Source of the DNA: a bacterium
Lineage (GTDB): Bacteria > Patescibacteriota > Minisyncoccia > Minisyncoccales > CG1-02-41-26
DNA length: 64,000 bases
Direction: 5' to 3'
NCBI GenBank assembly: GCA_030616605.1
Contig: JAUWWY010000001.1
Location: forward strand, 4,251-68,250
In this document: positions 1-64,000 of the stretch, piece by piece
Position numbering within the stretch: position 1 is the stretch's first letter
Layout: each line of letters opens with the position of its first letter
The notes under the pieces: model-generated
Told to the model about the DNA's origin: nothing
The model's database searches: none
Seen by the model: the letters and a program-made list of their open reading frames with translations, nothing else
Translations under genes and position numbers: made by a program

Positions 1-595
1 CCTAATCGATCGTTACGACGCTGGCAGTCAGACCGATGCTGCTGATACATTTGAGAAAGCAATGAGTATTACTAGCGGAAACTATACAGGTTATCTTTCT
101 GGAGAATCAGGCGCAGATACTAACGACTTTTATAAGGTAGCCGTTAACAAAGGAGAGACACTGACTCTAAAAGTAACTCCGCCAGGTGAGGCAAGAATGA
201 GAGTTGTTATTTATGACAGTGATAGGCGAGCATTGAAAGATGAATATGCCCCAAATCCAGGAGCAATTATCACAAATTCCGTACCTATAGCAAAGAATGG
301 AGATGCCTTTGGAGCTGTTATTTGTGATAGGTATTGTAGTGAATATCCTATTGAATATACTTTGAATATTGCAATCCAGCCATCAGTAGAAGATGGAGTT
401 GGTGATGGAGGAGAACCCCGAAATGGAGAAAACGGAGTAGATGGAACAGGAGCTGTAGATTTAACAAAGGATGTAGCTAAAGCTTTTGGCAAAGGGATTG
501 TTACAATAATACTTCTTTGGGTTTTAGTTCCGATTGTTTGTCTTATAGTTATTGGAGTGGTTATCTACCTTCTTTTGAAAAAGAAAAAGAAATAA
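1..595 (+). CDS. C-terminal part of a cell-surface protein: PPC-like (pre-peptidase C-terminal type) beta-sandwich, Gly/Asp-rich linker, single C-terminal TM anchor with KKKKK tail; 5' end lies outside the window
   Basis: The frame is open from nt 2 (LIDRYDAGSQTDAADTFEKA precedes the first Met at 62), so the ORF runs off the left edge. TNDFYKVAVNKGETLTLKV resembles the D-x-Y-x-f...G-x-L motif of PPC domains. The hydrophobic stretch IVTIILLWVLVPIVCLIVIGVVIYLLL is followed by KKKKK. Confidence 0.55.
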   Translation, partial: LIDRYDAGSQTDAADTFEKAMSITSGNYTGYLSGESGADTNDFYKVAVNKGETLTLKVTPPGEARMRVVIYDSDRRALKDEYAPNPGAIITNSVPIAKNGDAFGAVICDRYCSEYPIEYTLNIAIQPSVEDGVGDGGEPRNGENGVDGTGAVDLTKDVAKAFGKGIVTIILLWVLVPIVCLIVIGVVIYLLLKKKKK

Positions 596-614
596 TAGTG
601 CACAATAAAATCTT

Positions 615-2222
615 ATGGTTATGAAATCAAAAATAATTTTTGGTACCATTTTGTTATTAGTGATAGTTATAGTTGGTTATAATTATATTTTTAAGGATCA
701 AGAACTTCCCTACGAATTTGCTGAAGTTAAAAAGGGCAATGTTAGTCAGGAAATTTCAGAAACCGGACAAGTTAAAAAGGGAGAAGAGATAAAGCTTGGT
801 TTTAAGAACGTTGGTAGGATTGAAAAAATATATGTTGAGGTTGGTCAAACTGTTGAAAGCGGAACTTTTTTAGTCAAGCTGGATACTGGCCAGCTTTATA
901 TCCAATTTCAAGAAGCTAAAGCTTCTTTAGATTTAGCTGAAGCTGAATTAGCCAAATTATTAGCTGGAGCCAGCGAGGAAGAAATTGCTTTAGCTGAAAC
1001 TAAAAAGGCTAATGCCGAGATTAGTTTAGAAAATGTCAAACAAAATTTAGTTGATGTAAAAGCTGTTGCTGATGAAAATCTTAAAAACTTTTATGAAGAT
1101 GCTTTAAATACACTGGATGATGCTTATATAAAAATTTGTAATGCTTTTAATGTTGTTGATTTAATTCAAAGAGACTATTTTTATTACTCTGACCAAGAAA
1201 GTCAAAAAGTAAAAGAGAGTAAAACAGTAATAAAAACAGCAAAAGAGAATGTTAAGTTTTATCTTGATATTGCCAAAGATGATTCCAATAATGAGAACAT
1301 TGACACTGCTCTTTCGGAAATGAAAAAAGCTTTGGAGAAGGTCTCTGAAAGACTGGCAGTTGTTCGGGATGTATCAGAGGAGTCGGCTTACCGTAATACA
1401 GTTTCTGATACTGATAAGACCTCTTTAGACACTCAAAAATCAAACATTAATACCGCCCTAACCGATATTGTTGATTCTCAGCAGACTATTTCTTTTGGTA
1501 AGCTTACTAATCAATCCAATGTTAACACTGCTCAATCTAAAGTTTCTACTGCTGAAGGTGTACTCCAGACTGCCCAGGATGAACTTGCTTTAAAAAAAGC
1601 CGAACCCCAGCAAGTAGAAATTGATTTATATCAGGTCCAAATAAGACAGGCTCAGGCAAAAGTAGCTCTTTTACAAAAGCAGATTCAAGAAGCTACCCTT
1701 AAAAGTCCTGTCAAAGGACAGATTACTGAGATAAATAAAAGAGAGGGGGAGACAATTCAAATAACAGGGTCAATAATTTCTTTGATTCCCGCAACTCCCT
1801 TTCAAGTAGAGACGGATATTTACGAAGAAGATATTGTTAAAGTTAAAATAGAAAATCCGGTAGATATTACTCTTGCTGCTTTTTCTGATGAGATATTAAA
1901 GGGAAAAGTAATCTCAATTGACCCGGCAGAAAGACTAATTGGAGGAGTGGTATATTATAAAGTAATTATTGATTTTGAGGACCAGAGACAGGGAATTAAA
2001 CCGGGTATGACCGCTGATTTAGTAATTAAAACCGCTTCCAAAGAAAATGTCTTAATTGTTTCTGAAGATGCAATCCAAAAAAAGAATGGTAAATTCATAG
2101 TTCAGGTTTTTAAAGATGGTCTGGTTGAAGATAGAGAAATAGAAATTGGCCTTAAAGGCAGTGATGGTAATGTAGAGATTATTTCTGGATTAGAAGAAGG
2201 AGAACAGGTAATCATAGAATAA
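615..2222 (+). CDS. HlyD/MacA-family periplasmic adaptor (membrane fusion protein)
   Basis: It has an N-terminal TM anchor, a long coiled-coil middle (LAEAELAKLLAG, VALLQKQIQEA) and a beta-barrel tail (GMTADLVI). It is immediately followed by an ABC ATPase and an FtsX-type permease. Confidence 0.85.
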   Translation: MVMKSKIIFGTILLLVIVIVGYNYIFKDQELPYEFAEVKKGNVSQEISETGQVKKGEEIKLGFKNVGRIEKIYVEVGQTVESGTFLVKLDTGQLYIQFQEAKASLDLAEAELAKLLAGASEEEIALAETKKANAEISLENVKQNLVDVKAVADENLKNFYEDALNTLDDAYIKICNAFNVVDLIQRDYFYYSDQESQKVKESKTVIKTAKENVKFYLDIAKDDSNNENIDTALSEMKKALEKVSERLAVVRDVSEESAYRNTVSDTDKTSLDTQKSNINTALTDIVDSQQTISFGKLTNQSNVNTAQSKVSTAEGVLQTAQDELALKKAEPQQVEIDLYQVQIRQAQAKVALLQKQIQEATLKSPVKGQITEINKREGETIQITGSIISLIPATPFQVETDIYEEDIVKVKIENPVDITLAAFSDEILKGKVISIDPAERLIGGVVYYKVIIDFEDQRQGIKPGMTADLVIKTASKENVLIVSEDAIQKKNGKFIVQVFKDGLVEDREIEIGLKGSDGNVEIISGLEEGEQVIIE

Positions 2223-2224
2223 TT

Positions 2225-2965
2225 ATGGCTGAAGAATCATTGATAAAACTTGAGAATGTTTGGAAGATTTATCAATTGGAAAAATTAGAACTCACTGTTT
2301 TAAGAGAAATAAACCTGGAGATTACTCCAGGTAGTTTTGTAACAATTATGGGCCCGAGCGGCTCAGGCAAATCAACTCTTTTACATATTATTGGCTGTTT
2401 AGATACTCCTACCAAAGGAAAAATTTTTTTAAAAGGTAAAGATATTTCCGGCCTTTCCGAAGACGAACTAGCCCAGATTAGAAGCCAAAAGATTGGTTTT
2501 GTTTTTCAGCAATTTAATTTACTGCCTAATCTTAATTCTCTTGAGAATGTAATGTTTCCCATGATTTTTCAAGGTGTTTATGAGGAAGAAAGAAGAGAAA
2601 AAGCTCAAACCCTTCTTAAGTCTTTAGATTTGGGAAAAAGAATTTTGCATAGACCCTCTGAACTTTCAGGTGGAGAACAGCAAAGGATTGCGATTGCCAG
2701 AGCTTTAGCTAATAATCCTGAACTTATTTTAGCAGATGAACCAACCGGTAATTTAGATTCCACAACCGGAAAAATGATAATGGAAACCTTAATTAATCTT
2801 CATAAAAAAGAACAAAAAACCATTGTCGTAGTTACTCACGACCCTTATATTGCTGAGTACAGTAAAGAAATAATTAATATTAAGGATGGTCGAATAATTT
2901 CAAATCATCAGACGGCTTCAAAAGTTCTTTGGTCTGGTAAAGAACATGATAAAAGAATATTTTAA
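2225..2965 (+). CDS. ABC transporter ATP-binding protein, MacB/LolD-like
   Basis: Walker [11 protein letters not shown]-loop, signature [14 protein letters not shown] and Walker [13 protein letters not shown] are all present. Confidence 0.95.
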
Positions 2966-4157
2966 AATTTCTCTAAGAAATCTTAGAACCAGACCAATGA
3001 GGAGTTGGTTAACCATCATTGGTATTGTTATCGGTATTTTTTTGATTATCTCGTTACTTTCTTTAAGTGAAGGTATAAAGTCTGCCATGCTTCAACAATT
3101 AAGAATGATGGGAAAAGATTTAGTTATGATTATGCCCGGTGAACTCAGCGATATTCTAACTACTTTTATTGGTGGTTTAAAATTAACTGAAGATGATTTA
3201 AAAGCAATAGAGAAAGCCGAAGGAGTTAATTTGGTTGTTCCTATGTCTTGGAAAGGAGAAGTAATGAGATATAAAGGTAAGACAAAGACAATTTTAATTT
3301 ACGGAGTCCCCTTAAAAGAATCAAAAGAAATATTTAAGACTGATATAGGTTGGGATTTAGCTGAAGGGCGTTGGCCAATTGTGGGAAAAAGAGAGATTAT
3401 TGTTGGTGATTTAGTGCCTAAAGATATTTTTCCTGGAATGAAGATAGAAACCCAGGCTTATATTAAAGGAAAACAATTTGAGGTTGTAGGAATTTTGAAA
3501 TCACTTGGAAGTAAACAAGATGATTCTATGGTTGCTTTAGATTTAGATATTTTTCGAGAAATTACCGGAGAAAGAAAAGACGCTCAGTTTGCCTTTGCAA
3601 AAGTTGGACCAGGTTTTGAAACAGAAGAGGTAGTAGAGAACATAAAAGACCAGCTTCAAGAAACCAGAAAAAGAAAAAGAGGAGAAGATTTACCGTCTTT
3701 TACAGTACTTAGCAACGAAAAAATGGGTGGTATAGTTAACGACATAATGTCTTTGATTCAAGTGGCAATTTTTAGCATAGCTTCCATTGCTATTGTTGTT
3801 GGTGGAATAGGAATAATGAATACCATGTATACCTCAGTTCACGAGAGAACTCGCGAAATAGGAATTATGAAAGCTGTTGGTGCTAAAAACAAAACCATTG
3901 TCAATATTTTCTTAATTGAATCAGGTATTGTTGGTTTGATAGGAGGAATAGGAGGAGTGGGCTTAGGAATAGGATTAGCAAAAATGATAGAATTTTCTCT
4001 TTCGTCTCAAGGCACTTTTTATTTAAAAGCTTCGGCTTCCCCTCAGATTTTAATTTTTGGTCTAGGTTTTTCTTTTTTACTTGGTTGTCTTTCAGGATTT
4101 TTTCCGGCTCGCCGGGCCGCAAAATTTAAACCGGTTGATGCTTTAAGATATGAATAA
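2946..4157 (+). CDS. ABC transporter permease, FtsX/MacB type
   Basis: It has an N-terminal TM helix, a large periplasmic domain and three C-terminal TM helices with the typical GIMKAVGA motif. It overlaps the ATPase gene by 20 nt. Confidence 0.9.
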   Translation: MIKEYFKISLRNLRTRPMRSWLTIIGIVIGIFLIISLLSLSEGIKSAMLQQLRMMGKDLVMIMPGELSDILTTFIGGLKLTEDDLKAIEKAEGVNLVVPMSWKGEVMRYKGKTKTILIYGVPLKESKEIFKTDIGWDLAEGRWPIVGKREIIVGDLVPKDIFPGMKIETQAYIKGKQFEVVGILKSLGSKQDDSMVALDLDIFREITGERKDAQFAFAKVGPGFETEEVVENIKDQLQETRKRKRGEDLPSFTVLSNEKMGGIVNDIMSLIQVAIFSIASIAIVVGGIGIMNTMYTSVHERTREIGIMKAVGAKNKTIVNIFLIESGIVGLIGGIGGVGLGIGLAKMIEFSLSSQGTFYLKASASPQILIFGLGFSFLLGCLSGFFPARRAAKFKPVDALRYE

Positions 4158-4566
4158 AGAATTTAGCATTTCAACTAAAGCTCGATATCAGTTAATTGAC
4201 ATTAGCGCTCAGGTAGAAGAAATAATTAGAGAAAGTAAAATTAAAAATGGCTTGGCTTTTATTTTTACCCCCCATTCAACAGCTGCTATTTTATTAACCG
4301 AAAATGAATCAGGTCTGAAGCAAGACTGGTTAGAGGTTTTTAAAAAAATAGTTTCCGGTTTTGATTTTCTTCATAATCAAATTGATGATAATGCTGATTC
4401 TCACATTCTTTCTGGTTTGGTTGGCCAGGGCAAAACTTTAGCAATTGAAAACAACAAATTAATCAGAGGAACCTGGCAGCAAATATTCTTAGTGGAATTA
4501 GACGGACCAAAAACCAGAAAAGTAATGGTCAAATATTTGGACGCCACCCACCCGCCGCCCAGATAG
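4150..4566 (+). CDS. YjbQ/UPF0047 family protein (secondary thiamine-phosphate synthase type)
   Basis: The HSTAAILLTENESG and DNADSHILSGLVG motifs are typical of UPF0047, and the size fits (138 aa). Confidence 0.85.
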   Translation: MNKEFSISTKARYQLIDISAQVEEIIRESKIKNGLAFIFTPHSTAAILLTENESGLKQDWLEVFKKIVSGFDFLHNQIDDNADSHILSGLVGQGKTLAIENNKLIRGTWQQIFLVELDGPKTRKVMVKYLDATHPPPR

Positions 4567-4597
4567 AAAAAACCGCAGACTTTATCTGCGGTTTTTT
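4567..4597. terminator. Bidirectional intrinsic terminator between convergent genes
   Basis: Stem aaccgcaga/tctgcggtt is flanked by an A-run and a T-run. Confidence 0.8.
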
Positions 4598-4605
4598 GAT
4601 TGTGA

Positions 4606-5124
4606 TTATACCAGATGGATGACTATGGGGATTGCAATGACTGCCATTTCAATAGCCAAAGAAATCTGGACTCCCTTGCGTTCAATAGGTCTAAGATGCA
4701 GGTAGCGGGAGAGCGGCAATTTAGCTTCTTTGACTGTGAAGTAGGCACAAATAGTAACAGCGATAATAAAAGACAATAGAATAAGAAAGTAAATGTCTAT
4801 ATAAACTAAAGCTGTTACTATAAAAGAAATCCAGACAGCAAGACTGGCGAAGTAGATAGAGCTACCAAACGCCGAGTTTAAAATTGCTTTATTGCCCTGG
4901 GTAATTACATTCTTAAAATTAAGTTTACTACTCGGTAATGTCATTACAAAAGAACCTAAACCAAATAATAAGAATCCAATTACCATTACTCCGATTTCCT
5001 TGAGTAATATTACTCCCTCAGCATACCTGTTGATGAGAGCTACCAGACCAAAGAAGAAGCAGAGAGTTATGAGAGTTACGATAATCTCCACCCAAATCAG
5101 TTTTCTGTCAATGAATTTCTTCAT
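4606..5124 (-). CDS. Polytopic membrane protein, unknown function (paralogue of 5260-5733)
   Basis: It has 5 predicted TM stretches. It shares MKKFI..., I[ND].YA[ED]G and the C-terminal IP[IV]..[HY]L[VL] with the neighbouring gene. Confidence 0.6.
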   Translation of the reverse strand: MKKFIDRKLIWVEIIVTLITLCFFFGLVALINRYAEGVILLKEIGVMVIGFLLFGLGSFVMTLPSSKLNFKNVITQGNKAILNSAFGSSIYFASLAVWISFIVTALVYIDIYFLILLSFIIAVTICAYFTVKEAKLPLSRYLHLRPIERKGVQISLAIEMAVIAIPIVIHLV

Positions 5125-5213
5125 TATTCCTCTTTTTTGTTATTAAGTTTTTAAATTGCTTTTGGTGATAATATAAATTTAACCAAAATTTTCTAAGTTT
5201 GTCAATTGATTAC

Positions 5214-5250
5214 AAAAAAAGCCAAACAGTATTAGACTATTTGGCTTTTG
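5214..5250 (-). terminator. Intrinsic terminator of the 5260-5733 gene
   Basis: On the minus strand, stem aaaagccaaa/tttggctttt is followed by a T-run. Confidence 0.7.
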
Positions 5251-5259
5251 GTTGTGTGG

Positions 5260-5733
5260 TTAGAGAAGATAGATAAGGATGGGAGTTGTGATAGCTGTTG
5301 CCCCAACAATAACCGAGATATAGGCTTTGAGCGGGTCAATTGAAGTAGTGAATATATAGAGGCTTATCATTGAAAGGGCGCGTGATGTTGTGGTGAGGAT
5401 AAAACCAACTGCAATCACCAGGACCAGAGTAAAGAAAGCAGATGAACCTGGGAAGAGGTGAGAATACTTTAGAATACTAACCAAAAAGCTAATAGCTAAA
5501 GCAATACTTCCAACATGAGGACAGGCAGCGGCTATTAATTCTCCCTCGCCGAATCTTTCAGTCGATTCTATTACCATAGCTGCCACAAACAATGTGAATG
5601 CAGTCAGGAGCAAGGCTGTCCATTTATAGCCCATTATCCCGTCAGCATAGTTGTCAATCAGAACAGCTGCAACGAAGAAGGGTAAGAGAGCAGCAATAAT
5701 TGTAACAACCTCCAAACTAATAAATTTCTTCAT
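5260..5733 (-). CDS. Polytopic membrane protein, unknown function (paralogue of 4606-5124)
   Basis: It is hydrophobic throughout, shares N- and C-terminal motifs with the adjacent gene, and has an AGGAG upstream of the ATG. Confidence 0.6.
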   Translation of the reverse strand: MKKFISLEVVTIIAALLPFFVAAVLIDNYADGIMGYKWTALLLTAFTLFVAAMVIESTERFGEGELIAAACPHVGSIALAISFLVSILKYSHLFPGSSAFFTLVLVIAVGFILTTTSRALSMISLYIFTTSIDPLKAYISVIVGATAITTPILIYLL

Positions 5734-5843
5734 AGCGATTCTCCTTATGATTTTTTAAAAGTACTAATATTCATATCTTACAACATTCTTTTTATTTGTC
5801 AAATAGAGATACTGTTAACTTTATGCTATAGTAGAATAGCAGT

Positions 5844-6302
5844 ATGGTCATAATTTTTTGCGGTATTCCCGGCTCAGGTAAAAGTACCATAGCTGAGGAA
5901 TTGGTAAAAAAATTAAAAAAACTGGGTAGCGTTGAATTTTTTATTTCCGATGAAATTTCAGGTCAGGTTTATAAAAAAATTTCAGAACTTCTGAAAAAGA
6001 ATTTAAATAAGATAGATTATATTGTTGTTGATGCTACTTTTTATAAGAAGAAGTGGCGAGAAATGGTTTATGAAATTTGTGGCAGAGATAAAGTAATAAC
6101 TTTGGATATTCATTGTCCTTTGAAAGTTTGTCTTCAGAGAAATAAAAAAAGAAAGAACCCTTTGCCGGAAAAAGTTCTTCATATTATTCACCATCAAATG
6201 GAGAGACCCGAACATCCGGATTTGGTGATAGATACCCAAAATATTGAACCCAAAAAGAATAGTGCTCTCATTTTAGCTGAGATTATTAAAAAACAATTTT
6301 AA
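5844..6302 (+). CDS. Small P-loop kinase / AAA-type NTPase
   Basis: Walker A GIPGSGKST lies at the N-terminus and VVDATF is Walker-B like. At 152 aa it fits the nucleotide/tRNA kinase-like family, but the exact substrate is not assignable. Confidence 0.65.
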   Translation: MVIIFCGIPGSGKSTIAEELVKKLKKLGSVEFFISDEISGQVYKKISELLKKNLNKIDYIVVDATFYKKKWREMVYEICGRDKVITLDIHCPLKVCLQRNKKRKNPLPEKVLHIIHHQMERPEHPDLVIDTQNIEPKKNSALILAEIIKKQF

Positions 6303-6380
6303 ATAAAAAAAGGGTGTTCTCTTAGAGAGAAATTTGTTAAGATAGGGAAAGGTCGAAGATAATTGAATAAAATAAAACAA

Positions 6381-7199
6381 ATGAAAAAGCAAGATTTTAA
6401 AAATTTTAAGCATGGAAATAAATGCTTATTTAGTTTACTTATTATTGTTTTGAGTATTTTTATATTTGCTTTAGCTGTTTCTACCACAGTTGGTATTTTT
6501 AACAAGATTAAAGAGGGCAAATATATTGGTCAGGAATTTGAAGCAAAAAATACTATTACTGTTTCAGATACAGGAGAAATTTATAGCAAACCTGATTTAG
6601 CTTTAACCAATTTTTCAGTTATAAACGAAGCAAAAACTGTTGATGAGGCAATGAGAGAGAATACAGAAAAGATGAACGCCATAATTGATTCTGTTAAAAA
6701 TCAAGGGGTTGAGGAAAAAGATTTAAAAACAACCAGTTTCAATATTTATCCTCGCTATGAATATTATGAGAATGAAAGAGCTGAGATTCCTCCTTATCCT
6801 CAGGGGAAAAGAGTCTTGGTTGGCTATGAAATTCGTCAAACACTCCAAGTGAAAATCAGGGATATGGAGAAAATCGGTCAAATTATTGAAGGGGCGACAG
6901 ATGCTGGTGCTAATCAAGTTGGAAATTTAGAGTTTACCATTGATAAACAAGACGAACTTAAAAAGCAGGCCCGAGCAATGGCAATTGAAAAAGCTAAAGC
7001 TAAAGCAGATGAGATTGCTTTACAGCTCGGCGTTGATTTGGTTAGAATTACTAATTTCAGTGAAGGAGTTACATTACCGCGTTATTATGCTTTAGAAAAA
7101 TCAATTGAGATAGCAGAAGCCGGCGCTGGAGCGCCTCAGATAGAAACAGGAGAAAATAAAATAGAAGTTAGTGTAAGTATCACTTACGAAATCAAATAA
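6381..7199 (+). CDS. SIMPL/DUF541 family secreted protein
   Basis: It has an N-terminal TM/signal anchor followed by GYEIRQTLQVKIRD...GANQVGNLEFTIDKQDELKKQARAMAIEKAKAKA, typical of DUF541. I prefer the ATG at 6381 over the TTG at 6363. Confidence 0.8.
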   Translation: MKKQDFKNFKHGNKCLFSLLIIVLSIFIFALAVSTTVGIFNKIKEGKYIGQEFEAKNTITVSDTGEIYSKPDLALTNFSVINEAKTVDEAMRENTEKMNAIIDSVKNQGVEEKDLKTTSFNIYPRYEYYENERAEIPPYPQGKRVLVGYEIRQTLQVKIRDMEKIGQIIEGATDAGANQVGNLEFTIDKQDELKKQARAMAIEKAKAKADEIALQLGVDLVRITNFSEGVTLPRYYALEKSIEIAEAGAGAPQIETGENKIEVSVSITYEIK

Positions 7200-7220
7200 A
7201 GAACTGTAACAAAAAAAACT

Positions 7221-10200
7221 GTGAGAAAATTAATTTTAATAATAATACTTTTATTATTTTTATTACCTTCGTTTAAGATGGGAGTTTTAGCTCAACAAGC
7301 TGAACTTTTATCTCCAGGACTTACTCCTAATAGTCCATTTTATTTTTTAGATACCTTAGGAGAAAAATTAGGAATGTTTTTTACTTTTGGTGACCTCAAG
7401 AAAGCTGAAAAAGCTATGCAATACGCCGAAGAGAAATTAGCTGAAGCTAAACTAATGGCAGAAAAGAATAAAATTCAAGCCATGGAAAAAGCCAATCAGA
7501 AATATCAGGAATTTTTAGGTTTAGCCAATAGAAAAACTCAAGAAGCCAAAGAGAGAGGAAAAAACATAGATGAATTAGCAATCTTAATTACTGAAAAAAT
7601 CCTAAAACACCAAGACATATTGGTAGAAGTATTTGAAAAAGTTCCAGAGCAAGCTAAGGCCGCAATTGAGAAAGCAATTGAGGTTTCAAGGAGAGGTTCA
7701 GAAGAAGCTGTTCAGGCAGTAACCGGAGCAAAAAAAGAAGAATTGCAACAAAAAATAGAAGAAGCAAAGACAAGAATGGAGGAAGTGAGGGAGACTGCTG
7801 ATTGGGAAACTTATATAAATGAGAAATACGAATATTCTTTTAAATATCCTGATAATTGTTTTTATGGACCGATGCCTGTGTATTGCAAGCAATCACCGCC
7901 AGAAGAAAGACCTCCAGAATGTTTATGTTTCTTAAATGGTGAAAATCCTGATAGTGTTTTTCTTCAGGCCTTTACTGGTGAGAAAGATAATTTGACGCTC
8001 GCTGATTTTTCGGTTTTTCATTCTGTTTTTGTTGATAGCTATAGTCCTCCTGCTGGCACAGACCTTGTCAGCTGGCTCAAAGAAAAATTCCCTTATCAAG
8101 ACGTTCCAGATGAGATAAATACGGAAATAGACGGAATACTAGCTGTAAAAGTTTATACTCCTTTTTCAGGAATGGCTTATTCCCAGGAAGATATTTATTT
8201 TATAAAGAGTGATAAACTTTTTAGGATTAGTATGTTAGATGTGGACAATGAAAATAATAGAGAACTATATAACAAAATTCTTTCTACTTTTAAATTTATA
8301 GAATTAGAAGAAGCCGAGGAGGAAGTCCCGGAAGCTGAAGAACCCCTGGATGTTGAAGAGAAACCATATATTCAAGTAATTTCTCCAAATGGGGGAGAAA
8401 CTTGGAAAGAGAAAAATACTTACGATATTACCTGGACTTCAAGAGGTGTAGAAAACGTGGCTATTTTTCTTCTTGGATGTAAAACAAAAGAGTGTCCTAT
8501 AGAAGCAGGAATTTCTTCCTATAAAATTTATCCTTATTCAGTAGAGGCTAAAGCAGGAAAATATTCTTGGACTATTTATTCAAAAGATATTGGCTTTGGC
8601 TTTGGCTTTGGCATTTCTGAATATACTTGCTTTAAGATAAAAATTAAAAAAGTTTCCTTAGGACCATTAGGAATTTTAGACAATTTCCTGGCAACGTTAG
8701 ATTATTTAAGAACGACAATAAAAGTTCTTTCAGTTCAAACTTCTGATTTTGTTGAAGATGTAAGCGATGAGTGTTTTGCGATTATTGAGCCAGAGCCACT
8801 TGTACCAAATACCCCAATGATGAGAGATATTGATGTTTCGGTTATGGCAGGTGTGTCCTATAAAATTGGCTGGACTACTGTTAGTGGAGCAATAACCTAT
8901 ATCCTTGAAAGAGATACCAGTGTATCATTTTCTAATCCTGTTACAGCTTATTCCGGGTCATTAAATAGTTTTACAGGAACTCTTTCACCATCTGTTTCAA
9001 CAACCTATTATTTTAGAGTAAAAGCCTGTAATAATTATGGATGCAGTTCTTGGAGTAAGTTAACGTCATTATGGGTAGAAGTCTGCTCTTTGCCGGAAGC
9101 TCCTCTTTTAGCAGATTTGGGAGCTCCAGTAGAATCAGGCACGGTTTACACAATAAACTGGGTCAGTGTACCGGAGGTTTCAAGCGAGGTACTTCAATAT
9201 GCTGTTCAAAGAGATACTAATTTAAGCTTTTATAATCCAACCATAATTTATAGAGGGTCATTAAACAGCGTAAAAGACAGCCCTTTGCCATTAGTTACAA
9301 CTTCATATTTTTATAGAGTAAAAGCAGAGAATATCTGTGGAGAAAGTCCCTGGAGTAATATAAAAGGTATCCAGGTTGAGGTTTTTCTTCGAACTCCTGT
9401 TTTAATGGATCCGGGGATTTCGGTTAATTCGGGTGAATATTTTATTTTGAATTGGACAAATATTGAAGGCGCAAAGAGGTATTGGCTTCAAAGAGATACC
9501 AGTCCATATTTTCCTTCTTCTATTCCTCCTCATTATTCTGAAGTAAATAGTATTAAAGAAATTCTTTCTCCAGAAGTTTCAACAACCTATTATTATAAAG
9601 TAAAAGCCTGCACTGATACTGAATGTAGTCCTTATAGTAATGTAGTTGATATGCAAGTTATTGTTCCATCGTCAATTACTGTTACTTCTCCTAATGGGGG
9701 AGAGAGGTGGGCAATTGGGAATACTTATGACATTATTTGGACATCTGTTGGAGTTGATGAAGTTAATTTCTGTGTGAATTATGGAACCGGCTGTTTAGGA
9801 TTAGGAGGAGAAATTTCCTCATCTAGAATAGATGCTTCTCTTGGAAAATTCTCTTGGCAAATTGATCCCAATGCTCCTTATGTACCAGGAGATAACTTGA
9901 AGATGCGAATTACTGATGCTAGTGATTCAACAGTATTTGATGAGAGTGATAATTATTTCAGTATTGTTTCTCCATCAATTACTGTCACTTCTCCTAATGG
10001 GGGAGAAACTTTGCAAAAAGGATCCAATACATTTATTAATTTGAAGTTTTCGCCATATGTGCCATTAGGTGGATTTGTGATTAATTTACTTCGTTCAGAT
10101 ACGGATATCGCCGTCGCTCATCTTAAATACTGCAGTTTAGAAAATGTTACTTACGACAACGCGACTCCTTCAAACGCTTCTTGGCAATGGAAAGTTGGAT

Positions 10201-10649
10201 ATGATGCTGACGGTAAAGAAATTCCCAATGGTTCATACAGAATTCTTGTTTATGATTGCGGGGATAAAAATGATACTGTTTGGAAAGGTGGCACCGCTTC
10301 GGCAAAGAGTAATATATTTAGCATCGTTTCTCCAAGCACCTTTTCCATCACTGTTTTTTCTCCCAATGGAGGAGAGGAATTTAGTCAAGGCGCTGATTAT
10401 ACAATTACTTGGGAATCAGCAGGAATAATTGACAACGTGGGAATCACTATTTGCATGACTCCTGAGTCTTATGAACAAACGAGAAAAATTGAAGACAGAT
10501 GCTCAGGAATGGTAACAGTTCCAGACATAGGGAGTTATTCAGATAGTTTCGGTATTGCTGCAGAAATAGGTAATTATACTGTAAAAATTGAAGACGCTTC
10601 TGACCCCTCAGTTTATGATGAATCCGATAATTATTTCAGCATCAAATAA
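7221..10649 (+). CDS. Large modular cell-surface protein (signal anchor, coiled coil, 3 FN3-like modules, 4 SPNGGE-type beta modules)
   Basis: It has a GTG start and an N-terminal hydrophobic LILIIILLLFLLPSF. Three ~95-aa modules end YY[FY][RK]VKA.N..G.S.WS. Four modules start (I)SPNGGE and most end D.SDNYFSI. Confidence 0.8.
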   Translation: MRKLILIIILLLFLLPSFKMGVLAQQAELLSPGLTPNSPFYFLDTLGEKLGMFFTFGDLKKAEKAMQYAEEKLAEAKLMAEKNKIQAMEKANQKYQEFLGLANRKTQEAKERGKNIDELAILITEKILKHQDILVEVFEKVPEQAKAAIEKAIEVSRRGSEEAVQAVTGAKKEELQQKIEEAKTRMEEVRETADWETYINEKYEYSFKYPDNCFYGPMPVYCKQSPPEERPPECLCFLNGENPDSVFLQAFTGEKDNLTLADFSVFHSVFVDSYSPPAGTDLVSWLKEKFPYQDVPDEINTEIDGILAVKVYTPFSGMAYSQEDIYFIKSDKLFRISMLDVDNENNRELYNKILSTFKFIELEEAEEEVPEAEEPLDVEEKPYIQVISPNGGETWKEKNTYDITWTSRGVENVAIFLLGCKTKECPIEAGISSYKIYPYSVEAKAGKYSWTIYSKDIGFGFGFGISEYTCFKIKIKKVSLGPLGILDNFLATLDYLRTTIKVLSVQTSDFVEDVSDECFAIIEPEPLVPNTPMMRDIDVSVMAGVSYKIGWTTVSGAITYILERDTSVSFSNPVTAYSGSLNSFTGTLSPSVSTTYYFRVKACNNYGCSSWSKLTSLWVEVCSLPEAPLLADLGAPVESGTVYTINWVSVPEVSSEVLQYAVQRDTNLSFYNPTIIYRGSLNSVKDSPLPLVTTSYFYRVKAENICGESPWSNIKGIQVEVFLRTPVLMDPGISVNSGEYFILNWTNIEGAKRYWLQRDTSPYFPSSIPPHYSEVNSIKEILSPEVSTTYYYKVKACTDTECSPYSNVVDMQVIVPSSITVTSPNGGERWAIGNTYDIIWTSVGVDEVNFCVNYGTGCLGLGGEISSSRIDASLGKFSWQIDPNAPYVPGDNLKMRITDASDSTVFDESDNYFSIVSPSITVTSPNGGETLQKGSNTFINLKFSPYVPLGGFVINLLRSDTDIAVAHLKYCSLENVTYDNATPSNASWQWKVGYDADGKEIPNGSYRILVYDCGDKNDTVWKGGTASAKSNIFSIVSPSTFSITVFSPNGGEEFSQGADYTITWESAGIIDNVGITICMTPESYEQTRKIEDRCSGMVTVPDIGSYSDSFGIAAEIGNYTVKIEDASDPSVYDESDNYFSIK

Positions 10650-10789
10650 GAACCTGCTCGCTTCGCCACGTCAGACGTGGCTTTGCTCGCAGAACCTTGT
10701 TTTCGGCAAGGAATAAATATATAATCCGAAAATAATATGGTAGCAAAAAAATACTTATTTTATTAATTGTAGTTTTTGTTCTTTTTGTT

Positions 10790-13426
10790 TTGATGAGCCC
10801 AACTATAATCAGGCTGGTTACTGATTGGTTTTGGTTTAAAGAAATTGGTTTTGAAAACATTTTTACAACAATTTTAGTGACCAAAATTATATTAGCTTTT
10901 GTTATTGGTTTTATTGCTTTTGCTTTAATTTATCTCAATTTAAAGATTGCCTCTCGTCTTACTAAAAACCGCCCAATACCGGTTCAGCCCGGGGAAAAGA
11001 GAGGGACTGAGATCCCTTTGAATATTGGAGAGCAGATTGACAACTTTTTATTTCCTTTCTCTTTAGTCATCGGTTTTCTTACTGGATTAGTTGGGACTGC
11101 TAATTGGCAGACTGTTCTTCAGTATCTTAATTCTACTTCTTTCAACATTCTTGACCCAATTTTTGGTAGAGATATTTCTTTTTATTTCTTTAATCTGCCC
11201 TTTTTACAGATGGTGATTGGATTTTTGCTTTGGATTATTTTTATTTCCTTGATAGGTTCGGTTTTAATCTATTTTAGCCGAGGGGGATATTTTTTCTTTA
11301 AAGAGAAAATTCCCAAGATTCATATTTCATTGCTTTTATTCTTTCTCTTTCTGATATTTGCCGTTGAAACTTATCTTATAAAAATTCCTAATTTACTCTA
11401 TTCCACTACCGGTCCCTTTACTGGAGCAAGCTATACTGATATTCATGCCACCTTGCCGATTTTGAAAATATTGACCCTAATCTTATTGACTGGAGCAGTG
11501 GTATCTATTATTAATATTTTTAGAAAAGACAATCGCCCTTTGTTTTTAATAGTTGGTCTTTATTTGGCAGTTTCTATTTTAGGAGGTTGGCTCTATCCAG
11601 TAATTTTACAAAAATTTATCGTGGAGCCAAACGAACTAATCAAAGAATCTCCTTACATTCTTAATAATATCGCTGCTACCCAAAAAGCCTTTAAACTGGA
11701 TGAGGTTGAGGAGCATGACTTAAGCGGGGAAACTACTTTAACTTTAGAGGACATCAGAAATAACGAAGCCACCATTAAAAATGTTCGCCTTTGGGACAGA
11801 GAACCTCTTTTGGATACCTTTGGTCAGGTTCAAGAGATACGCACTTATTATGACTTTATTTCCATTGATAATGACCGCTACCAAATTAACGGGGAATATC
11901 GTCAAATTATGCTTTCTCCCAGAGAATTGAATTCTGAAAGTTTACCCCACCGAACTTTTATCAACGAGCGTCTGACTTTTACTCACGGTTTCGGTTTAAC
12001 CTTGGGGCCGGTTAATGAAATGACCAAAGAGGGATTACCGGTTTTGTTTATAAAAGACCTTCCGCCGATTTCCACTACTGAATCTCTTAAAATTACTCGC
12101 CCGGAAATCTATTTTGGAGAACTTTCCAGCGATTATGTCTTTGTCAAAACCAAAGCCAAAGAATTTGATTATCCTTTTGGCGAAGAAAATGTTTTTAGCG
12201 ATTATCAGGGAGATGGGGGAGTGTCGATTGATTCATTATCGAGAAAAGCTCTTTTTGCTATCCGGTTTAAAGAGTTGAAAATTTTATTATCTGATGACAT
12301 TACTGCTCAGAGTCGGGTTATGTATTATCGCAATATTAACGAGAGAGTAAAAAGAGTTCTTCCTTTCTTAGAGTTGGACCAGGACCCCTATTTGGTAATT
12401 ACCGAAAATGGAGAATTAAAATGGATTTATGATACCTATACTATTAGTAGTCTTTATCCTTATTCTCAAAGGGTGGGTGCTTCAGCGGAGACAAAAGGCA
12501 TAAACTATATCCGGAACGCAGTCAAAGTGGTTATTAATGCTTACGATGGAAAAATGAAGTTTTATATCTCAGACCCGGAAGACCCCCTCATTCAGACCTA
12601 TAGTAAAATTTTTAAGGAAACGTTTCTACCTCTGGAAGAAATGCCAGAAGATTTAAGAAGACACCTCCGTTACCCAGAGGATATTTTCGGTCTTCAAACT
12701 GCTCTTTATACTATCTATCACATGGAGCAGGTCCAGATTTTTTACAACAAAGAAGACCAATGGCAGGTTTCAGTTATAGCTGAAGGAATAGGAGACCCAA
12801 TGATGCGCCATATTATAATGAAACTGCCCGGGAAAACCAAAGAAGAATTTATTTTAATGATTCCTTTTACTCCTCAAGGAAAAGATAATTTAGCTGCCTG
12901 GATGGTTGCCAGGTCAGATGGAGAAAATTACGGCAAATTAATGGTCTATCGTTTTCCAAAACAAAGATTAGTTTTTGGTCCCAAGCAAATTATTAACCGA
13001 ATTAACCAGAATCCAGAGATTTCCCAACAAATTTCTCTTTGGGACCAAAGAGGTTCTGAGGTTAATCTCGGTCCTTTGCTGGTTATTCCTATTGAAGAAT
13101 CGCTTTTGTATGTCAGACCTTTATACCTTCGGGCTGAAGGAGGCAAAATCCCAGAGTTAAAAAGAGTAATTGTTGCTTATGAGAATCAGATTGCTATGGA
13201 AGAAACTCTGGAAGAATCGCTTAATCAGATTTTTGCTGTGGGTGAAGAAAAATTGCCTGAATTAGACTTTGAAGAAAAAGAGATTCCTTCTCCAAGCCAG
13301 CAAAATCTTATTTCCCAGGCCAAAAACCATTTTCAGCGAGCTCTTCAAGCCCAGAAAGACGGCAACTGGGCTCTTTACGGTCAAGAAATAGAAAAATTAG
13401 GTCAAATTTTAGACCAATTGAGATAA
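10790..13426 (+). CDS. UPF0182 family membrane protein
   Basis: It has the TDWFWFKEIGFENIF N-terminal motif, several TM helices, then a large soluble domain (family recognised from memory). It is annotated from the TTG at 10790, but the first TM helix is encoded upstream in the same frame (see findings). Confidence 0.85.
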   Translation: MMSPTIIRLVTDWFWFKEIGFENIFTTILVTKIILAFVIGFIAFALIYLNLKIASRLTKNRPIPVQPGEKRGTEIPLNIGEQIDNFLFPFSLVIGFLTGLVGTANWQTVLQYLNSTSFNILDPIFGRDISFYFFNLPFLQMVIGFLLWIIFISLIGSVLIYFSRGGYFFFKEKIPKIHISLLLFFLFLIFAVETYLIKIPNLLYSTTGPFTGASYTDIHATLPILKILTLILLTGAVVSIINIFRKDNRPLFLIVGLYLAVSILGGWLYPVILQKFIVEPNELIKESPYILNNIAATQKAFKLDEVEEHDLSGETTLTLEDIRNNEATIKNVRLWDREPLLDTFGQVQEIRTYYDFISIDNDRYQINGEYRQIMLSPRELNSESLPHRTFINERLTFTHGFGLTLGPVNEMTKEGLPVLFIKDLPPISTTESLKITRPEIYFGELSSDYVFVKTKAKEFDYPFGEENVFSDYQGDGGVSIDSLSRKALFAIRFKELKILLSDDITAQSRVMYYRNINERVKRVLPFLELDQDPYLVITENGELKWIYDTYTISSLYPYSQRVGASAETKGINYIRNAVKVVINAYDGKMKFYISDPEDPLIQTYSKIFKETFLPLEEMPEDLRRHLRYPEDIFGLQTALYTIYHMEQVQIFYNKEDQWQVSVIAEGIGDPMMRHIIMKLPGKTKEEFILMIPFTPQGKDNLAAWMVARSDGENYGKLMVYRFPKQRLVFGPKQIINRINQNPEISQQISLWDQRGSEVNLGPLLVIPIEESLLYVRPLYLRAEGGKIPELKRVIVAYENQIAMEETLEESLNQIFAVGEEKLPELDFEEKEIPSPSQQNLISQAKNHFQRALQAQKDGNWALYGQEIEKLGQILDQLR

Positions 13427-13470
13427 AAAAACCCTGGATTAGAATTTTATTTATTTAATCCAGGGTTTTA
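13424..13470. terminator. Bidirectional intrinsic terminator
   Basis: A 12-bp stem aaccctggatta/taatccagggtt is flanked by an A-run and a T-run. The 3' arm overlaps the last codons of the convergent L,D-transpeptidase gene. Confidence 0.75.
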
Positions 13471-13976
13471 TCATCAGTGATAATCACTTCAATTCCCTTT
13501 TGAACTAAAGGGAAAAGTTGAAGCATATCAGGTATAGAAAGGCCAATACAACCATTTGAAGTTGCGAGACCAATAGTTTCTGAACAAGTTACTGAATGAA
13601 TACTGTATCTTTTTTCACCTCCTTTATATTCAAGTCCGAGTGCTCTCATTTTACTGTAGTCAATTCTTTTTAATCCATTAGCACAATCAGCCCATGGAAG
13701 GAATTCCCCTTTTTTAGGCCCAGTAAGATACCTGAATACAGGACGTTCACGTTTAATCCAGATTATAGCTTTACCTGATGGGGTCGGCAAGATAGAACTT
13801 CCTACCCGAATAGGAAAACTAAATATCAGACTGTCATTTTCAAAAAAACTCAAAATCCTGCTGTTTAAATGTATTTTTATTAGTTGGTTAGATGCTGATT
13901 CAGTTTCTTCAGCAGACAGAAAATTGAAATAGGTAAGATGAATTAACAGTATTGCGAGAAGTACAGTTTTTAGCAT
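13455..13976 (-). CDS. L,D-transpeptidase (YkuD-fold) lipoprotein/secreted protein
   Basis: It has a signal peptide and the catalytic-type motif HSV...SNGCIGL (H...S.GC). Confidence 0.8.
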   Translation of the reverse strand: MLKTVLLAILLIHLTYFNFLSAEETESASNQLIKIHLNSRILSFFENDSLIFSFPIRVGSSILPTPSGKAIIWIKRERPVFRYLTGPKKGEFLPWADCANGLKRIDYSKMRALGLEYKGGEKRYSIHSVTCSETIGLATSNGCIGLSIPDMLQLFPLVQKGIEVIITDDKTLD

Positions 13977-14006
13977 TAGTCCCTCCTGTTGAATATTTCT
14001 TGATTA

Positions 14007-14073
14007 TTATTGTCAATGTACAAATTAAGTATTTATAATATATAATATATATTCATTATTGTCAAAGAATATT
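14007..14073 (-). promoter_or_regulatory. Promoter/5'-UTR cassette, copy A (drives the L,D-transpeptidase gene)
   Basis: It is about 67 bp and nearly identical to 14606-14674. On the minus strand it reads TTGACA (14065-14060), 17 nt, TATATT (14042-14037). Confidence 0.7.
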
Positions 14074-14100
14074 TAAAAATGAGGAAGGAGTAAAGTAATA

Positions 14101-14135
14101 AAAAAAGTCCTCTTAATTCATTAAGAGGACTTTTT
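14101..14135. terminator. Bidirectional intrinsic terminator downstream of the WG-repeat gene
   Basis: A 10-bp stem gtcctcttaa/ttaagaggac is flanked by AAAAAA and TTTTT. Confidence 0.8.
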
Positions 14136-14152
14136 GATTGTTTTGGATTGTA

Positions 14153-14590
14153 TTAATCCACTTTGCTTCCGTCGGGACGAATATGGAATCGCTTGCCTTC
14201 CTTTCTGGCCCAAGCCAGGCCTTTAAGGAAGACACTGACAGAGTCATACCTTTGCTTGTAAGCAGGGGTTCCGTCAGGATGAATGTGGAAGTACTTGCCG
14301 TTCTTTCCGACCTGGGCCAGGCCTTCATAGAAGACACTGACAGAGTCATACCTCTGCTCATAAGCAGGAGTTCCGTCAGGACGAATGTGGAACCACTTGT
14401 TGCCCTTTTTGGCCTGAGCTAGACCGTCTTGGAAGATACCGACCCAGTCATACCTCTGCTCGTAGGCAGGGGTTCCGTCAGGATGAATGTGGAAGTACTC
14501 CTCACCCTTTCCAGCATCAGCCAGGTCTTCGTGGAAGATACCGACGTGGTCATACATCTTCAACAGCTCTTTTCTTGTTAGAGTTTTCAT
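14153..14590 (-). CDS. WG-repeat (KWG-type) protein
   Basis: It has four tandem 34-aa units H-I-[HR]-P-D-G-[TS]-P-A-Y-[EK]-Q-R-Y-D-x-V-x-x-F-x-x-G-L-A. It is much more GC-rich than its surroundings. Confidence 0.8.
   Translation of the reverse strand: MKTLTRKELLKMYDHVGIFHEDLADAGKGEEYFHIHPDGTPAYEQRYDWVGIFQDGLAQAKKGNKWFHIRPDGTPAYEQRYDSVSVFYEGLAQVGKNGKYFHIHPDGTPAYKQRYDSVSVFLKGLAWARKEGKRFHIRPDGSKVD
14169..14576 (-). repeat. 4 x 102-bp in-frame tandem repeat inside the WG-repeat gene
   Basis: Units begin at 14169, 14271, 14373 and 14475, each starting ccgtc[ga]gga[ct]gaat[ag]tggaa. Confidence 0.9.
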
Positions 14591-14605
14591 TCCTTTTCTC
14601 CTTTG

Positions 14606-14674
14606 TTATTGTCAATGTTCAAGTTAAAAGTATTTATAGTATATAATATATATTCATTATTGTCAAAGAATATT
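14606..14674 (-). promoter_or_regulatory. Promoter/5'-UTR cassette, copy B (drives the WG-repeat gene)
   Basis: It is near-identical to 14007-14073, with a few substitutions and a 1-2 nt indel, and has the same TTGACA-N17-TATA.T arrangement on the minus strand. Confidence 0.7.
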
Positions 14675-14698
14675 AGCATAGGATAGGATTAAACCTTC

Positions 14699-14727
14699 TT
14701 GACAAGCTTTTATAGAGCTACATAATG
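14699..14727 (+). promoter_or_regulatory. Sigma70-type promoter of structured RNA copy 1
   Basis: TTGACA (14699-14704), a 16-17 nt spacer, then cATAATg (14721-14727). Confidence 0.6.
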
Positions 14728-14755
14728 GAGGTGTTCTTTCAAAATATACCATTGA

Positions 14756-14961
14756 GAACTTGTTAGCTGGGCGTCGGATATTAGCATGGTGCTAAAAGTG
14801 TAAAATACTACCCGTAAAAGTGTGAGTGGGCCTACCTTGTCTATTAAGGTCTCATACACAACCTACCGTAGGTTCTAAGTTCGGAATAACAATGGCCAAA
14901 ACAGGAGGGTGTTCCTGAAAGCTTCCTGGGCGTGCAGCTAACAACATTTATCTGGTCCATC
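14756..14961 (+). ncRNA. Structured RNA of unrecognised class, copy 1 (leader of ORF 14989-15432)
   Basis: It shares sequence blocks and helices with 15553-15804. Closing helix 14760-14775/14929-14944 has compensatory differences between the copies, and G-U pairs fit only the + strand. Confidence 0.65.
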
Positions 14962-14988
14962 TCAATATAATCAGAAAGGAGGTGCGTG

Positions 14989-15432
14989 ATGGAATATACA
15001 CGCGACGGACCTGTACTCGAGGTGCGTGTTGACTATGCTCTTTCCTTCAATGAGATGGTAAGAGCTGGGAAATACGACGAGGTGAATAGTAATATCACAG
15101 CAAGACACTTTCCAGTGAAAGGGAAAGATAATATGAATGTCAAAATCGAGCTTGTGCAATTCAGTCTGGATATGAGTTCAGAGCAGGTGCTTATTGAACT
15201 CTTTCAGACAGGTCTTCGGCCGGCACTCATCGAAGAACTCCTTGCAGTTGGAGTTCTTTATCCAGAGCTTCAGCGACAGTTTCCAATTGTCGAACTTGGC
15301 TCTGTATGGCGGCAGCCGGAGGGCGGTCGCAGCGTGGCATATCTCGTAGGCAATGTTCATAAACGCGGTCTCTACCTCACTTGGTGGAGTACTGGGTGGT
15401 TACCTCGGCACCGGTTCATTGTCGTTCGCTAA
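14989..15432 (+). CDS. Hypothetical 147-aa protein, no recognised domain
   Basis: AGGAGG (14977-14982) lies 6 nt before the ATG at 14989. It is GC-rich, with a clean terminator right after the stop. I do not recognise the family. Confidence 0.6.
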   Translation: MEYTRDGPVLEVRVDYALSFNEMVRAGKYDEVNSNITARHFPVKGKDNMNVKIELVQFSLDMSSEQVLIELFQTGLRPALIEELLAVGVLYPELQRQFPIVELGSVWRQPEGGRSVAYLVGNVHKRGLYLTWWSTGWLPRHRFIVVR

Positions 15433-15468
15433 AACCCCTGTATAAAATGTATTAATGCAGGGGTTTTT
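15431..15468 (+). terminator. Intrinsic terminator of ORF 14989-15432
   Basis: Stem aacccctgta/tgcaggggtt is followed by TTTTT. Confidence 0.8.
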
Positions 15469-15493
15469 CTTTGAAAATGACCAGTACAAAGGA

Positions 15494-15522
15494 TTGACAT
15501 AAAATTTAGATTAGCATAAAAT
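15494..15522 (+). promoter_or_regulatory. Sigma70-type promoter of structured RNA copy 2
   Basis: TTGACA (15494-15499), 17 nt, TAAAAT (15517-15522). Confidence 0.65.
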
Positions 15523-15552
15523 TATAAAATAAAGATGTTCTTTTAAAATATA

Positions 15553-15804
15553 GAACTTGTTAGCTATGCGTTGGATTATTACCCACCATCGCTAAAAGTG
15601 TGAGGGGCCTACCTTGTCCGCTAAGGTCTCACACTCCTACCTCTAGCCCCCACCGGACGGTAAAGGAATCTGAGCTAATGGCCAATACAGGAGGGCGTGA
15701 TGCGACTGGCTCTCAATAACAATAAAACGCAATCTGAAAACCTCCTGAGCGTATAGCTAACAATATTTATCTGGTCCACCTGATATATAAAAGGTGGACT
15801 TTTT
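15553..15804 (+). ncRNA. Structured RNA of unrecognised class, copy 2 (free-standing, terminated)
   Basis: It has the same conserved blocks as copy 1 and closing helix 15557-15572/15748-15763. It ends in terminator gtccacc/ggtggac + TTTTT (15774-15804). No ORF follows. Confidence 0.65.
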
Positions 15805-15878
15805 CTTGACGGGGTGAAAGAGGGCTATGTCCCGAGGCTTAGCCTCAGGAATTTCCCGAAGCGAAACTTCGGGAAAAC

Positions 15879-15923
15879 TTGACATCAGGAAAACTTGACA
15901 TGCTTTTTATATTTCATTATCAT
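15879..15923 (+). promoter_or_regulatory. Promoter region of the metzincin gene with tandemly duplicated -35 unit
   Basis: ggaaaacttgacat occurs twice (15872-15885, 15888-15901). The second TTGACA is followed after 17 nt by TATCAT (15918-15923). Confidence 0.5.
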
Positions 15924-15976
15924 TTAGAGTATAATAATCAAAAAGGTCGGAAATTTAAAATTTAATCAAAAGACCT

Positions 15977-16807
15977 ATGAGAAAAATATTTTTAGGAATT
16001 TTAGTAATAGTCGTAAGTTTAGCCCTTTCTGGAGTAGCTACAGCAATGCTTATTCCGGCAGCTGAGCAGGCAAGAGATAAAGCACCATTAACACCACCTG
16101 GTCTAGAAAAGGTTGTTTTTATTCACTATGAGAAAGGACATGGAAGAATTTGTGACAATGACGGAGTTTGCGAACCAGAGATTGGAGAAAATCCAAGTTG
16201 TGCAGATTGTAAAAAGGATAAAGAAGAGCCAGGCGATCCAGATACAAGTTCTTGCTACGCCTTTTTGGGAAGAGGGGTTGAATGGAAAGAGTTGCCAGTG
16301 AATTATTTCATTGACCCGGACAATCAAGACGGGTTAACAGAAGAGTTTGTGATTAGTGCAATTTCAGCTGGAGCAGAAGAATGGGATAATCACACAAGTG
16401 CCGACCTTTTTGGAACTTATACAGTAGACTATAATTCAAGTTGGGATAATGATGCTCCTGATAATAGAAATGAATTAGTATTTGGAGATTATCCACAGGA
16501 CGGAGTAATCGCAGTAGCGATAATTTGGGGATATTTCGGAGGAAGGCCAAGTGCAAGAGAAATCGTTGAATTTGATGTCTTATTTGATACAGACTTTACT
16601 TGGGGAGATGCAAATATTGACGAAACAGTAATGGATCTCCAGAATATTGCCACCCATGAAATTGGTCACGGTGCTGGTTTAGGTGATTTATACGATACAG
16701 TTTGCGCTGAAGAAACAATGTATGGTTACTCTAATTACGGAGATATAAAGAAGAGAGATTTAAATGTCGGTGATATCGTAGGTATTCAGACATTATACGG
16801 AAACTAA
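15977..16807 (+). CDS. Secreted zinc metalloprotease (metzincin; matrixin/snapalysin-like)
   Basis: It has a signal peptide, HEIGHGAGLGD (HExxHxxGxxD) and a downstream Met-turn candidate ETMYGY. Confidence 0.8.
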   Translation: MRKIFLGILVIVVSLALSGVATAMLIPAAEQARDKAPLTPPGLEKVVFIHYEKGHGRICDNDGVCEPEIGENPSCADCKKDKEEPGDPDTSSCYAFLGRGVEWKELPVNYFIDPDNQDGLTEEFVISAISAGAEEWDNHTSADLFGTYTVDYNSSWDNDAPDNRNELVFGDYPQDGVIAVAIIWGYFGGRPSAREIVEFDVLFDTDFTWGDANIDETVMDLQNIATHEIGHGAGLGDLYDTVCAEETMYGYSNYGDIKKRDLNVGDIVGIQTLYGN

Positions 16808-16835
16808 TTATTCAAGTATTAAAAGATAACTAATA

Positions 16836-16870
16836 ACAAAATCTCTTAATTTTGAGAGATTTTGTTGTTT
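16836..16870 (+). terminator. Intrinsic terminator of the metzincin gene
   Basis: A 10-bp stem acaaaatctc/gagattttgt is followed by a T-rich tail. Confidence 0.65.
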
Positions 16871-16875
16871 AAGAG

Positions 16876-16915
16876 TTGACAAAGCAAAATATTGGGTGTA
16901 TATTTGGGTGTATAT
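16876..16915 (+). promoter_or_regulatory. Promoter of the RRM-protein gene with duplicated -10 region
   Basis: TTGACA (16876-16881), 17 nt, TATATT (16899-16904). The 12-mer ttgggtgtatat is tandemly duplicated (16892-16903, 16904-16915). Confidence 0.6.
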
Positions 16916-17047
16916 TTAAGAAATGTCGCGCTCACTAAATTACGTAGTAGAAGTTTTTTCTGCAAAGTAAGTCTTACTAAGTTTTTAGTAGTAAAAAAGT
17001 CGGGGGTGAGTCGTTAAATTAAATTAAATAAATCTTAAGAGAAAAAA

Positions 17048-17302
17048 ATGGAAAAGAAACTTTATATCGGAAGTCTGTCTTATGATACAACTGAAGACAG
17101 TCTCCGTGATTTTTTCTCCAAAGCTGGTGAAGTAGTTTCAGTAGCTATCATCATAGACAGAGTTTCCGGCAGGTCAAAAGGATTTGGTTTTGTAGAAATG
17201 GCTACAGAAAAAGATGCCAAAAAAGCCAAAGATACCTTAGATGGAAAAGAATTAGATGGAAGAACTATTGTAGTTGATGAAGCTAAACCAATGAGGAGAT
17301 AA
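17048..17302 (+). CDS. RRM-type (RNP-1) glycine-poor RNA-binding protein
   Basis: RNP2 LYIGSL and RNP1 KGFGFVEM are present; the protein is 84 aa. Confidence 0.95.
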   Translation: MEKKLYIGSLSYDTTEDSLRDFFSKAGEVVSVAIIIDRVSGRSKGFGFVEMATEKDAKKAKDTLDGKELDGRTIVVDEAKPMRR

Positions 17303-17315
17303 AGACAACAGAAGG

Positions 17316-17350
17316 GACAGCCGCGTCTGACGCGGCTGTCTCTTTTGTTT
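17316..17350 (+). terminator. Intrinsic terminator
   Basis: A 10-bp GC-rich stem gacagccgcg/cgcggctgtc is followed by tcttttgtttt. Confidence 0.85.
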
Positions 17351-17385
17351 TAGGAAAAAATTTGGTATTCTGAGGAAAGGAAATA

Positions 17386-19053
17386 ATGACTAAAGATTAT
17401 TCAATCTTAATAGGGGGTCAAGCCGGACAGGGTTCTCGCTATGCTGGAATTATAATTGCTAAATTATTTTCAAGCTTTGGCTATAGAATTTTTATTTATA
17501 ATGATTATCCCTCATTAATTCGAGGGGGTCATAATTTTTCCCAGATTAGAGCCTCAGCTAAAAAGGTTCTGACCCACCGGGAAAAGATAGATTTTATTTT
17601 AGCTCTGGACGAAAATACTATTAAAAAACATCAGAAGAGCTTAGACAAAAACGGAATAGTTATTTACAACAAAGATAAAATTTCTGCTCCTGGTAAAAAA
17701 GGAAAAGATGCCAAAGGCATACCAATAACAACAATTGTTAAAAAAGCTGGTGGAATTCCAATAATGGAAAATGTTGCTCTTGTTGCCAGTTTTGCCAAAA
17801 TCATTGGAATTGACTGGAAAACTTTAGAAAAAGTTTTTAAAAAAGAATTTAAAAAATTAAAAGAATTAAATCTAAAAGTGGCAAAAGCGGCTTTTGAAAA
17901 CAGCCAAAATTTATTTAAACTCAAAAAATTAAACCAAAAACCCTTTCCTCTTCTAACTGGCAATGAAGCAGTGGCTCTGGGGGCAGTTAAAGCTGGCTTG
18001 GATTTTTATATTGCTTATCCCATGACTCCAACAACCGGCATCCTTCATTTTTTGGCTAAAAAGAAAAAAGATTTCAATTTAGCGGTCGCCCAGCCGGAAA
18101 ACGAGATAGCAGTTGTAAATATGGCTATTGGGGCTGCTTACAGTGGAGCAAGAACTATGGTTGGAACTTCTGGAGGAGGTTTTGCTTTAATGACAGAAGG
18201 TTTTAGTTTGGCTGCCCAGAGCGAAATTCCTTTGGTAATTGTTGAGGGTCAAAGACCGGCTCCAGGGACCGGAGTTCCCACTTATTCTGCTCAGGGTGAT
18301 TTACTTTTCAGCGTAGCCGCTGGACACGGTGATATTTTAAGATTTGTTATTGCTCCCGGAGATGCTGAAGAGGCATTTTATTGGGCCGGAAAAATTTTGA
18401 ATCTTTCCTGGAAATATCAAAACCCCTCAATTTTATTGATAGATAAAGAAATTTGTGAGAGTACATTTAGTTTTAATCAGGATGTTTTAGCCAAGGTTAA
18501 ATATGAAAAACCCTTGTTCTGGAATAAAAAGGGCAGCTATCAGAGATATAAAAATACAAAAGATGGAATTTCACCCCTTGCTTTTCCCGGTCAAAAAGGA
18601 GTAATTTCAAAAGCTTGCAGTTATGAACATGATGAATTCGGAATTACAGTAGAGGATGGAGAAAGTGTTGAAAAAATGCAGAACAAAAGATTAAGAAAAT
18701 TCAGAAAAATGGAAATGGAAGTAGAAAAATTAGAGGCAGTTAAAGTTTACGGCAAGAAAACAGCAAAAAAAGCAATTATTTGCTGGGGTTCAACAAAAGG
18801 ACCAGCCAAAGAAGCAGCAGAAAAATTAGGTATTAAAATGATTCAACTTGTTATTATTGAACCATTTCCAGAAAAGCAGTTTAAAAAAGCTCTCAAGGGA
18901 GTTGAGAAATTGATTTTAGTGGAGACAAATGCTTTTGGTCAATTGGGAAAGATTTTAGCTTCTCATGGACAAAAGCTTGATTATAAGATTTTAAAATACA
19001 ATGCCAGACCGTTTTTAGCCGAAGAAATAGAAAAAAAAGTAAAGAGTTTTTGA
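17386..19053 (+). CDS. 2-oxoacid:ferredoxin oxidoreductase, fused gamma-alpha subunit
   Basis: An N-terminal gamma-type domain (GGQAGQG) is fused to the alpha domain (TGNEAVALGA...AYPMTPTT). Confidence 0.9.
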   Translation: MTKDYSILIGGQAGQGSRYAGIIIAKLFSSFGYRIFIYNDYPSLIRGGHNFSQIRASAKKVLTHREKIDFILALDENTIKKHQKSLDKNGIVIYNKDKISAPGKKGKDAKGIPITTIVKKAGGIPIMENVALVASFAKIIGIDWKTLEKVFKKEFKKLKELNLKVAKAAFENSQNLFKLKKLNQKPFPLLTGNEAVALGAVKAGLDFYIAYPMTPTTGILHFLAKKKKDFNLAVAQPENEIAVVNMAIGAAYSGARTMVGTSGGGFALMTEGFSLAAQSEIPLVIVEGQRPAPGTGVPTYSAQGDLLFSVAAGHGDILRFVIAPGDAEEAFYWAGKILNLSWKYQNPSILLIDKEICESTFSFNQDVLAKVKYEKPLFWNKKGSYQRYKNTKDGISPLAFPGQKGVISKACSYEHDEFGITVEDGESVEKMQNKRLRKFRKMEMEVEKLEAVKVYGKKTAKKAIICWGSTKGPAKEAAEKLGIKMIQLVIIEPFPEKQFKKALKGVEKLILVETNAFGQLGKILASHGQKLDYKILKYNARPFLAEEIEKKVKSF

Positions 19054-19054
19054 T

Positions 19055-19894
19055 ATGGCTAAGAAAAATTTAAAATTAGATACTTATTCTCAAAATACCT
19101 GGTGTCCGGGATGTGGTAATTTCGGAATTTTAACTGCCTTTAAAGAGGTAATTGCTTCTTTAACAAAAAAGAAAATAGCTAAAGAGAACATAGTAATACT
19201 TAGTGGGATTGGCTGTCATGCAAAAATTGTTGACTATTTAAATCTGAATAGTTTTTATTCCCTCCATGGCAGACCTATTGCTACGGCTCAGGGAATAAAG
19301 CTAGGAAATCCAAATCTTAAGGTTATAGTATTTGCCGGCGATGGCGATACTTATGATGAGGGAATTTCCCATTTAATTCACGCCGCTAAAAGAAACATTG
19401 ATATTACTGTTTTAATTCATAACAATAGGAATTTTGCCTTAACTACCGGTCAATTTACTCCTACTTCTCCCAAGGGTTTTAAAGGGGGGTCTACTCCTGA
19501 AGGAAGTATTGAAGAGCCAATAAATCCTTTGAAATTAATGTTGGCTTCCAATGCGACCTTTATAGCCAGGGGTTATTCTCTAAAACCAGCTCATCTTAAA
19601 AAATTGATTATAGAAGGGATTGAACACAAGGGTTTTTCTTTTATTGATATTCTCCAGCCCTGTGTTTCATTTTTTGATACTTCTAAGCTTTATAACAAAA
19701 AAGTTTATGAGCTCAAAGCTCAGAATCTATTTTCGGAAAAACAAGCTTTAAAAAAAATTGAGCAATGGGAATACAAAAAAAACAACTCTAAGATTCCTAT
19801 TGGCATTTTTTATAAAATCCAAAAGTCGGCTTTTGAAAAACAATTACTCGGCAATTTGATTCCTTCTAAAAGAAAAAAACTTGACAGCGTATGA
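19055..19894 (+). CDS. 2-oxoacid:ferredoxin oxidoreductase, beta (TPP-binding) subunit
   Basis: WCPGCGNFGIL and the GDGD TPP motif are present, and it is tightly coupled to the alpha gene. Confidence 0.9.
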   Translation: MAKKNLKLDTYSQNTWCPGCGNFGILTAFKEVIASLTKKKIAKENIVILSGIGCHAKIVDYLNLNSFYSLHGRPIATAQGIKLGNPNLKVIVFAGDGDTYDEGISHLIHAAKRNIDITVLIHNNRNFALTTGQFTPTSPKGFKGGSTPEGSIEEPINPLKLMLASNATFIARGYSLKPAHLKKLIIEGIEHKGFSFIDILQPCVSFFDTSKLYNKKVYELKAQNLFSEKQALKKIEQWEYKKNNSKIPIGIFYKIQKSAFEKQLLGNLIPSKRKKLDSV

Positions 19895-20457
19895 ATAAGA
19901 TATATTTTACAGATAAAATTCTGGCTGCTACGATTTTAAAATTATTTCCTGCCAGTATAACCCCAAACCAGATAACTATTTTTAGGTTTTTAACTATTCC
20001 TTTTCTAATTTGGTTTTTATATGTTGAGAAATATATTATTGCTGTTCCTCTTTTTATTATTTCAGCATTTTCAGATGCTTTAGATGGAGCTTTGGCTCGA
20101 ACTAAAAATAAGATTACTAATTGGGGAAAAATTTACGACCCTTTAGCTGACAAATTATTGATAATTACAACAGCTATTATTATTGTTCCAAAATATCTAA
20201 ATCCAATTTTAGTTGTCCTTATTGTCTTTTTTGAAGTTTTAATTGTTAGTAGTGTTTATTATAGAGAGAAATTTAAAAACATCACTATTCAAGTTACCTT
20301 TATAGCAAAAATGAAGATGCTTTTTCAGTCTCTGGGATTGACATGCCTTTTATTGGTCGGAATCTTTTCTCTACCTTTTTTAATTACTATCTCAGAATTC
20401 TTTTTATACGTTTCAATTGTTTTCGCCTTTGTTAGTTTCCTAAATTATAGTTTGTAA
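19891..20457 (+). CDS. CDP-alcohol phosphatidyltransferase family protein
   Basis: It has the motif D-A-L-D-G-A-L-A-R-x8-G-x3-D-P-L-A-D and multiple TM helices. Confidence 0.85.
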   Translation: MNKIYFTDKILAATILKLFPASITPNQITIFRFLTIPFLIWFLYVEKYIIAVPLFIISAFSDALDGALARTKNKITNWGKIYDPLADKLLIITTAIIIVPKYLNPILVVLIVFFEVLIVSSVYYREKFKNITIQVTFIAKMKMLFQSLGLTCLLLVGIFSLPFLITISEFFLYVSIVFAFVSFLNYSL

Positions 20458-20475
20458 ATAATATTCCACAGCAAG

Positions 20476-20511
20476 AATTTTGATTATAATTTTGATTATA
20501 GTTTTGATGAT
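20476..20511. repeat. Three tandem 12-bp units (aattttgattat) upstream of nrdD
   Basis: Units lie at 20476-20487, 20488-20499 and 20500-20511 (the third is degenerate), 22 nt before the nrdD ATG. Confidence 0.7.
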
Positions 20512-20533
20512 GATAGAATGAGATAATAATTTT

Positions 20534-22648
20534 ATGGAAAAATTTAAAATTGAAAAAATTAGAAAAAGAGATGGCAGTATCGTTGAGTTTGAAAAAGGAA
20601 AAATTACTAATGCCATATTTAAAGCCTTAACTGCCGCAAATCAGGGAGATGGCAAGAAAGCAAAGAAACTTTCTGATAGAGTAATTAAACTTTTAGTTCG
20701 GAGATTTAAGAAAGATGAAATTTTAACAATAGAACAAGTTCAGGATATTGTTGAAGAAGTTTTAATTTTAGAGGATTTGGTCGAAGCGGCCAAATCCTTT
20801 ATTTTATATAGAGAGCAAAGGAGAAAAATCAGAGAAATGGTAAAGTTTAGCGAAGAGGCTGTGGATAGAATTGATCAATATTTAGGAAAATTGGATTGGG
20901 AAGTTCGAGAAAATGCTAATATGGGTTTTTCTTTACAAGGATTAAACCGCTATGGGGTTTCTTATATTGTTAAAAAATATTGGCTTAATAAAATTTATTC
21001 CAAGGAAATTAGGGAGGCAAACAGCTCTGGAGATTTTCATCTTCATAATTTAGATACATTGGGACCTTATTGCGTTGGCTGGGACCTTTATGATCTTTTA
21101 GTAAAAGGATTTGGCGGCGTTCAAGGAAAAATAGAATCAAAGCCAGCCAAACATTTCAGAACAGCTTTAGGTCAGGTAATTAATTTCCTGTTTACCATTC
21201 AGGGCGAGGTAGCCGGGGCGATTGCCTTTTCAAACTTTGACACATTACTTGCTCCTTTTATTAGATACGATAGTTTGAATTATGACCAGGTAAAGCAATC
21301 TCTCCAGGAGTTTTTATTTAATATGGCTATTCCCACCCGGGTCGGTTTCCAATGTCCTTTTTCTAATATTACTTTAGACCTTAAACCCTCGCCGGCATTT
21401 GCAAAACAACCGGTAATTATTGGCGGTCAACCTCAAAAAGAAACCTATGCTGAGTTTGAAGAGGAAATGAAAATTTTTAATAAAGCTTTTTACGAAGTGA
21501 TGCTTGAGGGAGACAAAAGTGGCAGACCTTTTCATTTTCCTATTCCGACTATTAACATTACCAAGGATTTTCCCTGGGATGAGCCGGCTTTTAATCCGAT
21601 TTTTGAGGCTTCAGCGAAATACGGAACAAATTATTTTGCCAATTATATAAATTCTGAGATGAAACCAGAAGATGTTAGGAGTATGTGCTGTCGATTGAGG
21701 CTTGACTTAAACGAACTTTACAATCGGGGTGGGGGAGGATTGTTCGGTTCTGGGTCGCTGACCGGCAGTATCGGAGTGGTAACGATAAATATGTCCCGAA
21801 TTGGTTATTTATCAAAAACCAAAAAAGACTTTTTTAGGAGATTGGCTGGAATAATGGATTTGGCAAAAGAATCTTTGGAAATTAAAAGAAAAACCATAGA
21901 GAATTTTATTGAAAAAGGATTATATCCTTATTCAAATTTTTGTTTATCGGGAATTAAAAAAGCAAGGGGTAGCTATTATTCTAATCATTTTTCAACTATT
22001 GGCTTGGTAGGAATGAATGAATGTTTACTGAATTTTATAGAAGAGAATATGGGCTCAGAAAAAGGAAGAAGGTTTGCCCTGGAAATTATGGACTTTATGA
22101 GAGAGAAATTGGTTAAGTATCAGGAAGGAACAGGCAATTTATATAATTTAGAAGCAACGCCGGCTGAAGCGACCGCCTATCGCCTTGCCTTAAAAGACAA
22201 AGAAAAATATCCAGACATTATTAGTGCTGGGACAAAAGAGACGCCTTATTATACAAATTCAACAATGCTGCCGGTAAATTACACAGACGACGTTTTGAAA
22301 GCCTTGAAACTTCAGGATGATATCCAATGCAAGTATACTGGAGGTACTGTACTTCATCTCTTTTTAGGGGAACGGATTCCTGATACTGAAACAGTTAAAA
22401 GATTAATCAAGAAAATCTTTGGAAACTTTCATTTACCTTATATTACCCTTACTCCTACTTTTTCCATTTGTCCTACTCACGGCTATTTAGTAGGTGAGCA
22501 TTGGACTTGCCCTAAATGTACTATTGAGCAGCCCTGCGAGGTTTATTCACGGGTAGTCGGCTATTATCGTCCGGTTCAACACTACAATCTCGGAAAACAA
22601 GAGGAATTCAAACAAAGAGAAACGTTTAAAATTGCTCCAAAAGCATAA
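20534..22648 (+). CDS. nrdD: Anaerobic ribonucleoside-triphosphate reductase (class III)
   Basis: It has an N-terminal ATP-cone, a C-terminal Zn site CP..GY....WTCPKC and the glycyl-radical motif RVVGYYRP. Confidence 0.95.
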   Translation: MEKFKIEKIRKRDGSIVEFEKGKITNAIFKALTAANQGDGKKAKKLSDRVIKLLVRRFKKDEILTIEQVQDIVEEVLILEDLVEAAKSFILYREQRRKIREMVKFSEEAVDRIDQYLGKLDWEVRENANMGFSLQGLNRYGVSYIVKKYWLNKIYSKEIREANSSGDFHLHNLDTLGPYCVGWDLYDLLVKGFGGVQGKIESKPAKHFRTALGQVINFLFTIQGEVAGAIAFSNFDTLLAPFIRYDSLNYDQVKQSLQEFLFNMAIPTRVGFQCPFSNITLDLKPSPAFAKQPVIIGGQPQKETYAEFEEEMKIFNKAFYEVMLEGDKSGRPFHFPIPTINITKDFPWDEPAFNPIFEASAKYGTNYFANYINSEMKPEDVRSMCCRLRLDLNELYNRGGGGLFGSGSLTGSIGVVTINMSRIGYLSKTKKDFFRRLAGIMDLAKESLEIKRKTIENFIEKGLYPYSNFCLSGIKKARGSYYSNHFSTIGLVGMNECLLNFIEENMGSEKGRRFALEIMDFMREKLVKYQEGTGNLYNLEATPAEATAYRLALKDKEKYPDIISAGTKETPYYTNSTMLPVNYTDDVLKALKLQDDIQCKYTGGTVLHLFLGERIPDTETVKRLIKKIFGNFHLPYITLTPTFSICPTHGYLVGEHWTCPKCTIEQPCEVYSRVVGYYRPVQHYNLGKQEEFKQRETFKIAPKA

Positions 22649-22658
22649 TTCAAGAATA

Positions 22659-23339
22659 ATGCAAATTGGTGGTCTCCAAAAATTAACCCTGATTGATTTT
22701 CCGGGCAAAATATCTTGCACGGTTTTTTGTCTTGGTTGTAATTTTCGCTGTTGCTATTGTTATAATCCAGAGCTGGTTTTGCCGGAGAAAATAAAAAAAC
22801 AACCCCGAATTCCTGAAAAAGATTTTTTTGATTTTTTAAAAGAGAGAAAAAAAATTTTGGAAGGAGTTTGTATCGGAGGAGGGGAACCAACCATAAATGA
22901 AGATTTACCGAATTTTGCTTGGAAAATAAAAACAATGGGCTACTCAGTAAAGCTTGACACTAATGGTTCCAAACCAGAGATGTTAAAAAAAATAATTGAT
23001 AGAAACCTGGTTGATTATGTAGCTATGGATATAAAAGCTCCTCTGGAAAAGTATTCAGAAGTAGTCAATAGGAAAATAGAGATAAAAGACATTGAAGAAA
23101 GCGTTGAGTTCTTAAAGCAAGGCAAAGTCGACTGCGAGTTCAGAACCACTATGGTTCCCGGTCTCGTTGAAGAAAAGGATGTTATAAAAATAGCTCGCTG
23201 GCTTGGACCAATTCCTAAATATAATTTACAGAATTTTAGGGCTGGAAAAACTATTGACCCTAAATTTGAAAAAGTAAAACCCTATTCTGAAGAATACATT
23301 ACAAAAATCTATGAAAAAATACATTCATTACTTAGTTAA
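22659..23339 (+). CDS. nrdG: Anaerobic RNR activating radical-SAM protein
   Basis: It carries the CNFRCCYCYN (CxxxCxxC) cluster motif. I prefer the ATG at 22659, 10 nt after the nrdD stop, over the overlapping 22632 start. Confidence 0.9.
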   Translation: MQIGGLQKLTLIDFPGKISCTVFCLGCNFRCCYCYNPELVLPEKIKKQPRIPEKDFFDFLKERKKILEGVCIGGGEPTINEDLPNFAWKIKTMGYSVKLDTNGSKPEMLKKIIDRNLVDYVAMDIKAPLEKYSEVVNRKIEIKDIEESVEFLKQGKVDCEFRTTMVPGLVEEKDVIKIARWLGPIPKYNLQNFRAGKTIDPKFEKVKPYSEEYITKIYEKIHSLLS

Positions 23340-23450
23340 CAAAGGAAGAAAAATTAGAAACTGGGGGTTAGCAAGCAGGATTGAGCATCGGAGAATTAAA
23401 GGAAATCAAAAAAAGAAAAAACCAAAAAGAAAATAGACCAGATTGCAATT

Positions 23451-23482
23451 AAAAAGCGCCGTAGTTTTCTACGACGCTTTTA
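23451..23482. terminator. Bidirectional intrinsic terminator
   Basis: Stem agcgccgtag/ctacgacgct (1 mismatch) with a tttt loop is flanked by an A-run and a T-run, between convergent nrdG and the 23500-24207 gene. Confidence 0.75.
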
Positions 23483-23499
23483 TGATGTTGTGGCGAAAG

Positions 23500-24207
23500 C
23501 TATGGTTGCTCTCGTTGTTCAGTAAGCATTTGTTGCTCTGTTGCGGTTCTGATGTTGAGCTTGGTGTTGTTGAACGTGACGAGTTGCACCAGGGGTTCAT
23601 TTGTTTTAAAGTATCCGACCTTGACGACGTCCAAAGGTTGGGATATTGGAAGCTCGGGTGAGATGTCGCTCGTCGCGACAAACACCCGGTCTGGCATGTT
23701 CTTGGAGTAGAGATGGTAGAGCGTTTTTGTACCTACAACCTCAGTGCTCACGCGGGTGAGTTCCAGGACAGCTGTTTCAAAGTTAGCTTCGTTCGTCAAT
23801 GCTACTGAAAGTCCGTCTGGGGAAGCCAGTGCCTGGTCGTCTACGGTATTGATTATTTCGCGGCAGCCATCAGTATGGAACATAGAACTTTCAGCAATCA
23901 GCTTGATAAGCATTATTGCCAGGAAGATGGCGTATATCATTCTATCGCGTGTGAATCGTTTTTTGATTAAACCGAGAAAGAGAGAGTTGGCGAGACCGGA
24001 GACAAGAATCGTGATTACGATTATAGGACCTCCGAACAGACCATAGAGGAACGGTAAGATGGCATAACCTATAAGGAGTGCCACAATCAGGTTGGCTATG
24101 AATGCAACGATGATACCACGAATTGGTATCCGGCTATGCGGATCTCCGAAATAGAGATAAGGAACTGTTCCACCTACAGCTATTAGAAAAGCATACAGAA
24201 TAAACAT
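23500..24207 (-). CDS. Hypothetical membrane protein (4 N-terminal TM helices + ~120-aa soluble C-terminal domain)
   Basis: It is GC-rich relative to its flanks and has its own TTGACA-N17-TAAAAT promoter and AAGGAGGA SD on the minus strand. No recognised domain. Confidence 0.6.
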   Translation of the reverse strand: MFILYAFLIAVGGTVPYLYFGDPHSRIPIRGIIVAFIANLIVALLIGYAILPFLYGLFGGPIIVITILVSGLANSLFLGLIKKRFTRDRMIYAIFLAIMLIKLIAESSMFHTDGCREIINTVDDQALASPDGLSVALTNEANFETAVLELTRVSTEVVGTKTLYHLYSKNMPDRVFVATSDISPELPISQPLDVVKVGYFKTNEPLVQLVTFNNTKLNIRTATEQQMLTEQREQP

Positions 24208-24312
24208 CTGAAATCCTCCTTGTTTATGTTATTAAGGTTCTACATGAAATAATTTGTTTTACACAAGTTTGTTTATTTTAGAACACTTTACTTCTTTTGT
24301 CAACTTGTAAGT

Positions 24313-24343
24313 AAAAACCCGAGATATTGCGTCTCGGGTTTTT
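24313..24343. terminator. Intrinsic terminator after the 24361-24744 gene
   Basis: Stem acccgaga/tctcgggt is flanked by an A-run and a T-run. Confidence 0.8.
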
Positions 24344-24360
24344 AATTGAGTTTGTCAAAC

Positions 24361-24744
24361 CTAATCTTTGTCCATTAGGTCTTTTTGGATTTCAGAACAA
24401 GCTTCGCTGAGGAGTTCTTTAGTTCCCCTGACCAAAATGGCATAGTAGGAAGGTTCAGTTCGCGACTCAACCTTAACTGAAACCGAGAAGAACAGGTGGT
24501 CTGCCATTATCCGTGCTTCCTCGACTCTCAGACCCAAAAGGTAGGGTAAGACTCTACAGGAAATAGAGGACTCTGCCGGCCAATTGGCAGGATGGACTTG
24601 GACGTACTCGTTATCTTTGATTTCAAGTCTCAAACCAAGATTATGAGGTTTCCAACCTTCCACCCTAATCAGACAGGCCTCATCCAGGTGAGCTACAAAC
24701 TCACAGACAGCGTAAGTAAGCTTATCTATTGTTCTTTCATTCAT
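24361..24744 (-). CDS. Hypothetical 127-aa cytoplasmic protein
   Basis: It is GC-rich, with minus-strand TTGACA-N16-TATAAT and AAGGAGAA upstream. No recognised domain. Confidence 0.55.
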   Translation of the reverse strand: MNERTIDKLTYAVCEFVAHLDEACLIRVEGWKPHNLGLRLEIKDNEYVQVHPANWPAESSISCRVLPYLLGLRVEEARIMADHLFFSVSVKVESRTEPSYYAILVRGTKELLSEACSEIQKDLMDKD

Positions 24745-25026
24745 TTTTTTCTCCTTTTCCTTATTCTTTTTTTAACTTGAAATTCTGAAACTATTATAGC
24801 AGATTCTAAATATTTGTCAAATTTAAGAAAGACATTTACAAGGTCTCAAAAACCTGCCAAAATGAAAGTAGATATCCCAAAATGCCAATTTCCAAACAAA
24901 AAATTAAAGAAAACAAACAGGGGTTCTAAAATGAAACACAAAAATATACAAAAAATTAATCGCAATTTTATAATTGATAAAAAAGAATTTAATAAATTTT
25001 TAGATAAAATAAGCACAAAATAATTT

Positions 25027-26019
25027 ATGGATGAAAAAATAAGAGCAAAAAACAATAGGACAACCTTTGTTTCTGATAATGAGATTAGCGAACTGGAAAA
25101 AAGAGTAGTTCCAGCAAGTGAATTAAAGAATGATTTTTACAATAAAACCATTCACGGAAAACTTGAAGATGTTGCTCGTGAACTACCAGAAAATTTTATA
25201 GACCTTCTCTTTATAGACCCTCCATATAACTTAGATAAGAACTTCGGAAATAATAAGTTTACAAAAAAGGGAGATAAAGATTACGAAAGCATCTTTGAAA
25301 ATTGGCTACTTTTAATAATGCACACATTGAAAAAAACTGCTTCGGTATATGTGTGTTGTGATTGGAAGAGTTCTCCAATGATTTACAATGTTTTGGATAA
25401 ACATTTATCCGTGAGAAACAGAATAACTTGGGAAAGAGAAAAAGGTCGTGGAGCTTTAAGCAATTGGAAAAATTGTTCGGAAGATGTTTGGTTTGCAACG
25501 GTATCTGATAAGTATAGATTTAATGTTGATGACGTAAAACTTAAGAAAAAGGTCATTGCACCATACAAAGAAAACGGTATCGCAAAGGGTTGGTCCGAAG
25601 AAAAAAACGGAAAGTTCAGACTGACACATCCATCAAATCTATGGACTGACATTACAATACCTTTTTGGTCAATGCCTGAGAACACCGACCATCCAACTCA
25701 AAAACCTGAGAAATTAGTTGCAAAAATAATTTTAGCTTCAACCAAGAAAAATGATGTTGTTTTTGACCCATTCTTAGGTTCTGGTACCACATCTGTTGTT
25801 GCAAAAAAACTTGGAAGAAGATATGTAGGAATTGAAATGAATAAGGGATACTGCTATCTCACTGAAAAAAGGATTGGCATGATTGAAAAAGATCCCAACA
25901 TACAAGGATATTCAGATAGAGTTTTTTGGGAAAGAAATAGTTTGAACGAACAAAACAATTCAAATAATCATAAAAATAATTCAAATAACCATCAAGGAGT
26001 CATAAAAAAACTATTATGA
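25027..26019 (+). CDS. Beta-class DNA methyltransferase (probably N6-adenine; N4-cytosine not excluded)
   Basis: Motif IV FIDPPYNL precedes motif I VFDPFLGSGTT, which is the circular permutation typical of the beta group. Confidence 0.9.
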   Translation: MDEKIRAKNNRTTFVSDNEISELEKRVVPASELKNDFYNKTIHGKLEDVARELPENFIDLLFIDPPYNLDKNFGNNKFTKKGDKDYESIFENWLLLIMHTLKKTASVYVCCDWKSSPMIYNVLDKHLSVRNRITWEREKGRGALSNWKNCSEDVWFATVSDKYRFNVDDVKLKKKVIAPYKENGIAKGWSEEKNGKFRLTHPSNLWTDITIPFWSMPENTDHPTQKPEKLVAKIILASTKKNDVVFDPFLGSGTTSVVAKKLGRRYVGIEMNKGYCYLTEKRIGMIEKDPNIQGYSDRVFWERNSLNEQNNSNNHKNNSNNHQGVIKKLL

Positions 26020-26681
26020 AAAAGAGTAAAATTTTTTATACAAATACTTATCTTAATCTTCAAAAGAAGATTGTTGCTTTTCTAAATAATCAGCAGAATT
26101 TTCTTTCAACAAGGACAGCGAGGAGTCCTCGTGCCGTCGGTGATGCAATTGAGAATATTTTAGTAGAAAACTTCGACAAAATTTTAGGGGATTTATGTAA
26201 AGAATATTCTTCATCTTTTGCAAGACGAGCAATGGCTGATTTGGCTTTTACAGACAAAGATGACTTTTATTATATAGTAGATGTAAAAACCCATCGTTTA
26301 GATACAAAGTTCAATATGCCGAATCTTACTTCTGTAGAGAGACTATCGAGATTTTATGAAGACGATTCAAATTATTTTGTGGTGTTGAAAATAGATTATA
26401 AGATCAAGGACACAAAGGCTATTATTAAAAAAGCAACTTTCGTTCCGATGGAATTTCTATCTTGGGAGTGTTTGACTATCGGAGCCTTAGGATGGGGACA
26501 GATACAGATTGCCAATGCAAATTTTGTTAAAGTTATTCCTCAATACAGTAGAAAAAAATGGATGTTAGAATTATGTGATAATTTATTTGAGTTTTACCCG
26601 AAAGAAATTGAAAAAATTAAGGATCGTGTTGACTACTTTAAGAAAGTTAAAACCTTTTGGAAAAAGAAAAAAGAATCATAA
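26016..26681 (+). CDS. Putative type II restriction endonuclease partner of the methyltransferase
   Basis: There is a 4-nt ATGA overlap with the methyltransferase stop. The candidate PD-(D/E)xK core is MADLAF...YYIVDVKTH. The family is not recognised. Confidence 0.55.
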   Translation: MKKSKIFYTNTYLNLQKKIVAFLNNQQNFLSTRTARSPRAVGDAIENILVENFDKILGDLCKEYSSSFARRAMADLAFTDKDDFYYIVDVKTHRLDTKFNMPNLTSVERLSRFYEDDSNYFVVLKIDYKIKDTKAIIKKATFVPMEFLSWECLTIGALGWGQIQIANANFVKVIPQYSRKKWMLELCDNLFEFYPKEIEKIKDRVDYFKKVKTFWKKKKES

Positions 26682-26796
26682 ATAGGGGTTTAAAAATTTA
26701 GTATAATAAAGATAAGTTATCCACAGCGACTTCATTTTTATTTAGTGTTATAATAAGATTGAACGAGGTCTTTTAGCCAAAATATTTTAATATTTT

Positions 26797-27486
26797 ATGA
26801 CTGAAAAAACCTTCGTAAAAAAATTAGAAAATATTTTCATTACTGAAGGTTTTCTGACAAAAAAAGAAGTGGGGGTCGGTTACGGAGTGGCCGATTTGGT
26901 TCTTGTAAGAAAAGATAAATTTAATAAACAGAATTGTAGACTCCGCAAAAATTATGGCCAACTCACCAGACTTCTTCGAGAGGATTATTTCAAAATCTTT
27001 AAACATCTTCCAGATGAAAATAGCGGACACGACCCCGTTGATTTAGATTATTTAATAGAAAAAACTCATTTATCAAAATCTTTTCTAAAATATAATATTT
27101 TAAGGACGCTTGAGAAAAAAGAATACATCAAGAAGGAAAATGGGGATTTTTATTTTAGGGTGAATGGATGGATGCCCATAGCAAAAGAAATTATTGCTAT
27201 TGAGGCAAAAATGCGTAATTGGAAACGAGGTTTTGTCCAGGCGAATAGATATAGAGCATTTGCCGATAGGGTTTATCTTGCGTTTCCTATTGAAGTAGCT
27301 CATTTGGTGGATAAAAGATTACTGAAAAGACATAATGTAGGGCTCATTGTGTTTGATGCCCAGTTAAACAGAAAAAAAATAACCCTTCTTTCCAGAAGAG
27401 TGGAACCGCTTAGCGAATCTAAGAAAAATCTTGCGATGGAATTCTTTTGGGGACGCCAAATTTTACGGCAACTTACTTTGCTTTAA
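26797..27486 (+). CDS. RecB/Cas4-like PD-(D/E)xK nuclease-fold protein with an inserted winged-helix-like segment
   Basis: GVADLVLV (Asp) ... IAIEAKMRNWKRGFVQANRY gives D...ExK...QxxxY. About 90 residues between the motifs look like a wHTH (LSKSFLKYNILRTLEKKEYI). Confidence 0.45.
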   Translation: MTEKTFVKKLENIFITEGFLTKKEVGVGYGVADLVLVRKDKFNKQNCRLRKNYGQLTRLLREDYFKIFKHLPDENSGHDPVDLDYLIEKTHLSKSFLKYNILRTLEKKEYIKKENGDFYFRVNGWMPIAKEIIAIEAKMRNWKRGFVQANRYRAFADRVYLAFPIEVAHLVDKRLLKRHNVGLIVFDAQLNRKKITLLSRRVEPLSESKKNLAMEFFWGRQILRQLTLL

Positions 27487-27915
27487 TTGAGTATAACTTT
27501 TCACAAAATCGGCGACGGTAATAATTTGAATATTGCCGTATTTTTTTATTTTAAGAACTTCTTTATCACCCGTTACAATCCATTTTGCTCCGCATACTTT
27601 GGCGAGGCGGAAATATTTATCATCATCAGGATCTGACTTTACAATATTTATATCTACAAGTGTATCAAATGGTTCTCTCATATTAATTAAAGTGCGATAA
27701 TCGGATATCATTTTCTCCGGCGTGAAAATTTGAGCGTCCCAGTATCTCTTAAATTTTGGGAGTCTAACCTTTCTACAAAATTCATCGAATGTTTCTTGAC
27801 TTCCATATAGGATAACCTCTTTTGCGAGAGCAAGGCTAATAATTTTTCGAGGATAACTGGGAAATCCAAACATTCCTGAGATAAGCACATTGGCATCAGG
27901 GACAATTTTAATCAT
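27463..27915 (-). CDS. PIN-domain nuclease (TIGR00305-like putative toxin)
   Basis: MIKIVPDANVLISG...DDDKYFRLAKVCGAKWIVTGDKE. I chose the ATG at 27915, 22 nt after the upstream gene's stop; the longer ORF-track start overlaps that gene. Confidence 0.8.
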   Translation of the reverse strand: MIKIVPDANVLISGMFGFPSYPRKIISLALAKEVILYGSQETFDEFCRKVRLPKFKRYWDAQIFTPEKMISDYRTLINMREPFDTLVDINIVKSDPDDDKYFRLAKVCGAKWIVTGDKEVLKIKKYGNIQIITVADFVKSYTQLKQSKLP

Positions 27916-27937
27916 ATCGTTTGTTTTAATGTTCGAA

Positions 27938-29077
27938 TCAGTCTTGATTTTTTGTGGTTTTAGCCAATACCTCGGCGGATTCAAGAACCTGTTTCCATTT
28001 GAGAAGGTGGGTTTTTTTGAATAGCGACCTGTGGTTTTTGACACAATAATCAATAAAATCAATTGCTTGGTCGATTCGATTTTTCATGAAGCTGACTTTT
28101 TTTTCTGATGGTTGAGTAGAAAGTTCATTCATCGCATCCGTTCGGCGATAAAGAGAGTGGCGTTTTTTAGAAACAACATCCTTCGCCACCGATCCATTGC
28201 ATGCGAGACAATTACATTTATACTTTATGTTTTGAACTTCAGTATCGTTTGCATTATCAAAAATTTCTGGGATGTAAAGTCGATTTTTCGGTCGCCCATA
28301 ATTAGTTTTTTCTTTAAGATATTCAACCGACATAGTTTCCTTATCGTCTACAAAGCCAGATGATCCGATGGCTCCGAGGACTTCTCCAAATGCTCCAATT
28401 GATTTTGCAAATATAATTTTGTCTTCCTTGGCGAGTAAATGTATAAGTTTTGTTAAGCCTATTAAAGAATCGACATCTTCCATTCTGCTATCAAAATTAT
28501 CAATAGCGACAAAATACCCTTTCACGGCATTGCTGTATTCTCCGTCTGTATATCTTGCAACAATATTACTAACTGATAGTCCTTTAGTAAGAACAGCATT
28601 ACCAATATAAATCATCCCGAAGAGCGGTTTTTTGATGTTTTTGTTTTGTAGAAATTGGATGGTTTCCGAAAGCATAGTGAGATTCAAATTGAATTTTGCA
28701 CTATTATCATCTTCTGTAAAAAAGTAGGGAGCTACTATTATGTCAGCTTTTTTCGCCAATTGATATTCGACAGAGGACTGGATGAGTTTTTCAAATCTAA
28801 ACTCGGGTTCACTGTGTAGTTTTTCAAAAGTTGCTCCGTGCGGATATGGTAATTTTTTGAAACTTTTTGGTGTATTTTTATATAATAAATAGTATGTAAC
28901 TGGATTCACGATGAGCAACTCGCTAATACTTGGTATTCTCTTCGCTACCTTCGGTCTCCATTCCGCGATATGGGCATCAAGCATTACTGCGGGGAATTTC
29001 AAACCAAGCTCGGTAATTCCCGAGTCCAATGGTTTTGGTATAAAGATTACTGATTGTGACAACAGAGGTTTATTCAT
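27938..29077 (-). CDS. tRNA-guanine transglycosylase superfamily (DpdA/TgtA5-like) protein, tentative
   Basis: It has a CNCLAC...RH (CxCxxC...H) zinc-site pattern. SIGAFGEVLGAIGSSGFVDD resembles the TGT segment that ends in the catalytic Asp. This comparison is from memory, not a search. Confidence 0.45.
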   Translation of the reverse strand: MNKPLLSQSVIFIPKPLDSGITELGLKFPAVMLDAHIAEWRPKVAKRIPSISELLIVNPVTYYLLYKNTPKSFKKLPYPHGATFEKLHSEPEFRFEKLIQSSVEYQLAKKADIIVAPYFFTEDDNSAKFNLNLTMLSETIQFLQNKNIKKPLFGMIYIGNAVLTKGLSVSNIVARYTDGEYSNAVKGYFVAIDNFDSRMEDVDSLIGLTKLIHLLAKEDKIIFAKSIGAFGEVLGAIGSSGFVDDKETMSVEYLKEKTNYGRPKNRLYIPEIFDNANDTEVQNIKYKCNCLACNGSVAKDVVSKKRHSLYRRTDAMNELSTQPSEKKVSFMKNRIDQAIDFIDYCVKNHRSLFKKTHLLKWKQVLESAEVLAKTTKNQD

Positions 29078-29380
29078 AATTCATAGTATATATTACCAGA
29101 CTTTTATTTTTTTATCAAGTTGATAAAGGTTCTGCTTGATCCATTCACCGAAATATTGTATTATAGTAAACACCAAAGTTGTCCACTTTTGGTCGCTTGA
29201 CTTCAATTCCAGGCTGGAGTAGGGGTGTATAATGAAGGAGAAATAAAAGGTGCTCCATGGGAAGAAAAAAAGGAAGAGAAGAAAGAAACTAAAAAAGAAA
29301 AAATCTCTTCCTCTGGGTAGAAGGAATAATAAATATCCTTCATTATGATCTGGTCAACAAAAAATTAGTAAAATAAATTT

Positions 29381-29956
29381 ATGGCTAAACAAATAAAAAA
29401 AGAAATTAAAAGAATAAAAAAAAGAAAAAAGAAGATAATTGATCCAGTAAAAATATTGCCTGATTCCTCTGTTTTTGTTGCTCTTATTGATAAGAAAGAC
29501 TCACATCACGAATCGGTGAAATCTTTATTCGACTTCATAAATAATTATAAATATCATCTTATGATTTATTCAATCGTTATAATTGAAACTATCTCTCGAT
29601 TAATTAGTAAAGGGTGGACCGTAGGTGGAGCAATTAAGTCCTTTGCGAATGTTCACGATTTACTGTCTAAGGGAGAAGTTTATGAGGGAGGTAATATAAC
29701 CCCTGAGGAGATTCTGAAGAGATTTAAAAATTTCAATAGAGCTAAAATTCGATTTCTAAAATCGGGGGATTTTATGATTATGTCAGAAGGTATTTTATTG
29801 GATGCCTTAATATTGACTACTGATAAACAGGCTTATAAAGATGTAAAAAAATATTATAAAAATATTTATTTTGTTTCTGACAAAGCCAAAAAGGTCAAAA
29901 GTGATTTACCTAAATTTATTGGTGATTTTTATAAATTAGTTTCTACCCATCAATAA
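29381..29956 (+). CDS. PIN-like domain protein with Lys-rich N-terminal tail
   Basis: The four acidic positions are in PIN order: ILPDSSV, IIETISR, SGDFMIM, LTTDKQ. Confidence 0.55.
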   Translation: MAKQIKKEIKRIKKRKKKIIDPVKILPDSSVFVALIDKKDSHHESVKSLFDFINNYKYHLMIYSIVIIETISRLISKGWTVGGAIKSFANVHDLLSKGEVYEGGNITPEEILKRFKNFNRAKIRFLKSGDFMIMSEGILLDALILTTDKQAYKDVKKYYKNIYFVSDKAKKVKSDLPKFIGDFYKLVSTHQ

Positions 29957-30020
29957 ATTTTTGGTTGAGACAAAACATCAATTTTAGCCAAGGGATTTTA
30001 AGAAATTAATAAAAAATATA

Positions 30021-30278
30021 ATGGTAATTAAAAAGAAAACTTGGCCAAAGAATTTTGAACAAGTTCTTCAGGGCAAAAAGAAGTTTGATATGCGCCTTGC
30101 TGATTTTGATATTAAAGAGGGTGATGTTTTAGTTTTGGAAGAATGGGATCCAGAAACCCAAAAATATACCGGGCGGAAAATTGAAAAGAAAGTAGATTTT
30201 GTTTTGAAATTCAATCTTGATAGTTTTGGTCAGAAAAAAGAAATGGAAGAAAAGGGTTTTTATGTAATCCAATTTTAA
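30021..30278 (+). CDS. DUF3850 / ASCH-like small protein
   Basis: It has FEQVLQGKKKFDMRLADFDIKEGDVLVLEEW followed by TGR, typical of DUF3850 (recalled). Confidence 0.7.
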   Translation: MVIKKKTWPKNFEQVLQGKKKFDMRLADFDIKEGDVLVLEEWDPETQKYTGRKIEKKVDFVLKFNLDSFGQKKEMEEKGFYVIQF

Positions 30279-30294
30279 TTTTACTAAAATTCAG

Positions 30295-30603
30295 GTGAGG
30301 TTGATTAAGAAGGTGAAAAAGAAAGGAAAAAATAAAGAATATTGGTCTGGAGATGTGATAAAATACAGCAATGCTCTGGATTTGGAAAAAGGTATTTTTG
30401 CTTTGAGAAATCCAAGAAAAATTGTTTTGTCTCTTAAAAAATCGGCAGAAGAAAGCAAAAGACGGAAAGCAGGACCGTTTCAATCTGCTATGTCTATGTT
30501 GAATTTTTACATTAACCGCGCTGGGAAAAACTTATCAACAAAACAGAAAAAAATTCTCAATCAAGCAAAAGTTGAACTACGAAAAGCGTTCAACCGAAAG
30601 TAG
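30295..30603 (+). CDS. DUF3175 family protein
   Basis: SAMSMLNFYINRAGKNL is the family hallmark (recalled). The GTG start is uncertain. Confidence 0.7.
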   Translation: MRLIKKVKKKGKNKEYWSGDVIKYSNALDLEKGIFALRNPRKIVLSLKKSAEESKRRKAGPFQSAMSMLNFYINRAGKNLSTKQKKILNQAKVELRKAFNRK

Positions 30604-30630
30604 AATATATTATTAAACCTAATTAATATT

Positions 30631-30653
30631 AATCGCCAAGAAGGCGATTTTTT
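30631..30653 (+). terminator. Intrinsic terminator
   Basis: Stem aatcgcc/ggcgatt is followed by TTTTTT. Confidence 0.75.
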
Positions 30654-30679
30654 GGTAGAATAAATAATAGATAAATTTT

Positions 30680-30874
30680 ATGGAGTGTAAAAAACAAGAA
30701 AATTTAAAAGGTTGTCCCTGTACTTATCCTGATTGTCCGAGAAAGGGGACTTGTTGTGATTGTATAAAACATCATTGGCAGAATAAAGAGCTTCCAGCCT
30801 GTTTTTTCTCTAAAGAAGCGGAAAAAACCTATGACCGCTCAATTGAAAAATTTATAGAAGACCAGGGAAAATAA
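30680..30874 (+). CDS. Small Cys-rich protein (DUF6485-like)
   Basis: The CPCTYPDCPRKGTCCDCIKHHWQNKELPACFF cysteine pattern is recalled from a widespread small-protein family. Confidence 0.6.
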   Translation: MECKKQENLKGCPCTYPDCPRKGTCCDCIKHHWQNKELPACFFSKEAEKTYDRSIEKFIEDQGK

Positions 30875-30901
30875 AAAGTCAGGAGATTAATTTAAAAATT
30901 T

Positions 30902-31165
30902 ATGGAACCAAAAAAACATTTTACAGTTGAAGAAGCAAAAAGAATAGGAGAGACGCTGGGGATTGATTGGACTAAGTTTGACGTTGAGCAGTTTAGAATG
31001 GGCATGGATGTAGAATTAGAGCATGGAACCGTAGACCCGAATACCAATGTTACTGATGATGACGAAATAGTGACCGGGAAAATTGCTCTTGCCCACTTGA
31101 ATGAATTTCCGGATTATTACACCCGACTTGAAAAAATGGAAAAGGAAGCAGAAGAAAGGATTTGA
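30902..31165 (+). CDS. Small conserved protein (DUF5661-like)
   Basis: FRMGMDVELEHG...LAHLNEFPDYY; the assignment is from memory. Confidence 0.55.
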   Translation: MEPKKHFTVEEAKRIGETLGIDWTKFDVEQFRMGMDVELEHGTVDPNTNVTDDDEIVTGKIALAHLNEFPDYYTRLEKMEKEAEERI

Positions 31166-31202
31166 TTTTTATCTTTTTTTGTAATAGATTGAAATTATTA
31201 AT

Positions 31203-32285
31203 ATGGTTTTGGAAATTACCACTATAATATTAATAATATTATCAGTAATTCTTTTTCTAATTCTGGTACTTTTTATTTTCAAGAAAGCTATCTTGAGTCA
31301 TTTTAATAATTTATCTCAGAGAATTATTGACGAAAATGTCAGAGAAAGAGAAAGGTTAGTGGACCAATTTCAGGCAAAAGGTGATGTAATCAAAGAATTA
31401 GTGGATAATATAAAACAAGAATTATTTAAAAGCCAGAGGAGATTAGATGAGACAGAAAAAGAACGGATAGGACAATTTAGCAATTTAAAAACTGTTTTAG
31501 AAGAATATAAGATAATGACAACCGGATTAAAAGAATCAACCGACCATTTAAAAAATATTTTATCCAACAACCAGTTAAGAGGCAGATACGGCGAAGAAGT
31601 TGCCGAAGACTTGTTAAAAGCTATTGGTTTTGTCAAAGGGGAAAATTATACAGCAAACACCAGCCAGGATACTACCTCTACCAGACCAGATTTTACAATT
31701 CATCTTCCTGATAAGACAAAAGTGAATATTGACGTAAAATTTCCATTGCAGTCCTTAATAAAGTTTCAAGAATCAGAAGACAAGGTTAGTCAGGACCGTT
31801 ATTTAAGCAAATTTTCTTCTGACGTTAAGCAAAAAATTAAAGAAGTTAGCAGCAGGGACTATATAAATCCAGAAGAAAACACAGTTGATTTTGTCATTTT
31901 GTTTGTGCCCAATGAGATGATTTTTAGCTTTATTTATGATAAACTTTATGATGTCTGGAATGGGGCAATGAGAAAGAAAGTTATAATGACCGGTCCCTTT
32001 AGTTTTACGGCTATACTAAGAACAATTTTTCAATCTTATAAGAGTTTTAAATATCAAGAAAACTTATCCGGAATTGTTAAATTACTGAGAATTTTTGAGC
32101 AGGAATATGAGAAATACAATGAAGAATTAGATAGGCTGGGAGAAAGGATTCAATTGGTTGCCAGTCAATATGATACATTATCAACTACCCGGACAAAGAA
32201 ACTATCTAGAATAGTTGATAAAATTAAGGGCGAGGATATATTGCCCAGCAGCGAAGAAAAGAAAAAATTAGAAGAAGAAAATTAA
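31203..32285 (+). CDS. rmuC: DNA recombination protein RmuC
   Basis: It has an N-terminal TM helix, a coiled coil, then RGRYGEEVAEDLL and a nuclease-like C-terminal region (DFVILFVPNE). Confidence 0.85.
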   Translation: MVLEITTIILIILSVILFLILVLFIFKKAILSHFNNLSQRIIDENVRERERLVDQFQAKGDVIKELVDNIKQELFKSQRRLDETEKERIGQFSNLKTVLEEYKIMTTGLKESTDHLKNILSNNQLRGRYGEEVAEDLLKAIGFVKGENYTANTSQDTTSTRPDFTIHLPDKTKVNIDVKFPLQSLIKFQESEDKVSQDRYLSKFSSDVKQKIKEVSSRDYINPEENTVDFVILFVPNEMIFSFIYDKLYDVWNGAMRKKVIMTGPFSFTAILRTIFQSYKSFKYQENLSGIVKLLRIFEQEYEKYNEELDRLGERIQLVASQYDTLSTTRTKKLSRIVDKIKGEDILPSSEEKKKLEEEN

Positions 32286-32289
32286 AACT

Positions 32290-32490
32290 ATGCAACAATT
32301 TTTAATCGAAAACTCGTGGGTTATTTTATTGATACTTATCTGGACAATTCCCTGGAAAGCAGTGGCTTTATGGAAAGCAGCCAGAAAAGCTCAAAAGTGC
32401 TGGTTTATAGTTCTGCTGGTGGTAAATACTTTAGCTATTTTGGAGATTCTCTACATTTTCGTTTTCAGCAAAAAGAAAAAAAGAACTTGA
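32290..32490 (+). CDS. Small membrane protein (DUF5652-like)
   Basis: It has two TM helices and the motif LWKAARKAQKCWFIVLLVVNTLAILEILY. Confidence 0.6.
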   Translation: MQQFLIENSWVILLILIWTIPWKAVALWKAARKAQKCWFIVLLVVNTLAILEILYIFVFSKKKKRT

Positions 32491-32503
32491 AATTTTTTAA
32501 TTT

Positions 32504-33565
32504 ATGGTTTTTGAAGAAATTTTAAATCTTAATTTTTTGGGAAATACAGCAGGGGATTATTTAATCGCTTTAGGAATTTTTGTTGTTGTATTTATTGTTT
32601 TAAAGATTTTTAAGAATGTCGGAATAAAAAAACTGAAAAAACTGGCTGACCATACCAGAGTAGAATTTGATGATTTGATAATAAAATTTATTCAATCCAT
32701 AGCCTGGCCTTTTTATTTCATTTTAGCTTTATATATAGCCTGCCAGTTTATCCAGCTTTCCAATATTTTAGACAGAGTCCTTTATTATGCTCTTATTCTC
32801 ATTGTTACCTGGTATGTTATTAAGTCTGTTCAAGAAGTAATTAATTTCGGAGTTCAAAGAGTAATTTCAAAGCGGCAAAAGGAAGATGAGAGATTTGAGC
32901 CGGGTAGTTTAAATATTTTAGCTAAAGTTTTAAAAGGGGTTGTCTGGCTGATAGCAGTAATCATTATTTTGCAAAACCTGGGTTATAATATTTCAGCTTT
33001 AGTTGCCGGTCTTGGAATCGGAGGTATCGCCATAGCTTTTGCTTTACAAAACGTTTTAACAGACATGTTTGCCTCCTTTTCCATTTATTTTGATAAGCCA
33101 TTTCAGGTCGGTGATTATATTGTTATTGGTAATAATAGGGGAACAGTAAAGAAAATCGGCATAAAATCTACCAGGATTCAAAGTACCCAAGGAGAGGAAT
33201 TAATAATCTCTAATAAAGAATTAACTGAAAGCAGAGTTAGTAATTATAAGAAGATGGAAAAGAGGAGAATAACTTTCAAATTCGGCATTGAATATAACAC
33301 GCCAGTTGAAAAAATTAAAAAAATTCCAGAGATTGTTAAGAATATTTTAAAAAGATTTGAATTAGTAGAAATAGACAGAGTTCATTTTAAAGAATTAGGC
33401 GATTTTAGTTTGAATTTTGAAGTAATCTTTTTTGTCAAGACAACTGACTATGCTAAGTATCTGGACACACAGCAAGAAATAAATCTTGCTTTAATGGAAG
33501 AGTTTGAAAAACAAGAAATTGTCTTTGCTTTTCCAAGCCAGACAATTTATTTAACCAAAGATTAA
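32504..33565 (+). CDS. Small-conductance mechanosensitive channel (MscS family)
   Basis: TM helices are followed by FDKPFQVGDYIVIGNNRGTVKKIGIKSTRI, the beta-domain signature. Confidence 0.9.
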   Translation: MVFEEILNLNFLGNTAGDYLIALGIFVVVFIVLKIFKNVGIKKLKKLADHTRVEFDDLIIKFIQSIAWPFYFILALYIACQFIQLSNILDRVLYYALILIVTWYVIKSVQEVINFGVQRVISKRQKEDERFEPGSLNILAKVLKGVVWLIAVIIILQNLGYNISALVAGLGIGGIAIAFALQNVLTDMFASFSIYFDKPFQVGDYIVIGNNRGTVKKIGIKSTRIQSTQGEELIISNKELTESRVSNYKKMEKRRITFKFGIEYNTPVEKIKKIPEIVKNILKRFELVEIDRVHFKELGDFSLNFEVIFFVKTTDYAKYLDTQQEINLALMEEFEKQEIVFAFPSQTIYLTKD

Positions 33566-33589
33566 GATTAAATGAGTTAAATAGAAATA

Positions 33590-33622
33590 GGTCAGTTGTT
33601 AGTTAACTGACCCATTTTTTTT
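33590..33622 (+). terminator. Intrinsic terminator
   Basis: Stem ggtcagtt/aactgacc is followed by a T8 run. Confidence 0.75.
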
Positions 33623-33630
33623 ATCTAAGA

Positions 33631-34494
33631 ATGAAATGGAAGAGAAAAATTTTTATCTTGATTATATTTTTCCTGATTCTTGCTAATTTTTTTATCTGGA
33701 AAGAAATCTTTGCTTTATCAAGAGGATTTTTAAAAGTTATCTTTTTTGATATTGGTCAGGGTGATGCGATTTTTATTGAAACTTCCCAGGGACATCAAAT
33801 ACTTATTGACGGGGGACCAAGCGGCAAGAAGTTATTGGAGAAGTTGTCTAATCAGATTCCTTTTTGGGATAAGACGATTGATTTGGTGATTTTGACTCAT
33901 CCTGACTATGACCATCTGGCAGGATTGAATTATGTTTTAAACAGATACAAGGTGGAAAATATTTTATGGAACGGAGTAGAAAAAGATACTAAAACCTTTG
34001 GATACTGGAAAGAAAATTTAGATACAGAAAGGAAAGAGGATAAAGCCAGAGTTGTAATTGCCCAGAAAGGTCAAAAAATCAAAGCCGGAAAAGTTGAAAT
34101 TTTTATTCTCTATCCTTTGGAAAATCTGGAAAACAAATTTTTTAAGGGAACTAGTAATGATACTTCTATAGTTGCCAAGCTTTTGTTTTTTGAAAATACT
34201 TTTTTATTTACCGGTGACATAACTAAAAAAGTAGAAAAAAAGATTTTAGAATTTGATCTGGGAGCGACTGTTTTAAAAATAGCTCATCATGGAAGCAAAG
34301 TTTCAACTTCAAAAGAGTTTTTAGAAAAAGTTCAACCCCGGCTTGCTGTAATTTCAGTTAGTGAAAATAATGCCTATGGTCATCCCCACCAAGAGGTATT
34401 GAGTAATCTTGAAGAATTTGGTATAAAGGTTTTAAGAACAGACCAAGAAGGAGACATTAAAATTATTCAAGGCTATGGAGTTTCCAATTTTTAA
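33631..34494 (+). CDS. Membrane-anchored metallo-beta-lactamase fold protein (ComEC C-terminal domain type)
   Basis: It has an N-terminal TM helix, FFDIGQGDA, THPDYDH (HxDxDH-type) and a late HHGS. Confidence 0.85.
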   Translation: MKWKRKIFILIIFFLILANFFIWKEIFALSRGFLKVIFFDIGQGDAIFIETSQGHQILIDGGPSGKKLLEKLSNQIPFWDKTIDLVILTHPDYDHLAGLNYVLNRYKVENILWNGVEKDTKTFGYWKENLDTERKEDKARVVIAQKGQKIKAGKVEIFILYPLENLENKFFKGTSNDTSIVAKLLFFENTFLFTGDITKKVEKKILEFDLGATVLKIAHHGSKVSTSKEFLEKVQPRLAVISVSENNAYGHPHQEVLSNLEEFGIKVLRTDQEGDIKIIQGYGVSNF

Positions 34495-35539
34495 AACTAA
34501 AATTGAAGGAGTTTCTCAAAAATTTGACCTGACTGATTTTAGTCAAAGGCAAGCTTATTTTGAATTGAAAGCCGGCAAGGAGATTGAAAAACTGAGAGAA
34601 TATTTGAAAGATAAAAGCTTTATTGCTTATCTCTTGGGTAAAAAGAATTCTGGCAAAGGCACTTATGCCAAAATGTTTAAAGAGGTAGTTGATAAAGATA
34701 GGATAGAGCATTTTTCTATCGGCGATATGATTAGAGAACTTGATAAGGTTTTAAAAGATAAAAAAAAGAAAAAGGAATTAATTTCCTTTTTAGAAAAAAA
34801 TTATCGGGGCTTTCTACCTTTAGAAAAAATAATTTCTTCTTTAAAGAAAAGAAGCACTAAAACTCTTTTGTCAACTGAATTGATTCTAGTTTTAGTTAAG
34901 AAAGAGATAGCCAAAAGAGAGAAAAAAGCTCTTTTTATTGACGGTTATCCAAGAGATATGGACCAGGTTTCTTACTCATTGTTTTTTAGAGATTTGATTG
35001 GTTATCGAGATGACCCTGATGTTTTTATTCTTATTAATGTTCCAGAAGCAATTATTGATGAGAGGATAAAACATCGGGTAGTTTGTCCCCTTTGCCAAAC
35101 TTCAAGAAATTTAAAAGTTCACCGAACAAAAACGGTGGAGTATGACCAAAGAGAGAAAAAATTTTATCTCATCTGCGACAATCCGGATTGTAAAGGAGCA
35201 AGAATGGTTCAGAAAGAAGGAGATGAATTGGGTATAGAATCAATTAAGAAAAGATTAGAAAAAGATGAAAAATTAATAAAACAAACTTTCTCTTTATATG
35301 GTATTCCAAAAATTCTTTTAAGAAACTCTGTTCCAATAGATGAAGCTGAAAAGCTTGTTGATGATTACGAAATTACTCCAGGATATAGCTATGAATTAGA
35401 AAAAGATTCAGGAAAAGTAAAGATAATTGAAAGACCCTGGCAGGTTCTTGACGATCAAGGAATTCTTTCTTACAGTTTAATGCCCCCGGCAGTAGTAGTT
35501 TCTTTGATTAAACAGATGGTAGGAGTTTTTAATCTTTAA
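34475..35539 (+). CDS. Elongated adenylate-kinase-like protein (NMP kinase paralogue)
   Basis: It has the P-loop GKKNSGKGT, IDGYPRD, and a zinc LID CPLC...CDNPDC. It carries ~50-aa N-terminal and ~110-aa C-terminal extensions relative to Adk. Confidence 0.6.
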   Translation: MEFPIFKTKIEGVSQKFDLTDFSQRQAYFELKAGKEIEKLREYLKDKSFIAYLLGKKNSGKGTYAKMFKEVVDKDRIEHFSIGDMIRELDKVLKDKKKKKELISFLEKNYRGFLPLEKIISSLKKRSTKTLLSTELILVLVKKEIAKREKKALFIDGYPRDMDQVSYSLFFRDLIGYRDDPDVFILINVPEAIIDERIKHRVVCPLCQTSRNLKVHRTKTVEYDQREKKFYLICDNPDCKGARMVQKEGDELGIESIKKRLEKDEKLIKQTFSLYGIPKILLRNSVPIDEAEKLVDDYEITPGYSYELEKDSGKVKIIERPWQVLDDQGILSYSLMPPAVVVSLIKQMVGVFNL

Positions 35540-35549
35540 TAAATATCTA

Positions 35550-35579
35550 TTGACAATCGTCTTTGACAGGGTATATAAT
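35550..35579 (+). promoter_or_regulatory. Sigma70-type promoter of the sRNA candidate
   Basis: TTGACA (35550-35555), 18 nt, TATAAT (35574-35579). Confidence 0.6.
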
Positions 35580-35585
35580 AAAAAT

Positions 35586-35729
35586 AGCCCTGTCTTTTTC
35601 TGTTAAAGTTTCTAGACAAACTTTTACAAAAGGGAAGGTAATATTTGTTAAGTCATTAATGACTTAACGTGAACCATCCCCCCTGGATTATCTCTAGGAT
35701 GTCAATTGCAGAAAAAGACAGGGTTTTTT
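35586..35729 (+). ncRNA. Stand-alone structured sRNA candidate (~145 nt), class unknown
   Basis: 5' ccctgtctttttctg (35588-35602) pairs perfectly with cagaaaaagacaggg (35709-35723), followed by TTTTTT. It has internal hairpins and lies between convergent genes. Confidence 0.5.
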
Positions 35730-36906
35730 AATAGTCAATTAAATCCATTTTAGAAAGACTGGCTTGAATTTGAACGGCAATCTTAAGTTTTTTTTCAACT
35801 TCTTCTACTTCTTTCAACTTTGCTTTTGTTTCAGGATGTTTTGGTAGAAAGACAGCGCAGCAATCTTGATGAGGTAAAATTGATATATCGTAAGTTCCAA
35901 TTTTTTTAGCTTTTTCAATAATTTGAAACTTATCCTCTCCGATTACTGGTCTTAAAACAATCAAGTTTGTAGCTTTTTGAATTGCTCTTAGGTTTTCTAA
36001 GGTTTGAGAGGCAACCTGGCCAAGATTTTCTCCAGTTACAACTGCTTTTATCTTTTCTTTCTCGGCTATTTTTTCAGCAATTCTAAACATTATTCTTCGG
36101 TACAAAATTACTCTCAATTTTGCCGGGCTTTTGAGAAGAATTTCTTTTTGGATATCAGCAAACGGAATTAAGTAGAGTTTTGAATTAAATTGAAAATTAT
36201 TGAGTATTTTAACGATTTTTTTTACTTTATCAATTGAGGCTCGATTGGTGTAGGGGACAGCGTGAAAATGAAGAAAAACAGTTCTCAAACCTCTTTTCAT
36301 TGCTAAAAAAGCAGCAACCGGCGAATCAATTCCGCCAGAAAGAGCAACCAGAGCTTTTCCGCTTACGCCAACTGGTAGGCCCCCAAGTCCGGCTATTTTT
36401 TCAAGATACAAAAAAGCATATTTTTCAACTATTTCAATAAAACAAGTAATATCAGGATTTTTTAAATCAACCCCTTTTTTCATTTTTTTCAAAACAAACT
36501 CTCCGACCTTCTCGTTGATTTCTGGAGAAGTTAAAGGAAAATCTTTTTTTGAACGCTGGGTTGAAATTTTAAAAGTTTTGAACTCTGCACCAGAGCCTTT
36601 GGCACGAAGCGAAGCTTGGGCAAGTTTTTCCAATGCCTTTTTTTGTATTTCTTTAATTTCCTGTTTACAATTTTCAGCAAAAGCAAAATAGACAATGCCA
36701 AAAACATTTTTCAAAGATTTTTCCAATTTTCTTTGTTCTGCTTCTTTCAGCAATTCAATAATTATCCTACCAGAAATTCTTTTTACATATTTAAAATCAG
36801 TCGGCCTCAAAGCCGACTTAATATTTTTAACCAATTGCTCTTCAAAAATCTTTCGATTTTTCCCTTTGAGTCCTATTTCTCCGTAGTGACAGATGACAAA
36901 AGCCAT
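35728..36906 (-). CDS. thiI: tRNA 4-thiouridine synthase / sulfurtransferase ThiI
   Basis: It has the N-terminal YGEIGLKGKNR (ferredoxin-like/THUMP region) and the PP-loop SGGIDSP. Confidence 0.9.
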   Translation of the reverse strand: MAFVICHYGEIGLKGKNRKIFEEQLVKNIKSALRPTDFKYVKRISGRIIIELLKEAEQRKLEKSLKNVFGIVYFAFAENCKQEIKEIQKKALEKLAQASLRAKGSGAEFKTFKISTQRSKKDFPLTSPEINEKVGEFVLKKMKKGVDLKNPDITCFIEIVEKYAFLYLEKIAGLGGLPVGVSGKALVALSGGIDSPVAAFLAMKRGLRTVFLHFHAVPYTNRASIDKVKKIVKILNNFQFNSKLYLIPFADIQKEILLKSPAKLRVILYRRIMFRIAEKIAEKEKIKAVVTGENLGQVASQTLENLRAIQKATNLIVLRPVIGEDKFQIIEKAKKIGTYDISILPHQDCCAVFLPKHPETKAKLKEVEEVEKKLKIAVQIQASLSKMDLIDY

Positions 36907-36919
36907 TTTTTTTTATTTG

Positions 36920-36990
36920 AGCGGGTGAAGGGAATCGAACCCTCGTTACAAACTTGGAAGGTTTGAGTTTTACCACTAAACTACACCCGC
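36920..36990 (-). tRNA. tRNA-Gly (anticodon UCC)
   Basis: The minus strand reads gcgggtg ta gttt agtggta aaac t caaac CTTCCAA gtttg taac gaggg ttcgatt ccctt cacccgc t, a full cloverleaf with no encoded CCA. Confidence 0.9.
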
Positions 36991-37002
36991 CAATTTATCT
37001 TT

Positions 37003-37074
37003 TCGGGGTGCCGGGGGTTGAACCCGGGTCACAGGCTCCCCGAGCCTGGATACTAACCGTTATACTACACCCCG
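37003..37074 (-). tRNA. tRNA-Pro (anticodon GGG; anticodon loop UCGGGGA)
   Basis: The minus strand reads cggggtg ta gtat aacggtta gtat c caggc TCGGGGA gcctg tgac ccggg ttcaacc cccgg caccccg a, a cloverleaf with a weak D-stem and no encoded CCA. Confidence 0.85.
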
Positions 37075-37080
37075 CTGGTT

Positions 37081-37302
37081 TTAATCTCTTTTTGACAGGG
37101 TTTTGATGCATTTAGTACAGGCCAAAATTCTTTGGCCAGCAAATGATTTGTATTTTTTGTGTTTAACATCCAAGGGTACTTTAAGCCATTGAAGGTTTGG
37201 ATGTCTTCTTCTTTTTTGGGTTGGGTTATATCTGGAAATTAATTTTTTATAGCGGCCGGCCATTAACGAGCCCTTTCCGCAGATTTTACATATCTTAGCC
37301 AT
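37081..37302 (-). CDS. rpmB: 50S ribosomal protein L28 (zinc-ribbon form)
   Basis: MAKICKICGKG...RYNPTQKRRRHPNLQ...ACTKC. Confidence 0.9.
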   Translation of the reverse strand: MAKICKICGKGSLMAGRYKKLISRYNPTQKRRRHPNLQWLKVPLDVKHKKYKSFAGQRILACTKCIKTLSKRD

Positions 37303-37351
37303 ATGCTATATATTATATGCTATAATATATCATACTTAAACAAAAATTCAA

Positions 37352-37993
37352 ATGGATATAATATTTTTTATCATCGTTATTATAATTTTCCTTTTTTCGG
37401 TTATTATCCACGAGATTTCTCATGGCTTAATGGCAAATTATTTAGGAGATTCAACCGCTAAAATTGCCGGTCGCTTGAGTTTAAATCCAATTAAACATTT
37501 AGATCCAGTAGGCTCGATTCTTTTACCTGTTCTTTTGATTTTGTTTCAGAGTAATATAATTTTTGGCTGGGCAAAACCAGTACCGATTAACCCTTTTAAT
37601 TTAAGAGATAGAAAATATGGCGATGCCAAAGTGGCAATGGCTGGTCCTCTGGCTAATATTAGTATTGCTGTTTTTTTCGGCTTTTTAATTAGATTTTTAC
37701 CCTTACAAACTTCAATTTTTGCCGTTAATTTGGGTTTTATTTTCGGCTATATCTGCTGGATAAATTTGCTTTTAGCTATATTTAATTTAATACCTATTCC
37801 TCCTTTAGACGGTTCTCATATTCTTTTTACTTTTATACCCAATAAATTAAACGAGTTAAAAACATTTCTTTCCCAATACGGATTTTTTATTTTAATCTTC
37901 TTTATTTTCTTTTTCTTTCCAATTCTAATACCGATTATCAATTTCTTTTTTACTATAATCGTTGGCCAATCCTTTTTAACGCTGTTAATGTGA
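37352..37993 (+). CDS. Site-2 protease family (peptidase M50) membrane metalloprotease
   Basis: It has HEISHG in TM1 and NLIPIPPLDGSH later, and is polytopic. Confidence 0.85.
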   Translation: MDIIFFIIVIIIFLFSVIIHEISHGLMANYLGDSTAKIAGRLSLNPIKHLDPVGSILLPVLLILFQSNIIFGWAKPVPINPFNLRDRKYGDAKVAMAGPLANISIAVFFGFLIRFLPLQTSIFAVNLGFIFGYICWINLLLAIFNLIPIPPLDGSHILFTFIPNKLNELKTFLSQYGFFILIFFIFFFFPILIPIINFFFTIIVGQSFLTLLM

Positions 37994-38010
37994 GTTTCTC
38001 AATGAGTTTA

Positions 38011-38039
38011 TTGACATCAGATTTCTTTTTTGCTAAATT
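38011..38039 (+). promoter_or_regulatory. Promoter of the str operon
   Basis: TTGACA (38011-38016), 17 nt, TAAATT (38034-38039). It is followed by a small hairpin aagcgc/gcgctt. Confidence 0.55.
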
Positions 38040-38071
38040 AAGTTGTAAGCGCAGAGCGCTTATTTAATTTT

Positions 38072-38566
38072 ATGTGTCCTACAATACATCAACTTACAAA
38101 AAAGCCAAGAAAAAAAATAAAAAAGAAGGCTAAAATGAAAGCCTTGACTTTTGGCTTCAACACTTTGAAAAATAAACCCTCTCATTATCCATCTTCTTTC
38201 AAGAGGGGGATTTGTCTTAGGGTTTTTACCATTACCCCAAAGAAACCGAACTCGGCTTTACGAAAAGTAGCCAGAGTAAAATTAAGTAACGGCAGAGAGG
38301 TTACAGCCTATATTCCCGGTGAAGGTCATAATTTACAGGAACACTTGTTAGTTTTGGTTAAAGGGGGAAGAGTAAAAGATTTACCAGGAGTGAGATACCA
38401 CATAGTAAGGGGTGCTTTGGATACAGGTGGGGTTGAGGGAAGAAAACAGAGCAGGTCGAAATATGGAACAAAAAGAGAGACAACAAAAGGCGCGGTTCCT
38501 AAAAAGGAGCCAGAAGTAAAGCCTGAGCCAGAAGCCAAACCTGAGCCAGAAGTAAAGGAAGAATAA
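38072..38566 (+). CDS. rpsL: 30S ribosomal protein S12 with C-terminal Pro/Glu/Lys-repeat extension
   Basis: [36 protein letters not shown]; the tail is [20 protein letters not shown]. Confidence 0.95.
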
Positions 38567-39030
38567 TGGCTAAAAAATATAAACAACATGAAATAGAACC
38601 GGACCCAATTTATAATAATATTTTGGTTTCCAAGTTCGTCAATAATGTGATGAAGCAAGGAAAAAAAACAAAAGCTAGAACCATTGTTTATGGAGCTTTT
38701 GAGATAGTTAAAGCACAAACAAAAAAAGAACCTCTGGAGGTTTTTGAAAAAGCTTTGCAAAATGCTGCCCCAACAGTTGAGGTTCGTTCTCGCAGGGTTG
38801 GAGGAGCAACTTATCAGGTTCCCCAAAAAGTTAAAGAAAAACGGAGTACCAGTCTGGCTATGAGATGGATAATTGATATTGCCAGAAACAAAAAGGGAAA
38901 AGCAATGAAAGAGAAGTTAGCTCAAGAGTTGATTTTAGCTTCAAAGAACGAAGGAGATGCAATAAAAAAGAAAACCAACATTCACCGAATGGCCGAAGCT
39001 AACAGAGCATTTGCGTATCTGGCTCGCTAA
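38566..39030 (+). CDS. rpsG: 30S ribosomal protein S7
   Basis: [16 protein letters not shown] and the C-terminal [11 protein letters not shown]. Confidence 0.95.
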
Positions 39031-39034
39031 ATTT

Positions 39035-41140
39035 ATGCCCAGAAAATATCCACTTGAAAAAACCCGTGATATAGGAATTATTGCCCATATTGATGCCGGT
39101 AAAACCACAGTGACCGAGCGAATTTTATTTTACACCGGAATCAGCCATAAAATGGGTGAAGTTCATACTGGCGAGGCAATTATGGACTGGATGGCTCAAG
39201 AAAAAGAAAGAGGAATTACTATAACTTCTGCGGCTACAAGTTTGTATTGGATGCCAAGAGGATTAGCACAGGAAAAAGATAATGAATATCAAATAAACAT
39301 TATTGACACACCTGGCCACATTGATTTTACGGCCGAAGTTCAAAGATCTTTAAGGGTTTTAGACGGAGCAGTAGTTATTTTTGATGGAGTGGCTGGGGTT
39401 GAACCCCAATCAGAAACAGTCTGGCGACAAGCAGATATGTATAAAGTTCCAAGAATCTGTTTTATCAATAAGATGGATAGAATAGGAGCAAGTTTTGAAG
39501 CGAGTTTAGAAAGTATTCAGCAAAAACTTACCAAAAATGCAGTTCCAGTTCAAATTCCCATTGGAGTTGAGGATGGTTTTGAGGGGACAATTGATTTAAT
39601 AACCCAAAAAGCATTGTATTTTGAAGGTGATTTTGGTCAAGACGTAGTTGAAAAAGAAATTCCCGAAAATTATAAAGAGAAAGCTCAAGAATATCGAGAA
39701 AAAATGATGGAAAAGATTGCTGCCGAAGACAGTAAACTATTGGAAGATTATTTAAATAAAAAAGATATTTCTTCAGAGCAAATAAGAGAAGTTCTAAGAA
39801 AGGCAACCTTGGAATATAAGTTAATACCGGTTTTTTGCGGTTCGGCTTTAAAAAACAAAAGCATTCAACCCTTGTTAGATGCTGTTTGCTACTATTTACC
39901 AAGCCCCCAAGATTTACCTCCGGTTAAAGGAATTGATGTCAAAACCGGTCAAGAAACTTCAAGAAAACCTGATGATTCAGAGCCATTTTCTGCTCTGGTT
40001 TTTAAAATTGCCACTGACCCCTATGTTGGAAGTTTAAATTATTTTAGAGTTTATTCCGGGCATTTGAAAAAAGGTTCTTTTGTTTTCAATTCAACAACCC
40101 AGGAGAAACAGAGAATTGGAAGAATCTTAAGAATGCATTCCAATTCCAGGACTGAGATAGATGAGGTTTTTACTGGAGATATTGTGGCTACAGTAGGTCT
40201 GAAAGGAGTTAGTACCGGCCACACTTTTTCTGACCTTGCCAAACCGATTGTTCTGGAAAAAGTTATTTTTCCAGAACCGGTTATTTCTATTCGAATTAAC
40301 CCGGAAACCAAAGCTGACCAGGAAAAAATGGCTATGGCTTTGAGAAAATTAGCCGAGGAAGACCCCACCTTCCAGGTCAGAGAGGATTTAGAAACAGGAG
40401 AAACAATTATGTCTGGAATGGGAGAACTTCATCTTGATATTTTAGAGGACCGGATGAAAAGAGAGTTTAAAGTTAATGCAGCAACCGGCAAACCTCAGGT
40501 AGCTTACAAAGAAACAATTTCTGATGAAATTGAAGCTGAAGGAAAATATATTCGCCAATCAGGAGGTCGGGGCCAGTACGGTCATGTTTTCTTGAGAATA
40601 AAACCCAAAAAGAGAGGAGAGGGATTTGAATTTCATAATAAAATAAAAGGAGGCATTATTCCCCAAGAATTTATTCCGGCAGTCAGAAAAGGAGTGGAAG
40701 AAGCGATGACTAAGGGAGTGCTGGCTGGTTATCCAATGGTTGATATGGATGTTACTCTCTATCATGGTTCTTTTCACGAAGTAGATTCTTCAGATATTGC
40801 TTTTAAAATTGCAGCAATTCAGGCTTTACAAGAAGGCTCCAAAAAAGCGGGATTGCTTTTACTTGAGCCGATAATGAAAATTGAAGTGATAATTCCCGAG
40901 GAGTTTTTCGGAGATATTACTGGTGATTTAAATAGGAGAAGGGGAGTTATTAAAGAAACAAAGGACCGGGGAGAACTTAAGGTAATAGATGGTCAGGTGG
41001 CTTTAAGTGAGATGTTTGGCTATGCAGTAAGTCTTCGCTCATTGACTCAGGGACGAGGAACGTTTACAATGGAATTTGACCACTATGATAAAATACCAGA
41101 TAATATAACTCAAGAGATAATTGAAGGAAAAAGAAGATAA
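39035..41140 (+). CDS. fusA: Elongation factor G
   Basis: It has [17 protein letters not shown] and NKMD. I prefer the ATG at 39035, just after the rpsG stop. Confidence 0.95.
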
Positions 41141-41144
41141 TAAC

Positions 41145-41396
41145 ATGGACTTAAATGAAATTAAACAATTTATAAGTTCCAATAAAGAAAGAATTATTGT
41201 TGTAGAAAACGGCAAACCAGTGGTAGTTTTACTCTCTTTTGAAGATTATAAAGAACTTTCTGAAAATTCAGAAAGCTTTGGAGACAATCCTGGAGAAGAA
41301 AAGCCCTCCTTCGCCAAGGCTCCGGAGGGCAAGGAAGAGATTAGAAAAGAAGAAAAACCAAAAGAAGAGTTAAGGATAGAAGATTTGCCATTTTAA
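41145..41396 (+). CDS. Phd/YefM-type antitoxin-like small protein with acidic/Lys-rich tail
   Basis: MDLNEIKQFISSNKERIIVVENGKPVVVLLSFEDYKEL matches the Phd/YefM N-terminal fold pattern. It sits between fusA and tuf. Confidence 0.6.
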   Translation: MDLNEIKQFISSNKERIIVVENGKPVVVLLSFEDYKELSENSESFGDNPGEEKPSFAKAPEGKEEIRKEEKPKEELRIEDLPF

Positions 41397-41399
41397 AGG

Positions 41400-41428
41400 T
41401 TGACATTTGATTTTAATTTTATTAATAT
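41400..41428 (+). promoter_or_regulatory. Internal promoter upstream of tuf
   Basis: TTGACA (41400-41405), 17 nt, TAATAT (41423-41428). A leader hairpin cttacga/tcgtaag follows. Confidence 0.55.
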
Positions 41429-41519
41429 ATTAGTATAACTATCAACGAATATCTTTTCTCTTACGAATTTAGGAACTCGTAAAGGATTTGTTATTCCTTG
41501 ATTAATTAATTTAATTAGT

Positions 41520-42713
41520 ATGGTTGAAAAATTTGAGAGAACAAAGCCTCACTTAAATATCGGTACCATTGGTCATGTTGACCACGGTAAAACCACTTTA
41601 ACGGCCAGTATTTTGAAATACTCAAAATTAAAGGGTTTAAAAGCTTCTGAGAAAACAGTTGAAGAAATTGATTCTGCTCCAGAGGAAAAAACCCGGGGTT
41701 TGACAATTAATATTTGCCACACCGAGTTTGAGACAGAAAAACGCCATTATGCTTTAATTGACTGTCCGGGTCACGCTGACTACATTAAGAATATGATTAC
41801 CGGAGCTGCCCAGATGGATGGAGCTATTTTAGTGGTTTCGGCAGCTGACGGCCCAATGCCCCAAACTCGAGAGCACATCCTTTTGGCAAGACAGGTGGGT
41901 TTACCGTCATTAATTGTCTTTTTAAATAAAGTTGACCAGGTGGATGACCCGGAAATGATTGACCTTGTTGAATCGGAATTAAGAGAGCTTTTGAAAAAAT
42001 ATGAATTTCCTGGAGATAAAATTCCTATTGTAAGAGGTTCTGCCTTAAAAGCTCTTGAAGCCGGCTCTCCTGATGATGAATCAATTAAGCCAATTGGAGA
42101 ATTGCTTAGTAAAATTGACGAGTATATTTTAGAGCCCAAACGAGCTTTAGACCAGCCATTTTTAATGGCAATAGAAGATGTTTTCTCAATTGCTGGAAGG
42201 GGAACAGTGGCTACTGGAAGAATTGAAAGGGGAATTGTTAAGCCTGGTGAGGAAGTAGAAATAGTTGGTTTGCGACCAACTCAAAAGACAGTGGCAGTTA
42301 GTGTTGAGATGTTTAATAAAATGTTAGATGAAGGAAGGGCTGGTGATAATGTTGGAATTTTACTTCGAGGATTAAAGAAAGAAGATGTTGAGAGAGGTCA
42401 AGTTATTTCCAAGCCAAAATCAGTTACTCCTCACACAGAATTTGAAGCCGAAGTTTATATTTTATCTAAAGAAGAAGGAGGCCGTCACACTCCTTTTTTT
42501 AGTGGTTACAAACCTCAATTTTACATTCGAACTTGTGATGTGACCGGAGGAGTAACATTATCAAAAGGAATTGAGATGGTTATGCCGGGTGATACAGTAA
42601 ATGTTAAAATTGAATTGATTGCTCCAATAGCCTTAGAAGAAAAGCAAAGATTTGCTATTAGAGAAGGAGGAAAAACAGTTGGAGCAGGTGTAGTGACTAA
42701 AATAATTAAATAG
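41520..42713 (+). CDS. tuf: Elongation factor Tu
   Basis: [21 protein letters not shown]. Confidence 0.97.
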
Positions 42714-42716
42714 AGA

Positions 42717-43073
42717 ATGCCAACCAAAGCGAAAAAGAAAACAGAGAAAAAAAAAGAAGAAAAAGTTAAACCTCAATTGAGGATTAAGCTCCGTTCTTAC
42801 GATAGTAAGGTTATGGATAAAAGCTGCCAGCAGATTGTTGAGATTGCCGAGAGGGCCGATATTAAAATTATAGGACCAGTTCCCTTGCCAACAGAAATTC
42901 ATCGCTATACGGTTAATCGTTCAACTTTTGTCCATGAGGATTCAAAAGAGCAGTTTGAAATAAGAGTTCACAAGAGATTGATTGATGTTTTAGATCCTAA
43001 CCAGAGATTTATAGATTCTCTAAGAGAATTAACTTTGCCAACCGGAATAGAAATTGAAATTAAGGCAATTTAA
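42717..43073 (+). CDS. rpsJ: 30S ribosomal protein S10 (Lys-rich N-terminal extension)
   Basis: LRIKLRSYDSKVMD...IGPVPLPT...FEIRVHKRLIDV. Confidence 0.95.
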   Translation: MPTKAKKKTEKKKEEKVKPQLRIKLRSYDSKVMDKSCQQIVEIAERADIKIIGPVPLPTEIHRYTVNRSTFVHEDSKEQFEIRVHKRLIDVLDPNQRFIDSLRELTLPTGIEIEIKAI

Positions 43074-43200
43074 ATAATTAAGAAAAAGGAAAAGATGGAA
43101 GAAGATTCTATAATTTAATACATTTTTTACAAGGACAAGCCTTCTTTTTAAATGCCGGGCTTAGCCCGGCATTTAGTTAATTTTTAAACCAGTTAAAACC

Positions 43201-43794
43201 ATGAAATTTATTCTTGGTAAAAAAATAGAAGCATCCCAGATTTTCAAGGATAGAAAAGTTATTCCTGTTACTTTGATTACTGCTGGACCTTGTTTTATTA
43301 CTCAAATAAAAATTGAAAAGAAAGATGGTTATGGGGCAGTCCAGATTGGGTTTGAGAAATTAAAGGAGAAGAAAGTAAAAAAACCAGAAAAAATAAAACC
43401 TTTCCGTTACTTAAGAGAATTTAAGAATCAAGTTAAGGATTACAAAGTGGGGGACAAGATTGATGTTTCAGTTTTTAAAGAGGGCGATAAGGTGAAAATT
43501 TCCGGAATTTCAAAAGGAAAAGGGTTTCAAGGGGGAGTTAAAAGATGGGGATTTAAAGGAAAAAATGCAACCCACGGAGTAAAACATGACCACCGGAAAT
43601 TAGGTTCAGTTGGTATTGCCGGCGTGGGAAAGGTATTTAAAGGGAAAAAGATGCCTGGTAGAATGGGGTCTCAAAGAATAACAGTTAAAAATTTAGAAGT
43701 AGTAAAAACTGACCCGGAAAATAACTTGATAGCTATTAAGGGAGCTGTACCGGGAAGAAGAGGAACACTGTTGGAAATTAAAAAAGAGAAGTGA
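43201..43794 (+). CDS. rplC: 50S ribosomal protein L3
   Basis: GISKGKGFQGGVKRWGF...GSVG...PGRMG. Confidence 0.95.
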   Translation: MKFILGKKIEASQIFKDRKVIPVTLITAGPCFITQIKIEKKDGYGAVQIGFEKLKEKKVKKPEKIKPFRYLREFKNQVKDYKVGDKIDVSVFKEGDKVKISGISKGKGFQGGVKRWGFKGKNATHGVKHDHRKLGSVGIAGVGKVFKGKKMPGRMGSQRITVKNLEVVKTDPENNLIAIKGAVPGRRGTLLEIKKEK

Positions 43795-43799
43795 AAATC

Positions 43800-44438
43800 A
43801 TGTTAATTGACACTTATAATCAAGAGGGTAAAAAAACAGGACAGACAAGATTAGTAAAAGAAATTTTTGGAGTTAAGATGAACCATGATTTAGTTCATCA
43901 GGTTATGGTTAGTCAGATGGCAAATCAAAGGCAGAGAATTGCTCATACAAAAATGAGGGGTGAAGTTCGAGGTGGAGGAAAAAAACCCTGGGTTCAGAAG
44001 GGAACAGGAAGAGCAAGGGCAGGAAGTATTCGTTCACCCATCTGGAAAGGCGGGGGAGTGACATTTGGTCCAAGAAAGGAGAAAAAATTTAAAAAAAGAA
44101 TACCCAAAAAAATGAAAAGAAAGGCTTTATTTATGGTTCTTTCCGAAAAAGCAAAAAATAACCTTTTTGTTTTGTTAAAAGAATTAGAAATTAAACAAGG
44201 AAAAACAAAAGAAATGGTAGATATTCTTTCTAAGCTTTCTAAAAAAGAAGAAAGGCTGAAAAGTGTTTTAATTGTTCTACCAAAACATGATAGAAAAATA
44301 ATATTAGCTGCAAGGAATATTCCAAAAGTTGAGACAATCCAAGCCAAAGATATTGATGTTTTAGGTTTATTATCATTTAAGTACTTATTAATACCAAAAG
44401 AATCATTAAAAGTGATAAAAGAAACCTTTTTAAGATAA
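43800..44438 (+). CDS. rplD: 50S ribosomal protein L4
   Basis: GGGKKPWVQKGTGRARAGSIRSPIWKGGGVTFGP. The ATG at 43800 (alternative GTG at 43791) overlaps the rplC stop. Confidence 0.95.
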   Translation: MLIDTYNQEGKKTGQTRLVKEIFGVKMNHDLVHQVMVSQMANQRQRIAHTKMRGEVRGGGKKPWVQKGTGRARAGSIRSPIWKGGGVTFGPRKEKKFKKRIPKKMKRKALFMVLSEKAKNNLFVLLKELEIKQGKTKEMVDILSKLSKKEERLKSVLIVLPKHDRKIILAARNIPKVETIQAKDIDVLGLLSFKYLLIPKESLKVIKETFLR

Positions 44439-44441
44439 CCT

Positions 44442-44912
44442 ATGCCAATATTAGATTTTTTCAAAAAAAAGAAGAAGCCAGTCAAAGAGCCGCTGGTTAA
44501 GAAAGAAAAACCCTTTGTTGATAAAGCTTTAGAGGGTAAGAAAGAGATAAAGAAAGAAGAAGAAAAAAAAGAAGAGAAAAAACCTTTAGATTTAGAAGTT
44601 GAAAAGAAAAAAACAAGACGAAAAAGGGTTCTTGTAGCTCCCAATGTTTTAAAATCGCCTCATATTGCCGAAAAATCGACCAAATTGGCGGAAATAAATC
44701 AATATGTGTTTAAAATTTATCCAAAAGCTAACAAAATAGAGATAAAGAAAGCGGTTGAAGAAATTTATGGAGTAGATGTTTTAAAAGTAAGGATAATTAA
44801 AGTGCCAAGAAAAAGAAGGAGATTGGGGCGGACAACTGGATGGAGAAAAGGATACAAAAAAGCAATTGTCAGAATAAAGGAGGATCAAAAAATAGATATA
44901 ATGCCAAGATAA
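44442..44912 (+). CDS. rplW: 50S ribosomal protein L23 with ~60-aa Lys/Glu-rich N-terminal extension
   Basis: The core is NVLKSPHIAEKS...YVFKIYPKANKIEIKKAVEEIYGV. The only in-frame Met is at 44442, directly after rplD. Confidence 0.9.
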   Translation: MPILDFFKKKKKPVKEPLVKKEKPFVDKALEGKKEIKKEEEKKEEKKPLDLEVEKKKTRRKRVLVAPNVLKSPHIAEKSTKLAEINQYVFKIYPKANKIEIKKAVEEIYGVDVLKVRIIKVPRKRRRLGRTTGWRKGYKKAIVRIKEDQKIDIMPR

Positions 44913-44916
44913 AATC

Positions 44917-45696
44917 ATGGAAAAAATATTAAGTAAAAAGAAACCGGAAAAAAGCTTGCTAAGGCCGTTGAAGAAGACAGGTGGTAGAGGAAACACTGGA
45001 AGGATTACTGTACGTCATAAAGGAGGAGGGGCAAAGCGACTTTATCGAATAATAGGGTTTAGAGGGAATCTTCCTCTTCGTGCTAAAGTTGAGAGCATAG
45101 AATATGACCCAAATAGAACTTGCTATATTGCTTTGGTTACTTCTGAAGATGGAAAAAAATCTTATATTTTAGCTCCCCAGGAATTAAAGGTTAGTGATGA
45201 AGTAGTTTTTGACAATAAAGCCCCGCTCTCTCCGGGTAATAGAATGCAGTTGAAAAATATTCTAATAGGAACCTTTGTTTATGATATTGAAATTGAACCT
45301 CATAAAGGAGGCAAAATTGCCAGAGCGGCCGGGAGTTCTTGTCAAGTTTTAGCTCAAGAAGGAAAATACACTGATTTAAAAATGCCTTCAACTGAAATAA
45401 AAAAAGTTTTAAACCGATGTTTTGCCTCTATTGGCAGACTCTCTAATCCTCAGCATCGGTTTCAGAAACTTGGAAAAGCCGGCAGAGCTCGTTGGAAAGG
45501 AATAAGACCAACTGTCAGAGGTTCGGCAATGGTACCTGCAGCTCATCCCCATGGCGGAGGTGAAGGTAAAGCACCGATTGGTATGAAATACCCAAAAACT
45601 CCTTGGGGAAAACCAGCTCTGGGAGTTAAAACAAGAAAGAAGAAGAAGTGGACAAATAAACTAATAGTTAAAAGACGTAAAAAGAAAAAGAAATAA
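44917..45696 (+). CDS. rplB: 50S ribosomal protein L2
   Basis: [14 protein letters not shown]...[17 protein letters not shown]. Confidence 0.95.
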
Positions 45697-45700
45697 AAAC

Positions 45701-46009
45701 ATGTCAAGAAGTTTAAAAAAAGGTCCATATATAGACGAAAAATTAATAAAGAAAATCTCCAAATTTAAAAAAGGGGAAAAGACAGTGATTAAAACCTGGT
45801 CCAGAAATTCAACCATTAGTCCGGAAATGATTGGGTTTACTTTTGGCGTCCATAATGGAAAAGAGCATATCCCGGTTTATATAACTGAGGAGATGGTCGG
45901 GCATAAATTAGGTGAGTTTTCTCCAACCACTAAATTTGTCAGACATGGCGGTAAGATACAAAAAGGATTGGAAGTAAAAGTAAGAAAAATAGAAACAGAG
46001 AAAAAATAG
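45701..46009 (+). CDS. rpsS: 30S ribosomal protein S19
   Basis: [12 protein letters not shown]...[17 protein letters not shown]. Confidence 0.95.
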
Positions 46010-46016
46010 TTAATTT

Positions 46017-46523
46017 ATGGAAGTTATAGCTAAACTAAAATATTTAAGGATTGCTCCCAGAAAAGTGCGACTTGTGGCTGACTTAATTCGCGGAAAAAAA
46101 ATAAAGGAAGCCCAAATGCTTTTAGATTTTAGCCAAAAAAAAGCAACAAGACCATTAAGAAAACTTTTGGATTCAGCAGTAGCCAATGCCAAAAATAATC
46201 TCAAATTGGAAGAAAAAGACCTTTACATTTTAAAAATTGCTGTTGATGAAGGACCAAAACTTAAAAGATGGAGACCGAGAGCAAGAGGTAGAGCAACTGA
46301 AATCCAAAAGAAATCTTCCCACATTACTTTGGTTCTTAAAGGCAAGAAAAAGAAAATGGTTAAAGAAAAAGTTCCTAAAGCTAAACCAGAAGAAAAATCA
46401 GAAAGACCTGAAAAGAAATTAAGAACCAAAACAAAAATTCCGAGATTAAAAAAAGAAAAGAGAATCAAGCTAAAACTAAAAAAGAAAGATTTAAAAGGTA
46501 TTTTTAAAAAGCAGGCCCGCTAA
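46017..46523 (+). CDS. rplV: 50S ribosomal protein L22 with ~55-aa Lys-rich C-terminal extension
   Basis: AKLKYLRIAPRKVRLVADLIRGK...RWRPRARGRA, followed by a KKK-rich tail. Confidence 0.93.
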   Translation: MEVIAKLKYLRIAPRKVRLVADLIRGKKIKEAQMLLDFSQKKATRPLRKLLDSAVANAKNNLKLEEKDLYILKIAVDEGPKLKRWRPRARGRATEIQKKSSHITLVLKGKKKKMVKEKVPKAKPEEKSERPEKKLRTKTKIPRLKKEKRIKLKLKKKDLKGIFKKQAR

Positions 46524-46534
46524 TAATTTCAAAT

Positions 46535-47188
46535 ATGTCTCACAAAGTTCACCCTAAAATTTTTAAAATAACTGAAACAAAGGACTGGTTGTCCCGAGGT
46601 TTTTACAAAAAGAATCATTCTCAATATTTAGAAGAAGATTTTAAAATTAGAAAATTTTTAAACAAAGAATTAGAGCGGGCGAGTATTGAAAATATTGAGA
46701 TTGAAAGAAGAGGAAGTTCATTAAAAATAATTATTAAAACCGGAAGACCGGCTTTAATAATTGGTAGAGGAGGAGAAAGGGTTGAGAAATTAAAAAAGAG
46801 TATAGATAAAATTTTTAGTAATGGGAAAAAAGAAGTATCAAAAGAAGATGTAAAAATAGAGATAGTTTCTATTAAAAATACCTGGAGTTCAGCGACCTTA
46901 GCCAGTCAATGGATAGCTTTTCAGCTTGAAAAAAGAGTGCCTTTTCGGCGAACTTTAAAAATGGCTTTAAGTAAAATTATGACTTCAAAAGAAATTAAGG
47001 GAGCGAGAGTTCAGGCTTCTGGAAGATTAAATGGAGTTGCTTTTGCCAGAACTGAATGGTTGCAGGAAGGACAATTGCCGAGACAAAAATTAAGGGCTAT
47101 AATTGACTACGGTTTCAGCCAGGCTTATTGTAGTTACGGAGTAATAGGAGTAAAAGTCTGGATATATAAAGGAGAAAAATCTGAATAA
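46535..47188 (+). CDS. rpsC: 30S ribosomal protein S3
   Basis: SHKVHPKIFKI...KH domain IIGRGGE...GVIGVKVWIY. Confidence 0.95.
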   Translation: MSHKVHPKIFKITETKDWLSRGFYKKNHSQYLEEDFKIRKFLNKELERASIENIEIERRGSSLKIIIKTGRPALIIGRGGERVEKLKKSIDKIFSNGKKEVSKEDVKIEIVSIKNTWSSATLASQWIAFQLEKRVPFRRTLKMALSKIMTSKEIKGARVQASGRLNGVAFARTEWLQEGQLPRQKLRAIIDYGFSQAYCSYGVIGVKVWIYKGEKSE

Positions 47189-47191
47189 ATT

Positions 47192-47602
47192 ATGTATTTA
47201 CAACCTAAAAAAATGAAACACCGAAAGTGGCATAAGGGACGTTCCAAGGGAATTGAGACCAGAGGAACTGAAATTTGTTTTGGCAAATTTGGCTTAAAAT
47301 CCATGGGAAGCAAATGGATTAAAGCTTCTCAAATTGAGGCTTCCAGAAGAGCCATTATCAGAACTTTAAAGAAAAAAGGACAACTTTGGATTAGGATTTT
47401 TCCCTACAAACCCATGACTTTTAAAGGAACAGAAGTTTCAATGGGTGGCGGAAAGGGAAGTGTTGATCATTATGTTTTTCCTGTTAAACCTGGCCGAATT
47501 ATTTTTGAATTAGATGGCGTAAGAGAAGATTTAGCCAAAGAGGCATTTCGTAAGGCAAGCGACAAACTACCGGTTAAGACAAAATTTATAAAAAGAGTAT
47601 AA
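47192..47602 (+). CDS. rplP: 50S ribosomal protein L16
   Basis: LQPKKMKHRKWHKGR...RIFPYKPMT. Confidence 0.95.
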   Translation: MYLQPKKMKHRKWHKGRSKGIETRGTEICFGKFGLKSMGSKWIKASQIEASRRAIIRTLKKKGQLWIRIFPYKPMTFKGTEVSMGGGKGSVDHYVFPVKPGRIIFELDGVREDLAKEAFRKASDKLPVKTKFIKRV

Positions 47603-47606
47603 TCTC

Positions 47607-47801
47607 ATGAAGAAAAAAGATAAAATTAGAGATTTTGGAAAGATGAATAAAAAAGAACTTCTTAGGATTTTAAATGATTATCGAGAAAAATTACGTCAGC
47701 TTAGATTTGACCTTGTTGCCGGCAAGGTCAAGAATGTAAGAGAAATTATAGAAATAAAAAAAGATATTGCCAGAGTTCTTACTTTATTAAAAGAAAGATA
47801 A
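47607..47801 (+). CDS. rpmC: 50S ribosomal protein L29
   Basis: Size and position fit, and it contains ELLRILNDYREKLRQLRF. Confidence 0.9.
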   Translation: MKKKDKIRDFGKMNKKELLRILNDYREKLRQLRFDLVAGKVKNVREIIEIKKDIARVLTLLKER

Positions 47802-47810
47802 TTTAAAATT

Positions 47811-48044
47811 ATGCCTAAAAGAAAATTAATCGGAACAATAGTATCAGATAAAAGTCAAAAAACAGTAGTGGTAAAAGTTGAAAGAATTAAGGAACATCCT
47901 AAGTATAAAAAGAGATACAAGGTCTTTAAGAAATACAAAGCTCATAATGAAAAAGGAGACTATAAAGTAGGTGACAAGGTTGTGATTGAGGAGTGCCGGC
48001 CGATAAGTAAGGATAAAAAGTGGCGGCTAATAAAAAAAGTGTAA
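47811..48044 (+). CDS. rpsQ: 30S ribosomal protein S17
   Basis: GTIVSDKSQKTVVVKVER...HPKYKKR. Confidence 0.95.
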   Translation: MPKRKLIGTIVSDKSQKTVVVKVERIKEHPKYKKRYKVFKKYKAHNEKGDYKVGDKVVIEECRPISKDKKWRLIKKV

Positions 48045-48072
48045 AGCGTAAAGTGCAAAGTGTAAAACTTTT

Positions 48073-48441
48073 ATGATTCAATCAGGGACAAAATTAAAAG
48101 TAGCAGATAATAGCGGAGCCAAAATGGTTAAGGCTTTTACTATTCTTGGAGGGACAAGAAAGCGTTTTGCTAGAATAGGAGACGTTGTAGTTGGTTCTGT
48201 AAAAGAAGCTGAACCAAGAAAAGATGTAAAACTGCATGATATAGTTAAAGCAGTGATTGTCAGACAAAAGCAACCATACAGGAGAAAAGACGGTTCTTAT
48301 ATCAAATTTGACGAAAATGCCTGTTGTATTCTGGGTGATCGTAAAACTCCAAAGGGAAATAGAATTTTAGGTCCGATCCCCAGAGAATTAAAAGAAAAGG
48401 GCTTTGAAAAAATAGTGACTTTGGCAAAAAAAGTCGTATGA
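48073..48441 (+). CDS. rplN: 50S ribosomal protein L14
   Basis: MIQSGTKLKVADNSGAK. Confidence 0.97.
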   Translation: MIQSGTKLKVADNSGAKMVKAFTILGGTRKRFARIGDVVVGSVKEAEPRKDVKLHDIVKAVIVRQKQPYRRKDGSYIKFDENACCILGDRKTPKGNRILGPIPRELKEKGFEKIVTLAKKVV

Positions 48442-48743
48442 AGATTAAAAAAGGAGATCAAGTACTAATAGTCAAAGGCAAAGACAAAGGGAAAAAAGGA
48501 AAAGTTCTTAAGGGTTTTCCAAAAGAATTAAAAGTTTTGGTTGAAGGAATAAATATTAAAAAGAGGCATCGAAGACCCAAAAAACAAGGAGAAAAGGGCC
48601 AGGTTGTTGAGATTTTCCTTCCTTTGTTTATTTCTAATCTAAAATTAATTTGTCCCAAATGTGGAAAGCCGAGTAAGGTGGGATATAAAATAAGTGATAA
48701 AAAGAAATACCGGATTTGCAAAAACTGTGGAGAGGAAATTTAA
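48438..48743 (+). CDS. rplX: 50S ribosomal protein L24 (with C-terminal CxxC...CxxC)
   Basis: KOW motif KIKKGDQVLIVKGKDKGKKGKV; the C-terminus reads CPKCGKPSKVGYK...RICKNCG. Confidence 0.93.
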   Translation: MKIKKGDQVLIVKGKDKGKKGKVLKGFPKELKVLVEGINIKKRHRRPKKQGEKGQVVEIFLPLFISNLKLICPKCGKPSKVGYKISDKKKYRICKNCGEEI

Positions 48744-48754
48744 AAATTAATAAC

Positions 48755-49312
48755 ATGCTTCATTTAAAAGACAAATACAAAAAAGAAATTATTCCTGAAA
48801 TGATGAAGAAATTTGGTTACAAAAATCCAATGGCTGTACCCAAAATAGAAAAAGTAGTGGTAAATTGCGGTTTTGGAAGGATGGTTGACGGGAAAACTTC
48901 TTCAGAAAGAAAGAAAATTATTGAAAATATTTCTAAAACATTATCTTTAATTATTGGTCAAAAACCCGGTTTAACTAAAGCCAAAAAATCAATTTCTTCT
49001 TTTCAATTAAGAAAAGGAATGCCTATTGGTGCCCGGATTACTTTGAGAAAAAATAGAATGAATGATTTCTTGGAAAAATTAATTTGGGTTGTATTGCCCA
49101 GAACGCGAGACTTTAAAGGAGTTTCCTTAAAGTCAATTGATAAAGAAGGAAATTTAACCATTAGTTTTAAAGAATACAGTTCCTTTCCAGAAGTACTGCC
49201 AGAAAAAGAAAAAGGAATATTTGGCTTAGAAGTAACAATAGTAACTACAGCAGATAATCAAGAACAAAGTTTAGAGTTATTGAAATTAATTGGTTTCCCT
49301 TTTAAAAAATAA
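48755..49312 (+). CDS. rplE: 50S ribosomal protein L5
   Basis: [35 protein letters not shown] prefer the ATG at 48755, after the rplX stop. Confidence 0.95.
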
Positions 49313-49316
49313 AATT

Positions 49317-49502
49317 ATGGCAAAAAAGTCCCAAGTTGTAAAATCCCAAAAAAAGCCCAAATTCAAAACTCGACTTGTTCGAAGGTGCTTTAGATGTGGT
49401 AGAAGCAGGGGATATATGAGAAAATTTGGATTATGTAGAATCTGTTTTAGAGAATCAGCAAATCGGGGAGAGATTCCCGGAGTAAAGAAATCATCGTGGT
49501 AA
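49317..49502 (+). CDS. rpsN: 30S ribosomal protein S14, short zinc-binding (type Z) form
   Basis: This 61-aa protein has [20 protein letters not shown] and ends in W. Confidence 0.93.
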
Positions 49503-49506
49503 AATT

Positions 49507-49899
49507 ATGACAGACCCCATATCAGACATGTTAACCAGAATAAGAAATGCTCAAGCTGTTCATCAACAGACAGTAGAGATTCCCTTTTCAAATTTAAAGC
49601 TTAAAATAGCTCAGATTTTGGTAAAAGAAAATTTTATTAAGGAACTTAAAAAGGTAAAAAGAGAAAATCAAAAAGTAATAAGAATTTATCTGAAGTATAC
49701 CCCTGATAAGCTCCCGGCTATTTCCGGCTTGAAACGTATTTCCAAATCAGGACAAAGGATTTATAAAAAAGCAAAAGAAATAAAAAGAGTTAGAAGTGGT
49801 TATGGAATTGCAGTAATTTCAACCTCCAAAGGAATTATGACTAATAAAGAAGCAAGAAAGAAAAAGTTGGGGGGTGAGATAATCTGTGAGGTATGGTAA
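49507..49899 (+). CDS. rpsH: 30S ribosomal protein S8
   Basis: MTDPISDMLTRIRNA. Confidence 0.97.
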   Translation: MTDPISDMLTRIRNAQAVHQQTVEIPFSNLKLKIAQILVKENFIKELKKVKRENQKVIRIYLKYTPDKLPAISGLKRISKSGQRIYKKAKEIKRVRSGYGIAVISTSKGIMTNKEARKKKLGGEIICEVW

Positions 49900-49905
49900 A
49901 AAATT

Positions 49906-50454
49906 ATGTCAAGAATAGGCAAAAAACCAATAATAATTCCTGAAAAAGTAGAAGTTGAGAAAAAAGATAATGAGGTAACAATAAAGGGTCCCAAAGGAGA
50001 GATTTCTCAAGTCTTTCCCCGAGAGATTTCTTTTAAAAAAGAAGATAATAAAATTTTAGTTTTTCCAAAAAAGAAAACAAGAAAGAGTGCTGCTCTTTGG
50101 GGATTAATGAGAGCCCTTTTGCAAAATAACATAACAGGAGTGACTGAAGGGTTTGAAAAAAAACTTGAATTAAAAGGAATAGGTTATCGGGTTTCCCTTG
50201 AAAAAGAAAAGCTTTTGAAATTGGAAGTTGGTTTTTCTCATTCAGTAGAAGTAGAAATTCCTTTTCAATTAGATGTTTCAGTTGAGAAAAACATAATTAC
50301 TATCTCTGGAATTGATAAACAAAAGGTTGGAGAGTTTGCTGCAAAAATTAGGAAAATCCGACCACCTGAACCCTATAAAGGTAAAGGAATCAGATATTTT
50401 GGAGAAAAGGTAAGAAGAAAAGAAGGCAAAAAAGCCGTAACAACCACAACCTAA
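49906..50454 (+). CDS. rplF: 50S ribosomal protein L6
   Basis: [15 protein letters not shown]...[11 protein letters not shown]. Confidence 0.95.
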
Positions 50455-50458
50455 AATT

Positions 50459-50848
50459 ATGTTAGAAAAAGAAAAAAAAAGAAAAAGACGACACAAAAAG
50501 GTGAGAGCTAAGATTAAAGGAACAAGTAAGGTGCCTCGGCTTTGCGTATTTAGGTCCAGTAAACACATTTATGCCCAGTTGATTGATGATGAAAAAGGAA
50601 AGATAATACTTTCAGCAAAAGATACTGAAATAAAATCAAAAAAACAAATTAAAAGCAAAAAACAAGAAAAAGATAAAATTATTAGAACAGGAAAGGTAGC
50701 AAAAGCTTTTGAACTCGGAAAATTGATTGCCAGTAAAGCTCTTGTAAAAAAAGTTAAAAAAGTCGTTTTCGACAGAAGAGGTCATAAATACCATGGCAGA
50801 GTCAAGGCATTAGCAGAGGGAGCAAGAGAAGAAGGACTAAAATTTTAA
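50459..50848 (+). CDS. rplR: 50S ribosomal protein L18
   Basis: [34 protein letters not shown]...[26 protein letters not shown]. Confidence 0.95.
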
Positions 50849-50849
50849 T

Positions 50850-51347
50850 ATGATAAAACCAATAGAACAAGCTAAACCAAAAAAGGAATTTGAATCTAAG
50901 TTTTTAGATTTAGCTCGGGTGACGAGGATAACGGCTGGGGGAAAACAGTTGAGGTTTCGAGCAGTTGTTGTCATTGGCAATAAAGCTGGAAAAGTTGGTG
51001 TCGGAGTTTCTAAGGGAAAAGATGTAGCTCAGGCAATAGAAAAAGCTACCAGAGTAGCCAAGAAAAATTTAATAGAAATTCCCTTTATTAAAGAGACTAT
51101 TCCTCATGAAGTCAAAGCAAAATTTGGACCGGCTCGAGTTTTGTTAAGACCTCAAATGAAGGGAAGAGGTTTGGTAGCTGGAGGAGTTGTCAGGGTGATT
51201 TGTGATTTAGCAGGAATAAAAAATATTTCCTCTAAGCTTTTGTCTAGGTCAAGAAATAAGCTTAATATAGCCCGAGCAACAATAAAAGCCCTTAAAGAAT
51301 TAAAAGTTGAAAAAAAAGAACATGCAAGTTCATCAAATAAAACCTAA
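50850..51347 (+). CDS. rpsE: 30S ribosomal protein S5
   Basis: VTRITAGGKQLRFRAVVVIGNKAGKVGVGVSKGKDV. Confidence 0.95.
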   Translation: MIKPIEQAKPKKEFESKFLDLARVTRITAGGKQLRFRAVVVIGNKAGKVGVGVSKGKDVAQAIEKATRVAKKNLIEIPFIKETIPHEVKAKFGPARVLLRPQMKGRGLVAGGVVRVICDLAGIKNISSKLLSRSRNKLNIARATIKALKELKVEKKEHASSSNKT

Positions 51348-51762
51348 ACATAAGAGAAAATCAAAAAAGAGGATTGGTCGAGGAGGAAAGAGGGGAACTT
51401 ACTCTGGAAAAGGAATTAAGGGACAGAAGTCAAGGGCAGGCAAAAAAATGGAACCGATAATTCGAGGGTTAATAAAAAAATATCCCAAACTGAAAGGTAT
51501 TACTCCTGCAATTCAAAAAAGCAGAAAAAAAATTGAGACAGTAATTAATCTTTCTCTTCTTGAGAAAAAATTTGAATCAGGAGAAAAAATTACTCCCCAG
51601 ATTTTGCTTAAAAAGAAAATAATGCGTAAAATAAAAGGTAGGGTACCAGGGGTTAAAATTTTAGCTGAAGGAGAACTGACTAAAAAACTGATTATTGAGG
51701 ATTGTCAGGTGTCTAAAGGTGCAAGGGATAAAATTGAGAAGGCAGGCGGCACAATTAAATAA
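51322..51762 (+). CDS. rplO: 50S ribosomal protein L15 (directly follows S5; no L30 gene)
   Basis: IGRGGKRGTYSGKGIKGQKSRAG. It overlaps the rpsE 3' end, leaving no room for rpmD. Confidence 0.93.
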   Translation: MQVHQIKPKHKRKSKKRIGRGGKRGTYSGKGIKGQKSRAGKKMEPIIRGLIKKYPKLKGITPAIQKSRKKIETVINLSLLEKKFESGEKITPQILLKKKIMRKIKGRVPGVKILAEGELTKKLIIEDCQVSKGARDKIEKAGGTIK

Positions 51763-51771
51763 AATTATTTT

Positions 51772-53055
51772 ATGAACTGGTTTAATAAACTTATCTTAAT
51801 CTTTAAAGACCGACAGTTGAGGAATAAGATTCTTTTTGTTCTTATTATTTTTGCTATTTTCCGATTAGCAGCCAATATTCCAATTCCTGGAGTTGATATA
51901 GAAAACCTAAAAAGATTTTTTTCTGAAAATCAATTTTTCGGTCTGGTAAATCTTTTTGTCGGAGGAGCTTTAAGTAATTTTTCCATTGTTATGTTAGGTT
52001 TGGGTCCCTATATTACGTCTGTTATTGTTTTGCAGCTTTTGACAATGGTTTTCCCTAAATTTGAGAAGATGTATAAGGAAGGGGGAGAAGAGGGCAAAAG
52101 AAAGTTTAATCAATATGGAAGAATGTTAACTGTTCCCTTAGCCGCTCTTCAAGCTTTTGCAATGTTGACGTTATTACAGCGTCAGGGAGCTATTTCTCTT
52201 CTTACTAGTAGTCAACTTCTTACCTCTATTATTACTATTACCGCTGGTGCTTTATTTTTAATGTGGTTGGGGGAATTAATTTCAGAAAAAGGAATTGGCA
52301 ATGGAGTTTCTCTTATGATATTTGCTGGAATTGTTGCTCATACTCCTACTGAACTCAGTCAACTTTTTTTAACTTGGGACCCTTCACGTTTACCTTCTTA
52401 TATTTTCTTTTTCGCCATAGCTTTATTCATAATCTTCGGTATTGTTTTTATTACAGAGGCAAGAAGAAATATTCCAGTTTCCTATGCTAAGAGAGTTAGG
52501 GGTAAAAGAGTTTATGGTGGAGTTTCAACCTATCTTCCAATTAATGTAAATCCAGCCGGTGTAATTCCAATTATTTTTGCTTTAGCTTTATTGCTTTTTC
52601 CAGGGATGGTGGCAAATTTCTTTGCAGGTAGCGGAAATGCTTTCGTGGCAAATTTTGCTCAAACTGTCAGCCAGTTTTTCCAGAATCCCTGGATTTATGG
52701 TTTTTTGTTTTTCATTTTAGTTTTTCTTTTCACTTATTTTTATACGGCTGTCACTTTTGACCCCAAGGCAATTTCCACTAATCTTCAGAAAATGGGCGGT
52801 TTTGTGCCTGGTCTTCGACCCGGTGATTCAACTGCTAAATTTTTACACAAAATTTTATATAGAATTCTTTTTATCGGGGCGACGTTTTTGGGAACGGTAG
52901 CAATTTTACCCTCTATTGTTCAGGGAATAACCCAGGTTACGGCTTTTCGCTTTCTAATTGGTGGAACCGCCCTTTTAATTGTGGTAAGCGTTATTTTGGA
53001 TATTTGGCGTCAGATAAGAGCCCAAATGGAAATGAGAGAATACGAAAACTTATAA
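51772..53055 (+). CDS. secY: Preprotein translocase subunit SecY
   Basis: It has 10 TM helices, LGLGPYITSVIVLQLL and GELISEKGIGNGVSL. Confidence 0.97.
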   Translation: MNWFNKLILIFKDRQLRNKILFVLIIFAIFRLAANIPIPGVDIENLKRFFSENQFFGLVNLFVGGALSNFSIVMLGLGPYITSVIVLQLLTMVFPKFEKMYKEGGEEGKRKFNQYGRMLTVPLAALQAFAMLTLLQRQGAISLLTSSQLLTSIITITAGALFLMWLGELISEKGIGNGVSLMIFAGIVAHTPTELSQLFLTWDPSRLPSYIFFFAIALFIIFGIVFITEARRNIPVSYAKRVRGKRVYGGVSTYLPINVNPAGVIPIIFALALLLFPGMVANFFAGSGNAFVANFAQTVSQFFQNPWIYGFLFFILVFLFTYFYTAVTFDPKAISTNLQKMGGFVPGLRPGDSTAKFLHKILYRILFIGATFLGTVAILPSIVQGITQVTAFRFLIGGTALLIVVSVILDIWRQIRAQMEMREYENL

Positions 53056-53135
53056 TATTAAAATAACTACCTTAAGTACTGTTAATTTGCGAACAAAGTG
53101 AGCAAATTAACGGGTGGTGGGTGGGGCTGTGGAAT

Positions 53136-53828
53136 ATGAAAAAGAAATTAGTTATTATTTTAATGGGTCCTCCTGGAGCAGGCAAAGGAAGCCAAGCCGA
53201 ACTTTTAGCTAAAAAGTTAGGTTTATATTATTTTGACACCAGTAAAATTCTTCAACAAGCTTTTAATAATGCCAAAAAAGGAGAATTTGTTAAGATTAAA
53301 GGAAAAAAATATTTTCTTGAAAAAGAAAAAAAATTTGCATCAAGGGGCATCCTTTGTAGTCCTCCTTTTGTCAGTTATTTATTAAAAGAGAAGATAAGAA
53401 AACTTTACAAAATGGGAGAAAATTTAGTTTTCGCTGGTTCACCAAGAACTTTATATGAGGGCAAAGAAGTCATGCCCTTTTTAGAAAAACTTTATCTTAA
53501 AAAAAATATTAAAATTAATTTAATTGAAGTTCCAGCCCGAGAAACAATTTTCAGAAATTCTCACCGAAGAATTTGTCAGTTAATGCGCCATTCAATTTTA
53601 TATTCAAAAGAAACAAAAAACCTTAAACTCTGTCCTTTAGATGGTTCAAAATTAATTAGAAGAGAAGATGATGATCCGGAAGTAATTAAAATAAGACTAA
53701 AAGAATACAAAGAGAGGACTTTTCCCTTAGTTGAATACTTTAAAAAGAGAAGATTAAAAGTTAAAAAAATTAATGGAAAAGGTTCAGTTGCCGCAGTTTT
53801 TAAAAGAGTTTTAAAAGCTCTTCGCTAA
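53136..53828 (+). CDS. adk: Adenylate kinase
   Basis: It has the P-loop GPPGAGKGS and a LID with C...CPLDG. I prefer the ATG at 53136 over the GTG at 53121. Confidence 0.9.
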   Translation: MKKKLVIILMGPPGAGKGSQAELLAKKLGLYYFDTSKILQQAFNNAKKGEFVKIKGKKYFLEKEKKFASRGILCSPPFVSYLLKEKIRKLYKMGENLVFAGSPRTLYEGKEVMPFLEKLYLKKNIKINLIEVPARETIFRNSHRRICQLMRHSILYSKETKNLKLCPLDGSKLIRREDDDPEVIKIRLKEYKERTFPLVEYFKKRRLKVKKINGKGSVAAVFKRVLKALR

Positions 53829-53843
53829 ATTTGGGGCAATCCT

Positions 53844-54587
53844 ATGATAGAAATTAAATCAAAGAAGGAAATTGAAATAATGAAAGAAGGTGGAAAGATA
53901 TTAGCCGGGATTATGGAAGATTTAAAGAAAAGAGTTAAGCCGGGAATTACCACCAAAGAATTAGACAGGGTCGCTGAGACCCTTGTTTTAAAATTTGGAG
54001 TTAAACCTGTTTTCAAGGGTTACGAAGATTTTCCGGCTGCTTTGTGTACTTCAATAAATCAAGTAGTTGTTCATGCTGTTCCTTCTGACTACAAATTAAA
54101 AAAAGGGGATATTTTGTCTTTGGATTTAGGAATTAAATACAAGGATTTTTTTTCTGATATGGCTATAACAGTTCCAGTAGGAGAAATTAACCCCGAAGTT
54201 TTAAGATTAATTAAAACAACCAAAAAAGCTTTAAAATTAGGAATTAAAAAATCAAGAATAGGAAACACTTTTGGTGACATCGGAAACACTATTCAAAGAT
54301 ATGTTGAGTACCAGGGTTTTAATGTTGTCCGGGAACTTTGCGGTCATGGAATTGGCAGAGAACTTCATCAAGACCCCAAAATCCCCAATTATGGAAAAAG
54401 AAGGAAAGGGCCTGAAATTGCCGAAGGTATGGTTTTCTGTCTCGAACCAATGGTTACAATGGGAGACTATAATTTGAAAAAATCAGTTGATGGTTTTGGC
54501 TACGAAACAAAAGACGGTTCCTTAAGTGCTCATTTTGAGCAGACAGTAGCCGTAACCAAAACCGGTCCCTTAGTATTAACTAAATAA
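53844..54587 (+). CDS. map: Methionine aminopeptidase type I
   Basis: It has the metal ligands DLG.../D.A..., GHGIGRELHQDP, and the EPM and HFEQTV motifs. Confidence 0.95.
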   Translation: MIEIKSKKEIEIMKEGGKILAGIMEDLKKRVKPGITTKELDRVAETLVLKFGVKPVFKGYEDFPAALCTSINQVVVHAVPSDYKLKKGDILSLDLGIKYKDFFSDMAITVPVGEINPEVLRLIKTTKKALKLGIKKSRIGNTFGDIGNTIQRYVEYQGFNVVRELCGHGIGRELHQDPKIPNYGKRRKGPEIAEGMVFCLEPMVTMGDYNLKKSVDGFGYETKDGSLSAHFEQTVAVTKTGPLVLTK

Positions 54588-54630
54588 AATTTATTTGTTA
54601 TCTTGAGAAATCTGCTACAATAAACTTAAT

Positions 54631-55668
54631 ATGTCTAAACCAGATATACCTAAACCAAAATCTCCATCAGAATTACGCCTTGACTTAGTCAGTAAAGATT
54701 GGGTTGTTATTGCAACAGGTAGAGCTAAGAAACCTGAAACTTTTAAGAAAGAAAAAAGAGAAGTAATGGAAGAGCCAAAAGCGAGCTGTCCTTTTTGTCA
54801 TATCGATACTCAAGAAAAACCTACTTTAATTTTTTTTAATGGCAAAAGAATAAAAAATTCTAAAACAATTCCAAAAGATTGGACTTTAATTGTTGTTCCC
54901 AATAAATATCCAGCCATTTTACCCGGGGAAAGTTTAAGAGAAAGAGCCGAGGGTCCTTATCAAATCATGGACGGAATAGGTTTTCACGAAGTAGTTGTTA
55001 CCAAAGACCATGTTAAAGATATGTCCCAGTTTTCACCAAAAGAAATTAAAGAGGTAATTGATGCTTATCAAGAAAGATATTTGGAGCTGATGAACGAGAA
55101 ATTTGTCAATTATATTTCTATTTTTCACAATCAGGGTTATGAGGCTGGAGCTTCTATTACTCATCCTCATTCTCAAATAATGGCTATTTCGGTTACTGAC
55201 CCTGATATTCAAAACAGTTTGATTAGCTCTCGTCGTTACTGGGATATTCACCAAAAATGCATTTACTGTAAAATGCTGAAATGGGATAAAGAAGACGGCA
55301 GAAGAATTGTTTTTGAAAATGATGAGTTTATCGCTCTCTGTCCTTTTGCTTCAAGAATGGCTTTTACAGTAAGAATTTATCCCAAGACTCATTTGAGTTA
55401 TTTTGAAAGAACAAATGAAGAACAAAAGTTAGCTCTTTCTGAAGTTTTCCAAGCTGTTTTGTTAAAACTTAGAAAAGGTTTAGGAAATCCGGCTTATAAT
55501 TTCTTTTTAAGAACTTCGCCTTGCGATGGAAAAGATTATTCTCATTTTCATTGGCATTTTGAAATTTTACCAAGAACTTCTATCCAGGCCGGTTTTGAAT
55601 TTGGGGCTGGTATAGAAATTTCAACCATTGAGCCGGAAAAAGCGGCTGAATATTTAAGAACCCAATAA
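54631..55668 (+). CDS. galT: Galactose-1-phosphate uridylyltransferase family (HIT superfamily) protein
   Basis: It has the zinc motif CPFCH and the active site HPHSQ (HxHxQ). The true substrate cannot be inferred. Confidence 0.75.
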   Translation: MSKPDIPKPKSPSELRLDLVSKDWVVIATGRAKKPETFKKEKREVMEEPKASCPFCHIDTQEKPTLIFFNGKRIKNSKTIPKDWTLIVVPNKYPAILPGESLRERAEGPYQIMDGIGFHEVVVTKDHVKDMSQFSPKEIKEVIDAYQERYLELMNEKFVNYISIFHNQGYEAGASITHPHSQIMAISVTDPDIQNSLISSRRYWDIHQKCIYCKMLKWDKEDGRRIVFENDEFIALCPFASRMAFTVRIYPKTHLSYFERTNEEQKLALSEVFQAVLLKLRKGLGNPAYNFFLRTSPCDGKDYSHFHWHFEILPRTSIQAGFEFGAGIEISTIEPEKAAEYLRTQ

Positions 55669-55669
55669 T

Positions 55670-56440
55670 ATGAAACTTATAGTTGCCAATTGGAAAATGA
55701 ACCCAAACAGCCAGAAGGAAGCAATACAGCTTTTTAATTCCTTAAAAAAGAGTTTAAAAAACCTTAAAAAAGCTAAAATTGTTATTTGTCCTCCTTTTGT
55801 TTTTCTTCCTTTATTATTAAAAGCTTCCGCCTTTGCCCTTCGAAAGAGCGGACTCGCCTTTGGCTCACAAAACTGTTTTTGGCAGGAAAAAGGAGCTTTC
55901 ACTGGTGAGATTTCCCCTAAAATGCTTAGAGATTTGGGAGTTGAGTATGTTATTCTCGGACATTCAGAAAGAAGAAAAATATTTGCTGAGACAGATAAAA
56001 TAATAGCTGAAAAATTAAAGCTGAGCTTGGAAACAAATCTCTTTCCGATAGTTTGTGTCGGAGAAACTAAAGAGGAGAAAAAAAGAGGGAAAACCTTTCA
56101 AGTTTTAGAAAAAGAAATAAAAATAGCATTAAAAAAAGTTCCTAAATCAAAAATTAGAAAAGTAATTATCGCTTATGAGCCAATTTGGGCAATTGGTACA
56201 AAAAATTCCTGTTCTCCAGATGAAGTCTTAACTGCTATTTTGTTTATCCGAAAGCTTATTTCAAAACTTTTAGACAAAAAAACAGCTCAAAATATGCGAA
56301 TTCTTTACGGAGGGAGTGTTATTTCTCAAAATGCTGAAGAATATCTTGGAGAAAAAAATATAAACGGATTATTAATTGGTGGAGCTTCTTTAGATGTCAA
56401 AGAATTTCTAAAAATAGTAAAAATTGCCCAAAGTTTTTGA
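55670..56440 (+). CDS. tpiA: Triosephosphate isomerase
   Basis: VANWKMN, GHSERR, YEPIWAIGT, GGAS. Confidence 0.95.
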   Translation: MKLIVANWKMNPNSQKEAIQLFNSLKKSLKNLKKAKIVICPPFVFLPLLLKASAFALRKSGLAFGSQNCFWQEKGAFTGEISPKMLRDLGVEYVILGHSERRKIFAETDKIIAEKLKLSLETNLFPIVCVGETKEEKKRGKTFQVLEKEIKIALKKVPKSKIRKVIIAYEPIWAIGTKNSCSPDEVLTAILFIRKLISKLLDKKTAQNMRILYGGSVISQNAEEYLGEKNINGLLIGGASLDVKEFLKIVKIAQSF

Positions 56441-56473
56441 CTTTTTTAGCGTTTTAATGTAAGGTTAGAGGGT

Positions 56474-56992
56474 ATGATGAATTACCAAAAACTTAATTTT
56501 TATAATCCTAATTTAGGAAAACTCAATTTTAATAAAGTAGTTGAAGAGGTTTTTAATTATATAAATAAGAGACCGGAAAAAATTTATGAAATTGTTGCTG
56601 GTTGTGACTCTTCATCTGATGAGAGACCGGCTTTTCCAATAGCCTTGGTTGTTTTAAGAAAAGGTAAGGGAGGAAGATTCTTTTTAACAAAAGTTAAGTA
56701 CCCCTTGTCTCAAAAAAAGAAATTCTTTAATTTTCATCAAAGAGTTTTAGAAGAAGTTCTTTTATCTTGTGAATTTGCTTTGGCTTTCCGAGAAGCTCTT
56801 CAGCAAAGGGTTGAAAATTCTAAAATTCGTTTAAATTACCAATTCCAGTATATTCACGCTGATGTTGGTATAGGAGGACCAACAAAAGATATGATAAAAG
56901 AGGTGGTTGGTTTGATAAAAAGTAATGGTTTTGAAGCAAAGATAAAACCAGAATCCTTTGCCGCCTCAGTTGTAGCCGACCGTTTCACCTAA
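56474..56992 (+). CDS. DUF458 / YkuK-like (RNase H-like fold) protein
   Basis: It has YEIVAGCDSS near the N-terminus and HADVG later; the family is recalled from memory. Confidence 0.65.
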   Translation: MMNYQKLNFYNPNLGKLNFNKVVEEVFNYINKRPEKIYEIVAGCDSSSDERPAFPIALVVLRKGKGGRFFLTKVKYPLSQKKKFFNFHQRVLEEVLLSCEFALAFREALQQRVENSKIRLNYQFQYIHADVGIGGPTKDMIKEVVGLIKSNGFEAKIKPESFAASVVADRFT

Positions 56993-57101
56993 AAAGGCCA
57001 ATCTTACGAGATTCAAGTGTAATGTCCCGTGGTTTCAATGTCCCGTTGCCTGTCGCGGCGGGCTTTTAAGATAGAAAAATTTATGATAAAATTATTTAAT
57101 T

Positions 57102-58931
57102 ATGACTTCAGAGAAAATTCGGAAGAAATTTTTGGATTTTTTTAAAGAGAAAGAACATAAAATTATTGCTTCGGGTTCTCTGATACCTGATGACCCGACT
57201 TCTCTTTTTACTTCAGCCGGGATGCAGCAGTTTATTTTATATTTAAAAGGAGAAAAAGACCCAATTCAAGATTTTGGCAGCCGACATTTGGCTTCTTGTC
57301 AAAAGTGCTTCCGAACCGCTGATATTGAAAAAGTTGGTGATGAAACTCATCTTACTTTTTTTGAGATGTTGGGAAACTGGTCGGTCGGGGAAGATTCAAA
57401 AATCGGCTATTTTAAAGAAGGGGCAATTAAATTAGCTTTGGAATTTTTCTGCCACAATCTTAAATTAGATAAGAATCGTTTTTGGATAACAATTTTTAAA
57501 GGAGAAAAAGGTATTCCCAGGGATGAGGAATCTTTTTTAATTTGGCAAGAAAATGGAATTCCTGAAGAGAGAATTAGAGAATTTGGAATAGAAGATAATT
57601 TTTGGGGTCCAGTGGTGGAAACCGGTCCCTGCGGACCTTGTTCTGAAATTCATTATGATAGAGGAGAGAGATTTGGCTGCAACAGAGAAGATTGCGGACC
57701 TAATTGTCCAAATTGCCAGCGATTTGTTGAATTATGGAATCTGGTTTTTATGGAATACGAAAGAGTAAAAAAAGAAGATGGCAGTTATAACTATGAAAAG
57801 TTGCCCCAAAAAAACGTTGACACAGGAGTTGGTTTCGAAAGATTAGTGGCAGTTCTCCAGGATAAAAATTCAGCTTATGAAACTGACCTTTTTTTGCCGC
57901 TAATCCAATTAATAGAAAAGAATTCTTTCAAGAAATACCCGGAAAATAAAAAAAGTTTCAGGATTTTAGTTGACCATTTAAGAGCCTCTGTCTTTTTAAT
58001 TTCAGAAGACATTTTGCCCAGTAACTTGGACAGGGGATATGTTTTAAGACGACTTTTACGGAGAATCCAAAGAATAAGTAAGATTTTAGAATTAAAAGAT
58101 GGCTGGGAAGTTGAACCGATAAAATGGATAATTAAAAAATACCAAAAAGTTTATCCGGAATTAAGAGGAAAAGAGAATGATGTTTCGATTGTTATTGAAA
58201 AAGAAAGAGAGAAATTTGAAAAAACCCTTGCTGAGGGATTGAAGCATTTTGAGAAATTAATTGAAAAGAAAACTGAAAAAATTATTAAAGGAGAAGAAGC
58301 TTTTTTCTTATTTGAGAGCTATGGTTTTCCTTTAGAAATAATTGAAGAATTAGCAAGAGAGAAGGGTTTTGAAGTTGATAAATCTGGTTTTAAAGAATCT
58401 TTTAAAGAACATCAAAAGATTTCCCGGGCTGGGGTTGAAAAGAAATTTGGGGGAGTAGGAATTGAACAAATAGAAAAAGAAGAAGACAAGATAAAAGCAA
58501 TCAGATTACATACCGCAACTCACTTACTTCATCAGGCCTTGAGAAAAGTTTTAGGATCGCCAAAGACGATGGTTCAGCAAATGGGTTCTGACATTAATCC
58601 TGAAAGATTAAGATTTGATTTTTCTTTTGAAAAGAAAATGACTTCTGAAGAAATTAAAAAGGTTGAGAATTTAGTTAATCAGAAAATAAAAGGTGATTTG
58701 GAAGTTAAAAAAGAAGAAATGAGTTTGAAACAAGCCTTGGAAATTGGTGCTTTAGCATTTTTTAAAGAGAAATACCCTGAAAAAGTTTTTGTTTATAGTA
58801 TTGGAGATTTTTCCAAAGAAATTTGCAATGGTCCTCATGTTCAGAGAACATCGGAATTAGGGGAGTTCAAAATCAAAAAAGAAGAATCCTCAGGAGCAGG
58901 CATAAGAAGAATTAAAGCAATTTTAAAATAA
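57102..58931 (+). CDS. alaS: Alanine--tRNA ligase, short form (609 aa)
   Basis: It has the class II core FTSAGM...WGP...GPCGPCSEIHYD and editing-site motifs HTATHLLH and CNGPHV. There is no C-terminal C-Ala-type region. Confidence 0.9.
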   Translation: MTSEKIRKKFLDFFKEKEHKIIASGSLIPDDPTSLFTSAGMQQFILYLKGEKDPIQDFGSRHLASCQKCFRTADIEKVGDETHLTFFEMLGNWSVGEDSKIGYFKEGAIKLALEFFCHNLKLDKNRFWITIFKGEKGIPRDEESFLIWQENGIPEERIREFGIEDNFWGPVVETGPCGPCSEIHYDRGERFGCNREDCGPNCPNCQRFVELWNLVFMEYERVKKEDGSYNYEKLPQKNVDTGVGFERLVAVLQDKNSAYETDLFLPLIQLIEKNSFKKYPENKKSFRILVDHLRASVFLISEDILPSNLDRGYVLRRLLRRIQRISKILELKDGWEVEPIKWIIKKYQKVYPELRGKENDVSIVIEKEREKFEKTLAEGLKHFEKLIEKKTEKIIKGEEAFFLFESYGFPLEIIEELAREKGFEVDKSGFKESFKEHQKISRAGVEKKFGGVGIEQIEKEEDKIKAIRLHTATHLLHQALRKVLGSPKTMVQQMGSDINPERLRFDFSFEKKMTSEEIKKVENLVNQKIKGDLEVKKEEMSLKQALEIGALAFFKEKYPEKVFVYSIGDFSKEICNGPHVQRTSELGEFKIKKEESSGAGIRRIKAILK

Positions 58932-58966
58932 AGGTCGAAAAATAAATTATTAGGTTGTTAAATATT

Positions 58967-60103
58967 ATGTCTAAAACATTACAAACAATTATTTGGATTG
59001 TCATTATAGTCGTCATTATCGGAGTAATCTGGTATATCGCCAGTCGTAAACCAGCAGAGGAAGAAGCCATTAAGATTGGTGCGATATTACCTTTAACAGG
59101 AAAAGCAGCAAGTTATGGAGAATCGGCCAAAGTTGCTTTGGATTTGGCTCTGGAAGAAATAAACAAACAAGGTGGAATTAATGGAAGAAATATAGAACTT
59201 ATTTATGAAGACAGCCAAGGGCAACCACAGATGGGGGTAAGTGCAGCAAATAAACTAATTACTTTAGATAAAATCAATATAATTTTAGGACCTGTGATGA
59301 GTTCGGTTACTTTAGCTGTAGCGCCGATTGTAGAAGGGAATAAAGTTATATTAATGACTATCTCATCTGCTCCAGATATTACTTATGCTGGTGATTATGT
59401 TTTTAGAAATAGAGAAAAAACTACTCAGCAGTCTGAAAAAATGGCTGATTTTATATTTAAGATATTAGAAATCAAAGAAATAGCCACGCTTTATATGAAC
59501 GATGATACTGGCAAAGCACATCATTCAACTCTGGTAGAAAATTTTGAGAAATTAGGCGGAGAAGTTTTAATATCAGAGACTTATAATCCAGGGGCAGTTG
59601 ATTTTAGAACTCAGCTTACCAAAATCAAAGCAGTCAATCCTGAAGTTATTCATCTGGCTTCAAAACCAAAAGATGTGGGGATGATTTTAAAACAAGCAAA
59701 AGAATTAGCTATAGAAGCTCAATTCGTTGGGACTTCTGGAAGTGAGGGAGAAGAAGTAATAGAATTAGCAGGTGAAGCAGCCGAAGGATTAGTTTATTCA
59801 GTACCTTCCGGCGATATAACGAAACCAGGAGTAGCTGAGTTTTATGAAAAATACCAAGAAAAACATGAAAAAGGTTATGTGGAAGTGGGAGCTTTATTCT
59901 ATGATTCGTTAAAGATAATAACTATGCTTATGAAAGAATGTGAAAATCCTATTGATACCAATTGTTTAAAAGAAAAGTTATATCAAATTAAAGATTATCA
60001 AGGCGCCAGTGGCAAAACAAGCTTTGATGAATATGGTGATGCAACAAAAACAGTTATTCTCAAAACCATCAAAAACGGTCAGTTTGTGCCATATGAGGAA
60101 TAG
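58967..60103 (+). CDS. ABC transporter substrate-binding protein, LivK/branched-chain amino acid family (paralogue 1)
   Basis: It has a signal anchor, IKIGAILPLTGKAASYGES, a type I periplasmic-binding fold pattern, and ends NGQFVPYEE. Confidence 0.85.
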   Translation: MSKTLQTIIWIVIIVVIIGVIWYIASRKPAEEEAIKIGAILPLTGKAASYGESAKVALDLALEEINKQGGINGRNIELIYEDSQGQPQMGVSAANKLITLDKINIILGPVMSSVTLAVAPIVEGNKVILMTISSAPDITYAGDYVFRNREKTTQQSEKMADFIFKILEIKEIATLYMNDDTGKAHHSTLVENFEKLGGEVLISETYNPGAVDFRTQLTKIKAVNPEVIHLASKPKDVGMILKQAKELAIEAQFVGTSGSEGEEVIELAGEAAEGLVYSVPSGDITKPGVAEFYEKYQEKHEKGYVEVGALFYDSLKIITMLMKECENPIDTNCLKEKLYQIKDYQGASGKTSFDEYGDATKTVILKTIKNGQFVPYEE

Positions 60104-60105
60104 TT

Positions 60106-60969
60106 ATGTTTAGTCAATTATTTATCAATGGTTTAATAGCCGGCGCAATTTATGCTCTGGTGGCATCAGGGTTTTCTTTGATTTACTCAACCTGTAAGTT
60201 TATTCATTTTGCTCACGGAGCTGTAGTAGCAGTCACTGCTTATATTTTGTATTTATTTTTTTCTCTTTTGGGTTTGAATTTTTGGCTGGCCGTGATTTTG
60301 ACAATAATTTTCGCTGGATTTTTCGGCTGGTTGATTAACAAAATTCTTTATAAAAAACTCCGCAAAAGAAAAGCAAGTAATGTAATTTTACTGATTGCCA
60401 GTGTAGGTCTACTTATTTTATTAGAATCATTAATTTTATTGTTTTTTGGCGCTGACGTTAAGACAATCGGATTTATTAAAATAGCCAAGGGTTTAGAATT
60501 TTTAGGAGCTATTATTACGCCACTTCAAATCGTTATTATTATTTCATCTTTTGTTTTACTTTTTTTGTTATTTTTCTTTACAAAAAAAAGCAAAATCGGC
60601 AAAGCAATGCGGGCAGTAGCTGACAATAGGGATGTGGCAGAAATCGTTGGAATTTCTGCTGAAAAAATGTTTTCCTGGAGTTTTATTATAGGAAGTGCAA
60701 TTGCCGGAATAGCTGGCATTTTGGTTGGTTTGGAGCAGAATTTGGAGCCGACTATGGGAACAAATTTGATAATAAAAGGATTCACTGGAGCAATAATCGG
60801 TGGAATTGGTTCAGTGCCCGGAGCTATTTTAGGTTCTTTTTTGCTTGGTTTTTCTGAAAATTTCGGCATCTGGTTTTTACCATCGGGTTATAAGGATGCC
60901 ATTGCTTTTATAATCTTGTTCGTTTTCCTTTTAGCCCGTCCCCAGGGAATTTTGGGAAGAAAAAAATAA
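60106..60969 (+). CDS. livH: Branched-chain amino acid ABC transporter permease (LivH type)
   Basis: It is polytopic, with QLFINGLIAGAIYALVASGFSLIY and the C-terminal ARPQGILG. Confidence 0.88.
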   Translation: MFSQLFINGLIAGAIYALVASGFSLIYSTCKFIHFAHGAVVAVTAYILYLFFSLLGLNFWLAVILTIIFAGFFGWLINKILYKKLRKRKASNVILLIASVGLLILLESLILLFFGADVKTIGFIKIAKGLEFLGAIITPLQIVIIISSFVLLFLLFFFTKKSKIGKAMRAVADNRDVAEIVGISAEKMFSWSFIIGSAIAGIAGILVGLEQNLEPTMGTNLIIKGFTGAIIGGIGSVPGAILGSFLLGFSENFGIWFLPSGYKDAIAFIILFVFLLARPQGILGRKK

Positions 60970-60989
60970 TAGATAAAAGAGCATAATTT

Positions 60990-62108
60990 ATGAATAAAAC
61001 AGCAAAAACAATTTTATGGGTTGTCATTATAGTTATCGTTATTGGAGCAATTTGGTATGGAGTGACTAGAAAACCAACCACAGAAGAAGTGATAAAAATC
61101 GGAGCGATTTTACCTTTAACAGGAAAAAATGCTAGTTATGGTGAGCGGACTCAAAGGGGTATTGAATTAGCATTAGAAGAAGTAAATAAAGAGGAGAAAA
61201 TTATAGAAGTAATCTACGAGGACTCAAGAGGGGATCTTAAAGAAGCTGCTTCTGCTGCTCAAAAATTAATAAATATTGATAAAGTTCAGGTTTTATTTAG
61301 TCAATTAAGTGGGGTATCTCAAGCAATAGCTCCTATTGCTCAAGAAAATAAAATAATACTTTTCGGTTTTACTTCAACTCCTGGATTTACAAAACAGGGA
61401 GATTACATATTTAGTAATAGAGGAGATGCTACAAATATAGGAAAGAGACTTGGAGAATTCGCCATAGAAAAGGAATATAAGAAAGCGGCAATCGTCTATC
61501 TTAATAATGAGACTCATAAAGGAATAGAAGAAGGCTTTAGAGAGATATTTGAGAATAATGATAGAAGTGTTGTAATTTCAGAATTACATGAGAAAACCGA
61601 AACAGATTTCAGAACTATATTGACTAAAATAAAAGCTGCCCAGCCCCAAGTTATTTTATTTTCTTCCAGAGATAAATATGTGGCTATGATGTTAGTTCAA
61701 GCAAGAGAATTAGGACTGGACCAACAAGTGCTTTCTGTCCAGGGTATTGATAGTAAATCCTTTTTAGAGATTGCCCAACATACTGCAGAAGGTATTATCT
61801 ATGCTCAAACAATTGTTTATGAAGATATCACCAATCCAGAACTTCAAGAGACACTAAAAGAACATCAAAACAGATATGGAGAACCCATGAGTCTCTATGC
61901 CGCTAATAGTTATGACGTTGTAAAACTTTTAGCTAAGATTGTAAAAACAGGAATTAAAACATCCCCAGCGATAAAAATTGCCTTACTGGAAACCAGGGAT
62001 TTTCCAGGGATATCAGGGGACATCACCTTTGACGAAACCGGAAATGTCCATAAAGAAAATAAATTATTTACTGTTAAAAATGGCCAGTTTGTTCCCTATG
62101 AGGAGTAA
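60990..62108 (+). CDS. ABC transporter substrate-binding protein, LivK family (paralogue 2)
   Basis: It has IKIGAILPLTGKNASYGE and ends NGQFVPYEE. It lies between the two permease genes. Confidence 0.85.
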   Translation: MNKTAKTILWVVIIVIVIGAIWYGVTRKPTTEEVIKIGAILPLTGKNASYGERTQRGIELALEEVNKEEKIIEVIYEDSRGDLKEAASAAQKLINIDKVQVLFSQLSGVSQAIAPIAQENKIILFGFTSTPGFTKQGDYIFSNRGDATNIGKRLGEFAIEKEYKKAAIVYLNNETHKGIEEGFREIFENNDRSVVISELHEKTETDFRTILTKIKAAQPQVILFSSRDKYVAMMLVQARELGLDQQVLSVQGIDSKSFLEIAQHTAEGIIYAQTIVYEDITNPELQETLKEHQNRYGEPMSLYAANSYDVVKLLAKIVKTGIKTSPAIKIALLETRDFPGISGDITFDETGNVHKENKLFTVKNGQFVPYEE

Positions 62109-62120
62109 ATCACTATTATT

Positions 62121-62993
62121 ATGATTTCTGCTTATTTTATTCATCTTTTAATTTTAATCGGAATTTATTTGATTTTAGCAATTTCTTTACAGCTATCCGT
62201 TGGTTTTACCGGACTTTTAAATTTAGGTCATATTGCTTTTTATTGTGTTGGAGCTTATGCTTCTGCTTTACTTGCTTTAAACGGTTTTCCTTTTTGGATT
62301 TATTTTTTAGCAGCGGGTTTTTTGGCAATGATTTTTGGTTTTTTATTAAGCATCCCAACCAAAAAACTTAAGGGCGATTATTTAGCTCTTGCTACCTTGG
62401 GGTTTTCTTTTGTTATTTATGCTGTGGCTCTGAACTGGACAGGTTTAACCAGAGGACCTTTAGGGCTCCCTGGCATTCCAAGACCAACTCTCTTTGGTTT
62501 CACTTTTTCAGATAATGTTAGTTTTTTAATTTTAACTTTTATCATTGTTTTAATTTCTTATTTAATAATTAAAAAAATCACCATCTCTCCCTTTGGTAAG
62601 GTTTTGGAAGCAACCAGAGATGATGAATTAGCAACCAGGGTTTTGGGAAAAAATACTTTCAAAATGAAAAGTATTTCTTTAGCGACATCTGCTTTTTTCG
62701 CTGGTCTTGCCGGAAGCTTGTATGCTTCTTATATAACTTTCATTGACCCCTCATCTTTTACCTTGCTACAGCTAATTCCGGTTTTATGTATTGTCATTAT
62801 TGGTGGATTAGCTTCTTTAAAAGGAACTATCATTGCCACCATAATTTTGGTTTTATTGCCAGAACCCTTGCGATTTATAGGTTTTCCCTCATCAATTGTC
62901 GGCCCGGCAAGACAGATAATTTATGGTTTAATCTTGCTTTTAATCCTCGTTTATAGACCCAAAGGATTTTACGGTAAAGTAGAATTAGAATGA
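62121..62993 (+). CDS. livM: Branched-chain amino acid ABC transporter permease (LivM type)
   Basis: It is polytopic, with GLLNLGHIAFYCVGAY and the C-terminal YRPKGFYG. Confidence 0.88.
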   Translation: MISAYFIHLLILIGIYLILAISLQLSVGFTGLLNLGHIAFYCVGAYASALLALNGFPFWIYFLAAGFLAMIFGFLLSIPTKKLKGDYLALATLGFSFVIYAVALNWTGLTRGPLGLPGIPRPTLFGFTFSDNVSFLILTFIIVLISYLIIKKITISPFGKVLEATRDDELATRVLGKNTFKMKSISLATSAFFAGLAGSLYASYITFIDPSSFTLLQLIPVLCIVIIGGLASLKGTIIATIILVLLPEPLRFIGFPSSIVGPARQIIYGLILLLILVYRPKGFYGKVELE

Positions 62994-62994
62994 A

Positions 62995-63732
62995 ATGTTA
63001 GAAATAAAAAATTTAAAAAAATATTTTGGTGGAGTAAAAGCAGTTGATAATTGTAGTTTTGAAGTTAAACCAAAAACAATTACAGCTTTAATTGGGCCTA
63101 ACGGGGCAGGGAAGTCAACGGTTTTTAATTTGGTTTCAGGAATTTTGAAAGCCGATTCGGGAAAGATTATTTTTTCCGGTGCCGATATTACAAAGGCAAA
63201 ACCAGAGAAAATTTCAAATTTAGGAATTTCAAGATTGTTTCAGCAAACAAAATTGTTTAACAATTTAACAGTTAAAGAAAATCTGCTTTTAGCATTAGAC
63301 AATGAGGATACAAAATTCTGGAAAAATTTATTTAGTTTAAATAAACTTAGTAAAGAAAAAGAAACGAAAATTAAGGAAATGCTAAATTTGATTGGAATGG
63401 AAAAATTTGAGAGTACTTTAACTCGGGATTTAAGTTATGGTCAAAAAAGATTAATTGAACTTTTGCGAACAATTTTAAATCCTCACAAATTCTTGATGGT
63501 GGATGAACCAGTGGCTGGAGTGAATCCAAAATTAAGAGAAGTAATTGCCAAAATTTTAGAAAAACTAAAAAACCAGGGAGAAACAATTTTATTGATTGAA
63601 CATGATATGAATTTCACTTTAAATGTCGCTGACTGGGTAATTGTTATGGAAAAAGGCAAAGTAATTGCCCAAGGCAAACCAGAGGAAATAAGAAATAATC
63701 CAAGGGTCTTAGAAGCCTATTTGGGAGAGTAA
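62995..63732 (+). CDS. livG: Branched-chain amino acid ABC transporter ATP-binding protein (LivG type)
   Basis: It has Walker A GPNGAGKST, the signature LSYGQKRLIEL, Walker B LMVDEPVAG, and the C-terminal PRVLEAYLG. Confidence 0.92.
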   Translation: MLEIKNLKKYFGGVKAVDNCSFEVKPKTITALIGPNGAGKSTVFNLVSGILKADSGKIIFSGADITKAKPEKISNLGISRLFQQTKLFNNLTVKENLLLALDNEDTKFWKNLFSLNKLSKEKETKIKEMLNLIGMEKFESTLTRDLSYGQKRLIELLRTILNPHKFLMVDEPVAGVNPKLREVIAKILEKLKNQGETILLIEHDMNFTLNVADWVIVMEKGKVIAQGKPEEIRNNPRVLEAYLGE

Positions 63733-63785
63733 TTTCTCTAAATTTGTCTTGACTTTTTTCTCAAGATATTAATTAATTAAATATT

Positions 63786-64000
63786 ATGACAAAAACAGCA
63801 AAAACAATTTTATGGGTTGTCATTATAGTTATCGTTATTGGAGCAATTTGGTATGGACTAACTAGAAAACCAGCAGAGGAGGTTATTAAGATTGGAGTAA
63901 TTACTCCTTTAAGTAGTGATATGGTAAATTGGGGAGAGAGTATGAAGGGAGGTATAGAGATAGCTGTTGATGAAAGAAATAGCATTATTAACGGAAAACC
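63786..64000 (+). CDS. ABC transporter substrate-binding protein, LivK family (paralogue 3), 3'-truncated by the window end
   Basis: From the ATG at 63786 it reads MTKTAKTILWVVIIVIVIGAIWYGLTRKPAEEVIKIGVITPL.... It runs off the right edge and has TTGACT-N17-ATTAAT upstream. Confidence 0.8.
   Translation, partial: MTKTAKTILWVVIIVIVIGAIWYGLTRKPAEEVIKIGVITPLSSDMVNWGESMKGGIEIAVDERNSIINGK

Follow-up and report, generated by a model that had tools for sequence, protein, structure and literature searches.

Within the window (the whole 64-kb stretch of DNA analysed herein), a structured element occupies the plus strand between a gene for a 354-aa protein of the adenylate-kinase fold and thiI, which, as the preliminary description had it, converges on the element from the minus strand, its stop codon overlapping the terminal T-run (Table 1). 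The features listed in that description between positions 35550 and 35729, namely a promoter, an inverted repeat, hairpins, and a palindrome, are all present where it placed them and lie far beyond chance expectation. The 2 promoter hexamers match the consensus at 12 of 12 positions and are separated by a spacer of 18 nt; exact TTGACA-N16-18-TATAAT arrangements occur twice in the 64 kb, against 0.09 expected. The 15-mer ccctgtctttttctg (35588-35602) finds its perfect 15-nt complement at 35709-35723, directly followed by T6, with the arms 106 nt apart and the terminal inverted repeat extending to 21 nt at 90%. No other inverted repeat of the window has arms separated by more than 14 nt, the remaining six being compact, terminator-type palindromes. 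Enclosed by the arms are the hairpin aaagttt/aaacttt (35605-35611/35618-35624) and the helix gggaaggt/accatccc (35632-35639/35673-35680), both of which are in the sequence, together with a 22-nt palindrome (35647-35668) that corresponds to a perfect 9-bp hairpin with a 4-nt loop, UUAA, which is itself self-complementary. The 15-mer arm and the palindrome are each unique within the window, and no open reading frame (ORF) of more than 34 aa was found within the element. The fold of 144 nt of the plus strand reaches -56.1 kcal/mol, compared with -27.5 +/- 3.9 kcal/mol for dinucleotide shuffles (z = -7.4).

Table 1. Features at the locus of the 6S-like RNA gene and matches of the Rfam 6S model (RF00013) to the RNA family.
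Feature	Position	Strand	Evidence or remark
Gene for 354-aa CPR-specific adenylate-kinase-fold protein	34475-35539	+	Pfam ADK, AAA_17; syntenic upstream of the RNA
-35 hexamer TTGACA of the RNA's own promoter	35550-35555	+	Equivalents kept in the family
-10 hexamer TATAAT	35574-35579	+	Ends 6 nt 5' of the first modelled RNA nucleotide
RNA gene, 6S-like, ~140 nt	35586-35725	+	Family model R2, 62 bits, E ~3e-12; RF00013, 31.9 bits
Outer closing stem, 5' strand	35586-35602	+	Pairs with 35709-35725; family helices 1-2 are 91%-95% paired, 13/13 pairs compensatory
Inner closing ("downstream", P2-like) helix, 5' strand UUCUAGA	35610-35616	+	Pairs with 35693-35699; family helices 3-4 covary; predicted pRNA template
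Central bubble, 5' strand CAAACUUUUACAAAA, 15 nt	35617-35631	+	Aligns to the 16-nt Rfam 6S bubble
Apical ("upstream") domain	35632-35680	+	Base helix GGGAAGG/CCAUCCC (35632-35638/35674-35680), internal loop, 9-10-bp hairpin 35647-35668
Central bubble, 3' strand CCCUGGAUUAUC	35681-35692	+	Family consensus CCCACuUggA, the most conserved block
Inner closing helix, 3' strand UCUAGGA	35693-35699	+	Common to the alternative 3' hairpin
Outer closing stem, 3' strand	35709-35725	+	Fold, covariation, inverted repeat
U-tract 3' of the closing stem, likely termination site here	35724-35729	+	Overlaps thiI stop codon (other strand)
Alternative local 5' hairpin AAAGUUU-CUAGAC-AAACUUU	35605-35624	+	Lineage-specific; comparable hairpin in 14/65 member MFEs
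Alternative 3'-bubble hairpin CCUGGA-UUAUC-UCUAGG	35682-35698	+	In the window MFE, pair probability 0.99; competes with the inner closing helix
thiI	35728-36906	-	Stop codon overlaps the T-run
RF00013 targeted scan, window	35584-35728	+	31.9 bits, E = 2.5e-5
RF00013 targeted scan, L082			30.4 bits, E = 5.7e-5
RF00013 targeted scan, L040			25.8 bits, E = 8.4e-4
RF00013 targeted scan, L033			24.1 bits, E = 1.8e-3
CPR, candidate phyla radiation; MFE, minimum free energy structure; pRNA, product RNA.

The promoter spacer of the element holds an extra TTGACA (35563-35568, plus strand), 5 nt before the -10 hexamer, which is not obviously conserved in relatives. The other perfect promoter of the window, TTGACA-N16-TATAAT at 24793-24820 on the minus strand, is located just 5' of a 127-aa ORF (24361-24744, minus strand) with a strong ribosome-binding site and a terminator at ~24309-24347.

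The product of the upstream gene has a 4-Cys lid and is extended at both its N and C termini. Its score against TIGR01351 is 69.9 bits (cutoff 168), and it is far under every NCBIfam adenylate-kinase cutoff; we refer to this product as the kinase-like protein. More than 3,800 homologues were found, the best 120 of which are 69% to 79% identical to it (self-match excluded), and some of the homologues are named Patescibacteria, Nealsonbacteria, or Pacebacteria.

A thiI-based genome scan gave few useful loci, but brought in one from a metagenome-assembled genome labelled Saccharibacteria (L004), in which nhmmer detected a homologue of the element (E = 1.7e-5). That homologue lies directly 3' of the kinase-like gene, not at the thiI end, and has its own TTGACA-17-TATACT promoter as well as a separate terminator hairpin. 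We collected 80 related metagenomic loci by a scan with an alignment of the kinase-like protein. Alignments produced by MAFFT alone (A2-A4) were mis-registered in the 3' half, and therefore a covariance model was built from a single member (R1) and iterated to a model of 48 sequences (R2). R2 matches at 46 to 139 bits, on the same strand and just 3' of the kinase-like gene, were obtained in at least 65 of the 80 loci; minus-strand scores are 60 to 100 bits lower across the family, which settles the strand of the RNA. The copy described above is the sole R2 match in the window, on the plus strand only. The preliminary description had suggested a search for the element beside thiI in related genomes: the element is indeed conserved in related CPR loci, but it accompanies the upstream kinase-like gene rather than thiI. 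Among the loci without an R2 match, four end less than 110 nt past the kinase-like gene. In five others (L031, L063, L064, L068, and L092), the RNA is apparently absent from the usual place despite enough downstream sequence, and in one locus (L028:3622-5430) the RNA lies about 1.8 kb away from the kinase-like gene, with at least one gene in between. The synteny between the kinase-like gene and the RNA is strong yet not absolute, given these five RNA-less loci and the gap in L028.

The promoter is conserved along with the RNA: it matches at least 10 of 12 consensus positions in 55 of 65 members, with 11 or 12 matches in 47, and the spacing between the end of the -10 hexamer and the start of the closing stem is exactly 6 nt in 52 members. 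From this constant distance, transcription of the RNA is predicted to start at ~35585-35587. The downstream neighbours vary, being thiI in the window, often a convergent tRNA gene, and otherwise diverse genes. Most members have a dedicated intrinsic terminator hairpin 5 to 30 nt past the stem, and in a minority, the window included, a U-run follows the stem directly; the closing stem and U6 probably also end the transcript in the window genome. Judged by its conservation in at least 65 related loci despite differing downstream neighbours, the element is a real small-RNA gene with its own promoter, as the preliminary description had proposed, and one conserved across many of the ultrasmall bacteria of the CPR/Patescibacteria.

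Several further observations concern the surroundings of the RNA gene. Genes for tRNA recur near it: tRNA-Gly(UCC) and tRNA-Pro(GGG) follow thiI in the window (36919-37074, minus strand), a convergent tRNA lies ~20 to 370 nt past the RNA in L019, L024, L033, and L049, and several more loci have tRNA-like 3' ends there. One contig carries a second, inverted copy of the RNA at its end (L054:3683-3819, plus strand, and L054:3859-3948, minus strand), with a terminator hairpin between the copies; because the second copy is an exact reverse complement, it probably arose by fold-back during assembly rather than by a true duplication. In two other loci, homologous inserts of ~270 nt interrupt the 6S-like gene (L071:3708-3976 and L093:3615-3884), one of them in the closing stem and the other immediately following CACCCACC in the 3' bubble strand, and a partial copy is found at L024:1845-1931. 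The two inserts, which are 72% identical over 220 nt and stand in opposite orientations, are each bounded by 29-nt terminal inverted repeats and contain internal hairpins; they resemble a mobile element of these CPR genomes, either of the MITE type or an intervening sequence.

As a consensus, the family folds into an unbranched rod composed of a closing stem, a central bubble, and an apical stem-loop, with 38 pairs in 7 helices. The single-sequence minimum free energy structures (MFEs) of 18 members are likewise mostly unbranched rods, and ideas of a cloverleaf or 4-way junction, a tRNA-like RNA, or a Y RNA were dropped after the homologues had folded in this way. The covariation that the preliminary description had suggested testing for is evident: in the 65-sequence alignment, which was fitted to the model, 91% of the cells are paired and compensatory changes occur at 35 of the 38 rod pairs. 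The covariation score of the rod is 0.578, compared with 0.07 to 0.12 for partners slid by 1 to 3 columns, and none of 500 shuffles reaches the observed values. Independently of the model, an outer stem and an apical hairpin rich in compensatory changes were recovered by RNAalifold from a plain MAFFT alignment, and folding each sequence alone, without constraints, gave the inner closing helix in 59 of 65 MFEs. Beyond the outer stem and the apical hairpin, RNAalifold on alignment A2 gave no more than a dubious UUCU/GGGA helix without compensatory changes. The median member is 135 nt long (range 117 to 145), with a closing arm of 29 nt per strand, a bubble of 15 nt on the 5' strand and 13 nt on the 3' strand, and an apical domain of 46 nt, in which GGG/CCC hardly varies and covariation extends over the whole hairpin (family helices 5-7). 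The most conserved residues of the family are aGGGAg at the 5' edge of the apical stem and acaCCCACuUggA, which runs from the 3' edge of that stem into the 3' bubble strand.

The inner closing helix excludes both the local 5' hairpin and the 3'-bubble hairpin of Table 1. In the window sequence, the conformer with the two hairpins is predicted at -56.1 kcal/mol and the rod, with the inner helix enforced, at -52.4 kcal/mol, a gap of 3.7 kcal/mol in favour of the two hairpins; that the free RNA is predicted to prefer them over the rod counts against the 6S reading. The three-hairpin fold of the preliminary description is the local MFE of the window sequence, but not the fold of the family. Its pseudoknot between CUAGA and UCUAG fared similarly: the pairing is real, but it is nested, corresponds to the inner closing helix, and is exclusive with the two local hairpins, so the pseudoknot reading was abandoned. 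The 3'-bubble hairpin, predicted at 6 bp in the window (35682-35687 with 35693-35698), was assessed by constrained folding of each sequence, as its register in the model-fitted alignment differs from one sequence to another. When pairing of the 5' strand is prevented, a hairpin of at least 4 bp is predicted in 35 of 65 members; the mean number of pairs is 3.26, and 1.60 in a control with a shuffled bubble strand. By these predictions, the alternative hairpin is frequent in the family, but not universal.

The architecture pointed to 6S RNA before any database support. A default scan of the window at the Rfam gathering thresholds returned two tRNAs only, and a first relaxed scan of 351 nt of the window gave no 6S match, only weak miRNA and sRNA noise. 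In a relaxed scan of 12 homologous loci, the single match on the RNA itself was to the 6S/SsrS family (RF00013), in L040, at full length and 25.8 bits. Targeted scans with laxer filters placed RF00013 at the top in 4 of 5 members, aligned over model positions 1-187, with strand and boundaries equal to those of the family RNA (Table 1), and returned no match to it in the fifth (L046). Because the filtering depends on how much sequence is searched, the match in the window emerged only in a scan of 151 nt. The Rfam check proposed in the preliminary description accordingly returned nothing for 6S in its default and 351-nt forms, and 6S below the gathering score in its targeted form. Every RF00013 score lies under the gathering score (46.4), and this accounts for the RNA being missed by the default scan and by annotation pipelines. 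Rod-shaped RNAs can draw ~20 to 25 bits from unrelated hairpin models (e.g., MIR7502, 25.2 bits in the 351-nt scan); no Rfam family besides 6S recurs across the members scanned.

The alignments to RF00013 place the most conserved residues of the family on those of 6S RNA. The bubble-flanking GGGAG and CACCCAC(C/U)UGGA are the most conserved residues of the Rfam 6S consensus, and the GGGAG and CCCAC(C/U)UGGA of our family align to its upper-case GGGagc and CCCACCUggaA, the latter with high posterior probability. Taken as a pair, aGGGAg and acaCCCACuUggA at the bubble edges fall on GGGagc and gcaCCCACCUggaA of that consensus. The apical base of the window RNA aligns to GGGagc...gcaCCC, and the 5' bubble strand, rich in A and U, to the bubble of the 6S model (16 nt).

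Compared with E. coli SsrS and B. subtilis 6S-1, the RNA shares the rod of closing stem, central bubble, and apical stem, a bubble of matching size (15/13 nt here vs 16/13 nt in the Rfam model), GGGAG and CCCACCUGGA bordering the bubble, and a gene of its own under a strong sigma-70-type promoter; a hairpin between the 3' bubble strand and the 3' side of the inner closing helix is predicted for it as well. It differs in length: the family, at 117 to 145 nt (median 135), and the window RNA, at ~140 nt, lie outside the ~160 to 200 nt typical of 6S RNAs and fall short of the roughly 180 to 200 nt of these two, with ~7 to 9 nt per closing-stem strand and the distal apical extension missing relative to the Rfam consensus. 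The genomic setting differs as well, since the RNA adjoins a CPR-specific kinase-like gene, whereas E. coli 6S RNA is encoded between zapA and the gene for 5-formyl-THF cyclo-ligase. The preliminary description had set 6S aside as too short, a judgement that we reverse: RF00013 is the only matching Rfam family, at full length and on the right strand. A short natural 6S RNA of ~135 nt is plausible, because 6S-1 RNAs cut down to short arms remain capable, in vitro, of the whole cycle of binding, pRNA synthesis, and release (PMC8876501). These engineered B. subtilis RNAs resemble the RNA described here in having a central bubble flanked by short helical arms, but they are laboratory constructs with ~10-fold lower affinity (PMC8876501), whereas ours is a natural, conserved family.

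Taking this evidence together, we consider it likely that the element is a gene of the ssrS type and that its product is a divergent 6S RNA, reduced in size, of a CPR/Patescibacteria bacterium. 6S RNA holds RNA polymerase (RNAP) by imitating an open promoter. By analogy with the 6S RNAs of E. coli and B. subtilis, the rod would mimic an open promoter and occupy the active-site cleft of the housekeeping sigma-RNAP holoenzyme, leading to its sequestration. Known 6S RNAs are rod-shaped, ~200 nt long, and bind the housekeeping holoenzyme, and synthesis of their pRNA runs from the 5' bubble into the downstream helix P2 (PMC8876501). In the RNA described here, RNAP would, once NTPs rise, take the 5' bubble strand together with the inner closing helix (~35603-35621) as the template of a short pRNA. 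This pRNA presumably would start within ~35617-35622 and be complementary to ~35603-35621, for example, 5'-GUUUGUCUAGAAAC... or 5'-GUCUAGAAAC.... Its synthesis would unzip the inner helix (35610-35616/35693-35699), the freed 35693-35698 could pair with 35682-35687 into the 3'-bubble hairpin, and the refolded RNA would leave the enzyme. In E. coli-type 6S RNA, release is driven by a hairpin that the 3' bubble forms with the 3' strand of P2 (PMC8876501), and the predicted alternative hairpin matches it in topology.

Among the alternatives, the one that retains some weight, although we think it unlikely, is a CPR-specific, rod-shaped small RNA other than 6S with a different partner (e.g., a ribonucleoprotein, or a regulatory RNA tied to the kinase-like gene), the likeness to 6S being convergent or due to chance. 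The sub-threshold Rfam scores, the member without a 6S match (L046), the shortness of the RNA, and its unusually tight synteny with one CPR-specific gene would all fit such an RNA, as would a reciprocal search with R2, filters off, of the E. coli ssrS locus (401-584 of L099), in which nothing was found. We know of no 6S RNA gene in the neighbourhood of this CPR-specific kinase-like gene. However, four divergent members each pick 6S as their sole significant full-length match, the most conserved residues of the family are those of 6S at the same structural positions, and the bubble sizes agree.

A naturally minimal 6S-type RNA with a mechanism other than the textbook one, in which the free RNA would be pre-folded in the two-hairpin, "released-like" conformer and need remodelling for RNAP, and in which the RNA and the kinase would form a nucleotide-pool-sensing module controlling RNAP, or the kinase-like protein would be the real partner, strikes us as quite improbable; the tight linkage of the kinase-like gene and the RNA constitutes a separate, unexplained lead.

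That the element acts only in cis, as a long bidirectional terminator or a 3'-UTR structure for the kinase-like gene and thiI, is very improbable, even though T6 follows the stem on the plus strand and a T-rich run lies right past the thiI stop on the minus strand. The 12/12 promoter, conserved in the family between the upstream stop codon and the stem, speaks against it, as do relatives in which thiI is missing near the element and a separate terminator follows the stem; in addition, the conserved unpaired blocks and the apical domain would be purposeless in a terminator. The conserved promoter, varied neighbours, and separate terminators rule out a terminator-only or thiI-specific role, including the bidirectional thiI terminator that the preliminary description had kept in reserve.

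We give next to no credence to a divergent SRP (4.5S), Y, or Ms1-type RNA, which likewise pair their 5' and 3' ends into a rod, as none of these families appeared at E <= 10 in the Rfam scans, and the apical stem and loop vary in sequence and contain neither a GNRA tetraloop nor an AGCA-type motif of domain IV. The earlier dismissal of SRP is thereby upheld: bacterial small SRP RNA is a hairpin-like rod of ~100 to 115 nt, but our RNA lacks its conserved domain IV (GNRA loop, symmetric and asymmetric loops), has a hypervariable apical hairpin, and gives no Rfam match to it. Ms1 is much longer (~300 nt), binds core RNAP, and is restricted to Actinobacteria, and no sequence or model match to it was found here. 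Ms1 is described as a 6S-like RNA of Actinobacteria that interacts with RNAP and is structurally related to 6S (PMC9130861). A MITE or other mobile-element remnant is equally hard to credit: it would explain the perfect terminal inverted repeats ~106 nt apart, and MITE-like inserts exist in related loci, but the element is single-copy in the window, lacks target-site duplications, shows compensatory changes, and occupies a constant syntenic position in loci at which the neighbouring protein is only 63% to 79% identical.

To our knowledge, 6S RNA is a near-universal global regulator of bacterial transcription, and in the searchable literature we found no paper linking it with CPR, Patescibacteria, Saccharibacteria, or related terms. 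If the 6S assignment is correct, it would add a missing housekeeping RNA to the annotations of CPR genomes, in which standard Rfam thresholds miss the family, and would supply a covariance-model seed of at least 65 sequences. So assigned, the family is a miniaturised form of the known 6S RNA and no new class. It would represent a natural minimal 6S RNA of ~135 nt, in agreement with the in vitro dispensability of the long helical arms, and one convenient for structural work on RNAP-6S complexes.
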